A DNA stretch of 58,248 nucleotides, filler included, from Sphacelaria rigidula (Eukaryota): assembly GCA_964200075.2 (NCBI GenBank). It is 5 parts of 5 records of this genome, joined end to end, with 100 filler letters (N's around TTAATTAATTAA, not from the genome) between each part and the next. Parts side by side here need not be neighbours in the genome. Positions count along the whole stretch, not along the records: positions 23,342 to 34,910 come from CAXNAA020004767.1; 4 more parts are not named here. The stretch is one strand, 5' to 3'. Below are positions 1-58,248 of the stretch, one piece after another. The notes beneath the pieces were generated by a model, which did not search any database, was not told where the DNA came from, and worked only from the letters and a program-made list of their open reading frames with translations. Each line of letters opens with the position of its first letter. Positions within the stretch are counted from its first letter, which is position 1. Both the position numbers and the translations under genes were made by a program.

Positions 1-182
1 ACGAGCAAGATCCAAGGATATGTACGAAGGGAGGGGGGGTGTACTCATGATCATGTATGTCATTCATGAGTACACCCCCCCTCTCTTTGTCCATATCCTT
101 GGATTTTGCTCGTTTTTATAGTCATTCATGATAATGAGAACACCCCCGCTCCCTTCGTACATATCCTTGGATTTCGCTCGTT
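1..182. repeat. Inverted repeat: one ~50-bp left arm and two right-arm copies
   Basis: 1-50 (acgagcaagatccaaggatatgtacgaagggagggggggtgtactcatga) is an imperfect reverse complement of both ~65-113 and ~135-182. Confidence 0.85.
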
Positions 183-1280
183 TTTTGTCCCTTTTTTTTT
201 GTCTTGTCCCTTTCGGGAGTTTCCTCAAGCGAGTCTTTCCGTTTCGTTCACTTTGGCTGCGTCCATCTTTTGATCATATTATAATCAGAAAGTTATCTGG
301 TGGTTTACTATAAACAAGTAGGCTAATGGTACGACACTAGACTCGGGTACTTGCACTCGGCCCTCTCCCACCTGAATCGAGTGGTGACACATATGCAAGT
401 GAAAGAGATGCGTATGCTGGCCGCACCTGCTCAAATCGATCCGAAAACGCAAGAATTCCACTCGCCAATCTGTTCCGCGGACTCTCGTGGCAAATGATCT
501 AGTTATAATTCTCCACAATTTGCTCCGTCAACCCATACCCGAAATCACCCTTACCAACCTTGCAGAGGATGATCTGCTCGAACCGTGGCGTTTGATAATC
601 CTTCTCATGTGTTTCCCAAGAAATTCGGGTAACCCCTGGTTGACACTACCCCCAAATTCGAACCCCCTAGATCTGGGTCATGATCGTTGAAGAGATGTTT
701 GTTGGCTGTATTGATGGTTGCAGCACTGACAGCTGTAACGGCATTACGGTCCTTTGGGTGCACAACTCAGTGTACAGCGAGAAGGGGGAACAGCTCGCGC
801 AAACTGCGTATTCCCAACATTGTGCCCGTTCAGACAAAAAAACTTAGTTTTGCCCATAACGGCATCGCGGCTTGTCGAGTCATGCACGAAAACATTGGAT
901 GAGTCACGTGTACGGACGTGATTGTCGGCACCATGCGACGTTATTTATTCACACTGCGTATGGTTTCTGAGCACAGCTGGTGCTGCATCGGGAATATTGC
1001 AGAGCCTTTGCTACCAACGTGTAGATAGAGGAAGGCGGGTCTATCCATACTGACTGTGGCCGGGGCGTTGTCATGCGTGTCGTGCTTTCGAACACTGCCT
1101 AGCCACACACACACATGGAGAGAAGTAATTTTTGGAACCACCCTGCTTTTCTGATGTAATCGCCTTTCCGCCCCAATGATATGTTTGATATGGCCTCACC
1201 ACCGAAGTCCCACATTATCCGAGTATCTGTAGACTTTTACACGTTTCATACATGATGCAAAGGACAGGGAATATGGGGGC

Positions 1281-4183
1281 TGTAGACTTGTCTGGATTCA
1301 GAACAAGGTCTCAGTGCCTGCCTCAAAGGCTTCCTCCCCGTCAGGGGTTCAAAGACTTCAAGACGAAGCAGTTACATGAACAGTCGCTGTCGTTAAACAG
1401 GAAGTGACCTCTGCACCTCCACGCACACACATCACACATCATATGTCAAGCTGTCATAGTAATATTCCAGAGAATATCCCATGACCAAGTCTCATGTAAA
1501 CATCATATCAATATCTTCTGTATCAACACACAGCTCATGATGCACCTGCAAGTGTGCTGGAGGTGGACTACTCTGCAGCACCCCCAAAACTCGACACTAC
1601 TCGAAGTAGGAAACAAGTTTTACAAGCAGTAGACACCGACAATCACGTATATGCTACCTTTGTCCGCATGTTGGTGACACACGACCATGCAATGTCATGT
1701 TCCACAACAGGAAAGGACAAATAGTCTTGAAGTATTTCACTCTGCGTTCAGGCGTCAAATCCAGCCCGAAACAAGCGTCTGGACTCCACCCCCGCAAATA
1801 GCCTCAAACGTCAGGGAACTTGGAATTTCAAGCATTCCCACCATTTTCATCGTATTCCACTAAAAAATACTCGCGTTACACCTTCTCACACAAGAACCCA
1901 TGCATTTCGGGAGCGTCTCCCCTCATGTTCACGCCAGCAACAGTACTCATCAGCCCATACAGTCAGTAGCGCAAAGCGCAAAACGATCATCTCGCCCCAT
2001 TTGCGAACAGGAATCATTTTGATGTACCTCATGCAGCGTTCAGCAGTATTTGAAAACTGCTGCGACATGACTATTCGCCCAACACCATGCACATCAATAA
2101 CACGTTGTAGCCAAAATCCATATATGCATGCCAGAATTTCACCCATAATATGCAAAGGAACCTCAGTCTCAAATACCGTGCATCATGCGCTCACCAAAAC
2201 AATTCAATGCACAGATACAACAACATGCATGTGCATACCGGCATACGCAATACGATCATATTCGCTCGACCGCCATGCCTCATGCGCAAACAAAAGTATA
2301 AGCAGGACTACAGACAACACCACAACAAACTACAATCGTACCCAAAAGATTCTAGAATATACTATTCTTTGCGTTTCATCAGTCGCAATCTCAACAAGCA
2401 CTCAATCACACCAGCACTTGCTCCCCAGAATCATCCCACTCGGGGCTCACCACCAGCAAGTACCTCAGAGTAATGCCTTCCGTGTATTCCTCCAGCCCAC
2501 TTCGGACAAACAGCAGCAGTCGGACTACAACATCATGCACACCATAGCCCAGCGTTTCCAGTCGAACACTCACTCCGCGTACCATCGGTCCAGCTACGTT
2601 TAGCACCCCCACAGTGCCACCCAGCTCGCCATCCAACGGCATATCAAAACCGTCAGACCAATGCGACAAATCCTGTGCCTCCACAGATACCCCCGCATTG
2701 ATGGAAAAGTTGTTCTCGGGTCGGTTTTCCGGAATGGAAGCGGGACGGGAACACCCACACGGTCCCGTTCAGCAACACCTCCCGATGGCTTCAAGCCATC
2801 CTCCTCAGACAGTTCACGCAGAAGAGAAATTTCCGTCATCCTCGCCGCACACGCCAAAGCTGTCCATATAAACAGCAGGTACGACCAATCCAACACCACG
2901 CAAGGCGTGGCGTCGTCGTAGGAATGTTGATCGCGAGCAGCAGTACAAGCCTGAAACTTGCCCTGCCTACCCGCTGCACAGGGTTACACTCCCCTGTCGC
3001 TTCAATCACCCCCAGTTACACGCCGGTGGTCATCGACCGCAAGTCGATCACGCGGATCTTCATCCGCCAACTTGGAATCCACCTCTTCTTGAAGCAGATA
3101 TTCGTGCCAAGCAGTGCTTTCTCCCACCATATCACGGTGGCAGATAAGATTGACGTGAGTATCGCGAGCTCCGGGCTCGCGCTGCGCACTAGTATCATCA
3201 CACATATGACACCCCCGCCCCCAATAGTACCATAGGCATCGGGCTACCGCACTTTTTTTCGTCGCGCTGCTTTGCTCATCGTTTTTTTTTTTCATCTCCC
3301 ACAGTTCAGCCACCCCAAGCGCTACATGGTACACCACTTCTGGGGTTTCCTACCACCCCCTCATGTATAACCTGTTTGGAAGTGTATTCTGAACTCTACA
3401 GGAGCCATGCCGGCAAGCATGACTCTGATGATGTGTGCCGGTTCTGCCTTGAAGGTACGGTCTCGATAGCGAAATACACGGGCAGCACCCTGATTTCCTT
3501 GAAATATGCGTTCAAAGAGCTCCACTGACCTTATACTCGACACATTGCAGTTGATTCAGATCGAACAACCAATGCCTTTTTCACACCAGCTGCCGCCTCA
3601 TACGGATCAATTTCCATTTTTGTGAGCTGCCTCCCGAATACAGGAACAGCAACTCCACCCGTACACCAAAGCAAGCCCTGTCACCATACTATGACGACCA
3701 CAGCACCTCTTTTTCGCGCAGTTCTCACGACGTTTTGAAGTTCTTCGTAGACTCCTTGCCTGACGCCATCTTCAATGGCTTCCGGCACCTGTTCACCGTC
3801 GCGTCTTCCCCCCCTCTTATTCAACGAGCGTCCTCGCTTTTTTGCAGCGTTCAGCGACTCAGTTCAGAAACCACAAGTTTCCTGAAAAAATATATATTGT
3901 AGACTTTTCTGGGTTCAGAACAAGGTCTCAGTGCTTCTCCAAAGGCTTCTTCCCGGGCAGGACTTCAGAGACTTGCAAGACGAGGCAGTTGTACAAACAG
4001 TTGTCTTCGTTAAACCGGAAGTGACCTCTTCACCTCATCGCACACACATCATATCTCAAGCAGTCATACTCCAGAGCATATCCCATGATATAGTCTCATG
4101 GACATCTCATGTTCATATCTCCTGTACCAACCGACAAAAAATATGATGCACCTGCACGTGTGCTCGAGGTGGACTACTCTACA
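1281..4183 (-). mobile_element. Decayed LTR retroelement, probably non-autonomous; LTRs at 1281-1577 and 3898-4183
   Basis: Two ~290-bp diverged direct repeats both start TGTAGAC and end CTCT(G/A)CA (TG...CA termini). A G-rich PPT-like tract (ttttgggggtgc on -) abuts 1577. No gag/pol motifs recognised inside and no clean TSD (ggggc vs gggtg). Confidence 0.75.
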
Positions 4184-5310
4184 GGGTGGAGCACAAATTT
4201 CCGGGCGAAAGTCACTTCGGTGGGCTCCGAACGGAAAGGTTTTTCGGCGATAAAAATGGCAACACTTGCGCCATAAAGCCCGAGTGCTTGCATAAAAACG
4301 GGATACCTGCACCACAGGGCTTAAGGGAGGGCGAAAAAAAGGTGGATACTGGACTCTTATAGCTCCAAGAACGACATCTTGCGTGTAGCACGAACATTAT
4401 TCGAAGTAAATATAATATCTAGTGTCGAACATTTTTTCATCACCCCTGGCCCCCCGTGACATGTTTCCCACATGTTGTTTGTGAAACGAATAGTGTTGGA
4501 CGCTGATAGAGCGAGATCTGATCTCGCGGCTGGGCGTTGGTCGGAGCGCTCTCGCCACCTTTTTTCACGCTGCAAGTCCCCCCACCCCTTTTGGGGACTA
4601 GCCCGCGGTCTCAAGGGATCAACTCGTCTTTCCCCCGGAGCTACTCGTTCTCGCGTTCGATGGACCTTGACCTGGCTTTTGTTATCTCTGCGGTACAGTG
4701 CGGGTGTTCCGCGGTATTTTTACTGTGCAGTTTCGGTGAACCACAATGAAGAAGTAGCGCGTGCGATCACAGTCCGCGGAAAGTACGGTACGGCACGGTT
4801 CGGTACGGAAGCATTGGCGGTACGGTATGCACGGTCAATAAAAAAAACGAGGTTACGTGGTACAACGGTTCATGGTTGATGGATTCTGCAAATATGCGCT
4901 GTACCACAGATAACGTTCAAATACCGGAGTGAAGCGCTGTGCTTGACCGCTGCAGAAGCGCCGAGGACAGTCCTGTGACTGAATACTTTGAAATGAGCAT
5001 TCAGAATAGAACCCTAGCTCGCTGTGGTTTTGTCCTGTCATTGCCGAAAAACGTTTTCAAGTTTCTTCTGTCATCTGCGAAGTGTCAAAACTGACATCGC
5101 AAGGTTCCCCGAGGTCTGGAATTGTAGTGTCATCGTACCTGCCTTGTTTTGTGACACTGTGGAAAAGCACTCCCTCTCGCTAGTCACAGTGGAACTGACG
5201 GCAACGTTGTGAGCGACCCATGCGCACTCGCGTTTCGATCTAGGTTTGAGAATTAACGTTTTCAGTCTAGGAATCATCTCCATCATCGATGAATCGTTCT
5301 CCAACTCATC

Positions 5311-5860
5311 TTACAAATCACGGGGGACGCGGGGTTGAGTCCAGGAGAAATGAACAACAGCCAATGTACACTTTAGCTGAATTTTTTCGGTCAGGCAACC
5401 TGCGTCATAATCTGTGCGTGTAAACAACAATGTCACCGCACGCCTCGGTGCAAATTTGGTACTGTACCTCTCAGGTTTGCGAATACTGGAACAGCGGTAT
5501 GTCCCCTTGGGGCTTGACAGCTGACGCGTATGGGTTAAGTTGGCTTCACCCAAATAGTGCAGCCCAACTCCAATGCCATGTACACTAGCAAACAGCGGAT
5601 GCCCGTGTATTTGTAGAACATTTGTGTTCTGTTCTGGTTGGACAGCCGTGGCTGCGGTCGATGCAATCCAAGAGTGATGATTCGTACTAAAATACGAATG
5701 GGTCCAGGAACGGTGCAGCCAAACCGCGCACATGCATAACAGTTCACGTTTCCCCACGAAGAAAATAATGTTTCGCTGTCGATGTAAGGCGCTCAAGATC
5801 CTTTCCTCCGACACGTTTGCTTCACCAAGACTGCCGATACCTGATACTCATCTCCCTAAT
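5311..5860 (-). pseudogene. Frameshifted relic of an ISL2EU/Harbinger-like DDE transposase
   Basis: Ordered motifs across frames: EANVSEERILSALHRQR (cf. D.TE...ERP.S...QR), FGCTVPGPIRILV (cf. GCTP.G.I.FVS), VFANLRGTV (cf. IA.LR..VE). Recognised by eye only. Confidence 0.4.
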
Positions 5861-6908
5861 GGACCAGGTCACGGTATCCATCCTTGGATCGTACACGACT
5901 GTAGCTCCCGCTGACACTCGTCTTTTCCCTCGATTGTTTCTCTGTCCAGGTTGAGAGAGTTCCTCTACAGTACGTGCCGTAACCAAGCGTCCCTGGACAA
6001 TCTGGAGGATAGTTTGCTCCCTGCATATGAAGACAGCGGACCATCTCAGCCCCCGACCGCCCCCGACACTGGGCTGCCAAGAGCCAGCGCCAGCGTTTCA
6101 GGTATTGAGGATAGGAAACAGCGGCACCATTGAACTATGATGAGAGTATTTGCTATACACGAGGGAACGCAAGGTGCCACTACCAGCCAACACTTGATAA
6201 AAGCTCATATGCCATTCTCCCCCGTAAAAACCTGGTTGGGCTGTTTTGTTGTATGATTTGCTACTCAGTCTCCCCTCGCTCTTGCGGATTTTCCCCCTCT
6301 CGATTTTCCTTCCTGAGTTTTCTGCTCTCCACTCCTTGAGTGGGTCTATCTTGGGACCGCGGTTCGATTCGTAGCGCGTCGATGCATGTACGACAAACAA
6401 TCAATGTATCCGATCCGCTGGCGTTTTTTCTCAGATGATACCCCGAGATTACAACACTCGCGTATGCGACTGCTGTGGTCACGTAGTATTGGCGGGTTCA
6501 GGTATCACGGTTATTTTGCGCAACTACGTGATGAATTAACTACACGCTGTTGTCAGGAAAAGCAACCCCTCAACAAGATCCATTGCGCCGATCATGTCAT
6601 CAGGTGAAGAAGACCAGTCGGACGGTCAGGAACGGCGCGGAAAAGAACAATCAAACTTTGGTCAAGACCAGAGTGCTCAAGTATGATTTATGTGTATTTT
6701 GTTGGCTGCTTCCTAGGAAGGTTGTCGGGGGTGACTCGAGTGATCGAAAAGCCGTTGCGAGGCCTATGACGTCTGTGATGTACCTGCTCGAGGCGCAGTG
6801 ACGCTGAACGGTGACGTCACACGTCATGTACCACGATAATGTGGTGGTTGCAGAGTTCCGAAGAGCCACCGTGCAGCGCTCTATCATTGGTTACCACCGT
6901 ACATTTTT

Positions 6909-7046
6909 CACACCCTGGACGATAGGTTACATTGTCGAAACGTGTATTGCGTACAGTATCTATTATTGCGTCCTTTGCAAGGTATAATGGATTCCATACT
7001 GTACGCAGTACATTTTTGAACAATGCAATCCATTGTCCAGGGTTTG
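6909..7046. mobile_element. MITE (~138 bp), same family as 42484-42624
   Basis: TIRs CACACCCTGGAC...GTCCAGGGTTTG; degenerate 8-bp TSD (acattttt/attttttt); internal sequence homologous to 42484-42624. Confidence 0.75.
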
Positions 7047-7759
7047 ATTTTTTTTGCAGATTTGAATTACGTATTTGTTACGGTGTGGGGTGGGAGTTGG
7101 CGTTAACGGGGGGAGCGGCTTCATGAGAATGTTGGTCCCGTGTTTGCTCGTTTCTTTCTGCTCTCGTCGTTAGTCTCTCGGCCATGGTCTGCTGCGACTG
7201 CTGTTTGTAAATGTGTGTTCGTGTGTCCTCGTCGAGCCGGTTTTGATTATCACAGCGCCGTCTCCCTCGACGGGGTCTGCCCAAAAGTTGTAGCACCACG
7301 TGGTGATTATTGTATTGTGTTTAGTCCGGCGACTTTCCGCTATCCGAGTCCCCTAGTTGGTCTTGTGGTATTCTCTTTTGTTCGATGGTTTGTGCGTATC
7401 TTGGCAATATATAATATATGTTGTAGTTACTCCTGTTGGTGTTGGGTGTTTCTAGGTTGTTGTTGTGAATTCTGTCTGTTGACTGTACTACTGGTGATCA
7501 ATTGTCAGGCACAAAAGTGGTCATCCATGGGTTACGGGGTCGGAAAAGAAATGCATGTATCCTAAATGTACACTCAGTACTTTCGTTCGATTTTCTCAAG
7601 TATTCTTGGAAATTAACCAATTCGAGCAAGACGGCCATTCAATGCGAGCTCGAATCATAACTTGTGTCCGTATTTTCGTAAGAGTTTTCGGCAACGTGAA
7701 AGGCGGTTTGAGCACAACAACCGCCCCCAAATGTGTTGCTGGAGACTTTCAACTACACT

Positions 7760-8030
7760 GCACCCCAACCAGCAACCACGACACAACACATGCATGGGAG
7801 CGGGTGGCATGAGCTATATACTCGTCTGTGTTTTGTGTCAGCAGTGATGCAACACACGAGCTAGCCAGTTGGCCAGGTCGACAGGGTGGCACTCCGAGGT
7901 AAATCCTGTAGCTGCGGAGGTTTACCCGAAGTTGGGGCAAATACGTTCATGGAGATGAGACATATGTGAATCGGTATCAAATTCGACCGACCGGGTTGAG
8001 AAGGCTGCACCCTCCCCGCAACACCAAAAC
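7760..8030 (+). mobile_element. 5' fragment of an RTE-like LINE (leader hairpin, PAM2-like motif, N-terminal peptide)
   Basis: Homologous to the reverse complement of ~33180-33560. Shares ctgtgtt..gtgtca-loop-tgatgcaacacac. Translates to SEVNPVAAEVYP and, after a frameshift, HGDETYVNRYQIRPTGLRRLHP (cf. DGDEARVSKYQIWRTG...GRLHP). Confidence 0.75.
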
Positions 8031-9724
8031 TCGAGGCATACTTCCTCTGTCTCGTAAGTCTGGGCACTTACGGTTGTACGAGCCCTTAACGGTGTGACAA
8101 ATGCGATTTTCGATATTCTTATTGCACTCGTCGGCGTTTTCTTAGCTAAAACCAACATTCTTTCTACAACGTAGGTGGTTGACCCATGCAGCAGCAAAAA
8201 AAGTAGGTCGGTCCAAAAACGGCCATTTTTCGCTCGTTTTCCCAGGATAGCATGAGAGACCCGGGCACACGAAAAAACGCGAAAAATGGGCCAGAAAGTG
8301 AAAGTCGCGAAACAAACATTGATTTTGGACATGTCCGTGATATTAACCTACGCACGCCCCATCCAACATTTTATCAGCAAGTAATTGCTACTGCTCGACG
8401 TGAAAACGTCCATAATCGGTCAATGAGTGGTATATTTCGACATAATTTTAATGATTAAAACAAGATTTTCTTTCGTTATTTTTTCTTCATCAGCTTCGTC
8501 TGCGTTTAACCTCTCTAAAGAAACCAACCATAGGATGATCGTCAACGTTGAAATACCCAAACGATCAAACGCCCATAAGTGCTCAGACTTAAGAGACAAG
8601 AAGTATATCATGGCCGACGTGCCAAGGTCTGGTTCACGCCTGACACCCGAAATTGCGGTATGCCCTCTGCAGGCCCTACCCAATAGTCGCACACATGGTA
8701 TTATACCGGCTGCAATGAACATATGAAGCGGGTGGGATAGCCGGACTTTGGTTGAAAGTTATAGCGGTGGCACGAAGGGCGAAAAGGCACGTCGACCAAT
8801 CAGAGCCCTTCAAAATGCGCCGACATTGAAAACACCGAATCTAAACCCAATATTTACCCGATCACACAGACTTTGAATCACAGTGACCGCCATCAGCTCG
8901 GGAATATCGCAGGGGAACAGAGTTGAAAACCGTTACTATGAGATCAGGTTGTACTCCAGACCGTGATATATGGGTGATTTGGGTTTCGGCGTTGTCTGTA
9001 TTCCATCGATGATACGCACGGAAAACCCACGACGGTTTCCTTTATAGATGTCGTAGAAAGGCTCAGATCGTCCTCAAACTTGACAGTTCCGTACGTCATA
9101 GTGCTCTAAGTGAAAAATACCCATTGCTCACACTATTTCAAAGTCCCTCCGCTCTTTGGCGGCTGTCGGGAGCCTCAGCGTGAGGGCCCCCGTAAGGCAG
9201 TACAGAATGCCTCAAAATAAAAATGAAAAAGCCTGAAGCCGTGCGTCCCGGTTACTCGAAGGGACATTTGTACAAAGTTTGGTTGCGGAATCCGGTAACC
9301 TCGTGCAATTTTTTTAATATACCAAAAAAAGACGTTCTAAAGTGAAATCAAGTAGTCAGTACTTTGCACGTTTCAAGCTCAATTCGCACAAAAGCGCAAA
9401 ATCTCGTGCTGATAGTAGAGTCAGACCATGAAACGTTCCACACATGTATTCTGAGTCATCATGAAACTTTTCATAGGCGAGGTCTGTTGCTTTTCGATTA
9501 TTTCACCGTTTTTTGGGGGTCACATGGGACCCAGGTCCCCGAGAAACAATCCCGTGAACCCTGGGACCCCACATGAGGGGCGCTTGTGGGGAGAAATAAA
9601 AAGTTGTTCCTCGTACGTTTTGTGATGGGCCCACAGCAAATTTGTGTAAAATTCAGCATCTTGACCCCTGAAAACGGTGTGAAGTTTTGCGAATGAATAT
9701 TTTGCGGATGATGAACACGAAGCA

Positions 9725-9965
9725 GCCCGTCGATGAGAAGGAGAAACAAAACCAAAGTGAAGGCAGAGCATAGAGGAAGACGTAACTATAGATGAGGATC
9801 GCGCTGGGTCGCATGGAGGGGGGCTTAAAGTGGCAACCTACAACATCCGCACACTGTCCGTCACGGGAAAGAGCGAGGCTGGTTATGCTAAGGTAGCTGT
9901 GCGAAAGTGTCAAGCGGTACTCGTAATAATATGCGATGCCATCGGACTGCAGGAAACAAGACAGA
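9725..9965 (+). mobile_element. RTE-like LINE fragment, start of the APE endonuclease; probably continues 7760-8030
   Basis: LKVATYNIRTLSVTGK...AIGLQETR matches LKVATYNVRTLSLTGK...VIGLQETT of the LINE at ~32880-33005, including the APE N and E motifs. Confidence 0.85.
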
Positions 9966-9995
9966 CGATAAAGGATGAGCCATCCATCTCACGAA

Positions 9996-10090
9996 TGGGG
10001 GGGGGAGGGGGCGTACTGATTACTCATTTGTTGCTTGCCTTATTCGTTTTACCATTGACCACGCATCCCTTTCGAGACGGAGGCGGGTAT
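9996..10090 (-). mobile_element. 3' end fragment of a second LINE family
   Basis: ggggcgtact...catttgttg...ccttattcgttt..cca.tgaccacgcat.cctttc.agacgga matches 45060-45125, which adjoins a LINE C-terminal coding remnant. Confidence 0.6.
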
Positions 10091-10141
10091 TTCGTTCAGC
10101 GAAACAAGGAGGTACATCAGGGGGCTGCGGGGAAAAGATTT

Positions 10142-10755
10142 CAAGGGCAAGTCGAGTAGAGTATACTCAATATTCGGTATTTTTCCTAAGTCATACTTCG
10201 AGTACCCAGTATTTGAGCAGAGTACTTGAGGTCATGATCAATCCCCTCAATATTTGAGTCGAGTATTGATGCCATACCCAAGTGATACTAAATCCTCAAG
10301 TATTACAGAGAGTATTCGCCCAATCTTTGAGTACCCCGTGAAGTATTGAGGTCGTACTAAATCTACCCGAAAATTGAGTACTGTAGAGTATTCGAGGTCA
10401 CACTCGATCTACCCAAAACTTGAATAGAGTATTGAGCTCATACCTAAGTGATACTTTATACTCAAGTATGACTGAGAGTGTGCTTTCCCAAAACATGGGT
10501 AGAGTATCGGACGTCAGACTCAATCTACCCAAAAATTGAGTTTGGAGGTCATACTCAATATACCCACAGTTTGAGTAGAGTATTGAGGCCATACCCAGGT
10601 GATGCTCTAAACTCGAGTATCACTGAGAGCACTGACCCAAAATTCAAGGAGAGTATTTGAGATCGTACTCAATCTACCCAAAAATTGAGGAGAGCAAATA
10701 CTCAGGTATTTTACCCGAGTATTCAAAAGTACATACTCCACTCGACCTGTCCTTG
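10142..10755. mobile_element. MITE (614 bp) with ~23-bp TIRs, perfect 8-bp TSD and GAGTA/TACTC-rich internal repeats (hAT- or P-like)
   Basis: Left end caagggcaagtcgagtagagtat; reverse complement of right end caaggacaggtcgagtggagtat; TSD aaagattt at 10134-10141 and 10756-10763. Confidence 0.9.
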
Positions 10756-11230
10756 AAAGATTTCGGGACACGTAGGCCCCAAGATCGATAATATGAGTTT
10801 TTGAAGGGGAAGGGAAGGGGGGTAAGGGGAGGGGGGGCGACACCCGGCCCGCCGTCCCCTTGTTTTTTGCCGAGGCGTTGGCGAATGCGGTTAGCTGCCG
10901 TGTACAGAGATCTTTAGCATAGAGACCGCTGAGATGACAGACACGCCGCTCTCCCCAAGCTTATCACTTGCCATGATTACATTTTGGGATCATGTTCCGT
11001 GTCGTGTGCCTCGAGTACCTACCAGTAGCCCGGGCAAGTTTGGCGAGGCGTGAAACATTGTTGCTACTTCGGCTATAGGCTGTCGCTACCGTTCGCTCGT
11101 GTACATACATGTATTGGAGCGTGGCCGGCATCGGAGGTCATCGGGACAGAGCGGGCAAGTAGGGGACAGAAGCAAATACACGAACCCCGCAAAGCCCACC
11201 GGCCAGACCTTTCTGTTTTTGTCTGTGTTT

Positions 11231-11486
11231 TGTATAGCCTCTGCCAGACGATCTGGACAACAGGACTTTCAACGAGGGACTCCTCCAGTATCACTGGCCT
11301 CGTGCTCGACAAGTCCTTCCTTCTAACTTGTTACTATCTCGGAGTGATCTCCAACAGATCACGAGCCAGACAGCAAGGGGTCACACAGAAAAGGGACATA
11401 AATCCAGAATCCCCTATCCCCTGCCACTGCTCCAATCATGCATGCGATTATACTGAAACCCTACGGCTTGGTATAATTTAGCTACA
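11231..11486 (-). mobile_element. Possible LTR next to the scaffold end
   Basis: TGTATAGC...GCTACA termini, followed by gcaccctcaaa, nearly the same PPT-like flank as after the LTR ending at 1577 (gcacccccaaa). No partner LTR is visible. Confidence 0.4.
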
Positions 11487-11571
11487 GCACCCTCAAAGCG
11501 AGTTTAACCCTTTGGGAACTCAAGTGCTGATTCTTGTTTTGTGAATCTTTGTGAATCGGCATCATTTTGAC

Positions 11572-11671
11572 NNNNNNNNNNNNNNNNNNNNNNNNNNNNN
11601 NNNNNNNNNNNNNNNTTAATTAATTAANNNNNNNNNNNNNNNNNNNNNNNNNNNNNNNNNNNNNNNNNNNN
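11572..11671. other. Artificial scaffold spacer
   Basis: N44-TTAATTAATTAA-N44, which places stop codons in all six frames. Confidence 0.98.
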
Positions 11672-11855
11672 TGCTCTTAATCATGCTGCGTTTGAAACGG
11701 AACTATTTTCGCCGCATTTTTCGCCGACAAAGCACTTGGCGTTTGCCTGCTCGTTGCTGTCTCGGCGTGTTCTGTTGATTGTACATATTCTTAGTAGAGG
11801 TCCTGCCTATACTGTCTGTAGAGGTGTTGCAAGTACCGCGGTTAGAGCTCGTGAA

Positions 11856-12096
11856 TGATGCTGCGATAGGGTCTGCACTTTTGGGGCCAAAACCGGCCTG
11901 AGAGCCACGAGAGTAATGTTCCATCGAGAACATTGTGACCTCCGTCCGAACCTCAGACTAGAATGATCTCATGGGTCATGGGTGCATGTTCCACCCTGAG
12001 GCTCTAAGAGCTGTGATGAGAGTCAAAGGTGATTCGACATGCCTAAATCCCGATTTCCTCTCAGGCCGCAAAAGCGCAGACCCTATCGCAGCATCA
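11856..12096. mobile_element. MITE-like element with ~28-bp TIRs
   Basis: tgatgctgcgatagggtctgcacttttg vs caaaagcgcagaccctatcgcagcatca (one mismatch). TSD not evident. Confidence 0.7.
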
Positions 12097-12133
12097 CTCT
12101 GGTGCTGGTGCTGTGTGTACCACCCGATACTCG

Positions 12134-12432
12134 ACGCACGGATGGCCACTGGTGTCTGTATCCTGGCCATTTTGGGACCTTATCCACCTTTGGCAAGGTT
12201 CGCGGGTTGGGTAGACAACTGAAGAGCATTCGCACAGCATGGACAGGATCGAAACAAACCATGTCCTAGTCTATAGGCGGGCGACTCCGCTGTAGACTGG
12301 AACACGCTCTGTTTCGAACCTGTCCATGCTGTGCGAATGCTCTTCAGTTGTCCACCTAATCCGCGGACCTTACCAAATGTGGATAAGGTCCCAAAATGGT
12401 CACGTTACAGACCCCAGTGGCCACCCGTGCGT
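12134..12432. repeat. ~300-bp foldback palindrome (MITE or hairpin-RNA locus)
   Basis: Arms of ~145 bp are reverse-complementary with scattered mismatches, around a loop of a few bases near 12281-12284. Confidence 0.9.
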
Positions 12433-13024
12433 ACTACTCTGTACCGTGGCTCGATCCCCCCCCCCCTCCCGCCCCTACACCCGCCACTCGGGGATATCTT
12501 CGCCGTAGGTGTTACTCCGCAAGGGGCCAGGGCATGGAAGGTCATCGTCGAGAAAAATTCGGCGAAGTAATCGCTGCTTGGCTTGCTCTGTTTCGTGCTC
12601 GCTGCTGTCTGCGAGCTACGTCTGCCGTTCTGGTAGTCATTGTCGATTTTGGCGAGAATTTTGTGTGGAGGGGGGGGGAGGGGGGGGCGGGGGCGCAGCA
12701 AACGTGTTTTATCATATCTCGGTCACATCCGTCGATCACCATTTTTTTGAGAGAAGTATCTCGAAACTAATTCCACTTGGTTGGGTAGCTCTACTCGAAC
12801 AGGAAGCACAAAGCTCTACGAACGTGCCCGTCCAGTTCGGCGTTGTCACACTCGGAGAAGAATGCTCAAATTTGTCCCGAAAATCCGGGGACAGGCCAAA
12901 TTTATCCCCGAATTGACTATTTTCCCTCTTTGGTGCCTGAAAGTGGTGCATTGTGAGGCATTGTGATGCATTGCGATGCGTAAAGGTTCGTGCCCGAGGG
13001 AATATCTGGAAAGCCCTTGCTCTA

Positions 13025-14680
13025 CACACGCGGCCATTCGGCTACCCCCTTCAAATTCTCTATCGCGATTTTCATCCTCTCGGTGGTAAGGTGACCCTCG
13101 GGAGGATAAAAATCTCATACTCGGTTCCGGTCATGAGAAGAATCCTCTGGAGGGCATCTGATGCTTCAGTGAGGCCTCTAAGGTATTGTTGCGATGCCGG
13201 AAGACATAGCCGTGCAGTATCCTCCAGCGTGTACATTAGCACTTGTGCACTTGTGTCCTAACTGCTTCCAGGCGACCTTTGGGACCATCACGCCAGAAAA
13301 AATATATGTATCACCCGCCGTTCCCAGATTGAATTGCAAACCCGACAACACTTATTCCCAGCTATAATACCACTACAATAACCCTGCAGCAAAGAGCACG
13401 AGCTGGGCACAGGGATATAGATACACACTGCAGTAGTTGGGCATGATGTATGTCTTGTTGGTGGAAGTTTGAACTTGAGCAGCGGGGTATGGTGCGGGCA
13501 ACAACCGGCGGTTGATGGCATACACACCCATGAACAGTGCAGGCAGACAAAGCTGCGCACACTGTTCAAGTCCTTTTCATGTTGCACTGTGAGCAGAAAA
13601 CATACGTATAGTCCTGCGCTGTCTGTACTGTACTTTGCGCGCTTCCCTTTCACGTCCTACTGACTGCAGCGGTGAGCACGCTGCAAGAACGGGCATCGTG
13701 ATGTACTCAGTAGCTGACGGTATATAACACCCCCATGCCCCCAAAGTTATAGGCATCCACTTTGTTTAGCCATACGTGGCGCATATGCTGCGCTAACTCT
13801 GCAGTATATTGCACAGCACGTATATACGCACGATATGGTACTGTCCTGCACGGTATTGTACTGTTCAGTACAGCATCAAACAATGCTTACTGTTGTGATG
13901 GTCATATCGCCATCAACGTACAGGAAACACCGCGATCATAATTTTTCGCTTGTTCACCCGAAACAATGCTTCACTTTGGTGTTCGAATGGTAAACACCGA
14001 ACTACGTGATTTTCAAGCTTGTATGTTTAGATAGGTTAGGTTCACACGAGGTGTACAGCACAGCCACAAGCTAAAGCTACATAGCATGGCTGTGGGTACA
14101 TACATTCGCAATCGGTGTATGGGATTTGAAACCAGTCGAGGCTGTTGAAGACTTCGATCCGCTTGCCCGAGATACGAAATGGGGGGCAAGAGGATGAGTT
14201 CTCAACGACTTCTGCTGTCTCTCGACCCTCATCCACCGATACCGTGCCGTATGTGCGACTTGAACAGCAAAAAAAGCTGCTCGAAAAAAAAAGTCTTTTT
14301 TTGCCCAATTCAAGGTATTGGTGGGCAAAATGAGTATTTATTTCGAACAGTTTGTGGTGTACAAATTCCAATTGCGAGTGTACATGGGATTTGCACAGCC
14401 TCTGCGCTGTTCGAAATGCATCCTATTGGCCTGATTCGAATATTTTGGAATCAGGACTTATTTCGAACAGCTTTGAAAATTCCAGATTTCCATAGCACTT
14501 GTGCCTCCAAAAACAATCCAGGGAATTTTGATATCGACACAGACCTTCGAGGGCCCCAACATTGAAAATCCTCTAGAGGATCACGAATGCCCAAGATCCT
14601 CTAGGGGGGATTTTAAAACAGACGGAACTGAGGATGACGTTTGAAAATTCCTCTACGAGGTAGCCGAATGGCCGTGTGTG
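13025..14680. mobile_element. Non-autonomous DNA transposon with ~20-bp TIRs
   Basis: cacgcggccattcggctacc at ~13027 vs reverse complement of ggtagccgaatggccgtgtg at ~14659-14678; subterminal gagga/tcctc-type repeats at both ends. Confidence 0.65.
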
Positions 14681-15345
14681 CAGGTGTTCCATTTTCGCAG
14701 TCATTATCGATTTCTAGTGATTAGGGGGCATCACTCAACGTGCGTCATAGTACCTTCATCGTAACCCATGCTGTCAAACCGTATTTCAATGGGTTAATAG
14801 AGGAGAAAAAAAACAACATTTTCGTCGGGTATGGCATTGCCAAACATAGACTTGATGGCGAAATCTGTTCCGAAGACTAGGGAATGGACCATTTTCATCC
14901 TCCCCATTACTATTTTTCTCTGCAAAGCGGACCGCACTAGTGTCATACACATTTGTACCAAAAAAGAAGGCCTGAAACGTCCCAGGTGTTCCATTTTCGT
15001 AGTCATTATCGATCTCTGCTGAAAATGAGTGATTAGGTAGGGGGGGCACCACTAAACGTGCGTGATAGAGTACCTTAATCAAAACCAACGAGCACCAAAC
15101 TTTGGGAGAGTAATATCAAAACGTATTTCAATGGGTTGAAAAAGGAAAAGAAGAGGAAAACAATAGTTTTTGTCGAGTACGGTGCTGTCAAACACCGACT
15201 TAATGGCGAAATTTATTCCGAAAAACAGGGGATGGGCGATTTTCATCCCCGGATTAAGTTTTTCTTCTTTTTTTTTTGAAAACGGACCGCACTAATCTCA
15301 TAAACATTTTTTTTTATCAGAGGAGAAGGTTTGAGACGTATCTAA
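14681..15345. repeat. Two diverged tandem units of ~300-360 bp; a third related unit at ~12620-12930
   Basis: Both units start caggtgttccattttcg.agtcattatcgat and share cgtatttcaatgggtt, gactt.atggcgaaat and cggaccgcacta. Confidence 0.8.
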
Positions 15346-15924
15346 GGTGGCGAGAAATCAACTGCTGCGTAAAGTGCACTGTAATTGAAACAGAGGGGTT
15401 TTGGCCGCATTTTTACGTCGGTAGAGCCATACTCCACATCTACTCCTGCAGCTTGGTTTGATTATTCTTCAATTCTGAAAAGCTCGGGTGATGGAGGATT
15501 AAATTGTCCCCCTCCGGATACTCTGGTTATTGTTCTACGTGTCGTGGTTCCCACGAACCACAGCTTTCCCCGTCAGGTGTCTTAAGCGTACCTTAATTGG
15601 GACATTCAAATTTTACCTCTGTGGGGGTAACGAGCCAAATCCTGCCACACGATGGGGTGCTTGCAGGCGTCGAGTTATTCGTGCTGGTGAACATTTTAGT
15701 ACCCACTGAGCAGGTCCATAAACGAGCTGAGGCGTGTCGGTAATTTTTATTTCCCAGCGTCATGAGTGGAACCAACCGATGTCACCCAAATGGTGCTGGT
15801 TTCCGAAGCATCAGCTGTAATCTCAATGCGCCGCATGGCGGTCACTTTTTTGATGAAAATAAACGAATGGTGTCAGACGGTGAGAGCTGAGAGCTACCTC
15901 AGGGAACAGTGTTTCCGTGAAGTT

Positions 15925-16202
15925 GACAGTAGAAGACACAGTTGAGAGTGGAAAGCGGCCAATTAGTGATTGAATCGTTGCAGTTTCGCAATGCCCCTCC
16001 ACGAGGCCCACAATAATTTCTGTAGTGGCTTGCCACCGAGACCCTTGATGTCCCTGAGTAGGATATCGACGTGTAGCTGTGAGCCCACGCAAGTGATGGA
16101 GGCAAAGAAAAGCACACAAGAAATGAAAATTGGTTAGGTTAAAGCGAGTGATCAAAGCCACTCTTGATCAGCGCTCTACTCTCAATCTCACGAAATCGTT
16201 GT
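15925..16202. repeat. Dispersed repeat, homologous to ~46070-46360
   Basis: Shared blocks gagagtgg.aagcgg.caattagt, cccttgat.tccctgagta.gatatcgacgtgtagct and ctactctcaatctcacga. Confidence 0.8.
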
Positions 16203-16469
16203 CAGGGGCAGTACGCACAGGCGGTATACTCTCGGCACCGTGTCGAAATGACAAAAGCCGAACGCACAAGCAGACAAGAATTCCCACGGTTGGAGTCGTT
16301 TTTGTAAATGTCGCCCATATGAAGTGGTTCAGGAAGTTGAGCCTCCGAGTAGTGTCTCGTATGACCATGTCTTCGGTCGCGTATTTGGGCTGGTTTGGAC
16401 GGGGGGGGGTTATCGTGGGATCAGGTTCACTGATCAGTTGCCTTCACACCTGCTGGGATTGGGTTTCCG

Positions 16470-16875
16470 TAATGTATCGGCCATAATATCATCATAATGA
16501 AACGAAAAACAATATTCCAACAAACGCCTCCGTAGTGTTTGAATGGTGAGACACCCATGAGGCAGTGTATAAGCCGTGACTGTCTCTGGAAGTGTGGCGA
16601 TACCAAAAACTGAGGCATCTTATTGGAGGCTGCCATCCAAATGCAAAATAATTAGTACGCTTCGGGCGGAAATGTTTTGGCAGGATGCAATCCACCCCTC
16701 ATTCTACTCGCCGAACACACCACGGCGCTTCGCGCTTGGTGATGGAGGTCGGGCCTGGTCTGGCGAAACCCCGGCGTGCTCCGTCCTGGCTTTGTCGGGA
16801 TGCGAGGTCAATGGTGATATGACTATGGCATGCAGGATCATGAGCACACTCCCCCCCCCCCCTCCCCCACCTCCG
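16470..16875. repeat. Dispersed ~0.5-kb repeat family, also in UTP13 introns (~52112-52745, ~53420-53975)
   Basis: Shared gacacccatgaggcagtgt, acggcgcttcgcg, cgtgctccgtcc.ggctttgt.gggatg.gaggtcaatggt and tcatgag.ac followed by a C-run. Confidence 0.8.
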
Positions 16876-18286
16876 CTCAGCTTCGCAAATAATGATCATT
16901 TTCAACACCCGAGCACTGTGGTTCCTGACCAGCAGTTGGTAGGGTCCCCTTACAGGGTAAGGGCTAAGTAGGACCGTAGAGAAACGAACCGGGATTCGGA
17001 TTGAAGCCTCGGGGGGGAGGGGCTGGTGATACTCCTCCCGCTCCCCCCATTCCCCATGTACTCAGATCAATTCTTTCGGGCTTGAAATCAGTTGTACAAG
17101 ATAGATGGGTACTTTCGTGCCAGGTCGCGAATACAATCGTCTCCGCCTCTCATACTGTATGAACTCGAAATCAAACATGTGTGTCCCGTTTCAAACCTAA
17201 TATCTCGTGTCAACATTTTTCACCAACTCTATTCCAAGTCCGTCTCGAATTTTCTATCGAGTTGCGGGCCGACACAAAATTATGGGGAAAAGTTGCCAAC
17301 CGGAGTCAGTCATACTCTGTCCTGATTATGCGTTGAAGCTGCTGAGCCACCATCGGCACACACGATAGCCTACGGTGGAGACCTTGAGCATACCAGTGCG
17401 TCGCTTGTCGATCTCAAGATTGGGCCTAGTCAGGGCTTTCGTGTGTGTTGACTCAAAAGCAACACCTGAAAAGCAGCCACGACCATTTTTCACAGTCAGG
17501 CGAAAGGCAAACGGCTCCCACACTTGGAACACGGGACGGTTCCCTTTGAACAAAGAACACCTCGCTCAAGTGTATGGCGTCCAAGTGTCAATCAATGTTG
17601 TACAGCATCGTATTTCTGGAAGTACCTTGATGTTTTTGTTTGGTTCAGGGTGAAGCAACCAAATGGACCAGACTGACTGATCAGAAAATATTATGCTCCC
17701 GCTCTAAAGATGGATTTTTCGGAGACTGCTTCATTTCCTTGCAACTCGTCCGAACTTGCTCATAAGCGATGTTTTCCTAAGACGTTTTCGGATCTCCCCG
17801 AAATATGTTTTGATGAGCCGGCTACGCCGTCTTCCATTGATCCGACAAAACTTAATCCGGCCGTCCTAGCCCTTGTATCGAGAAGGTGAAGATCCGGAAC
17901 ATCCCGGCGAAGTTTCCACAGACGTCTACTGTTAAATTATTCGTTGTATCGACTCAAGTAAGGGCGAAAACGTTCCAAGGATAATTCCACGACAACCAAT
18001 CCGCTTACTCGCCACCACTACATGACCGCCTACGCAAACGGCAATAGTCCGCCACTTTCTAAACCCGCATTTCCACGTCATCTCCGAAGAAACAATGCGA
18101 CGCTCCGAAATTACCGCACACACCCCATGTCGACGATCTACCACTTGAATACCGTCATTACTGCTACTACCAAAAACAACACTGACTCACATGTCGCGCG
18201 TGCTATCCACCCGAGCTCCAAGTACCCATGCACGCACAGACATTCAGAAGAACAGAACTCCCACATCCCAGCACACATACACATAG

Positions 18287-19206
18287 NNNNNNNNNNNNNN
18301 NNNNNNNNNNNNNNNNNNNNNNNNNNNNNNNNNNNNNNNNNNNNNNNNNNNNNNNNNNNNNNNNNNNNNNNNNNNNNNNNNNNNNNNNNNNNNNNNNNNN
18401 NNNNNNNNNNNNNNNNNNNNNNNNNNNNNNNNNNNNNNNNNNNNNNNNNNNNNNNNNNNNNNNNNNNNNNNNNNNNNNNNNNNNNNNNNNNNNNNNNNNN
18501 NNNNNNNNNNNNNNNNNNNNNNNNNNNNNNNNNNNNNNNNNNNNNNNNNNNNNNNNNNNNNNNNNNNNNNNNNNNNNNNNNNNNNNNNNNNNNNNNNNNN
18601 NNNNNNNNNNNNNNNNNNNNNNNNNNNNNNNNNNNNNNNNNNNNNNNNNNNNNNNNNNNNNNNNNNNNNNNNNNNNNNNNNNNNNNNNNNNNNNNNNNNN
18701 NNNNNNNNNNNNNNNNNNNNNNNNNNNNNNNNNNNNNNNNNNNNNNNNNNNNNNNNNNNNNNNNNNNNNNNNNNNNNNNNNNNNNNNNNNNNNNNNNNNN
18801 NNNNNNNNNNNNNNNNNNNNNNNNNNNNNNNNNNNNNNNNNNNNNNNNNNNNNNNNNNNNNNNNNNNNNNNNNNNNNNNNNNNNNNNNNNNNNNNNNNNN
18901 NNNNNNNNNNNNNNNNNNNNNNNNNNNNNNNNNNNNNNNNNNNNNNNNNNNNNNNNNNNNNNNNNNNNNNNNNNNNNNNNNNNNNNNNNNNNNNNNNNNN
19001 NNNNNNNNNNNNNNNNNNNNNNNNNNNNNNNNNNNNNNNNNNNNNNNNNNNNNNNNNNNNNNNNNNNNNNNNNNNNNNNNNNNNNNNNNNNNNNNNNNNN
19101 NNNNNNNNNNNNNNNNNNNNNNNNNNNNNNNNNNNNNNNNNNNNNNNNNNNNNNNNNNNNNNNNNNNNNNNNNNNNNNNNNNNNNNNNNNNNNNNNNNNN
19201 NNNNNN
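18287..19206. other. Intra-scaffold assembly gap (920 N)
   Basis: Plain N run with no linker. Confidence 0.97.
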
Positions 19207-19719
19207 TTGTCAGTCAACAGCACGCTCTTCTTCCCCTTGTCCCAAACCGTATGCGAGAAAAAAAAGACATTTTGAAGATGATGACGGGTGGACTCTATTG
19301 CAGATATCCCTTAATTTCGTTTCGGTAACAAAAACGTATATTCAAGAAGAGAAAACGAAAACGGGGAAAAAATACATGCCGCGTGGTCTGCAGCACAGGA
19401 AAGAGAACAGTGATGAAAAGAGGGGGGGGGGGCAGTGAGCCCCCACTACTCTATTAATACTATATGCACCTGATCATATCAGCCGGGAATCTTTCGAGAG
19501 AACTAGCACACAGCGTGTTCTACAACACATAGCAAGAAAACGATGTGGCACACGCGTCAGAGTCGTCTCTTGTGCGCCCACCTCTATACAAAAAGACGCC
19601 CTCCGAGAGAAGCCAAGAGGAACGTATATAATGATACACCATGCTGTCGAACGTACGGACAAAAATGACCGCACGTGCACACATCCATCCGGCTTTGCTG
19701 TTATTTGTCTTAACCTCTT

Positions 19720-20337
19720 TTACTTGACACAAACCCCCTCGGCTTCAACGTAGATAGCGTCGCACATGATGTCGTCATCGTCCGCGTTATTGACGAACAG
19801 CATGCTTTTCGCGGGGATCAACGACCCACCGGACACCACATACACGGGTGCACCAGTGTCGTCACCGCTAGGATTGTTGAAGAAAACAGTATATTCGGAC
19901 AGGATCGTCTCGCCCGTCTCCTGCACAACCATGGCACCTCCGTGGTATTGTGAATTTCCGTCGTAAAACAGAGCTGGCCCCGAGAACTCGAGTTCACCCG
20001 CGTTGTAAATCGCCCCGGCGTCTCCTTCGAACGACCTGCAATTGTTGAAGGCCACAACGGCGCCGTTCTTGAACTTGAAGGTGGCGCCCTCCCCGTTGTA
20101 AATCGCGCCTGCCGTCTCCGCCCTCAGGTTTTCGAATGTCGCGTCACCCTTAACGATGACCCTGCCCAGGTTGTAGAAGCCGGCGCCGTTGTTGCCCTCA
20201 TCGTCGATGATGGACACGTCCTTGATTTCCAGGGTGTCCTGGAATACGACGACTCCGTTTTCACCCACCCAGAGAGCTCCGCCCGGCCCCGGCGAGCTCT
20301 CTCCACCACCGCTGTTCTCGCAGTTGTCGAAGATAGC
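19720..20337 (-). CDS. Terminal exon of a polymorphic-membrane-protein (Pmp)/adhesin-like beta-helix repeat protein
   Basis: Acceptor caacag|GCT in phase 0. Recurrent GGALWV/GAGFYN/AGAIYN/AGAIYN/GGAMVV motifs alternate with F.NC/F.N/FxxN motifs. Strong GC3 bias; ends VCVK-stop. Confidence 0.85.
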   Translation of the reverse strand, partial: AIFDNCENSGGGESSPGPGGALWVGENGVVVFQDTLEIKDVSIIDDEGNNGAGFYNLGRVIVKGDATFENLRAETAGAIYNGEGATFKFKNGAVVAFNNCRSFEGDAGAIYNAGELEFSGPALFYDGNSQYHGGAMVVQETGETILSEYTVFFNNPSGDDTGAPVYVVSGGSLIPAKSMLFVNNADDDDIMCDAIYVEAEGVCVK

Positions 20338-21608
20338 CTGTTGCACACCAGCATGATGGAGGCAAAGATTCCGGAGTTGCTTAGGACAGGGGACGTGCCC
20401 TGACGGACCGTGGGTTTTATGGGTACTTCTGAGTAGCCAATACTTCAGGGTACACAGGGTATCGATTGCAGAAACTAGCGAGAGTCCCGTAACCCCTGGA
20501 GATATTGACACTTAATATATTCAGTGTACCAGGGTACCCACGGGTCCGCTTTACACTACCCTACTACCCTACCCTAAGCACGTTTGAAAGATTCGTGGTC
20601 GAAGGCTGTGATCGGTTTGTGTGCTTGTGTGTCGCTGGGGCTTTGACCACTTGTTACATGCAAGAGCATGTACTCTGTCGCGCCCCGGTGACCCAGCTGC
20701 CACATGCCGAAGCACTGGTAAGGACGGAGTTCAGGGTTCCACGAGGACAGTGACCAATCATTTTGTGAGGGTTGACTCCTTTCGCTTGTCGAGTGAGCCA
20801 TGCTACGATAGGGGGGGGGGTTCGATTCCACGAGAAAAATGTGATCACAGATGCGCCAAATGACCTAAACCACTCGTGGTGCGCTCGTTTTTGAGTAAAC
20901 ACGGTGTAAAGCGGTGTAAATGAGCGTTTTTTATCGGGATCAAGCGCGTTCGAACAACTGTTGGCTACTCTCCATGGCGATTTGTGAAGTGGAATTTTGT
21001 ACAAGAAAGCGGTCCAAAATACCTTCTACCGTAGCATGACTCGAGTGACAATGAATGGTGTGCGGAGTGGTTTTCACGTCGGAATCGGAAAGATAAAATG
21101 ATGTAGCAACTGCTTTAGCATGGATCGAGGTTTGGGGACCACTTTGATGTCAGGGAGGGTGCTTGGTTTCACACCCTTGAGAACACTAGGTTGGACAATG
21201 ATACCCACAGCGAGTGTGACTGCAGTCCCATGATTCTGACCTTCGCCACACCAAGAGGCTGCTGTGTCGAGAGCCGCCATCGGAGAGCTACCGTCGCGAA
21301 TACAACAACAGCAACGACTCGCGAGGATTCTGGGATGCAAAGATACAGAGAGAATATCCCTATTTTCACCCGACTAGGGATGAGTGGGAGGAGCTGGATA
21401 TAGACGAAAACTGGTGTACCCCTTCTCTTCGCATTATCGGTCGTCGATGTTGTCCTTTGTCAGCGGTCGTGTGGTGTTCCCTGTTTGCGCGCTTGTACCT
21501 ACTGTACCTCTATCGGACTGCGTTGTTGGGCTTCATCACTTCCGCATTTTCCTTGTTCTCTGTACCCCCTTCCTCTCCCCACCCCCCTCTCTTCATGTCA
21601 GTTCATGC

Positions 21609-21679
<71 letters not shown>

Positions 21680-21684
21680 AACAA
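21609..21684. repeat. (AAC)n/(GACAAC)n microsatellite in intron
   Basis: Direct reading. Confidence 0.97.
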
Positions 21685-22236
21685 TCAAGAGGGACGAGCC
21701 CAGCCACAACCTAACCGACCGCTCGAGCACCGTGAAGAAATCAGGGGTACGCCATCTAAACCAGTGTCTGGACCATAATCTCGTCACAAAGGGGTCAATG
21801 AACTCATGATATCGCTGTGGTGGAAAGCCTACTGTTCGAATACCTCATGGGGCCACTGCATCATTCAAGTCGCCGGGTGCTCTGTACCCGCCATTTTACC
21901 CTCATCCTCCTACCTCCGACATATCACGGCCCATTCGTACGGAACCAAGGTTAGGAAGGAGATCAGTCAGACGAACTGGGGTCATTATGGCCATTATCCA
22001 TATCACCATCTCGTGAACGAGGGAGTAGTGAGGCCACGGCAGAGTTTGTGCCTGATATCAAAAGTTTCTCTGTGTAGGGATACCAAAACGCTGTACGATT
22101 CTCGTGTCAAAAGCAACACGTGGTGTACAACATGGGTGGCAGCTCTGATGTCGAGGTCTTATATCATTGTGGGATTAGTCACATGACCGGTAATCCCCCC
22201 TCCCCCCGTACCCTCACTCCTTCGACAACTACTCAC

Positions 22237-22500
22237 CTCGCCGTTAACCCGGAAGTAGCCGTCAGTCCAAATGCAGCCACCGACGAGCTGGACCGACGCG
22301 AAGTCACCGACGTCAACAATGCTGCGCACCCCTACCCTCTGGGTCTTGAAGTCGTTGAGGAACCTCACGCGCGAGCCCGTGCCAATGAACAAGGCGCCAC
22401 CGTCGACGTTCGGCAAATTGTCCTCTTCGCCCACAGTGCCCGCAAACCTCGCGTTGGGCTCAAAGGTCAGCTCACCTCCGTCGAGGACCTCGAACCGCAA
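22237..22500 (-). CDS. Penultimate exon of the same Pmp/adhesin-like gene; 5' exons not found on this scaffold
   Basis: cccag|TTG acceptor and GAG|gtgagt donor; 264 bp, phase 0 to 0. LRFEVLDGGELTF...DGGALFIG...VGGCIWTDGYFRVNGE joins in frame to AIFDNCEN. Confidence 0.85.
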
Positions 22501-23241
22501 CTGGGAAGTGTGATCGGACGGGGGAGATATTCCTTCTCAGTCTGGAATTTTCACAAACACAGTGACTGTTTTGCGCCCAACCGTTTCCCCGCCGCCTTGC
22601 GACAACTTGAGTCCCACCTTATCTTCCCCGGATGAGTCTGCAATAGAGGTTGGTACCGGCTGACAGAAAAATGGGTACTGGAATTATCACTTTAAAAAAA
22701 AGGGGGTAGAACCGGTCAGGGCGAGATCGCGCAGCTCCGTGTTTCGAAAAACCCGGAAAAAGCGAAACAGTACCAACAGTACCTGGTACCACGAGTCCGG
22801 ATACCCGCCGGTACTGTGGGTACTCCACCCTCTGGCGAAAAGCACTTAACACCGGACCGAGTTGCTCGGTGAATGCACCCGATTTCACAGACTGCATTTG
22901 GATTCTCTGGAGGATGAGCGAGGCCACTTATCACGGTCGGAGAGTGCATTTGCATTTCATTTCGAGAGTGTATTTCGATGCGCACGAAGGCTGTCAAGGT
23001 TCAAGGTTCACTACGAAGAAATCATTCCAAAAATTGTAAAAATCGTGCGTTTGCTGGAGGTGGACGGAAGCTGTACCGAAACAGCGCTCGAAGCACGCGG
23101 TACCAAAGTACCGGGCACATGACGGGGAGCACGCGGGCTGTCGACGACGTACCGGGTACTCGAAACGCCTACAAAGAACAAGATTCAGGATACTTACATG
23201 TTTTGTACAGTAGTGGGTGCAAGACTTCTTGACCTATATTC

Positions 23242-23341
23242 NNNNNNNNNNNNNNNNNNNNNNNNNNNNNNNNNNNNNNNNNNNNTTAATTAATTAANNN
23301 NNNNNNNNNNNNNNNNNNNNNNNNNNNNNNNNNNNNNNNNN
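23242..23341. other. Artificial scaffold spacer
   Basis: N44-TTAATTAATTAA-N44. Confidence 0.98.
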
Positions 23342-24004
23342 TTCCGCCTAGCTCTCTTTTGAGGCGTAAAACGACGTAAAAGCTCCAAAAGTACATTTTT
23401 CTGGGTTTTTATTTTTGTCTATTATAAGAAGCGGCCTAAAATACTGCACATACTTACAACCAATACGACTACCTTGTACTTCATACTCATACCGGTGACC
23501 TTGACGCCGATCCGTGGTATTTGGGGTCGGGTTCCATTAGATACCTACTGTCTGTAGCACGACTGTACTATATGGTAGATACGAGGACGAGGACGCGATC
23601 TTGCATGCATGTCCGATAAGAGGCATCATCCGCGGAATGTGATGGCTGATCGAGAAGGGTACAAGCCCTCTCTACACCAACGGCTTCGCTTGCTGTTGGG
23701 GGAACGCCAACTTTTGCTCAACGCCTATTTGGCTCTACCTGTACCTCTTGCTTGTGCGGAGATGGCTCGGACGCTCTGCTGGACCACTGTTGCTGTCTGT
23801 GTTGTCAAGAGTGAACCGGCGACTTGTGCAAAATTACACGAACCAGCGAACTCTGAACACGCGGATAGAGCACAAGTATCACCTAACCATTAAGCAGCAA
23901 CTTGATACTTCGTCTCGCACGTGATATGATGAGAATGGCTACTAACTCGTCACCCCTGGCACTTCCCTGTTCCGTGCTGGGGCTGCTGGGACTGAACAAC
24001 TCAC

Positions 24005-24168
24005 CGGTCCTTCTTCTTGATGGAGTTTTCCCAGCTCGCTAGATCAACAAGATACTCTTGCATATCTTGGGCGTTCTGACGGATCTGATTCTGTACCCGA
24101 AAAGCGGCTGCCGCCCCACCACCACATCCAGAAGTAGCCGAAGCGGCATGTTCATCCCGTCCGCCCAT
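24005..24168 (-). CDS. RPAP3: Exon 1 of an RPAP3-like (R2TP TPR co-chaperone) gene; remainder runs off the scaffold
   Basis: AFRVQNQIRQNAQDMQEYLVDLASWENSIKKKD resembles the conserved RPAP3 N-terminal helix (IELQLQVKQNAEELQDFMRDLENWEKDIKQKD). ATG at 24168; donor CG|gtgagt. Confidence 0.75.
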
Positions 24169-25299
24169 TGGAACCGCGGAGCACGTCAACCTGCAACGCC
24201 TATTTAGTTCGCGAAAAGGGCAGAGCAGACAGCGCAAAGTATATCCCGCGCCTGGAGGATTGTGACAATATTCAACGCGTGGCATATTTGGGCGTTGAAA
24301 AATTGTTTGGAAGATGACATAGGTAATCTTGCAGGGTCATCGTGTTCGCTCAGACAACGATCACCAAAAAAAGGTCGGCTCCCTGTCGATGTGGGGGTTG
24401 AGTAGATGCTAGGAATTTTTTATGATTGAGGAGTCGCTACACCTTTGAGTGAAGATAAATTTAAGCATATACTAAAGCGTAGTGCACCTCAACAAGCCTA
24501 CCTTTGACTCCGGCAAGCTTGTGTATAAGTGGGCTTTGTCGCGATCTGATTGGGTATCGGGAAAGCGCCTCGTCCTCTTGGCGACCAGCGGTAGCCGAAC
24601 GACGGCTGGACGAGAGAGCATACGGCTGACACCTGGCGGCGCCAACGTCGTGAGTCTTGCGGTTTGCTACAGGGGTTTGATCTCTGGGAAGATGCTGTGA
24701 TCAAATAGCGTACGCTATCTGTTCTGTATGGTCTGTCCTGCCCACGTGTGGGCCTTGGTACTCGTGGTGCGGAGGTGTGCTGGACTGACTGTGGTGGTGT
24801 ACTCAGTTAATAATCCGGCACTCTTGCACGATCCACCCTCATATTTGCAAGTTGTGGCGGGCTTGCTGCACTGTACTGGGTGCCTGTAGTGTTGAATGAG
24901 CAGTATTTGTCATACGTAGAGTGAGATTGTCACTGTGTGACAGGTTGAGGATCGCCACTTGCGAAAAGTACTGTCGGTACGGCCTGGGTACACCACAACT
25001 ATTCGGTTCATCTCGAGTTGAAACGCCACAACCGCTGCCTCTCTGAAGGCGGCGGTGTCGGGGCGGTAGAGCTAGCCGATAGCGTCGCCGTGGTGGCCAC
25101 GGCATCGGTATGTTACGCGCATGTCGCGTATCACGATGATTGCGCTGTGAAAACATAGCTGCTTTGGCTGTTAGCACATGTATGTGCGGGTTTTGGAGAT
25201 CTGATATGAATAGTCTAGTTTGATAAACCCATAGCAAGATTTTTTTGCACAAACTATTGTGAGTCAGTGCGCACGCCTAAAAGTTTTTTTTTTTTTGCG

Positions 25300-25430
25300 T
25301 TCACTCTTTGTGCATGTTCCGCCTTCCTGTTTTTCTTTGCTTTCCGTCATCGAGTGTTTGCTTTTTTTCATCTGGGGTATGTCCATCATGTGATCATAGC
25401 TGGATCCCTGGGGATCAGTTGATGTGCGAC
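25300..25430 (+). mobile_element. 3' UTR end fragment of the RTE-like LINE family
   Basis: gggtatgtccatcatgtgatcatagctggatccctggggatcagttga matches the reverse complement of ~28769-28820. Confidence 0.75.
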
Positions 25431-26339
25431 GGTTGTTTCCACTCCGACTCCCCAAATTCACGTTTGAAAAATAGTTGGTTCCAGTCTAGGAAACTATCGT
25501 ATTCCAACATTCGGAGGGCACCGATTTGAAACTCTACCAGCGCACACTTTGCCTTGGACACTGCTTATCCCCCTTGTTCGAGGCTTCTCGGTCTGACTTC
25601 GGTAGGTTTGCCTTTGGGTTTGACGAAACGAAGCATTAACAGTGGATTTGGGTAGCCGGATTAGGGAGTACCCCCTCTATTCTGGAGTAGCAGCCCCGAA
25701 AGTTAGCCTCGGTACGTGTCATGGAAATGTCCGCATTAATCTGTTTGGTTTCACGTGCCGTCGACTTATGCTCTTGCGTGTGAAATACTTTGCGCACGCC
25801 ACCTGCTGCGTGAAATACAGGCAACCAATCGGACGGGTCGGGAGCCGGTTCGTGGACAGATATTGTAGTTCGCTTGGGCTGCCCGCGGAGCGATAACAAA
25901 CGAGAGAGGGAGAGTGAACCGAGGTATGATGGTAGGTCAGTCACGCCAGGCTTGCGTGAGGACTCGTCTGGTCTGAAGGTCTGAAGAATTTACCCTGAAT
26001 GAGCACATACAATTAAAAATTTTGCCGTTACGGCGGGCACCTATGGTGCCTGAACTGCAAAATACGCATGCCACGATCAAATCGCACAGTTTGCACCATG
26101 GTAGGCTATGTCGTGAGTAGTCTATGGTTTAACTTTCATCGTACCACGTCTTGGCCACCCCTAGGCCATGTTCTTGCGATTCTCATGCTACTACTCGGGG
26201 TCGTGTGGATAGTGGCTTGATATCTTCTGTGCTATACTCTTGTTCTGTGGCCTTAACGTACCGTTTATCGTTGTTCAGGGCCCACGTCCGCCTCCTTCCT
26301 CCTCTCTCAGCACGCGAAATGGTATGAGGTGAGGCTCGG

Positions 26340-27620
26340 TTGACTCGTGATTCATGTATATACGAGGCACTAAAGTTGCATCATCACGTTCTGCCTAACC
26401 CCGCATGAAAACAACGACAGATTTGTCAACTTGAAGTGAAATGATAAGGAACTCTGCGCTTCGGTTGGTGCGTGTGGTCACCCTGGGTCAACTATTATTT
26501 ATCCATCGCCCCCGGCTCCTTGGATGAGTCATATCGAGATGGCACACTGATGGCGTGTATTTCGGACAGTGTACACTTATGCTGGAATGCAGCCGCTCTG
26601 GTAACAAGCACTGTGAGCTACATTTACTCAATCATGCACATGTTCACTACAAGTCCTTCCTCGATACCGTCCCTCGTCTGATCATTCCAGTTTCGTCGCG
26701 GCCAGTTGGAGGGTGCTGCTCGTTTCCTTGTGTTGAGCTCCCAGGCTGCGGGATCATCGCTTCGCTGGTCAAGAAATCACTCTCTCCTGCACAGCTCCCT
26801 CTCTAAAGCACGAGAGTAGTTTCCGAAGGGCACTCACTGTCTATAAAACCGCCAGCAGGTCGTGAGATTGTCCAGCAGCACACAAACAGGTATGATGAGG
26901 GATACCGCATGGGCATGCCGCCAACCCATAACACACAACTGTGCCTTTTCGTATGTTCATCATATTGCAGTCTCCGCATGTTGTCCACTTTTTGTTTGAA
27001 ACGTACTGCCTGCCCCGCTTAAAAACCTTGCTCCCGACCTGAGCCGCAACAGCTGGGAACCTTGGACATCACACATCAGTGTCGCTGACGTGTGCACTGT
27101 AGTGCACCGTATGTCAGATCCATACGAAGCTGGCGACTTCGTCGACGGCGGCCCACATCAGAGCTCTGCGTGCGAAGGCTACTACTGTCCTGTCTGATCC
27201 CCTACGCAATAAGGGATTGCCGTCACCCTCCATGAACAGGGTGTACACCGCGACTATTTGATCGAAGTGTAGTCGGTGCAATGACCAACCACTACATCTT
27301 ACATCTCACGACTGTCCTTTCGTTGAAGAGGGTCGATCATAGAGATGATGGTTGTTCTCAGCTCCAATCAAGAGATGCAGCACTTGGCATTTAGTTCGTT
27401 GATCGATTGTCGCATCAAATCAAATACGCCTCTACGACTCCAGCCGTGGCCACAAGAGAGACATACCAAAGGTATGTCAAAATTTACTCGCCGAAGGAAA
27501 CTTACGAGAGGAGAAAGTCCATCTAGGTGCATCCCTGGCATTTTGGTCTCAACGGGGAACACGGTCCAGCGCGCGTCGGTCGTCACCTCCAACCCGCCGA
27601 ATCCGGTACTTGTCTGATCC
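26340..27620 (-). pseudogene. Degenerate ISL2EU/Harbinger-like transposase (HTH plus DDE remnants)
   Basis: TGFGGLEV...LVSFLRRVNFDIPLVCLSCGHGWSRRGVFDLMRQSINEL fits the HTH of DDE_Tnp_4-type transposases. It is followed in order by LMCD, RRLQYDEHTKRHSCVLWVG/ACPCG, MDK and QVDKSVVV, with many stops and frameshifts. Confidence 0.5.
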
Positions 27621-28757
27621 GCATGGATCCGTTTCTTTGCTGGTTGAGCTTGATTCCCCGAACACAACCGTGGCATGCCTGGCGTCCGTCGGGGACAGAG
27701 GAGTATGGAGTCTACACGAGAAAAAGGCACTCTGGATCGGCCGTGTTTGGTATTTCTACCGCCCGCCAGAACGGTCAACGTTGGGTCGCTCTCTATCCGT
27801 GAAGCAGCCATTGCCCCAGGTCCGCAACTATGCATTCGCTCAGACGATTTCCCCAAGTTACCGTCTTGGCTCCCGTGCACGATTTACAAGAACCACCGAA
27901 GAATACCTTCACTGAAGATGATGCCGTCGCACACATCTCACATGGCGAACAAGACCCAACAGTGTAAAGGTGCCTCAATACATTGATGAAGTCGCACACA
28001 GCGATCAGGATTCTCCAACAGGCACCGTCGCCTCCGAGTGCCCGCGTAGGCATGTCACGAGCTCGCCGCACTCAGCATGCCCACGACGCTGAAATAACCA
28101 CATGACCGGTGGGATCTCTGCAGCACACGTGGAATAGTTATCGATGCGACAAGTGAGCATTCGCCATTTTACTTGGTATCATCCCGACTTGAAAATGTTT
28201 TATGTGTAGTTGGGTTGATATGATTTGTGTAGACTTCTTCACAAATAGCAAAGGTTTAGGTCCAGGTCCAAAGGCAAAGTCGATCCTGTACAGTAGCGAC
28301 ACACTTGCGGAAGCATTGTCGTGAGCTGTAGTGAGGGGCACGTTAGGACCAGGTGATGCAGGAGGACATTTCGGCACGGATGCGTGTGAGATCACGTGGT
28401 GTTGCAGTGCACACTCTTTAGTCGGTCGTTGCAGTATGGGGGTGTACATGAGCCGGGAAGTCGTGGGTTCGAATGCGAACGCGCACGTTTCGTAGCTAGA
28501 ATTACCTGCGTCGTTGAAAGCTTGATGGCCCAACCAGACACAGTAGCAAACAAGGCCAATTTTTGACGAGGGTCGACGCGGTGCGGGCGTGGTGATCCAG
28601 TCCGCGATACCAATATGCGAGGCAAGCTACTTACGGAGGGGCTCTTATATTTGCTGGTTCATTCGAGGGCCTGTCCCGTGAAAAGTGTTGAATGTGTCGA
28701 AACTTCGAATCTAGGCAGCACTTCGGTAGGAAGAGTGCCGCAGAGTTGTGTGAACGA

Positions 28758-31700
28758 TTAATTGATTGTCAACTGACCCTCCAGGGATCCAGCCGTGGTC
28801 ACATGATGGATGTACCCTAGACCAAACATAACTGGAACACTCGCCGAAGAAGAAGAAAGAAAAAGACAAGTAGAACAGAACGTGGTGGACGGAGACAAGA
28901 GAAGAGAAGGCAACTCACAGCAAAGAAAGGAATGGCCGGCCTCGGCCACATGGTTTCGGCAGGAAAGGTCCCTTGCGCAGAACCACACTCATACCCAGTC
29001 GAGGAAAGTAAAAGGCCGTGGACAAGGAAAATATTGCGGCTCATCTACTACAAACGTCCTATTTAGGAGAGTACCCTCGAATCTACGAAGAAACACAGTG
29101 AAGCGAGGTGCCGCACTGCTCTGCGATACACCGGCAGGAAACATCACACGATCCGAGGAAAGGATGTAGGTGAGGGAGAAGGAAACTACGAAAGTGAAGC
29201 CCAAAGAATTCAGGACAGCACAGTAGATACAGGGCAAAGGGCACATTCGACCACTGATGCGAGCTGACAGGATTCTTCGATTGGTGGTCCTCGATGCAAC
29301 ACCTCTCGTTTGTGACGGCGGTCCGATTCTCGTTTGTCCGCGCCTCGCCACGTTTGCTCAAACTCTTCCGCTCCTCTTTCGACTCCAACATGCCATTTGC
29401 CCATGTTCTTCGACGGAGTGACCCGAACAGCCCGTATTGCACGTAAGTCCTCGTGGAGGTGATCCTCCCATTGCCTGGCAGGGTCGCCCGCCTTGGGCCC
29501 TCGTGCGGTTTACCGTCCGTTTATCGTGATGCGTTTAGGGAGGCGTGTCTGCTTCTGCTGGACAAGGGCTCCCGCGAACCAGAGTTGACGTTGGCGGCTA
29601 GCCGTCTTGATGCGATCGCAGTTGGTCATCTCGAGCACTGCTCTGTACGAGAGAATCTAATAGCTATTTCGATCTTCCCCATTGATGGACGGTCCGCAGA
29701 CTGTCGAAGTCCTCAAAACTTAACGTCCACATTACACATCCATACAAGAGAGTTTCTACCACATCCGCTTGAAGCAGCCGGAACTTCAAGGATAGCTGAG
29801 CGTTTGGTCGATCGTAGAGTTGGGAGCTATATTCTCGGGTACGCGTCCACGTCGCGCTGATACGGCGGTCGATTTCGATGGATATTTTCGCATCTACGCT
29901 GATAGCACCACCAAGGTAGACGTACTTCCCCGTCTGCTTATACCGTTGACCGTGAGCTTTGATGTTGAGGGCGGCCTCCGTGGGACTGGGTACTGACCAA
30001 AGGCGCATGGACTTTGTCTTACTCTCGGAGACCGTCAGGCCGAATACCTGGTAGGTCACCACTATCACGGCCATCATTCGCGCAAGGCCTTCTGAGGTCC
30101 TCGAGACTGTGCCGGCGTCGTCCGCATAAAGTATTGCCCACACCGCGTGTCGCACCTTTTCCAGCGGTGTCTCTTCCAGGAGTTCATCACCGCCACCTTT
30201 TGGCGCATCATCTAGAAAAACCAAGTCTGGGACGATGACTGGGTCCGCCGCGAACCGCTGAACGATCATGTCGGCCAAGGCTGCTCTGAAGATGTTGAAC
30301 AACAGCGGGGACGAAACGCAACCTTGCCTGAGTCCCTGGCAGACGTGGAACCACATTGATAGTTCGCCATTATCTAGCTGAACCCGAGCTCGCATGCCGT
30401 CGTGAAATATACGGATGGTCGTTGTCACCCGCAGCGGGACTCCGAACCGAGCAAGCACTTCCCACAGAAGCGTGCGGTCTACAGAAGCGTACGGTCTACA
30501 GAAGCGTGCGGTCTGCAGATCAATGAAGCACATGTTTAGTGGGACGTTACTCGCCCGTCCCAACTCCTGAAGTTGGCGTACAACGAACATCATGCCTATG
30601 GCCGATCGTTAGCGCCTATCCACACTGCTCTTCCGGGAAGACATCTGTTTCCTCACAGAAACTGCCGAGTCTGTTGGGTACGTTATGGAGGTGAACCTGA
30701 GCAGCATATGCCACAAGTGAAATGCCTCTGTAGTTACCACATTCGGTTTTATCTTTTTTTTGTGCAGCACTTGAGCGTGACATCTTTCCATTCTTGCGGC
30801 ACCTCGCCAGATATCCAAACAGCAGAGATGATGCTGTGGAAGTGGTACAAAATCTCCGACGCCTCCCCGTTCAGTCCAAGCTTCAGAATTTCAGCAGGAA
30901 TACCACCCGGACCCGTTGCTTTGCCGTTCGACGTACAACACTGAGCGCCTGAAATATTCATTGCTCCGGATTTTTTTCTGGAGCCTACTCTTCGATAGAA
31001 CTCGAAAGTGCTAGCGTCGGTAGATGCTGGTACAAAAAACAGGCTGTCTTCCCCCCCCCCCAGTGCCCAAGTTAGTGTTACTTGGTGTTGACGGGCGATA
31101 CGAGGAGATACCCCGTTTACCATGAGGGTGTTATGGCCGTGATTCACAGTTATTCGGCTCTAGTGCAATGAGTAGGCAGAATTAAAAGAACAAAAACGTG
31201 TACATTTCTTCACAAATACGATCGGGACAGGCTCGATCGACCGACAATACAGAAGAGTCGGAATCTGGGGTGAAATGTGGCAGGACCCCCGGTGACCTAT
31301 CACCCCGTAAGTCACTCAACATTGAGTACATATGTTTTTTTCTCTGGAATGCGGAGCGGATACAAGTATCTCTTAGATCCCCAATGTGATGGACGGTGGC
31401 GAGCGAAAAAACGTATCAAAACCGTCAATTGCGAAGAAATTGCCAATATGAACAGTTCAGGCGCCCAGTACTGTAGCTCTCAGAGCCTCCTCATTTTCAC
31501 TTCATTTTCACTTGGGCTTGGCGGGTCTCTCAGTGACAGCGCTATCGGTCGTTGTGCAATCTTCTCGATGACGGTTCGGTCGATAGTTGCCGGTATGGCG
31601 TTCAGCAATGTGAAGAACTACCGTTTCCATCTCTCACTGATCAAACCCGTCCCGTAGTATATTGCCGCCCTCATCTCGAATGTACTGCTCACTCTCGATC

Positions 31701-33650
31701 TGTCTTCGAGACAGTCTCCACCCTCTGTTGATATGTCTGTACCATCCTCTCATGTCCCCTGCTCGAGTATACTCATCGAAATCTATAGAGTACACATCCA
31801 TATATTTGTCCACCCCAACTTGGATCACCTCTTTCACCCTTTTGCACTCTCGTAGTGTGCGCCATGCAAGTTTATCTCGTGATGGTCCCAGTCGCGCCGT
31901 TGATCTCGCTCTTTCCCTCTCATTCCAGGCTTGTTCGAACTTCGTTCGGATGGCATCATCCTCGAACCACCCCGGTATACGTGGCTTCGGGTAAGACAGG
32001 GTGCCACCTTTTCAGCGGCACTCAAGAGTACGTCGGCAAAGTTCATAGCCTGCAAACTATCTGTATCGCCAATTATACTCTGTATGCTCGCTGATGATGA
32101 GCTGAGTGAGATGCTCACGTCTGTCGGGGTCAGATATTATTGCCCGTCTGTCAATCGGTGTACGCACAATTGGGATTCATGTAGGTATATTGTGTGCGAA
32201 GCGACCAAGGAGCTGCACTGAGGCGCACACGATGTTGTGGTCAGAGTCCGGCGAGTTGGGGGGTTGAAGGTGGACAGTGACATGGCCAACAACCCTGCGG
32301 TGATCTTGCCGTGCGAGGATGTAATCAACGCGTTTTTTGTCCGCGGGGCGATTTGCAATGCCGTTGAGCGTACGCTAGGTGCTTTCCTTGGGGGTGAAAA
32401 AGAAGGTGTTGACCAGGGCAAGCCTGTTGTCCCCTGCAAATTGCAGTAGAGAGGTGCCGTTACTGTCGTTGGATCGGGAGTCCCGGCCGTATGCCCCCAC
32501 AACTTTACATTCCTCGACGCCTATTCGTACCCCAGTTCTCGCGTTAGCGTCCATTCAAATTAACAGGTGACGTTTGTGGGGAATACGGTTCACAATGCTG
32601 TCTAATTCAGTCCAGAACACACCTCTTTCTTCTCTTGACCGTGGAATGTAGGAGCATATGCAACTACAAACGTTGCAGCGTTTGATTAACCTGCGAGGTT
32701 GAAAGTAATGGACGCGAGGCGTTCGCTGATGAGTGTCTGAATCCACGTCGCCTCGCTGGTGATCGACTCCTTGGCCGCCACCCCAACCCCATGTTGTCCA
32801 GTCCTTACCTTGCTCCCCTCCGCCCCGCAACGGAAGACACGATATCCCGCCGCACAAAATTCGGTTCGACCTGGTCTCGTCGTTTCCTGTAGTCCGATGA
32901 CGTCATATCCGACTTCCTGACATTTTTGCCGGACCACCTCAGCATGGCCAACTCCGTTCTTCCCCGTGAGGGACAATGTACGGACGTTATAGGTCGCCAC
33001 TTTGAGCTCCCCAGTATGCGACCTAGCTTTAGCCTTCTCAATATTCACGCGTATTTTCTCTTTGCTCTGCTCTCCTTCTTGGTCTGTTTCGCCTTCTGAT
33101 TTTACGGGCGACATTTTTCTTTGTTTCGTTTTTTCTTTGGCACGTCTGTCGCGGTACTTGCCTTGCTTGTTTGTCACGTGGTGAGGGTGCAGCCTTCCCA
33201 TCCCGCGTCAACCGCTATCTCCAGTCCGCCAAATCTGGTACTTACTGACACGTGCCTCATCTCCATCATACGGGGTAAGTGTTGGGTTGGGTTTCCTCCT
33301 TCCATCAAGGAAAAAAAAAATAACTCCATCAACGTGCTTCCCGTGACAGTGTCCCAACGCCGGGTAAAACGCTGCAGCTGCGGGATTCAATTTGGTTCTC
33401 AATCGAGGGTAGAACTTCGAAGCTGCAGGATTGAGTCTGGAGGTCAGCACTGCCTGCATGACCCACCACCTAGACTGTGTGTTGCATCACCGTTGACACG
33501 AAACACAGGCAAGCCAGTAGGTCAAGTTACCGTCCCCTACTTATTGATTGTGTTGTCGGTGGGGTTAGCCTACCCCGACACGACTAACCCCGATCGGGTG
33601 GCGGTCGGGGTGACGAATTCAATCCTGGTATCTGCAGAGATGGGGTTTTC
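28758..33650 (-). mobile_element. Near full-length, decayed RTE-like non-LTR retrotransposon (5' leader, N-terminal peptide, APE endonuclease, reverse transcriptase, 3' UTR)
   Basis: APE motifs VATYNVRTL and IGLQET (~32880-33000). RT motifs NGKATGP..IPAE.LK, CFIDLQ, GLRQGCVSSPLLFNI, LYADD and YLG (29664-30930). Short caatcaat-type tail. Multiple stops and frameshifts. Confidence 0.93.
30936..31473. mobile_element. Tc1/mariner(pogo)-type MITE inserted in the LINE
   Basis: TIRs caacactgagcgcctgaaatattca and (revcomp) cagtactgggcgcctgaactgttca, flanked by TA on both sides. Removing it restores the LINE peptide EALRATSNGKATGP. Confidence 0.88.
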
Positions 33651-34910
33651 CCCAGAATAGTACACGGTGTAATACAGTTGAGTACAGCACCGAGCGTTAC
33701 GTAGGTTTCTTTACCTGACTTCGCCGTCAACCCTGTTGATTAAGTTGCTGAAACCACAATGCCAATCCGTGGCTATTGCACTCCCAAACGGTATACCAGT
33801 GAGTAGTTGGTGACCCCAGGCATACGCACACCTGTAGTTTGCTGTGCTTCATCACCGTAACACGCCTCATCTACCAATCTGCCGGGTGCTGCTCGCGTAG
33901 GTGGGCGGAGCCAACCCAGCGGACACACAGGTGGTACAGTTGCGGATAGTACCGATTATTTTTCTGTCTCTACCGAGTGTTGCGAACAAGATGTCGTCAC
34001 CATAGTAGTGTTAGTGGATGCTCTGCAAGGGGGGTTGTACTCGTATGGTAGCGAAAAATACCTCCGAGTACAGTAGTACTCGACAAGGGGCGGGGTTGGG
34101 AGCGTAGTGTATTCGACTGTAGTGTCTTCAGGCGGGGCTTAGTGCATGAATTTTGAGCATTTGTTGAGATTGATAGCACATGATGTACTATTGTGCTCTA
34201 CTATGAGAGTGTACGATGCTCACGGTGATTACAAATCAACTTAAACCCCGTTAGTTCAGGCGGCGGCGTGAAGTGTAGCTGTATATGAGCTCAATCTGCC
34301 ATCAATATTTCTCCTCATTCTGTGTGTCGGGGCGGGGGGGGAAGGGGGGGTGAGAATAGCTCGGGGTGATTCGTTGCGCAATTGATTCGCGTCTTTTGTT
34401 GTCCTAGACGCAGTAGCAGCTGTCGTATTCGACCTTTTCCGAGCGCGAGGTGCCGTTGATGCGTGTTGGCGGTACCCTCGGATCATTAACGGCCAAGCCA
34501 CCAGTATCAGCAATTGATTTTCACCGCTTCACCTCGAGTCGAGCACACGATATTATCGCTGCAGCGGGACGAGGCGTTCGCGCATGTTTTTGCTGCCGAT
34601 GTGGTGGTGCAATTAGTGTGCCATTCGATATTTCCGTCTGACCAACGCTTGTGGCAGGCTACCTCCACTTTGAAGTAGTTCTTGCAAAAACTGTACTAGA
34701 ATGGACTCCGGTGGGTGGGATCGAGTCGTGTGTCCATTCCTTCTCCTCTTCGAATTAACTACAACAACTGCTACGAGTCACCAAAACCGTTCGGGGGCGA
34801 AATATCATGACCCGCAGCAAAAATAAAAATAAAAGAGCAATGGACTAGGAAAGGTATACCTTCTCGTTTTTTGCCCAAGAAAGGTACGAAAAATGACCAA
34901 AAACGCGAAA

Positions 34911-35010
34911 NNNNNNNNNNNNNNNNNNNNNNNNNNNNNNNNNNNNNNNNNNNNTTAATTAATTAANNNNNNNNNNNNNNNNNNNNNNNNNNNNNNNNNN
35001 NNNNNNNNNN
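34911..35010. other. Artificial scaffold spacer
   Basis: N44-TTAATTAATTAA-N44. Confidence 0.98.
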
Positions 35011-37564
35011 TTTTTTCAACCCCATTTTCGAAAATCGGCTGTTAAAAGGTGAGCGGTTTCTGGAGACATGTCCGTTTTCGCGTGCCCATATCTCTCGAGT
35101 AACATGCTTTTTCTCCGGGTTTTTTTCGAGTCCTGGGTACCAATGCCCCCCCCGAATGAGTGCGTGAAATATCCGGAGCGAAAACGGTCAAAATGGTGTA
35201 GCTGTTTTCGCGTTTCTGGGCATTTTTTGTACCTTTCTTAGGCAAAAAACGAAAAGGTATACTTTTTTTAGGCCATTGCCCTTTTGTAGACGTTTTCCTA
35301 CTACAATATATGTCAAATGACATAAGATCGGGAGGTGCTTCCGTGCTGAATATCCTTATTTGATTTGTAGACCGGGTATAATTTTATTTCTTCAACGTAC
35401 AGCTGTCACGCACACAACACAACACAGCACTATCACTACATAACACGCCTCGCGTGCCCGCCACCCGGGATAGCAGCTCTAGCGGCGGTTTGGCCGGGGA
35501 TTAGGCTGGCAGCGAGGAGCGGCTGGTGATCCTACTGTGGATGTGGACCCCACGAACGAAGCAATATGTCTTACCGTACGCAGATAGATCAGACAGTAGT
35601 GTGCTGTCTGTACTGCACGTTATTCGAAAGTGTTTCACATCCATCTGTTAGGTCTGCGCATCGCTCAAAAACACACGGCAAAGACAATAAAAAACGTGTT
35701 CCGGCTCTTCCTCACAGAAAAATCGAGCAAGCCAGTTAGGGACAGAGGATCCGTCCGGTCGGTCCGAAGAGAATCCCAGAAGGCCTTCTGCGCGCATGAC
35801 ATACACTCGATGCCGTTTTGCGTACGATTTTAATTCCTGTACATAATCAATTTCTCAAGTGAAATGTTTTACCGAAGCAAACGGATGACCCACCCTGGGG
35901 GTGAAGGATCAATCGACGAAGGCCAGCGAAATCGCACAGTACAGTACAGTCAAGTACAGTTGAGAATAGTGCTGTCTTCTGCCCCCCCCCCTCCCCCCCC
36001 GCGCGTGCGCGATGCGTTTCTTCCCTTCGTCTAAGGGTATCACTAAGGATCAGATTACACCAAAAGATTACACCGAACCTCTGGAAAGCGTGACCTCTTC
36101 CTGTTGCCAGCCCTAAAATTGAAGCCTTCGCCCACCAGGGTGAATCATCTTGGTGATGCACGATAGGGTGTTGCCTATACAGACAGTACAAATAGACTCG
36201 CCCATGACCAGAGCCATCTTTGAACAGCGTGCCTGTTGGTGTGTGCTCCCGAGACAAGCATCGAGGTGTGCACCGCGGCACTCGCGTTTTATTGATCGTA
36301 AGTGGTGAGCACGGCACGCGGGATACGGCGTCTACAGTAGCTCTGATGATCGACACGCGGCGTTCGGCCTCGTCATTTGCACCACCTCGGCTCTTCTGAG
36401 GTGTTGAAATTGGGAATTTGGCCCTGACATTTTCACGAACGAGGTTCACCGGAAACAATGAAAAAGTAGTTGCCAGAAATGGTCGAAGGGGTGCGAAATT
36501 CTTCAAGCGGATACTGGAGTTTCGGGATACTTGACACGGTTTCTTACCCCAAGACAGGGCGTATCGCCACCACCCGCCTTGGGCACCAAGCATTACCATA
36601 TCGAGAAGAGACCAGCCAACTTTTCCAACTCGCCACAAGTGTCCTGTACCATCGGAGGTCTTTAGGTGTCACTGTTGGCGCATTTGCCAAAAATTCAACT
36701 GAAAATGGAAAAAGGCGAAGACGATGTGGACACTACCACAAATATCACAAACGCACCACAGCTTTTCACGGTTTGTTTGATTTGTGTCAAGTCAAAGCTC
36801 GGGAGTGGAGGTAGTCGGAAAAGTGGTCCAGGCTTCTCTCGGTGCGTGATCAATTGTGTCAAAGACAAATGGCGCCGATATGGACTGATCGTGGCGGACG
36901 AAAACAGCGTCGAATGTCCGAAAACTCAAATCTGTCCTGTTGAACTTCGTATCTCCGCAGCGGCGTGGACGAGAGAATGCGCCTCGAGCATGCGTGAGAT
37001 CATGGACGATGGCGATATACTGGTCGAGGGAATATTTCTTGAAGCTGGGAATTCGACGCAACTGTTTCACGGTGCTGTGTAACAGTGTGAGGGAACCCCC
37101 AGCCTTCCTATTATCCCCCCCTTGTCATTTTATCATCGGGTCAGCAAGATGACAGGCAGGGTTGAGATTGAGTTGGTGTGTGTCTGCTGTAAATGTGTCG
37201 TACTTATGATTACAGTTTGCATAGACGGTCGTACACCCCACGAAAGTAGAACTTCCGCGGTGAACCTTGCATCGTCGATTTTACACAGCAGACCCCGTTT
37301 TTCGTTTACGAACGAATGGAGTAAAGGATAGCGTGCGGATTTTTCAGAAGCGGATGGAGTTCTCAGTCCATGTTTCCACTCGATGGTGTTCCTTGTGCTC
37401 ACCTCACCATTGACGCTTGACTCAAAACGAGTATGCAGGTGGCAGACGACAAACTGCAGTGTTCACTGTCCAGCTGTTTCGGCTGCTGAAGTACTCCTTT
37501 GAAAAAGTTGACTGCTGTACCCGTGTATACGTTGTTCCTTCGCCACGGTTGTAAGCAAACAGCG

Positions 37565-37962
37565 TCCCTAGTCCTTTGGCTACATGTGTGAAGCGAGCAT
37601 TCTATTCGCGCGCACCATACGTTTCTGCGGAATGATTGCTACAGCAACCGCCAAGTGTTTAGTTACGGGTGCTCAATCGACCATCCTGAATCGTTCGAGA
37701 GGTGCCGCTCCCATACCCTGAGGAGAAACCAAGATGTTAGCGAGGTTGGGCCAATTGTTTTTATCCTGGTCCTTTGGTCACGTGCAATGGGCGAGCATTC
37801 TATGCGCGCGGACCATACGTTTGTACAGAAGGATTGCTCCTGAAGCCTTGGGATGTGTTGTAGCGGATGCTGAAACAACCCTTGTCGATCCTGAGCTGTA
37901 CGAGAGGTACTACTCCCTTAACCTGAAGAGCAACCAGGATGCTGGACGGGTGGGACCAAGTA
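37565..37962. repeat. Diverged tandem duplication of ~200 bp
   Basis: Both units contain gtcctttgg...gcgagcattctat.cgcgcg.accatacgttt...cgagaggt...ctccc...cctga...aacca.gatg. Confidence 0.8.
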
Positions 37963-38224
37963 TTTTGTACGCATGTATATTTTTTATCGACAGCACAGGA
38001 TGTGAATGTCCGGTGGAGACTGCGTCTGTACGCGTATCGCAAGGGTTTATGCCGCCGGGCATGACTACCATCATGGTGGAAGGCGGGGCAGTGCTCCGAT
38101 TATCTGACAGACATGATGCTTCATATTTTGCAAGACCGTTCACTGCACTCAGCTGCCGATTCCCCCTGGATCTCACCATTCCTGCCATCACTACCGTTTA
38201 TCGTTCGCCACTTTAAAACAACAG

Positions 38225-38851
38225 GTACGAAGAGGGTGGACACTTCAAGCCGCACAAGGATACGGAGAACGAAAGCGGGATGTTCGGCACTTTGGTTGTG
38301 CAGCTGCCGACCGTCATGGGCCACGAGGGCGGAACCCTGCTTTTTCGACACCAGGGTGAACAGAAGGTGTTTGCCTGGCAAAACCCGGGTGGCGCATGCG
38401 GGACTCTGAATCAGTCAGGAGGCCATACTAGTGTTACTGACCACACCTCGGGTGTACGCGTCCCCGTTCGATACGCCGCATTCTACGGTGACTGCGAGCA
38501 CGAACTACAGCCGATTACGCGTGGGGTGCGCCTGTGTCTACTATACAACCTGGTACGTACCACACCTGGCCCGCCCCCCGTAGCCGCCGTCGGGCAAGCT
38601 GGATCTCCGGCACAACTCCGTCTCTCTGCCGCGGTGCAGGCTTGGGGTTCCTCTTCGGACACCATTAGCAAAGTTGTGCTGCCTCTGGAACACGAATACA
38701 CCGAAGCGAATCTTTCCTTTGGCGGTCTCAAGGGGCGAGACCAAGCCATGGTAGACGTTCTGCGTATGTGCCCGGAGCTTGACCTGCACCTAGCATTGGT
38801 GGTAAAACATGTCAGCGGAACTGCTGAGGAAGACTACGGCTACTGTAGCAG
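38225..38851 (+). CDS. 2OG-Fe(II) oxygenase-domain protein, catalytic exon; upstream exons not located
   Basis: YEEGGHFKPHKDTE..GMFGTLVVQLP..HEGG...AAFYGDCEHELQPITRGVRLCLLYNL contains HxD, the distal H and the R of a 2OG-Fe(II) dioxygenase, then LEHEYTEANLSFGGLKGRD. Acceptor caacag|G, donor AG|gtacga. Confidence 0.9.
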
Positions 38852-39141
38852 GTACGATGCTGGTTGCTTTCCGCGGCCGTGCTCATTCATTACTTACTAT
38901 CGCTTCTGTCATGGGATTCTGCAGTCCAACGCACCGGTAAAGTTAGTGGTGCCAAAAGCTCAATAGTTTCAGCACAGCAAGAGGCTACCAACGCTCTGAA
39001 AACCTCCATGTCCAGAATTTGCCAAGCTTTGGTCCTGTCGTACGTGAACGGGTGGCGCCTCCGGTGCAGACAACTTTCACGCCTAGCATCTTATCGTGTA
39101 CCTTCAACGTAAAACTACACTCTATCGACAAAAACTCCCAG

Positions 39142-42100
39142 GTCCCGTTGTTATGGTCGACGCCGAAGCTGTTATGACGAGGAAGATGAGGAAGACGAGG
39201 AAGATGAGGAAGACGAGGCAGAAAACGCAAGAATGGGAGAAATTGACGATACCAACATCAGCGTAGAACGCTTTGTTGGACTGGATGACGAGCCCGTTCG
39301 CTTCAACGTCTCAATCGAGCTGGGATCCGAGGTTGTGGACTGCAGTGGAGGCGTATATCAGTCAGAGTCCGACGGGGACAGCAGGGAGTCCGAGCAGGAT
39401 GAGGACGAATCCGAGCTGGATGAGCACGAGTCTGAGCTGGATGAGGACGAGGCAACCGAACTGTTGTTCCCGGAAGATGCTGAGCCTGATAAGAGAGAGT
39501 ACGAAGGTTACACAGGAAACTGTAGTCCAACCCTGGACTTCTGGTACAATAGAGCGTGTATCATGGTTTGGCCGAGCAGTAAGACTTTACGAGTGGCACT
39601 AGCAGATTCCATAGATGCAGCTGTTACCGTCGCATGCCAGCGCTCCACAAGGTACGGCCCCACAAGTCCACGGGCGTTGTCAGATCTCGCTGTGATCGTG
39701 GCCCGAGCGGCTGCACCATCGAAGGCATACTACTATGCCAACGTGCCGCCGGGACAAACCTTTCTGGCGGCATGGAAGCACGCCACTAGGGTGCTGCGTC
39801 TGTGTGCTGACGCCGGCAAAGCCGCTCTCTCGCACTGTCGGCGTGTCTTGCAAATCCTCTCCGGAAAAAATCCTCAACTCGGGGCTCCGGGGATACAAAC
39901 TGAACAGGTGGCAGACGCGGTGGCGGATCTGGTGCTGGCTGTAGGCTGGGATGCGGTTGGCGACGAAGTGGTGCAACTTGTGAAGACTTGCGCTTTAGAA
40001 CAAGCGTTGTGCGTCGCTCGTCTGGCCCTCAAGCTTCAGTCTGTCGCAGCTGCCGCGACCTCTCCGCCGCTTTTCACATCACCATCGGAGATCGTAAGAA
40101 CCGGAGGCGCCGCGTTAAGCTTTGAGGCAGCGATGCGAGCGCCGGGAATGACACCGTCCCAGCAGTAGCGGCGGCAGCAGCAGCAGCAGCAGCAGCAGCA
40201 GGTTGGCACGAAAGTGGAACATAGCATCACGAACAACCAACCGACGTTGCCGTCGCACGACAGGGCAGGGATACAGAACCAGTTGGTCGAGATGAGCATC
40301 AAGTCGGACACTCTGGTGACGGCGGACTCCAAGGCAGCGACCCAGGCAGCGGCCCCGTCGGTGGGCAAGGCGGAGGTGCAATCCCAACAGCAGAAGATGA
40401 ATACCACGGCAGGAAGCCAGACTACAGTGCCATTGACGGACAAGATGAAGGTCGAAGATGAGGATCAGGTAGATGTCGAGTCAGACGTTCAAGTGACGGC
40501 GCCGTTGACGGCGTTGCTGAGGGAGGAGACCGCAGTGCAGCAGCACGTGGATGACAAGCAAGATCCTCAAGTACCGACGCCGACAGTGGCGAAGGGAGAG
40601 GCACCGGACGAGCAGCAGCAGGTAGACATCACGTCAGGTCGTGGGCTCGAGGCGTCGCTTGAGAACAAGGAGGGACAAGCTGGGCAGCAACAACAGCAGC
40701 AACAGATCGGCCCGGAGTCGGAACAGAACATGGCAGATGGTCAACCTTCAGTACCGTCGCACGATAAGTCAAAAGAGCAACATGAGTTGCTCGAAACGGG
40801 CATCAAGTCAGGCACTCTGGCGACGGCGGACGCCAAGCCAGCGACTCCGGCAGCGGCGCCGTCGGCGGGCAAGACGGAACTGCAATCGCACCGGCAAGAG
40901 ATGGACAGCGCGTCAGGAAGCCAGGCAACAGCACCGTCGACAGAAAAGATGGAGGTGCAAGACGAGAATCACGTAGACGTCGGGTCGGACGCTCCAGTGA
41001 CGGCACCGTTAAAGGAGGAGACGTCAAGGCAGCCGCACGTGGATGCCAAGCTAGTCTTGCAAGTACCGGCGCCGGCAGTGACGGGGGGAGGGGCGCCAGA
41101 CGAGAAGCAGCAGGTAGACATTGAATCAGATCGTGAGGTCAAGTCGCCGCTTGAGAACATGGAGGTGCAAGATGGGCACCAGCCACAGCAGCTGAACGTT
41201 GGATTAGACAGCAAGATAGTGGCGCCATCGAGCAAGATGGAAATGAAAGGCCAGCAGCAGCCAGCCGGCGGACAGGTCGATGACGTAGTGGTGCCGCTGG
41301 ACAACATGAAGGCGCAAGGGAATAATAAAGTGCAAATCGGCGGGACTGACAGCCAGACCGTAGTGCCGTCGAAGAAGCATTTGGAAGTGTACCCGGCTGC
41401 AGACGTTGGGTCAGATAGACAAGCGACAGCTATATTAGAGGGCACCGCGGTAGCTCAGTACCTGGACCAGACTACAAACGTTCCGGCCGAGAACATGAAG
41501 GCGGCCTCGAAAAGTGGCGTGCGGCAGCAGCACGAGGTCGATGTCGAGGTCGACGAAATAGCGTCGGGCGCAAGCCAGGGCCTAGTGTGCGGAAAGGGCA
41601 AATGCCGAGCGCGAGATGAGGTTCTGAAAGTTGATACCCAAGCGAACCGAGTGGGGATCGAAGCATCGGTGAAAAGTGCTGGTGGCAGGAAGGTCGTAAA
41701 TTGTAACGCGGGGGTGACGGTTGCGGCATCCGCTTCCGCCTCTGTCGTGTGTCCTAGCGCAGCAGTCAGCTCTGCTGGGCCGACAACTGCCCAACGAGCC
41801 GTGTTGCCCGAATCGGCTGGCACAGTCCTCGTGTCGGCATTTGCTGCCTGCGCGTCGACCCGTATGGAAACGGTCACCACTCAAAGCGCCCCGGGACTCA
41901 TGCGATTCCTCCTCAACCCACAGTGCGCCCCGCATCTTCGTCGATTCACTACGCAGACAAGTGCTCAGCTCTCTTCACCTGTCTTGGCCTCGGCGGTTCA
42001 CGGCTTACGAGAGGGACTGGAAGCGAATCAAGGTGAGCTGCAGCCAAACCAACGACCGCTGTCAGACCACAGCTTTGCCGTCGTAACCTTAGCGAAAAGA

Positions 42101-42413
42101 TTGATGACGCAGGATTTCGGCCAGCTAGCAGTCGGTACGGTTTGCACGGTCGCCAAGGACGTACTGTGGCTAGCAAGCGGAGTAGATGGCACCGGAGGCT
42201 TGGAGCAGGTTTTCGCTGGTGCTGTGCTGTGTGTGCGAGACGAAAATGTTCGCCAAAGCAGGCTAAAGGGAGTTCTTGAGCTTGAGGTGGTGAAGAATGC
42301 TGTGCGCGGGAGCAACGTCTTTTGGCGGGCGCTGGCTGAAGCGCGCCTCGAGAAATTGAAGGGGTTACGTCCTCCTGAGTTTTCGTGGAGCCAGCCGGAG
42401 GCGAACGTACCAG
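39142..42413 (+). CDS. Same gene, very long middle exon (acidic region, EGYTGN motif, helical region, internal repeats); in-frame TAG at 40166-40168
   Basis: Acceptor ctcccag|G continues phase 2. EYEGYTGNCSPTLDFWYNRACIMVWP is typical of this oxygenase family. ORFs 39233-40168 and 40214-42421 share a frame. Donor CCAG|gtgtgt. Confidence 0.75.
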
Positions 42414-42483
42414 GTGTGTGAGAACGTAACCGGCGGATTGGGGTAAAAAGTGCATTTGTATCGATACCACTGTATCAAGGTTG

Positions 42484-42624
42484 CACACCCTGGACAAACG
42501 ATGACATTGTCAAAAATTGTACTTTGTACAGTATCGACTATTGCGTCTATTGCAATGTACGATTGATTCCATGCTGTTCCTAGTACACTTTGTTTTGACA
42601 ATGTTATCTATCGTCCAGTGTGTG
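42484..42624. mobile_element. Intronic MITE (141 bp) with perfect 8-bp TSD
   Basis: TIRs CACACCCTGGAC..GACATTGTCAAAA and TTTTGACAATGTT..GTCCAGTGTGTG; TSD caaggttg at 42476-42483 and 42625-42632. Confidence 0.9.
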
Positions 42625-43169
42625 CAAGGTTGCCAAGCATAGACATCGGCGATTTAGTGGCCCCCTGCTCACCTAGGGCAGTGCTCTCGCGCCCGAGTGA
42701 GGTTGAAACAAATTTGTATCCCTCACCTACCAAATATTATGACATATGAGGGCCGTCGTGTATAACGTGTTTGCCGAAGGAAGAGTAACGCGTTGCTGTG
42801 CCCATCTGTCGTCTTTCCAACACCCGCGAGACGAGGAATTACATTTCGGCGTGACGGTTTGCTCTACTGTACGCCACCTCGCAGCCTGCAGACTTCCGGC
42901 CTTGCGCTGAGGAACACAACGCGGTACATGCGATCACGTGATTGATTGATCGTCTCACAGTCACTGATGCGCTGCGAATCTACTTGAGTCGTGTTTTCAA
43001 GAGAGGCGTACCGAACCTTACTGGCCAAGAACACCCACGAACGGGGAGTCGCGAAAGAAGAAAGGTGGAGAAAAGAAGGGGGGAATTGAATGGGAAGGAA
43101 AGAAAAAAAAGGAGTAGGGAAAAAAAAGGAGTAGGGAAAAAAAAGGAGTAGAGAAAAAAAATTAACGCG

Positions 43170-43985
43170 GTTAAAATCTATTACCGGTCTCGAGGGGACG
43201 GGGGGGGCAAGCCCCCGTCACGTGCACTTGAGGACTCAGGTATCTAAGGACTATACTTTGTCGGCCGGGACTCCCTCACGAGCTCTGTAGGAGCGAGACA
43301 TGAAACACTGACACGCCATGAGGAGAAGAAAGATGAAGGAGAAGAGATAGTTAGGAGCGAAAGATGGGAGAGAACAAAGAGCGAATTTTAAGGGGAAGAA
43401 AAGAGAGGACCCAGAAGACAAGAAAACACATGATATTTACAGGGACACAGCTAGGCAACCTTGCTCGAGTCGCAGGCCAAGGACAGCAATCGACAAAGGA
43501 TAGGACGAGATTACAGTATGTCAGTTTCCGTGCTATCCTCGCCTCCACTGCTCTCCCCCAGTCAGGGGCAAAGCGGGCCGCTATTTCGACCATTTCCATC
43601 TTGGATTTCGCTGGCTGTTACCGCTGCTGTACTGTCCGTGATGGAATCTCTCTCGTTGACAACTCTATGCACCACGGCCTATTTCTTGTGACGTGGGTCG
43701 GATTGCCGTGCGTCTTCGCATCGCTACCCCTCCTTCAACGTTTTCGTCTCTTTCTCGACCTCAGGTGTCATTTGCATGTGTTCTCTGCGGTGGTAACCTA
43801 ATCTTGCGAGTCTTTGACGTCGATACAGTAGACGAACCATTCATTCCGTTCCTTGTATGGGGGAGCCCCGAAGCCACGCAGATTCTCTGGGGGGCTCCCT
43901 TCGTGTTCGAGAGGCTGGCGAGTCTCCTTGAGCACTTGTGTGACAATCCGTTCGAACATGAGTTCACTTGTCATTAGAAACAGCT
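43170..43985 (-). mobile_element. 5'-truncated RTE-like LINE 3' fragment in intron
   Basis: ELMFERIV...ENLRGFGA...EDARQSDPRHKK resembles the C-terminus of the LINE at ~29250-29600 (ADKRESDRRHKRE), followed by a pyrimidine-rich 3' UTR. Confidence 0.6.
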
Positions 43986-44125
43986 TCACAAGTTGGGCAG
44001 ATAGCACACTGGTGCACCTTTGAAGTTGCCCCGGCTAAGGCTTCCCCTTCTTCAATGCAATCTCTGGCGTCGCTCTTCCCCTTTGCCTCCCCTGTCTCTC
44101 CTGCCTCCCCTGCCTCCCACAATAG

Positions 44126-44727
44126 GACACCCAGCCGTCACACAATTCTTGCGTGGGAACAACCGAGATTTCATCTACGCTGGCATGAATAACATAAGGC
44201 ACGCCCGCAATTTCGCGGCCAAGCACTTCCGAGGAGCGTACAACAGCTACGAGAAGCACAGCGCGCACGCGTTCCCGGCGGGGAGAGGTGCATCCGCTTA
44301 CGTCACGATCTCCAAGACGGATGCCTGCCACCGCATGCTTATGAATAACTACTCGGGCCTTACCGCCGAAGCCCAAGAGCTACGCACCCTTATCGCGGCT
44401 GATGCGACCCGACCTGCACTGAGCACCTTGACCCTACAATTCAACTGCGACGCCACCCGGCCTGCTGCTACTGCCCAGCCCGGGTCCGTTGCTACAAGTG
44501 CTGCCGAGAAGCGACCTGCCGATGTTTTATCCCGAGCGCATCACGGGGCCGCAGGTGTGTCTTCAATTCAAGGTACGGCAACGCAGCAACAGCTCCAATC
44601 CAGCACGGCCTTGGCCAACGTTGCCTCCAACAAGAAGCCCAGGATAGAAGACGAAGGGGACGAGGTGGTAGTGGTTGGTGGGACCAAACGGGTAGTAGAA
44701 GTAGTCGACCTATGCGATAGTGACTAG
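44126..44727 (+). CDS. Same oxygenase-domain gene, terminal exon
   Basis: Acceptor caatag|GA in phase 1 gives the continuous peptide FSWSQPEANVPG-HPAVTQFLRG...ARNFA...GRGASAYVTISKT. Ends KKPRIE...VVEVVDLCDSD-stop. Confidence 0.85.
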
Positions 44728-45054
44728 GGGGTACGCTCATGATATTCTTATTCAGAAAAGTATTGGTAAATATAGGTCACTTACTTATGGATAGACACCA
44801 TAAAAACGCGCGATGAATATATTTTGTAAACGAAACGCGCGAGAGAACATTCTTCTATATTGTCAAGTAAATGTATTTAAACCCGCCATGGCACCCGGGG
44901 GTCGCGGAGTGGGGGCAGTGGGATCATTGCAGGGGAAATGTTGATGCATCATTCACGACCATTGCCCGTGTGGCGCGCGAGATGTTCATATCAATGGCTA
45001 GAGTAAAATGTTATTTTCCTCATTCTTGCGGAAGATCAGTGCTCACTTTCTGAG

Positions 45055-45680
45055 GGGCAAGGGGCGTACTCATTTGTTGCCTTAGTCGTTTGGCCAGTGA
45101 CCACGCATTCCTTTCAAGACGGAGCACCGTTCCTACTCCTGAAAGGGGCTTTTCCACTAGTTCGGTGCTCATCACGTTTATTGTTTATATCGAACAAAGA
45201 ACAAAACCTTCAACAAATCGTATCCCCGTCCTGTTTCGCCGTCTGTGGCAACCATCTATCTCCAAATATAGACTTCGTTTTTTCTGCACTGTCTGGTGCA
45301 TCACACAAAATCATGCCACCTTCGTTGACTCCCCGATTTCCCCCTCTAGCATGCCCCTTTCCTCCTCGTAAAATTCACATTTTGCCACTGTGACTTTTAC
45401 TCTATTGCTTCGCCACAGGGGCAGTTCTGTGCATCTCCCTTCTCCACTCAACCACTGGTGTACCTCTTTTTCCTTTCTGACAGCTCCAGGTCCCCCACCC
45501 GAAGTCGCAGTTTCATTTCTTTTGCTGAGTCCAGTGAGCCATGCAGATATGTTTTCATCCGTATCCCCTTTCTCAACCCCCCGTATATCTTCAAGTGTTC
45601 CTCCTGTATTTTCCGTCTTATCGTTCCTTTTTCTCTCACTTCCACGGTTAGGACAACTCACGATTTGTACGAGTTGACTC
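45055..45680 (-). mobile_element. 5'-truncated LINE (second family), C-terminal coding remnant and 3' end
   Basis: EHLKIYGGLRKGIRMKTYLHGSLDSAKEMKLRLRVGDLELSERKKRYTS resembles a LINE ORF2 C-terminal region; the 3' end is shared with 9996-10090. Confidence 0.65.
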
Positions 45681-46579
45681 CTCATGACATGGCAGGAGGC
45701 AATCTGTATTCAACTATTCATCCCGCATGCACCCGACGGTGAAAAACACATGCAGTGCAGTCATCTCAACCGCATACAGATTGGGAGAAAAGTACGACTG
45801 ATGCAAGGCCCATGTCATGAGAGGATTCAACGATGTGCCGACTCTTCGTTCCGCATGACTCATACGCATGGCATAGATGTAGACGCCATTCACGCCTCAT
45901 GGCAAGTGTGGGTGGCATGTACAACCGATCCATTCCGCATTTTTCTACAGGGGTTCAACATGTGTTCATGACCTACCCTCTATGTCCTGAAGGTAGGAAA
46001 CATGTATCGTTGGTGTACTGCACGACGCAAAAGCTAAAAACCTGTGACAGTGTTTTCGTGACATTGAGAGCCGAGGATGCGATTGAGAGTGGGAAGCGGT
46101 CAATTAGTAGATGAATCGTTTCAGTTCCGAAATGTCCCTCTATGAGGCCCTATGCTATATATGCTTATATGCTTTCTGGAGTAGCTTGCCACTGAAGCCC
46201 TTGATATCCCTGAGTATGATATCGACGTGTAGCTCTGGGCACATGCCAGTGATACGGGCAAAAAAAAGCACACATCGAATGAAAAAATTGCCAAGTTAAG
46301 GGGAATGATGAAACCCACTCTCAATCAGCGATCTACTCTCAATCTCACGAATACGTTGTTTTGTGTGAATTACAAATGATGTACAAGCCGCATGATTTGT
46401 TGGTTGAAAAGGGTGAAATGAGTTGAATAGCGAGTCTGGTGCTTCGCAATCGATCCTTTCCAAGGTTTTTTACCATCACGTGTATCAGCGCCCTGTGGTT
46501 CGAACCTCAGCAAATAACTGTCCGCAGGTACGGTTGTAGACAGAGTCATCCTACGATAGGGGGGGGGGGGGGGGGGGGG

Positions 46580-46679
46580 NNNNNNNNNNNNNNNNNNNNN
46601 NNNNNNNNNNNNNNNNNNNNNNNTTAATTAATTAANNNNNNNNNNNNNNNNNNNNNNNNNNNNNNNNNNNNNNNNNNNN
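46580..46679. other. Artificial scaffold spacer
   Basis: N44-TTAATTAATTAA-N44. Confidence 0.98.
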
Positions 46680-47521
46680 GGCGTTCTCGGCACGCCAGGC
46701 TTGCGCGATGTTTCGAGTACCCGCGCGGCCGGGGGGGGGGACATTGTTGATACTTTCGCTCTGTGTTACTCTTTCGTATCATCCCTGCAAGAGAGAAATG
46801 CGACTGCAGCCCCATTTTAGTGTTGAACCCCAAAAATTAAAATCGGCTCATATTTGGGTTACAGTAGGTTGTATCAATACTAAAGCGGTTCACTCGAGAT
46901 GGGCCTTGGGCTACTTGGGTAGGGTACCAGATGAGAAGGTGTTTGTGATCGTGCGCGAACACCGTTCCCATCACACTCTGTTCTGGAAACCTTCTCTCTT
47001 AATCCCAACTGTGGAACTTTCAACGTGGATTTACATAGCCATCTGGCTCGGCTGAATCGCACTGGATACAGAACTGGTCCCCGAACCCTTCCTCTTAGTA
47101 CTTTGCTCTGAACCATACAGGCTCCTTTAGTGCCGTGCAGAGTATCTTACTCGAACATTCTGTACTGTACGCTACGGTACTAAGCTTTACTCTACACTGC
47201 TGTACTGTACTGTACTGTACGAGGTCACGTACGACTGTCTCCTGTGGAGTGCAAGAGATCAGTGTGGTCACAGCGTACATGACACGTAATGCGGCATCCC
47301 CACAAAGTATTGATAATCGTCTTGTGGACTCAAGCAGGGCACTCCTATCTCCCACCCGAAATCCATTTTTTTCCACCAACATATGAGCAAATCGCTGCTC
47401 GAAGAAAAAATGAAAGTTGCTCCGAAAGAAATTCATGTCCCATCCTCTCCGTGTCCAATCCCTTCCTGTCGCCGTGTCCAATCCCTTCCTGTCGCCCCTC
47501 CCCCTCCCCTCGCTTCCCTAG

Positions 47522-47877
47522 ACGGCACCTGTGCACCTCCTCGAAAGACCGCACGTGCCTACTGTGGGACCTGGAGCTGGGGGTCCCAGTAGTGCGCTGG
47601 TCAGGCCATGCGGACGCAGTGGGGGCTGTTGCAGCATCGCGAAAACCCGGAGCGTGGTTGCCCACGGCCGCCCCCGGCGGTGCGTTTGTGATCAGCGGCG
47701 CCGCCGATCGCACGCTTCAACGGTGGGACGTGCCCAGCAAAGCCGTTGCTGTGTTGGAAGCGGAGGCGAGGGATTCCAGGTCGACTGTGGAGGCTGCTGG
47801 AGTGGCGAGGATGCTGGAGGCAGGAGGGACTGGAGAAGGCGAGGGAGAGGAGGATGCGGGGGCGCGAAGGAAGAAAG
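47522..47877 (+). CDS. UTP13: UTP13/TBL3 (SSU processome UTP-B WD40 protein), first visible exon; 5' exons off-scaffold
   Basis: HLCTSSKDRTCLLWD...GHADAVGAVA...VISGAADRTLQRWD WD40 repeats. Acceptor ccctag|A, donor G|gtccat. Confidence 0.85.
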
Positions 47878-48103
47878 GTCCATGATGTTACGTTCTTGTT
47901 CGTCCGTAAACATGCCTGTCGTGTGATCGTTACAGGACAGAATTAATTGCATATCCCGAGATGAAAGCTGCCGCACACGTTTTACTTTGATTTCGGACGA
48001 GAGCGTGGAGAGATTGCTCAATGATCCAGTAAACTGTACACAACATAGCGACGTTAACGTCTTCACGCAAGAACGTTGTTTTCTGGCACAAACTTTCACC
48101 AAT

Positions 48104-48460
48104 GCCGTGACTCTACCCCCATCAGAACCTCCCCCACGAGACCGTAATATGAACCCTGTTTCGTTTGCGACTACTTCCACCACACGGACGAAACTTCATC
48201 GCACCGTGACTTCATCAACCCCGCCTCCAGAAGTCTGCGATGTGAACCCTCCTTCGTCTGCCACTACCCTCACGAACTCGCACCATACCGTGACTTCGCT
48301 CCATCAGAGCTTGCCCTACCAGACTGATGTCAACCCTGCTCTGTTTCATACTACTTGCACTACTCTCACAAACTCAACTATACTGTGACTTCACCCCATC
48401 AGCCCCTCCCCCACGAGACTGTGATGTAAACCCTGCTTCGTGTCACTACTTCCGCTACGT
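48104..48460. repeat. Intronic minisatellite, ~4 diverged units of 85-100 bp
   Basis: Recurrent c.gtgact(t)c...gatgt.aaccctg...actac. Confidence 0.8.
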
Positions 48461-49273
48461 TTCTACTCTCGTACTCTATGAGGTTGGGGTGGGATTGATT
48501 TTTTGCCGTATCCTCACATTTGTGCATGTGTCCAAACTACGAGTGACGTGGCGAGTGGGCGAGTTTCCCCTGTTTCTTTTGTGATATGTGTAAAACGTTC
48601 TGTTGCGAGTGTGTGTGCGTGTGTGTGTGTGTTCTTTTTTCCTCTCACGTATTTAGAGGTTCAATGGTTACGATAAAGAGCTGAGCAAAATATGTGGGTC
48701 AAATGTGGCGTGGGAGAGATTACAAGGAATAAGGCACCGTTTCCCATCTTGGAGTCTTGGGGTAATTTTGCACAAAGAAAATACTCGTTTGGGCGAACCG
48801 CGTGTACTGTTTGAAGCAGTGCTCGTGGCTCAGCTAAACATGATACGATTCTGTCTTGACCGTCCTGTATGTTATTTATTTTCGTGTCTCGTATCATACG
48901 ACGAGTGTTCACACATACGTCATATGATGGAAATAAGAGCAAGATGGTGTCTGTTTTTGTTTTGTCATCTCCTTCTTTTCATGGAGTTTTGACTCGGTAA
49001 ATCGACCAACCTCTCGTGCGGGTAGGTCTGTAGACTTTTTTTTCCGTTCATGCTACTGTACTTGTTCATTTTTCCCGCCGTCCTTTCAGCAAGGATGGCG
49101 AGCTATACGAATGAGTGAAATGACATCGACGACACTGTTTTTCATCGCTCGTTCCTTCGCCCCTTCCTTATTTTGTAGACATCCATATTCTCATCTTCGT
49201 TTTCCCCTCGCGTTTCGCCTTTTGTCCAAATAACAACAAAAACAACATGAACGCTGGCGAATATAAAAAACAG

Positions 49274-49524
49274 ACGTCGAAAATTCGGTCACGACAACAG
49301 CAAGCGCCAAGCACAAGACGGGTAGATGGAAAACCCCGACCCCGTTGCTCGAAACGGCACGACGCAGCGTCCGCGCTCACGACAAGGACATCAACTGTGT
49401 CGCTGTTTCGCCGAACGACATGCTGGTTGCGAGCGCCTCTCAGGATCGAACGGTGAAGCTGTGGCGCGCGAAGGATCTGGAGCCTGCAGGAGTGCTGAAG
49501 GGACACAAGCGCGGAGTGTGGAAG
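49274..49524 (+). CDS. UTP13: UTP13/TBL3 exon
   Basis: AHDKDINCVAVSPNDMLVASASQDRTVKLW...LKGHKRGVWK is characteristic of TBL3/Utp13; splice phases are consistent (1 to 0). Confidence 0.9.
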
Positions 49525-49957
49525 GTGCAGCAGTGTCTTGATTTTCCACTCTTTTGGTTCTAGTTTTGGCCTTGGATACATACGCCTATTGTGTAAATAA
49601 GACTGAAATATCGAAGGGGATCGATGAAGATGCGACGGTGTGGAATAATTCGATTATGCGCGCGATAATGATGGTCATGGCGATGGCGGAAGCAGACAAG
49701 GTTTTGATTCTGTTTCATTGAATCCTATTAATAGTGTCATCATCCACGATGTGTTACTGAACCTGTTGTATCGTACGTTGGTGTACTAGTGTACTTGCAA
49801 CAATATGTTTTGGTTTCGGTTTTGGACATGGGAGGAATCGGTAGCTATGACTCACTTGAGTCAAGCAAAGTAAGTCCCCACACGTTTTTGTCTCACCACC
49901 CGCAACCTTTTTTCCATTATTTTCCTTTTTTTTTGCTCGCTTTCACCCGCTGTCCAG

Positions 49958-50059
49958 GTGGAGTTCAGTCCGGTGGACAGATGCGTGGCTACTTGTTCGG
50001 GAGACCGCACCGTGAAGCTGTGGAGTATAACGGACTGCTCCTGCTTGCGAACATTCCAG
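49958..50059 (+). CDS. UTP13: UTP13/TBL3 exon
   Basis: VEFSPVDRCVATCSGDRTVKLWSITDCSCLRTFQ; tccag|GTG and CAG|gtacta. Confidence 0.92.
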
Positions 50060-50632
50060 GTACTAAAACGTCAATTTCTCGTTTATAATAATCATCATTA
50101 TCATTTATAACCACTCATTATGCGTCAACTCAACGTTATTTACCCTCTGCTCCAAATGTTGTTGGTGTAAAATTCTTGCCCGTATGCAGATCCCTACGCC
50201 GTTTGGGGTGAAGATTAAAACATGACATCGATAAAACCGGGGAATCGTGATGCTTTCCCTCCCCTCCCCTTCGTCCGAGTCTCGCTTTTTTTTTGTTCTG
50301 CACGTGATCTACGTGTATCTATCAGGCGTCGTAGCCAACAACAATCACCTACTTCTCTTTCGAGAGGATCTCCATGTTTAACTTGCTTGTGTTGGTGAGT
50401 TCGTCCTTTGATACCATACCCTACCCCAGCAAATGTCCAGCTATTGATATTCCGACAACTCTTGAAGCAAGACGTGTGCACGTATGTGAAGACGTTCGAG
50501 ATTTTGTGTGTCTTACTGGCATCCATCTTTTATCGTACGATACTAACGTATCTCTGTGTACTCGCTTTTGCGCCATGTGGGGGATTCCGTCTCTTCACCA
50601 CAAGCCCATTTTTTGTTCACGCATGCATACTA

Positions 50633-51225
50633 GCCGGTCGCCCGGGTGGCTAAGTTGGTGCCCTCCGAAACCTTTTTGAAAGTTGGCACACGGGCTCGAA
50701 TCTCGGTGACGTCACACGATCCGAGATTTTCTTGACATCATGCCCAACAGTGGAGACTGACTGTGTCGTGGGTAGACAGAGTTCAATGTTAACGGTTAAC
50801 GAGGAAAGGAGATGACGAGACCCTGTTCACGAGCACCGTAGAAGAGGGGTGAAAAAATGAAACAACATAAAATGGAGAAAATAAAAACCCACCTGTGTTG
50901 ACCTTCCTCCTGTGTGACCCCGACTGATGCGCCGACACATACCTGAAATAACTCATCGAAGAGAACCCTCAGATCCATTGTACAAAAACACAAAACACGT
51001 GGCAGCAGTGTCCGAGAAGCCAAAGCGTTACCTTCCCGCCACACGACGTGCTCGGCGTTTATCCCTGTCGGTACCTAATACAGAAATGGTGGCCAAAGGA
51101 GCTATTAAAAATAGCTCATGATCCGGATCAGTACTCTAATGAGAAGTAATATCCAGGTGGCTCATGACCCGTCCGACGTGTGGAAAGCTGTAAACTGGTG
51201 GCCAGAATAGATGAGATGACAAGAG
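50633..51225 (+). mobile_element. tRNA-derived SINE-like element in intron
   Basis: A-box-like TGGCTAAGTTGG and B-box-like GGCTCGAATC. The same 5' head recurs at 58194. The 3' boundary is approximate. Confidence 0.65.
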
Positions 51226-51403
51226 ACACGAATAGACGCACGCACTCAACGGCAAGAAAGCATGCATGCATACATCAACAGTGTGTGTTGCTAGTCGATA
51301 GTCGAACGGTGTACGTACTACACACCCACCACACCACCTTCTGTGCTGCCGGCTTGAACAACCTACCCCCACCCTAACCCCAGCCCCATTTCCCAATACA
51401 CAG

Positions 51404-51736
51404 GGCCACACGGCTTCGGTCCTGAGCGTGACGTTTATCAGCGCTGGCGCGCAAGTCATGTCGGGCGGCGCCGATGGACTAGTGAAGGTGTGGACCGTAA
51501 GGTCGGACGAATGCGAAGCGACCCTCGACGCCCACACCGACAAGATTTGGGCGCTGACCACCGCGCGTACACCTCCGCCCAAGAGGGTCGGGAAAGTGGG
51601 AGGGCAGGAGGAAGGGCGGGAAGGAGAAGGGGAAGGACTGGAGGATGGCGCGGGGCCTAACGCGGGTGTGGTGGTGGTGAGCGGCGGTGCTGATTCGGTG
51701 ATCAACGTTTGGAAAGACGTGACTGCGCGAGAAGAG
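51404..51736 (+). CDS. UTP13: UTP13/TBL3 exon
   Basis: GHTASVLSVTF...SGGADGLVKVW...CEATLDAHTDKIWAL...SGGADSVINVWKDVT; cacag|GGC and GAG|gtaaga. Confidence 0.92.
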
Positions 51737-52836
51737 GTAAGAAGAATGACAAATTGCCATCTGCGCTAACCTTTTTGGGGCGTGATGTGTACGGGGCGAG
51801 GAGGTGAGGAGTTGTGAAAAGTTACTGGGGAGTGTAGCTGTCTGACGAGAAACAGAAGATACCGGGCTCATGGATGAATGAGAAAACATGGAAACTGTGG
51901 ATTCATTCAACTATCTTGCCTGCTGATCTTGTACCAACCCCCGTTGGTGGTGGTGGTGATGGTGGTGGTGGTTGGCTTACTCATGCATGTTTTTTCTCGG
52001 GTACATACATTTTGTGCCCAAGGAGGGATTACTGGAGCATCATGGATCACTTGATATGCGACAATCAATATAAATTGAATCAAAAGTACACTCGTATCGC
52101 CCCCCCCCCCCGTGAGCCTGGTCTGGCGAGAACCTGACGTGCTCCGTCCCGGCTTTGTAGGGATGTGAGGTCAATGGTCCTCATACTACGGCGTGCAACA
52201 TCATGAGTACCCCAATCCCCCCCCTACATGGGGTGAGCGTCGGTTGGCAACGGTGCTGTATAACACGCCACTCACTATGCAAGCTAGGCGATCAGCTTAT
52301 CGACTTTTTCTGCGCGCTTGCGTTTTGGTTTTGCGGTAACCATTATGGTGGTCGAGCTACATCATCCTGTATCAGGTGGGACAAAATCATTTCCGCACAA
52401 GAGGGATGATCATACTACGTAGTGTTAGATGGTCAGACGCCCATGAGGCAGTGTTAAATCCGTGGCTGTCGGTGGGAGTGGCAATACCACAAAATGAAGT
52501 CACTCATTGGAGGCTGTCATCCATATGCAAGGTAATCAATACGCGTCGGGCCGAACAATCTCAGCAGAATTTAAGTCACCCTTCATGCGACTCGTCGTAC
52601 ACACAACGGCGCTTCGCGTTTGGTGATTGATTGTGAGCCTGGTTCGGCGAAAATCTGGCGTGCTACGTCTCAACTTTGCAGGGATACGAGGTCAACGGTC
52701 AAATGAGTACGGCATTCAAGGTCATGAGTAACCCCCCCCCCCCCCTACCCATCCCGTCCTCTCCGCCGCTGCCGGTGCTGCTGCCTGCACCACGGGTAAA
52801 CACAATCGACGGCTAATAATCTGACTGACGCGAAAG

Positions 52837-53035
52837 GAAAAAGTTATCGCTGAGAAGGAGACCGCATTGCTGAAGGAGCAAGAGCTGTACAACAGGCTCA
52901 GGGCCAAGGACTACGGGCCGGCGATAGGACTGGCGCTTGAGCTCAAGCGGCCCCAGCGCCTTTGGAGCGTCCTGCGTGACGCCATGACTGAGGGCATGGG
53001 GGAGAGCACTACTCCCGCCGCCGCGGATACCGAAG
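52837..53035 (+). CDS. UTP13: UTP13/TBL3 exon, start of the Utp13 C-terminal domain
   Basis: LLKEQELYNRLRAKDYGPAIGLALELKRPQRLWSVL; ctgac branch-like site then aag|GAA acceptor; donor G|gtgaag. Confidence 0.85.
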
Positions 53036-54002
53036 GTGAAGAGGCGTGGCTTGCGCGTGTGAAATGGGAATTTTGCCGATATGGATTGCATGACATTTGT
53101 AGTCATCCGTGTATTTCTGTGCATGTGCGTCCATTTGAGATGTGAGTTGAGAGGTGTTTCTTGGCTTACTATTAACAGGTGATTATTTTTAGGTTGTTCA
53201 ACGCTGTGATTCGCCTAAATTTTGGCGGGGAAGGTGTCGTTCGCGTGCTTGACAGGTCGCGTCTGGCGATGTCCGTTTTAACCTCGATATATGTGTGTGT
53301 GTGGTGGAACAGTGCTGGATAACGTGTATCGAACGCGAATGGTGAAAAGGAACAGGCTAATCTGGCCTCGCGGCATCGTAACAATAACGCCCAACACTGA
53401 TGCCCCTTCCCCTCCCTCGGCAGACTGGTTCGGTGAAAAGCCGGCGTACTCCGTCCCGGCTTTGTAGTGACGGATCCCTAAAGGGGTAGGCGTCGGTTGG
53501 CAATGACGCTGTAAAACACGCCACTCACTGCGTAAGCTAGGCTACCAGGTTATCCATTTGCCTTTGCGCACTTGCGTTTTTTCCCGCTAACCATGGCGGT
53601 CGAGCTAAATGATGATGTGCTGGGTAGGAGGGCCTCGATTCCGCGCAAAGGGGATGATCATTATACGTAGTGTTTGATCAGACACCCACGAGGCAGTGTG
53701 GAACACGTGACAGTCTCTGGAAGTGTAGATCCCAAGAAATAAAGCAACTCATTGATGGCTTGTCATCCAAATCCAAGATGATAAGTGGCTTCGGGCCGAA
53801 CAATCGTGGTAGGACCCAGCTCACCCTTCATGCGACTCGCCGAACAAATCACGGCGCTCCGCGCTTGGTGTTTGATGGCGAACCCTGCGTGCTCCGTCCC
53901 GTCTCTGTATGGATGTGAGGTCAATGGTCTCATGAGTAGGGTATGCACCATCATGAGCACCTCCTCACCACACCCGTCCCATCTCTCTACCTACCCATGC
54001 AG

Positions 54003-54187
54003 CAACGACAGAAATGTCGTCACGCCGACTGGATCAATATGTGGCGTCCTGGAGCATGGACACCATCGCGCTGTGCCTGGGCTATTGCAAAGACTGGAAC
54101 ACCAACGCCCGCAAGTCGGTCGTCGTGCACGCCCTGGTGGGAAGCATATTGCGCTGCGTCAGCATATCTTCTCTCAAGGACATTCCG
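54003..54187 (+). CDS. UTP13: UTP13/TBL3 exon (alternative in-frame acceptor at 54012)
   Basis: LCLGYCKDWNTNARKSVVVHALVGSIL contains the Utp13 WNTN motif; donor CCG|gtacgt. Confidence 0.9.
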
Positions 54188-54446
54188 GTACGTGGCGTGA
54201 GGCAGGCTGATGACGGGGTACGTAATAGCTCAGTTTATTATTTTTTAATTTTTGTTGAAAATGCCGGAACGCTCTTTACATGGAGACGCCACTACCGTTA
54301 TCTGTTGAAGTGCTGCGTGTTTGTTGGCCGGCGGTGATTCGACAACTAACAAGAACGCCTCACACCCGCATGTGTTTGTTGCCGTCGTGATACCAAGAAT
54401 TGTCTTGCTCTTTGATGTTTTCCTCTCTGTTTTTGGTTTTGCTCAG

Positions 54447-56561
54447 GGCTGCTCGGAGCTTGTGCGGATTCTCTTACCGTACTCCGAGCGACACTTTCAA
54501 CGGCTAGACCGGCTGCTGCAGTCGTCCTACCTTGTCGAGCACACGTTGGCATCCATGAACATGCTGATCGGCACGGAAGAACACGAGAAGGGCAGTTTCG
54601 AGGCCAAGGGCGCCGCTGTCCGCAGCAACGGTGCGGAGACGAAATCGACACTTCTTATTGCCCGGGAATTGAAACGCCTCCGTGACGGTCGAAGCTTGTC
54701 GGCTCCGGCTAAGAAGGACTACTCCGAGGATGTAGGGAGTATCGACAGTGGGTCTGAAAAGGACGCGGATGAAGGGTTGCGCTCCTCACGCGTGGAGGCT
54801 GAAAGCGAGATGATCGGCGACCGGGTGGTGTTTAACGTGAAGGCCGACGCGAGCGCAGCGAGCAAGGGGATGGGGAGCGATGTGGAGCGTGACAGTAGCG
54901 ATAGCGAGAGTGAAAACGGTGTTGGTAGAGATGTCGAGGACGATGATGTCGATATGGGAGATGTGACGTCCTCAGGCATTATGGATCGCGGGGTTAGGAG
55001 GGGGACAGGAGCGGGCGAAGAGGAAGGCGGGCAGGGCAGTGGCGAAGGGTCGGTTGAAAAACCGAAGAAAAAAAAGAAGAGGAAAAAGCGGGCGGCGACA
55101 GGAGATGAAGCACTACCCACGCCCACGTCAGGTCTTGTTGAGAAGCAGAAACTAGTGAAGGAGGCACCGGGAAAAGAGGGGACTGATCGGGAAACCGAAG
55201 GCAACGAGGGAGAGGGTGGCGGGTTGATCGAGAAACCGAGAAAGAAGACCAAAAAGCGAGGCGCGGCGGCGGCAGGAGATGAAACACCGCCTCCGGCAAG
55301 GCTAGACCCTGCAAAACCGAAGCAACAAGAGGGGGAGACGCATCGAAAAGTGGAGGCTGCTGTGGATGCAGGGAGGCAGGGGGGAAAGGGCGACGGGTTG
55401 ATCGAAGAAAAGAAGAATGAGAAGAGGAGGAAACGAGGACGGGGGATGGCAGCGGCGGCTGCCACCGAAGATGGAATTCCGTCTGTGCCTACTGTATCCC
55501 CCGTTGAACAGAAGACGGTAGAGGTTTCAACACCAACAGGCGAGGCAGCAGGGGAGAAAGAGGGTAGGCACAGGGAGAATGGTAGCATTTCGACCGGAGA
55601 AACGAAAAGTGAGAAGAGGAGGAGGCGAGGGCGAGGAAAAATAGCGGCACCGGTGGCGGAGAGTGAAATCTCGCCCACGTCCACCGCCCCCCCAGCAGAA
55701 GAAAATACAGTGGAGGAGCCGGAAACAATGAGAAAAGGTGAAGCTGCTGTGGAGAAAGTGCGGGGGCAAAAGGGAATTGGCGACGGGTCGACTCGACAAA
55801 CGAAAATCGAGGAGAGGAAGAAACGAGGGTGGGGGAAAGCAGCAGCGCCGGTAGCGGAAGGGGAAATTTCGCCCACGCCTACCTCATCCCCTGTGACGGG
55901 GAAGACAGTGGACGAGGCGGAATCGATGAGAAAAAGCGAAGCTTCTGGGGAGAAGGAGGTGAGGCAAAAAGGTATTGGCGACGAGTCGACTGGGGGAACG
56001 AAAAGTGGGAAAAGGAGGAAGCGACGGCGGGGGAAATTAGTGGCCGCGGCAGAAGATGAAGTTCCGCCCATGCACACGGGAAGCCCTGTAAAAACGCGTA
56101 AAGTAGAGGTGGAGACACCTGAAGGGGGAGCTGCTGGGGAGAAACGGGGGAAGAAAGGAAATGTCATGCTAACACCCACGGCAGGTCCTGTAGGAGAAAG
56201 GAAACTAGAGGGGGAGAAAACGAAAGAGGAGGGAGTTACTGGAGAGAAAGAAAGGCCAAAGGGCGATGAGATGCCGAGTGGTGGTGATGGTGCTCCTGCT
56301 GCTGCTGCTTGCAAGAAGCGGAAGAAAAGAAGGAAAAGTGCGTCTGCGTGTGAGGCGTCCAGTCTTGTGGCAGGGGGAGACACCAGTAGCCGGGGAGAGT
56401 TAACGGCGGGTTTGGGGGCTGACATGGCCAAGGGTAGGGGTTTGGAGAAGGCGGAGGTAGAGGTGGAGAGGGGTATCGTTGAACAGAAAGGGGACAAAGA
56501 GGGGGGTGTCGTTGAAGGCAGGAAGAAAACGAGGAATCGGCGAAAGTCGGCCGTGGTGTAG
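54447..56561 (+). CDS. UTP13: UTP13/TBL3 terminal exon: end of the Utp13 domain plus a ~660-aa charged repetitive tail
   Basis: gctcag|GGC acceptor; LLPYSERHFQRLDRLLQSSYLVEHTL is the Utp13 C-terminal signature; open frame to TAG at 56559-56561. Confidence 0.85.
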   Translation, partial: GCSELVRILLPYSERHFQRLDRLLQSSYLVEHTLASMNMLIGTEEHEKGSFEAKGAAVRSNGAETKSTLLIARELKRLRDGRSLSAPAKKDYSEDVGSIDSGSEKDADEGLRSSRVEAESEMIGDRVVFNVKADASAASKGMGSDVERDSSDSESENGVGRDVEDDDVDMGDVTSSGIMDRGVRRGTGAGEEEGGQGSGEGSVEKPKKKKKRKKRAATGDEALPTPTSGLVEKQKLVKEAPGKEGTDRETEGNEGEGGGLIEKPRKKTKKRGAAAAGDETPPPARLDPAKPKQQEGETHRKVEAAVDAGRQGGKGDGLIEEKKNEKRRKRGRGMAAAAATEDGIPSVPTVSPVEQKTVEVSTPTGEAAGEKEGRHRENGSISTGETKSEKRRRRGRGKIAAPVAESEISPTSTAPPAEENTVEEPETMRKGEAAVEKVRGQKGIGDGSTRQTKIEERKKRGWGKAAAPVAEGEISPTPTSSPVTGKTVDEAESMRKSEASGEKEVRQKGIGDESTGGTKSGKRRKRRRGKLVAAAEDEVPPMHTGSPVKTRKVEVETPEGGAAGEKRGKKGNVMLTPTAGPVGERKLEGEKTKEEGVTGEKERPKGDEMPSGGDGAPAAAACKKRKKRRKSASACEASSLVAGGDTSSRGELTAGLGADMAKGRGLEKAEVEVERGIVEQKGDKEGGVVEGRKKTRNRRKSAVV

Positions 56562-57049
56562 CGTAAAAGTTGGTGGAAGAGGCTGCTATAGCTTTATGTA
56601 CAAGTGATGGTGGGCGAGTGGCGTGCTGTTTGTCGTGTTGACACAGGGGGGTTTCGTGGTACAAGTAGGTGGTGGAAAGGCATCACACGTGTATCTAAAA
56701 ATGTGTCATTAGGTGTGTTTCTGTTTCGCGTGTCGTGGACGGTGGTGGCCGTGGGTGTTAGCAGGTGTTCGAACAGGATTGTTCGTCGTCTTTTGATGAC
56801 GAGAGAACCTGTTTTGTTGCGTTTGTCCTTGCTTGCCCTCTTCCCCTCTCCTCTTGGTGAGAAGGAAGCAATAAGGCTGATTCGTTGTCTATCAATAGAG
56901 AGTTTTGACGAACTAAGGCGAGCAACAAATGGGTACCCCCCCTTCCCATCGGCACGATAAGCGTAGTGCTACCACTTGTGAGCTTGGAAGTGAAAAACCT
57001 GAGCCTGACAGTTTCTGGAATATGATAACTTGAGCGCAAAATGGGATGC

Positions 57050-57290
57050 CTAGAGAACAACCCTACACTCGAAGCTGTTCAGTGGGTGTTGGTAGCCCAC
57101 AGAGGAAATTGGAAGTCGAGCCTGACGGCAATGAAAAACTTTCCAAGTGGTTGCGCTACCCGTAAGATGAACTGATACAATGAGACTTGTGGTGGTCATG
57201 GTTGCTGTCGCATTGCGTATATTCCTACTGTGCAAGCCGAGTACTAAAGCGAACCAGTGTCCAGTTGAGTCAAATCATGCGCGTACAAGT
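57050..57290 (-). pseudogene. Degenerate Ulp1/C48 protease-like relic, probably transposon-derived
   Basis: TGHWFALVL...(CDS in an adjacent frame)...QHPLNSFECRVV follows the HW..D..Q.N..DCG order of C48 proteases. Confidence 0.35.
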
Positions 57291-58107
57291 GCGTGATGAT
57301 TAATGTATTCCATGTTGACTACGCCGGAATATGTTGCAAATACACCACTCTGATTGTGCACTGGTCCATTTCTCACCACTGTGTCAACCTTCATGCATCT
57401 GCTCCTTGGCTGAAACAAACATCTTTACTGTCTCACCGTTATCCTTGAAACAATCGGAAGCTCACAGCACGTGGGGAAAGTCCATCGCAAAACGATACAA
57501 GCCGAGCGTTAGGATATCACAGCTTAAAGCCGATTCGATTTCTCTCTCTCTTGGTGTTGACTCGCACTTCAGAAAGTGAACACCAGGGTGACACCTGGTG
57601 GAACCGCATCCAACCAGATGTAAAGAGGCATGTTTACGTATTCCGTCTCTTGACGGATTACATCATCCTCAACCCTGACTGTGGTACTAGCCAGTTCCCG
57701 CAGTCAGCCCTCCGGGCGTGTAGCGTCGTTTCGAAATCGACGGCCCATCATCCTACTACCCTCATCCACCACGCCACGCCGCGATCCGTAACAAAACGGT
57801 GGAAGGCTGTTTATTTTTATCATACATTTTCCAACGATGTGATAAAAGTTCGCGTTACGAACATGTATCATTGATACAAATGGACAACTGCTGTGTGAAA
57901 TAATGGACGCTCTCTCCAGTTCAGTTCTGTGTATCGTAGTTGTTTGCACCCATGGGTGGTATGTACACTGCTTCTGCCCTTGCTGTTGGTGCTGACGGTT
58001 CTACTTATAATCGTGACGTACTCGACATGCAATGCACATACTGTCGCAAGTCTACGGTAACCCATCTGCGTGCAATTCCTTCATCTGTCATCGTTACACA
58101 AAATTAC

Positions 58108-58190
58108 CAAGGGCAGGTCGAGTGAACTAAATACTCGGTATTTTTTAAAAGTCATACTTTTAGTACCCGAATATTGAGTAGAGTATTCAT
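58108..58190. mobile_element. Terminal fragment of the GAGTA-rich MITE family
   Basis: Starts caagggcaggtcgagtg, the TIR of 10142-10755. Confidence 0.75.
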
Positions 58191-58193
58191 TAA

Positions 58194-58248
58194 GCCGGTC
58201 GCCCCGGTGGCTCAGTTGGTAACTTCGTAACCTTCTGATGGTTGAGTT
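58194..58248 (+). mobile_element. SINE 5' head, truncated by the window end
   Basis: gccggtcgccccggtggctcagttggt matches the head at 50633. Confidence 0.7.

Follow-up and report, generated by a model that had tools for sequence, protein, structure and literature searches.

A decayed LINE copy on the minus strand

The window, meaning the whole stretch of 58,248 nucleotides analyzed here (five parts of the Sphacelaria rigidula assembly GCA_964200075.2 joined by filler letters), contains on its minus strand a decayed LINE copy with a single ORF for an APE-type endonuclease and a reverse transcriptase (RT) (Table 1). The 1163-residue relative P0157 was aligned to the window by tblastn from residue 1 to residue 1163, and the match is colinear over positions 33249 to 29306 and falls in several frames. 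Pfam places Exo_endo_phos at residues 87–338 of P0157 and RVT_1 at residues 652–931, the latter with 106.8 bits. P0157 thus has the single ORF with APE then RT and without an ORF1 protein that characterizes RTE elements, and a Cys-rich C-terminal domain was not seen in it. The window element resembles RTE-type LINEs in this arrangement, in its short UTRs, and in a 3′ end that lacks poly(A). The architecture fits an RTE element, and membership of that clade is putative. An ESM Atlas look-up of P0157 returned generic APE-RT clusters with no useful taxa.

Table 1. Positions of the LINE copy, its parts, and the second element, counted along the window.
Feature	Position	Strand	Evidence
Decayed full-length single-ORF APE-RT LINE copy, about 4.86 kb	28766..33625	-	tblastn, repeat depth, 3′ similarity
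5′ untranslated region	33460..33625	-	High-copy contig depth to about 33625
Start codon of the LINE ORF	33457..33459	-	Met at the same place in relatives
PAM2-like unit 1 (SRLNPAASKFYPRLR)	33397..33441	-	Translation, Pfam, pattern scan
PAM2-like unit 2 (TKLNPAAAAFYPALG)	33352..33396	-	Translation, Pfam, pattern scan, alignments
Remaining conserved N-terminal region (GHCHGKHVDG ... VSKYQIWRTGDSG), minus the insertion	33211..33351	-	Shared block in alignments
Private 63-nt insertion flanked by an 8-nt duplication (CTCCATCA)	33261..33323	+	Contig joints, depth
In-frame TGA, decayed Arg codon	33208..33210	-	R in subfamily A relatives
Lys/Arg-rich region between the N-terminal peptide and APE	32998..33207	-	Relatives RKKRLARKGRRRARPERRR-like there
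APE-type endonuclease domain with stops and frameshifts	32190..32997	-	Pfam PF03372, tblastn
Reverse transcriptase domain	29682..30773	-	tblastn of P0157 residues 648–1007
3′ untranslated region, without poly(A) tail	28766..29305	-	Comparison of 3′ ends
Second element, 5′ end with one degenerate unit (SEVNPVAAEVYP)	7826..8034	+	blastn, alignment, tblastn

Contigs of public runs and comparison of 3′ ends delimit the copy. Pieces at least 80% like this stretch number about 1,900 per DNA run. The repeat depth is at the single-copy level from 33626 upward, and the drop at this position therefore marks the 5′ end of the element. Contigs of runs X5 and X7 also cover the unique flank; that these two runs are RNA is only a guess. 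The 5′ UTR can be aligned in part with the second copy at 7760–7880, and the frame of the ATG is closed by a stop 9 codons before it. At the other end, the similarity to a second 3′ fragment in the window (25330–25422) stops at ...CAGTTGA, about position 28766, and no A run follows this sequence at either of the two 3′ ends in the window, a small sample. The tails of the predicted proteins P0008 and P0073 are translations of the 3′ UTR region, which in them directly follows the 5′ part.

Although full-length, the copy is dead. Its lesions are a 63-nt foreign insertion, a TGA, and several later frameshifts. The frame of the initiator Met enters the basic stretch and then a Pfam Exo_endo_phos match (28.5 bits; cut-off, 24.5), and exactly one stop, the TGA at 33210-33208, lies between Met and residue 257. 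The match to PF03372 starts at residue 71 of the ORF at 33207-32689, and other pieces of the APE domain are in other frames. The preliminary description had followed the frame from the ATG at 33459 through the basic region into APE with a single TGA, and this is borne out up to residue 257. Its picture of a copy one TGA away from an open frame is correct from Met to this residue, but frameshifts and stops are numerous downstream of 32686.

The insertion encodes residues 46–66 of the window peptide (VIFFFLDGRRKPNPTLTPYDG). Contigs that join 33260 directly to 33324 skip these 63 nt and were found in runs X1 (6 contigs), X3 (7), X5 (2), and X7 (1), with 8 letters shared at the joint. Depth at 33269–33319 exceeds that of the flanks about 40-fold, an A run stands at the plus-strand end of the insertion, and the relatives lack these 63 nt in alignment. 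The insertion is the tail of another very high-copy repeat that ends in poly(A), and it is in frame by chance.

The second element lies on the plus strand. Its 5′ end shares 70.6% identity over 102 nt with the window LINE by blastn, and its basic region and the start of APE are found at 9686–9964. It is a separate, more diverged, and decayed element. The Glu that is missing before Phe in the LINE copy had been said to be supplied at 7893–7928. A Glu is indeed present in SEVNPVAAEVYP, but this unit has Val in place of both Leu and Phe and belongs to this other, decayed element.

Two PAM2-like units at the N-terminus

The ATG opens MQAVLTSRLNPAASKFYPRLRTKLNPAAAAFYP, which holds two tandem units of 15 residues, each containing LNPxAxxFxP. 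The core of unit 1 is LNPAASKFYP (33435–33406), and the core of unit 2 is LNPAAAAFYP (33390–33361). Both units fit the PAM2 consensus residues Leu3, Asn4, Ala7, Phe/Trp10, and Pro12. The reading of this N-terminus as two tandem PAM2-like motifs was reproduced by translation, by a strict-pattern scan, and by the Pfam PAM2 model (PF07145), which gave 21.9 bits summed over two stretches (whole-protein cut-off, 20). The two units are the only sites of the strict pattern LNPxAxxFxP in the six frames of the window, and none of 200 shuffles produced it. A looser ELM-like pattern had 3 matches in the window where about 2 were expected. An ELM-type scan had been proposed as a check on the motif, and it singles out the units in the strict form but not in the looser one. 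Nothing beyond the strict form and the tandem arrangement exceeds chance.

The preliminary description noted that both units lack the usual Glu before Phe. This holds for the copy as read here, but the loss in unit 1 is private to it. Residue K15 of the protein, which lies in unit 1, is Glu in the family majority. The minus-strand base at 33417 is A here and G in most family contigs, with G accounting for a depth of 5176.6 of 5677.7 in run X1 (44 contigs) and 2790.9 of 3074.2 in run X3 (45 contigs). Most family contigs therefore encode Glu before the Phe of unit 1, and the ancestral unit 1 had the canonical EF.

Structural searches were also performed with this peptide. A phmmer search of the 45-residue peptide against PDB chains of at least 20 residues (E up to 10) gave 0 matches, as expected because the motif is short. 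Prediction of a complex between residues 1–45 and a stand-in MLLE domain, taken from the metagenome contig L051 and not from the host, scored 0.31, against a mark of 0.34 and 0.00–0.02 for the controls, a result that tips the case for binding neither way. The AlphaFold2 model of the relative P0192 has a pLDDT of about 30–35 and no secondary structure over residues 1–67, in a model that is poor as a whole (mean, 53.5), so these values say little on whether the stretch is disordered. A Pfam scan of 46 of the 60 window ORFs of at least 130 residues found no PABP or MLLE gene, and the other 14 ORFs overlap the LINE.

The motif and its reading frame in four subfamilies

Relatives were collected with the 257-residue read-through (X at the TGA) as a phmmer query against a database of 1.84 billion representatives, which gave 303 matches. 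An N-terminal profile search gave 195 matches, of which at least 120 were examined, and two word-index searches of public protein collections provided further relatives. Those with the motif fall into four diverged subfamilies, A to D, in classes set by our own regular expressions. In each, the Met is followed by LNPxAxx[F/W]xP or, in one subfamily, LNPxVxxFxP. The motif begins right after MG in subfamily C and 2–6 residues in for A, B, and D. The counterpart of the window Met is an internal M in P0095 and is found within MMGF or MVLVVMGF in subfamily B.

Subfamily A, to which the window element belongs, has two units, SRLNPAA.EF.P and TKLNPAA..FYP, and all 11 of its relatives (ten tabulated) have them in tandem with the same spacing. 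The other subfamilies have a single motif: FKLNPDAVEFFP in B (N-terminus MGFKLNPDAVEFFP), the Trp-type MGLNPNAPAWTP in C, and CQLNPQVRPFVP in D (N-terminus MALAVHCQLNPQVRPFVP). This single motif aligns with unit 2, and subfamily A therefore gained an extra N-terminal copy. Subfamily D is the largest set among the matches listed, and 61 of its 64 members fit only the relaxed pattern with Val at the Ala position. Over 730 residues, subfamilies B and D share about 44% identity, and they occupy separate, well-supported branches of an APE tree built from 42 segments, a selection of no more than 14 per class from the 92 segments that have 200 or more aligned residues. The motif is absent from the predicted N-termini of the distant lineages P0031, P0055, P0076, P0138, and P0140.

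The majority motifs of A, B, and C fit the PAM2 consensus, whereas that of D fails at Ala7, where it has Val. The Pfam check that had been suggested for the family gave a divided answer. The window peptide passes the PAM2 cut-off and P0021 reaches it (20.0 bits), but subfamily B scores 11.6–12.7 bits, below the cut-off of 20, and there is no match in C or D, nor for P0008, P0002, P0027, P0116, and P0045.

The motif stands out from its surroundings in the comparison across subfamilies, which are only 23–40% identical in the N-terminal region. The sole invariant column is the motif Leu, and the only nearly invariant columns are the Pro residues of the motif. In the majority motifs, L, N, P, A (V in D), F (W in C), and P are retained and the residues in between vary. 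The expectation that motif residues would be more conserved than their flanks is thus upheld, as these are the best-conserved N-terminal columns across subfamilies. A second block, VSKxQIR...GRRGxGRL(N/H)P, is common to A, B, and D and is found in part in C.

The two window units provide a second comparison. Of their 45 nt, 15 differ. In the 6 codons of the motif, 4 differences are synonymous and 0 nonsynonymous, and in the 9 other codons 0 are synonymous and 6 nonsynonymous (Fisher p = 0.028). Synonymous-only differences at the motif codons are the pattern expected from selection on the peptide. These differences bear on the possibility that the resemblance to PAM2 is a coincidence and that the region is unselected or is kept as an internal promoter or a 5′ RNA structure. 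LINE 5′ ends do carry internal promoters, and the window shows no enrichment of the looser pattern. Most of the sequences compared are, moreover, dead descendants of a few masters, and their similarity within a subfamily does not testify to selection. However, the motif is kept between subfamilies that have diverged as far as stated above, and the open frame is kept into APE, and together with the synonymous-only differences these data make a coincidence very improbable.

The relatives also bear on whether the motif and the enzyme are one protein. Among 126 classified proteins, 67 have the motif and the APE signature in one predicted ORF: 1 of 10 in subfamily A, 22 of 44 in B, 7 of 8 in C, and 37 of 64 in D. 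The longest of the motif-bearing predictions, P0287 (761 residues), aligns to residues 1–727 of P0157 and so extends into RT. These proteins agree with the earlier proposal of a PAM2-like peptide fused to APE-RT. The column of the window TGA is Arg in 9 of the 9 subfamily A relatives that reach it, and the other 2 of the 11 are frameshifted earlier. The TGA is accordingly read as a decayed Arg codon. The CGA-to-TGA change that had been called plausible is consistent with this reading, which rests on the proteins of the relatives.

The alternative is that the peptide is a separate short upstream ORF, or that the functional start lies downstream and the active enzyme lacks the motif. A small first ORF is found in RTE elements, and the TGA in the window separates the motif from APE. 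All five predictions of 1090–1165 residues (P0157, P0191, P0201, P0168, and P0208) begin downstream of the motif, and no prediction of at least 1100 residues includes it. Residues 1–70 of P0153 were compared with proteins of at least 1162 residues and matched only P0157, which starts 30 residues further in; none of the longer proteins that share these N-terminal 70 residues has the motif. Against a separate ORF stand the 67 joint predictions of up to 761 residues, the frame kept across subfamilies despite indels, and the Arg in all 9 relatives at the TGA column.

A downstream start is countered by the way in which the long predictions begin. Their first M stands at a V of other copies (VSKQQ, VGLLNP), and other truncated predictions likewise start at a V or L (VARARS, LGTKLNP). 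The first M replaces V or L of other copies, and so the caller evidently allows GTG and TTG starts. On the APE tree, P0157 and P0160, which have the short start, are nearest to the motif-bearing P0192 and P0153, respectively. From these sequences, the absence of the motif from full-length predictions is probably a start-calling artifact. A biological cause was set aside as less likely than start calling and is not disproved. We regard a separate ORF or a downstream start as improbable, though less so than coincidence. The comparisons support with high confidence a coding motif that shares the frame of APE-RT and is kept from one subfamily to another amid variable neighbors.

A possible docking site for poly(A)-binding protein

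The interpretation that we favor, at a probability of roughly 55%, is that the protein of this LINE group opens with a PAM2-type motif that docks on the MLLE domain of the host PABP. The published PAM2 consensus is LNxxAxEFxP or LNxxAxx[F/W] (PMC7356810). According to that paper, the two hydrophobic pockets of MLLE take up Leu and Phe/Trp, the turn is stabilized by Asn, and Ala, which faces the surface, must be small; a side chain bulkier than Ala is described as sterically highly unfavorable from the LARP4B-MLLE structure. These published rules hold throughout for subfamilies A, B, and C, whereas D has the unfavorable Val. On this comparison, binding of the motif to the MLLE domain of the host cytoplasmic PABP is likely, with slightly better odds than the full explanation.

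The motif may instead be real and selected but have a partner other than PABP MLLE, such as another MLLE-type protein or a factor for import, stability, or RNP assembly. MLLE domains are described outside PABP as well (PMC9249222). L, N, P, F, and P persist in subfamily D alongside the Val that is unfavorable for MLLE, and the Pro at motif position 5 is conserved although the consensus leaves this position free. However, conservation falls on the five residues by which PAM2 is defined (L, N, A, F/W, and P), the Trp that replaces Phe in subfamily C is a known tolerated variant (PMC7356810), and the window peptide reaches the Pfam PAM2 cut-off. A different partner is therefore considered unlikely, but it is the most probable of the three alternatives.

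Docking on PABP would work as follows. The ORF is proposed to run from the initiator Met through the PAM2-type motif, the second conserved block, the basic stretch, and APE to RT, with the motif single in three subfamilies and tandemly duplicated in subfamily A. The N-terminal motif would leave the ribosome first and so could anchor the growing enzyme to PABP at the tail of the mRNA that encodes it, during translation. This anchoring would place the enzyme near the 3′ UTR, which the RT of a tail-less, stringent-type element has to recognize, giving rise to cis preference. Since poly(A) is missing from the genomic 3′ end, a tail would have to be added to the transcript for its 3′ end to be captured at all. 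The motif might also compete with deadenylase adaptors for MLLE and so protect the RNA from deadenylation and stabilize it.

Host PAM2 motifs, as described in PMC7356810, include the PAM2w of LARP4 and LARP4B near their N-termini and two adjacent motifs reported for eRF3. The LINE motif is like them in L, N, A, F/W, P, and length, with a Trp variant in subfamily C. Its place near the N-terminus recalls LARP4 and LARP4B, and the adjacent pair in subfamily A recalls eRF3. Unlike the host motifs, it sits on a retrotransposon endonuclease-RT protein 2–8 residues after Met, its position 5 is fixed as Pro, and one subfamily has Val for Ala.

A PABP-docking element has been proposed for another LINE enzyme. 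The PIE (PABPC interacting and essential element) of human L1 ORF2p, residues 272–297 in the linker after the endonuclease, was proposed in 2025 from structure prediction and mutants (PMC7617806). That paper predicts that PIE binds RRM1 of PABPC1 and proposes cotranslational binding for cis preference and for positioning at the 3′ end. Both elements are thus proposed to dock PABP from the N-terminal part of a LINE enzyme for cis preference. They differ in that the present motif precedes APE and is predicted to bind MLLE, whereas PIE follows the endonuclease and is predicted to bind RRM1; in the PIE paper, the words PAM2 and MLLE have 0 occurrences each.

An ORF1 protein and a genomic poly(A) tail are features of human L1 that the window element lacks. 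PABP docking may matter more here because there is no ORF1 protein. We know of no PAM2-like N-terminus in RTE elements, and no description of PAM2 in a LINE or other retrotransposon protein was found in full-text searches, which covered few subscription journals. PABP docking by a LINE enzyme for cis preference (L1 PIE, PMC7617806) and PAM2 carriers are already in print; judged from sequence, what is new here is a PAM2-type motif predicted to head a retrotransposon APE-RT protein.

A broader account is more doubtful than PABP docking itself, and we offer it tentatively. ORF1-less, stringent-type algal LINEs may have taken over the host PAM2 code, so that PABP would be grabbed once about 40 residues have emerged from the ribosome. 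This would be convergent with PIE, direct PABP capture would perhaps be something that LINE cis preference generally requires, and the duplication, Trp, and Val variants might be affinity tuning or the marks of an arms race.

How a LINE enzyme finds its own mRNA, the basis of cis preference, is a long-standing question. If PABP docking through the motif is correct, a second, unrelated group of LINEs would use the PAM2-MLLE code, a convergent strategy through an interface other than that of PIE. It would also offer a simple test system, in which a 12-residue peptide with known knock-out rules and tandem, Trp, and Val variants meets a partner domain of about 75 residues. A retrotransposon would then join the carriers of PAM2, until now host factors of translation and mRNA decay.

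The second N-terminal block and apparent deleted derivatives

The amino terminal regions of the LINE subfamilies were aligned (alignments A3 and A5), and a second conserved block, VSKxQIR...GRRGxGRL(N/H)P, lies after the PAM2-like motif and before the basic stretch. The block is common to subfamilies A, the window's own, B, and D, and is found in part in C. In the translations of two relatives from public protein collections, P0008 and P0073, the 5' part containing the PAM2 units and the basic stretch is fused directly to the 3' UTR region. P0008 and P0073 look like non-autonomous derivatives that are internally deleted and retain both LINE ends.

Features of the LINE copy and the surrounding window
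Feature	Window positions	Strand	Basis or remark
Second conserved N-terminal block	33351-33211	-	Alignments A3/A5
Counterparts of the parts joined in P0008/P0073	33459-33100 and 28990-28766	-	
63-nt insertion	33261-33323	+	Flanked by 8-nt target duplication
~0.45-kb segment within the LINE	31405-30931	-	
Second decayed element, related LINE	7826-8034 and 9686-9964	+	
Isolated fragment	25330-25422	+	76% similarity to the end of the LINE 3' UTR
2OG-Fe(II) oxygenase-like ORF, host gene piece	38217-38963	+	Pfam
WD40/Utp13 exon-like ORFs, host gene pieces	47283-47882, 51302-51766, 54309-56558	+	Pfam

Other LINE remnants and host gene pieces

The 5' peptide region of the second decayed element is ~1.6 kb from its basic/APE start, and the isolated fragment is likely a 5'-truncated LINE copy. 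The WD40/Utp13 ORFs are scattered across ~9 kb, and the set looks like a nuclear gene with introns. Nine N runs, masked or unresolved stretches such as 18287-19206, occur within 11572-46679; in the same interval, 44-N runs are paired at five places with 12 nt between the members.

Insertion and probable insertion in the LINE copy

The ~0.45-kb segment has no counterpart in P0157, a full-length relative, and is probably a further insertion into the dead LINE copy. The 63-nt insertion is the tail of a repeat and terminates in an A run. The contig depth of this repeat in public runs is ~40x that of the LINE family. Therefore, the genome also contains a highly abundant retroposon that ends in poly(A) and may be a SINE.
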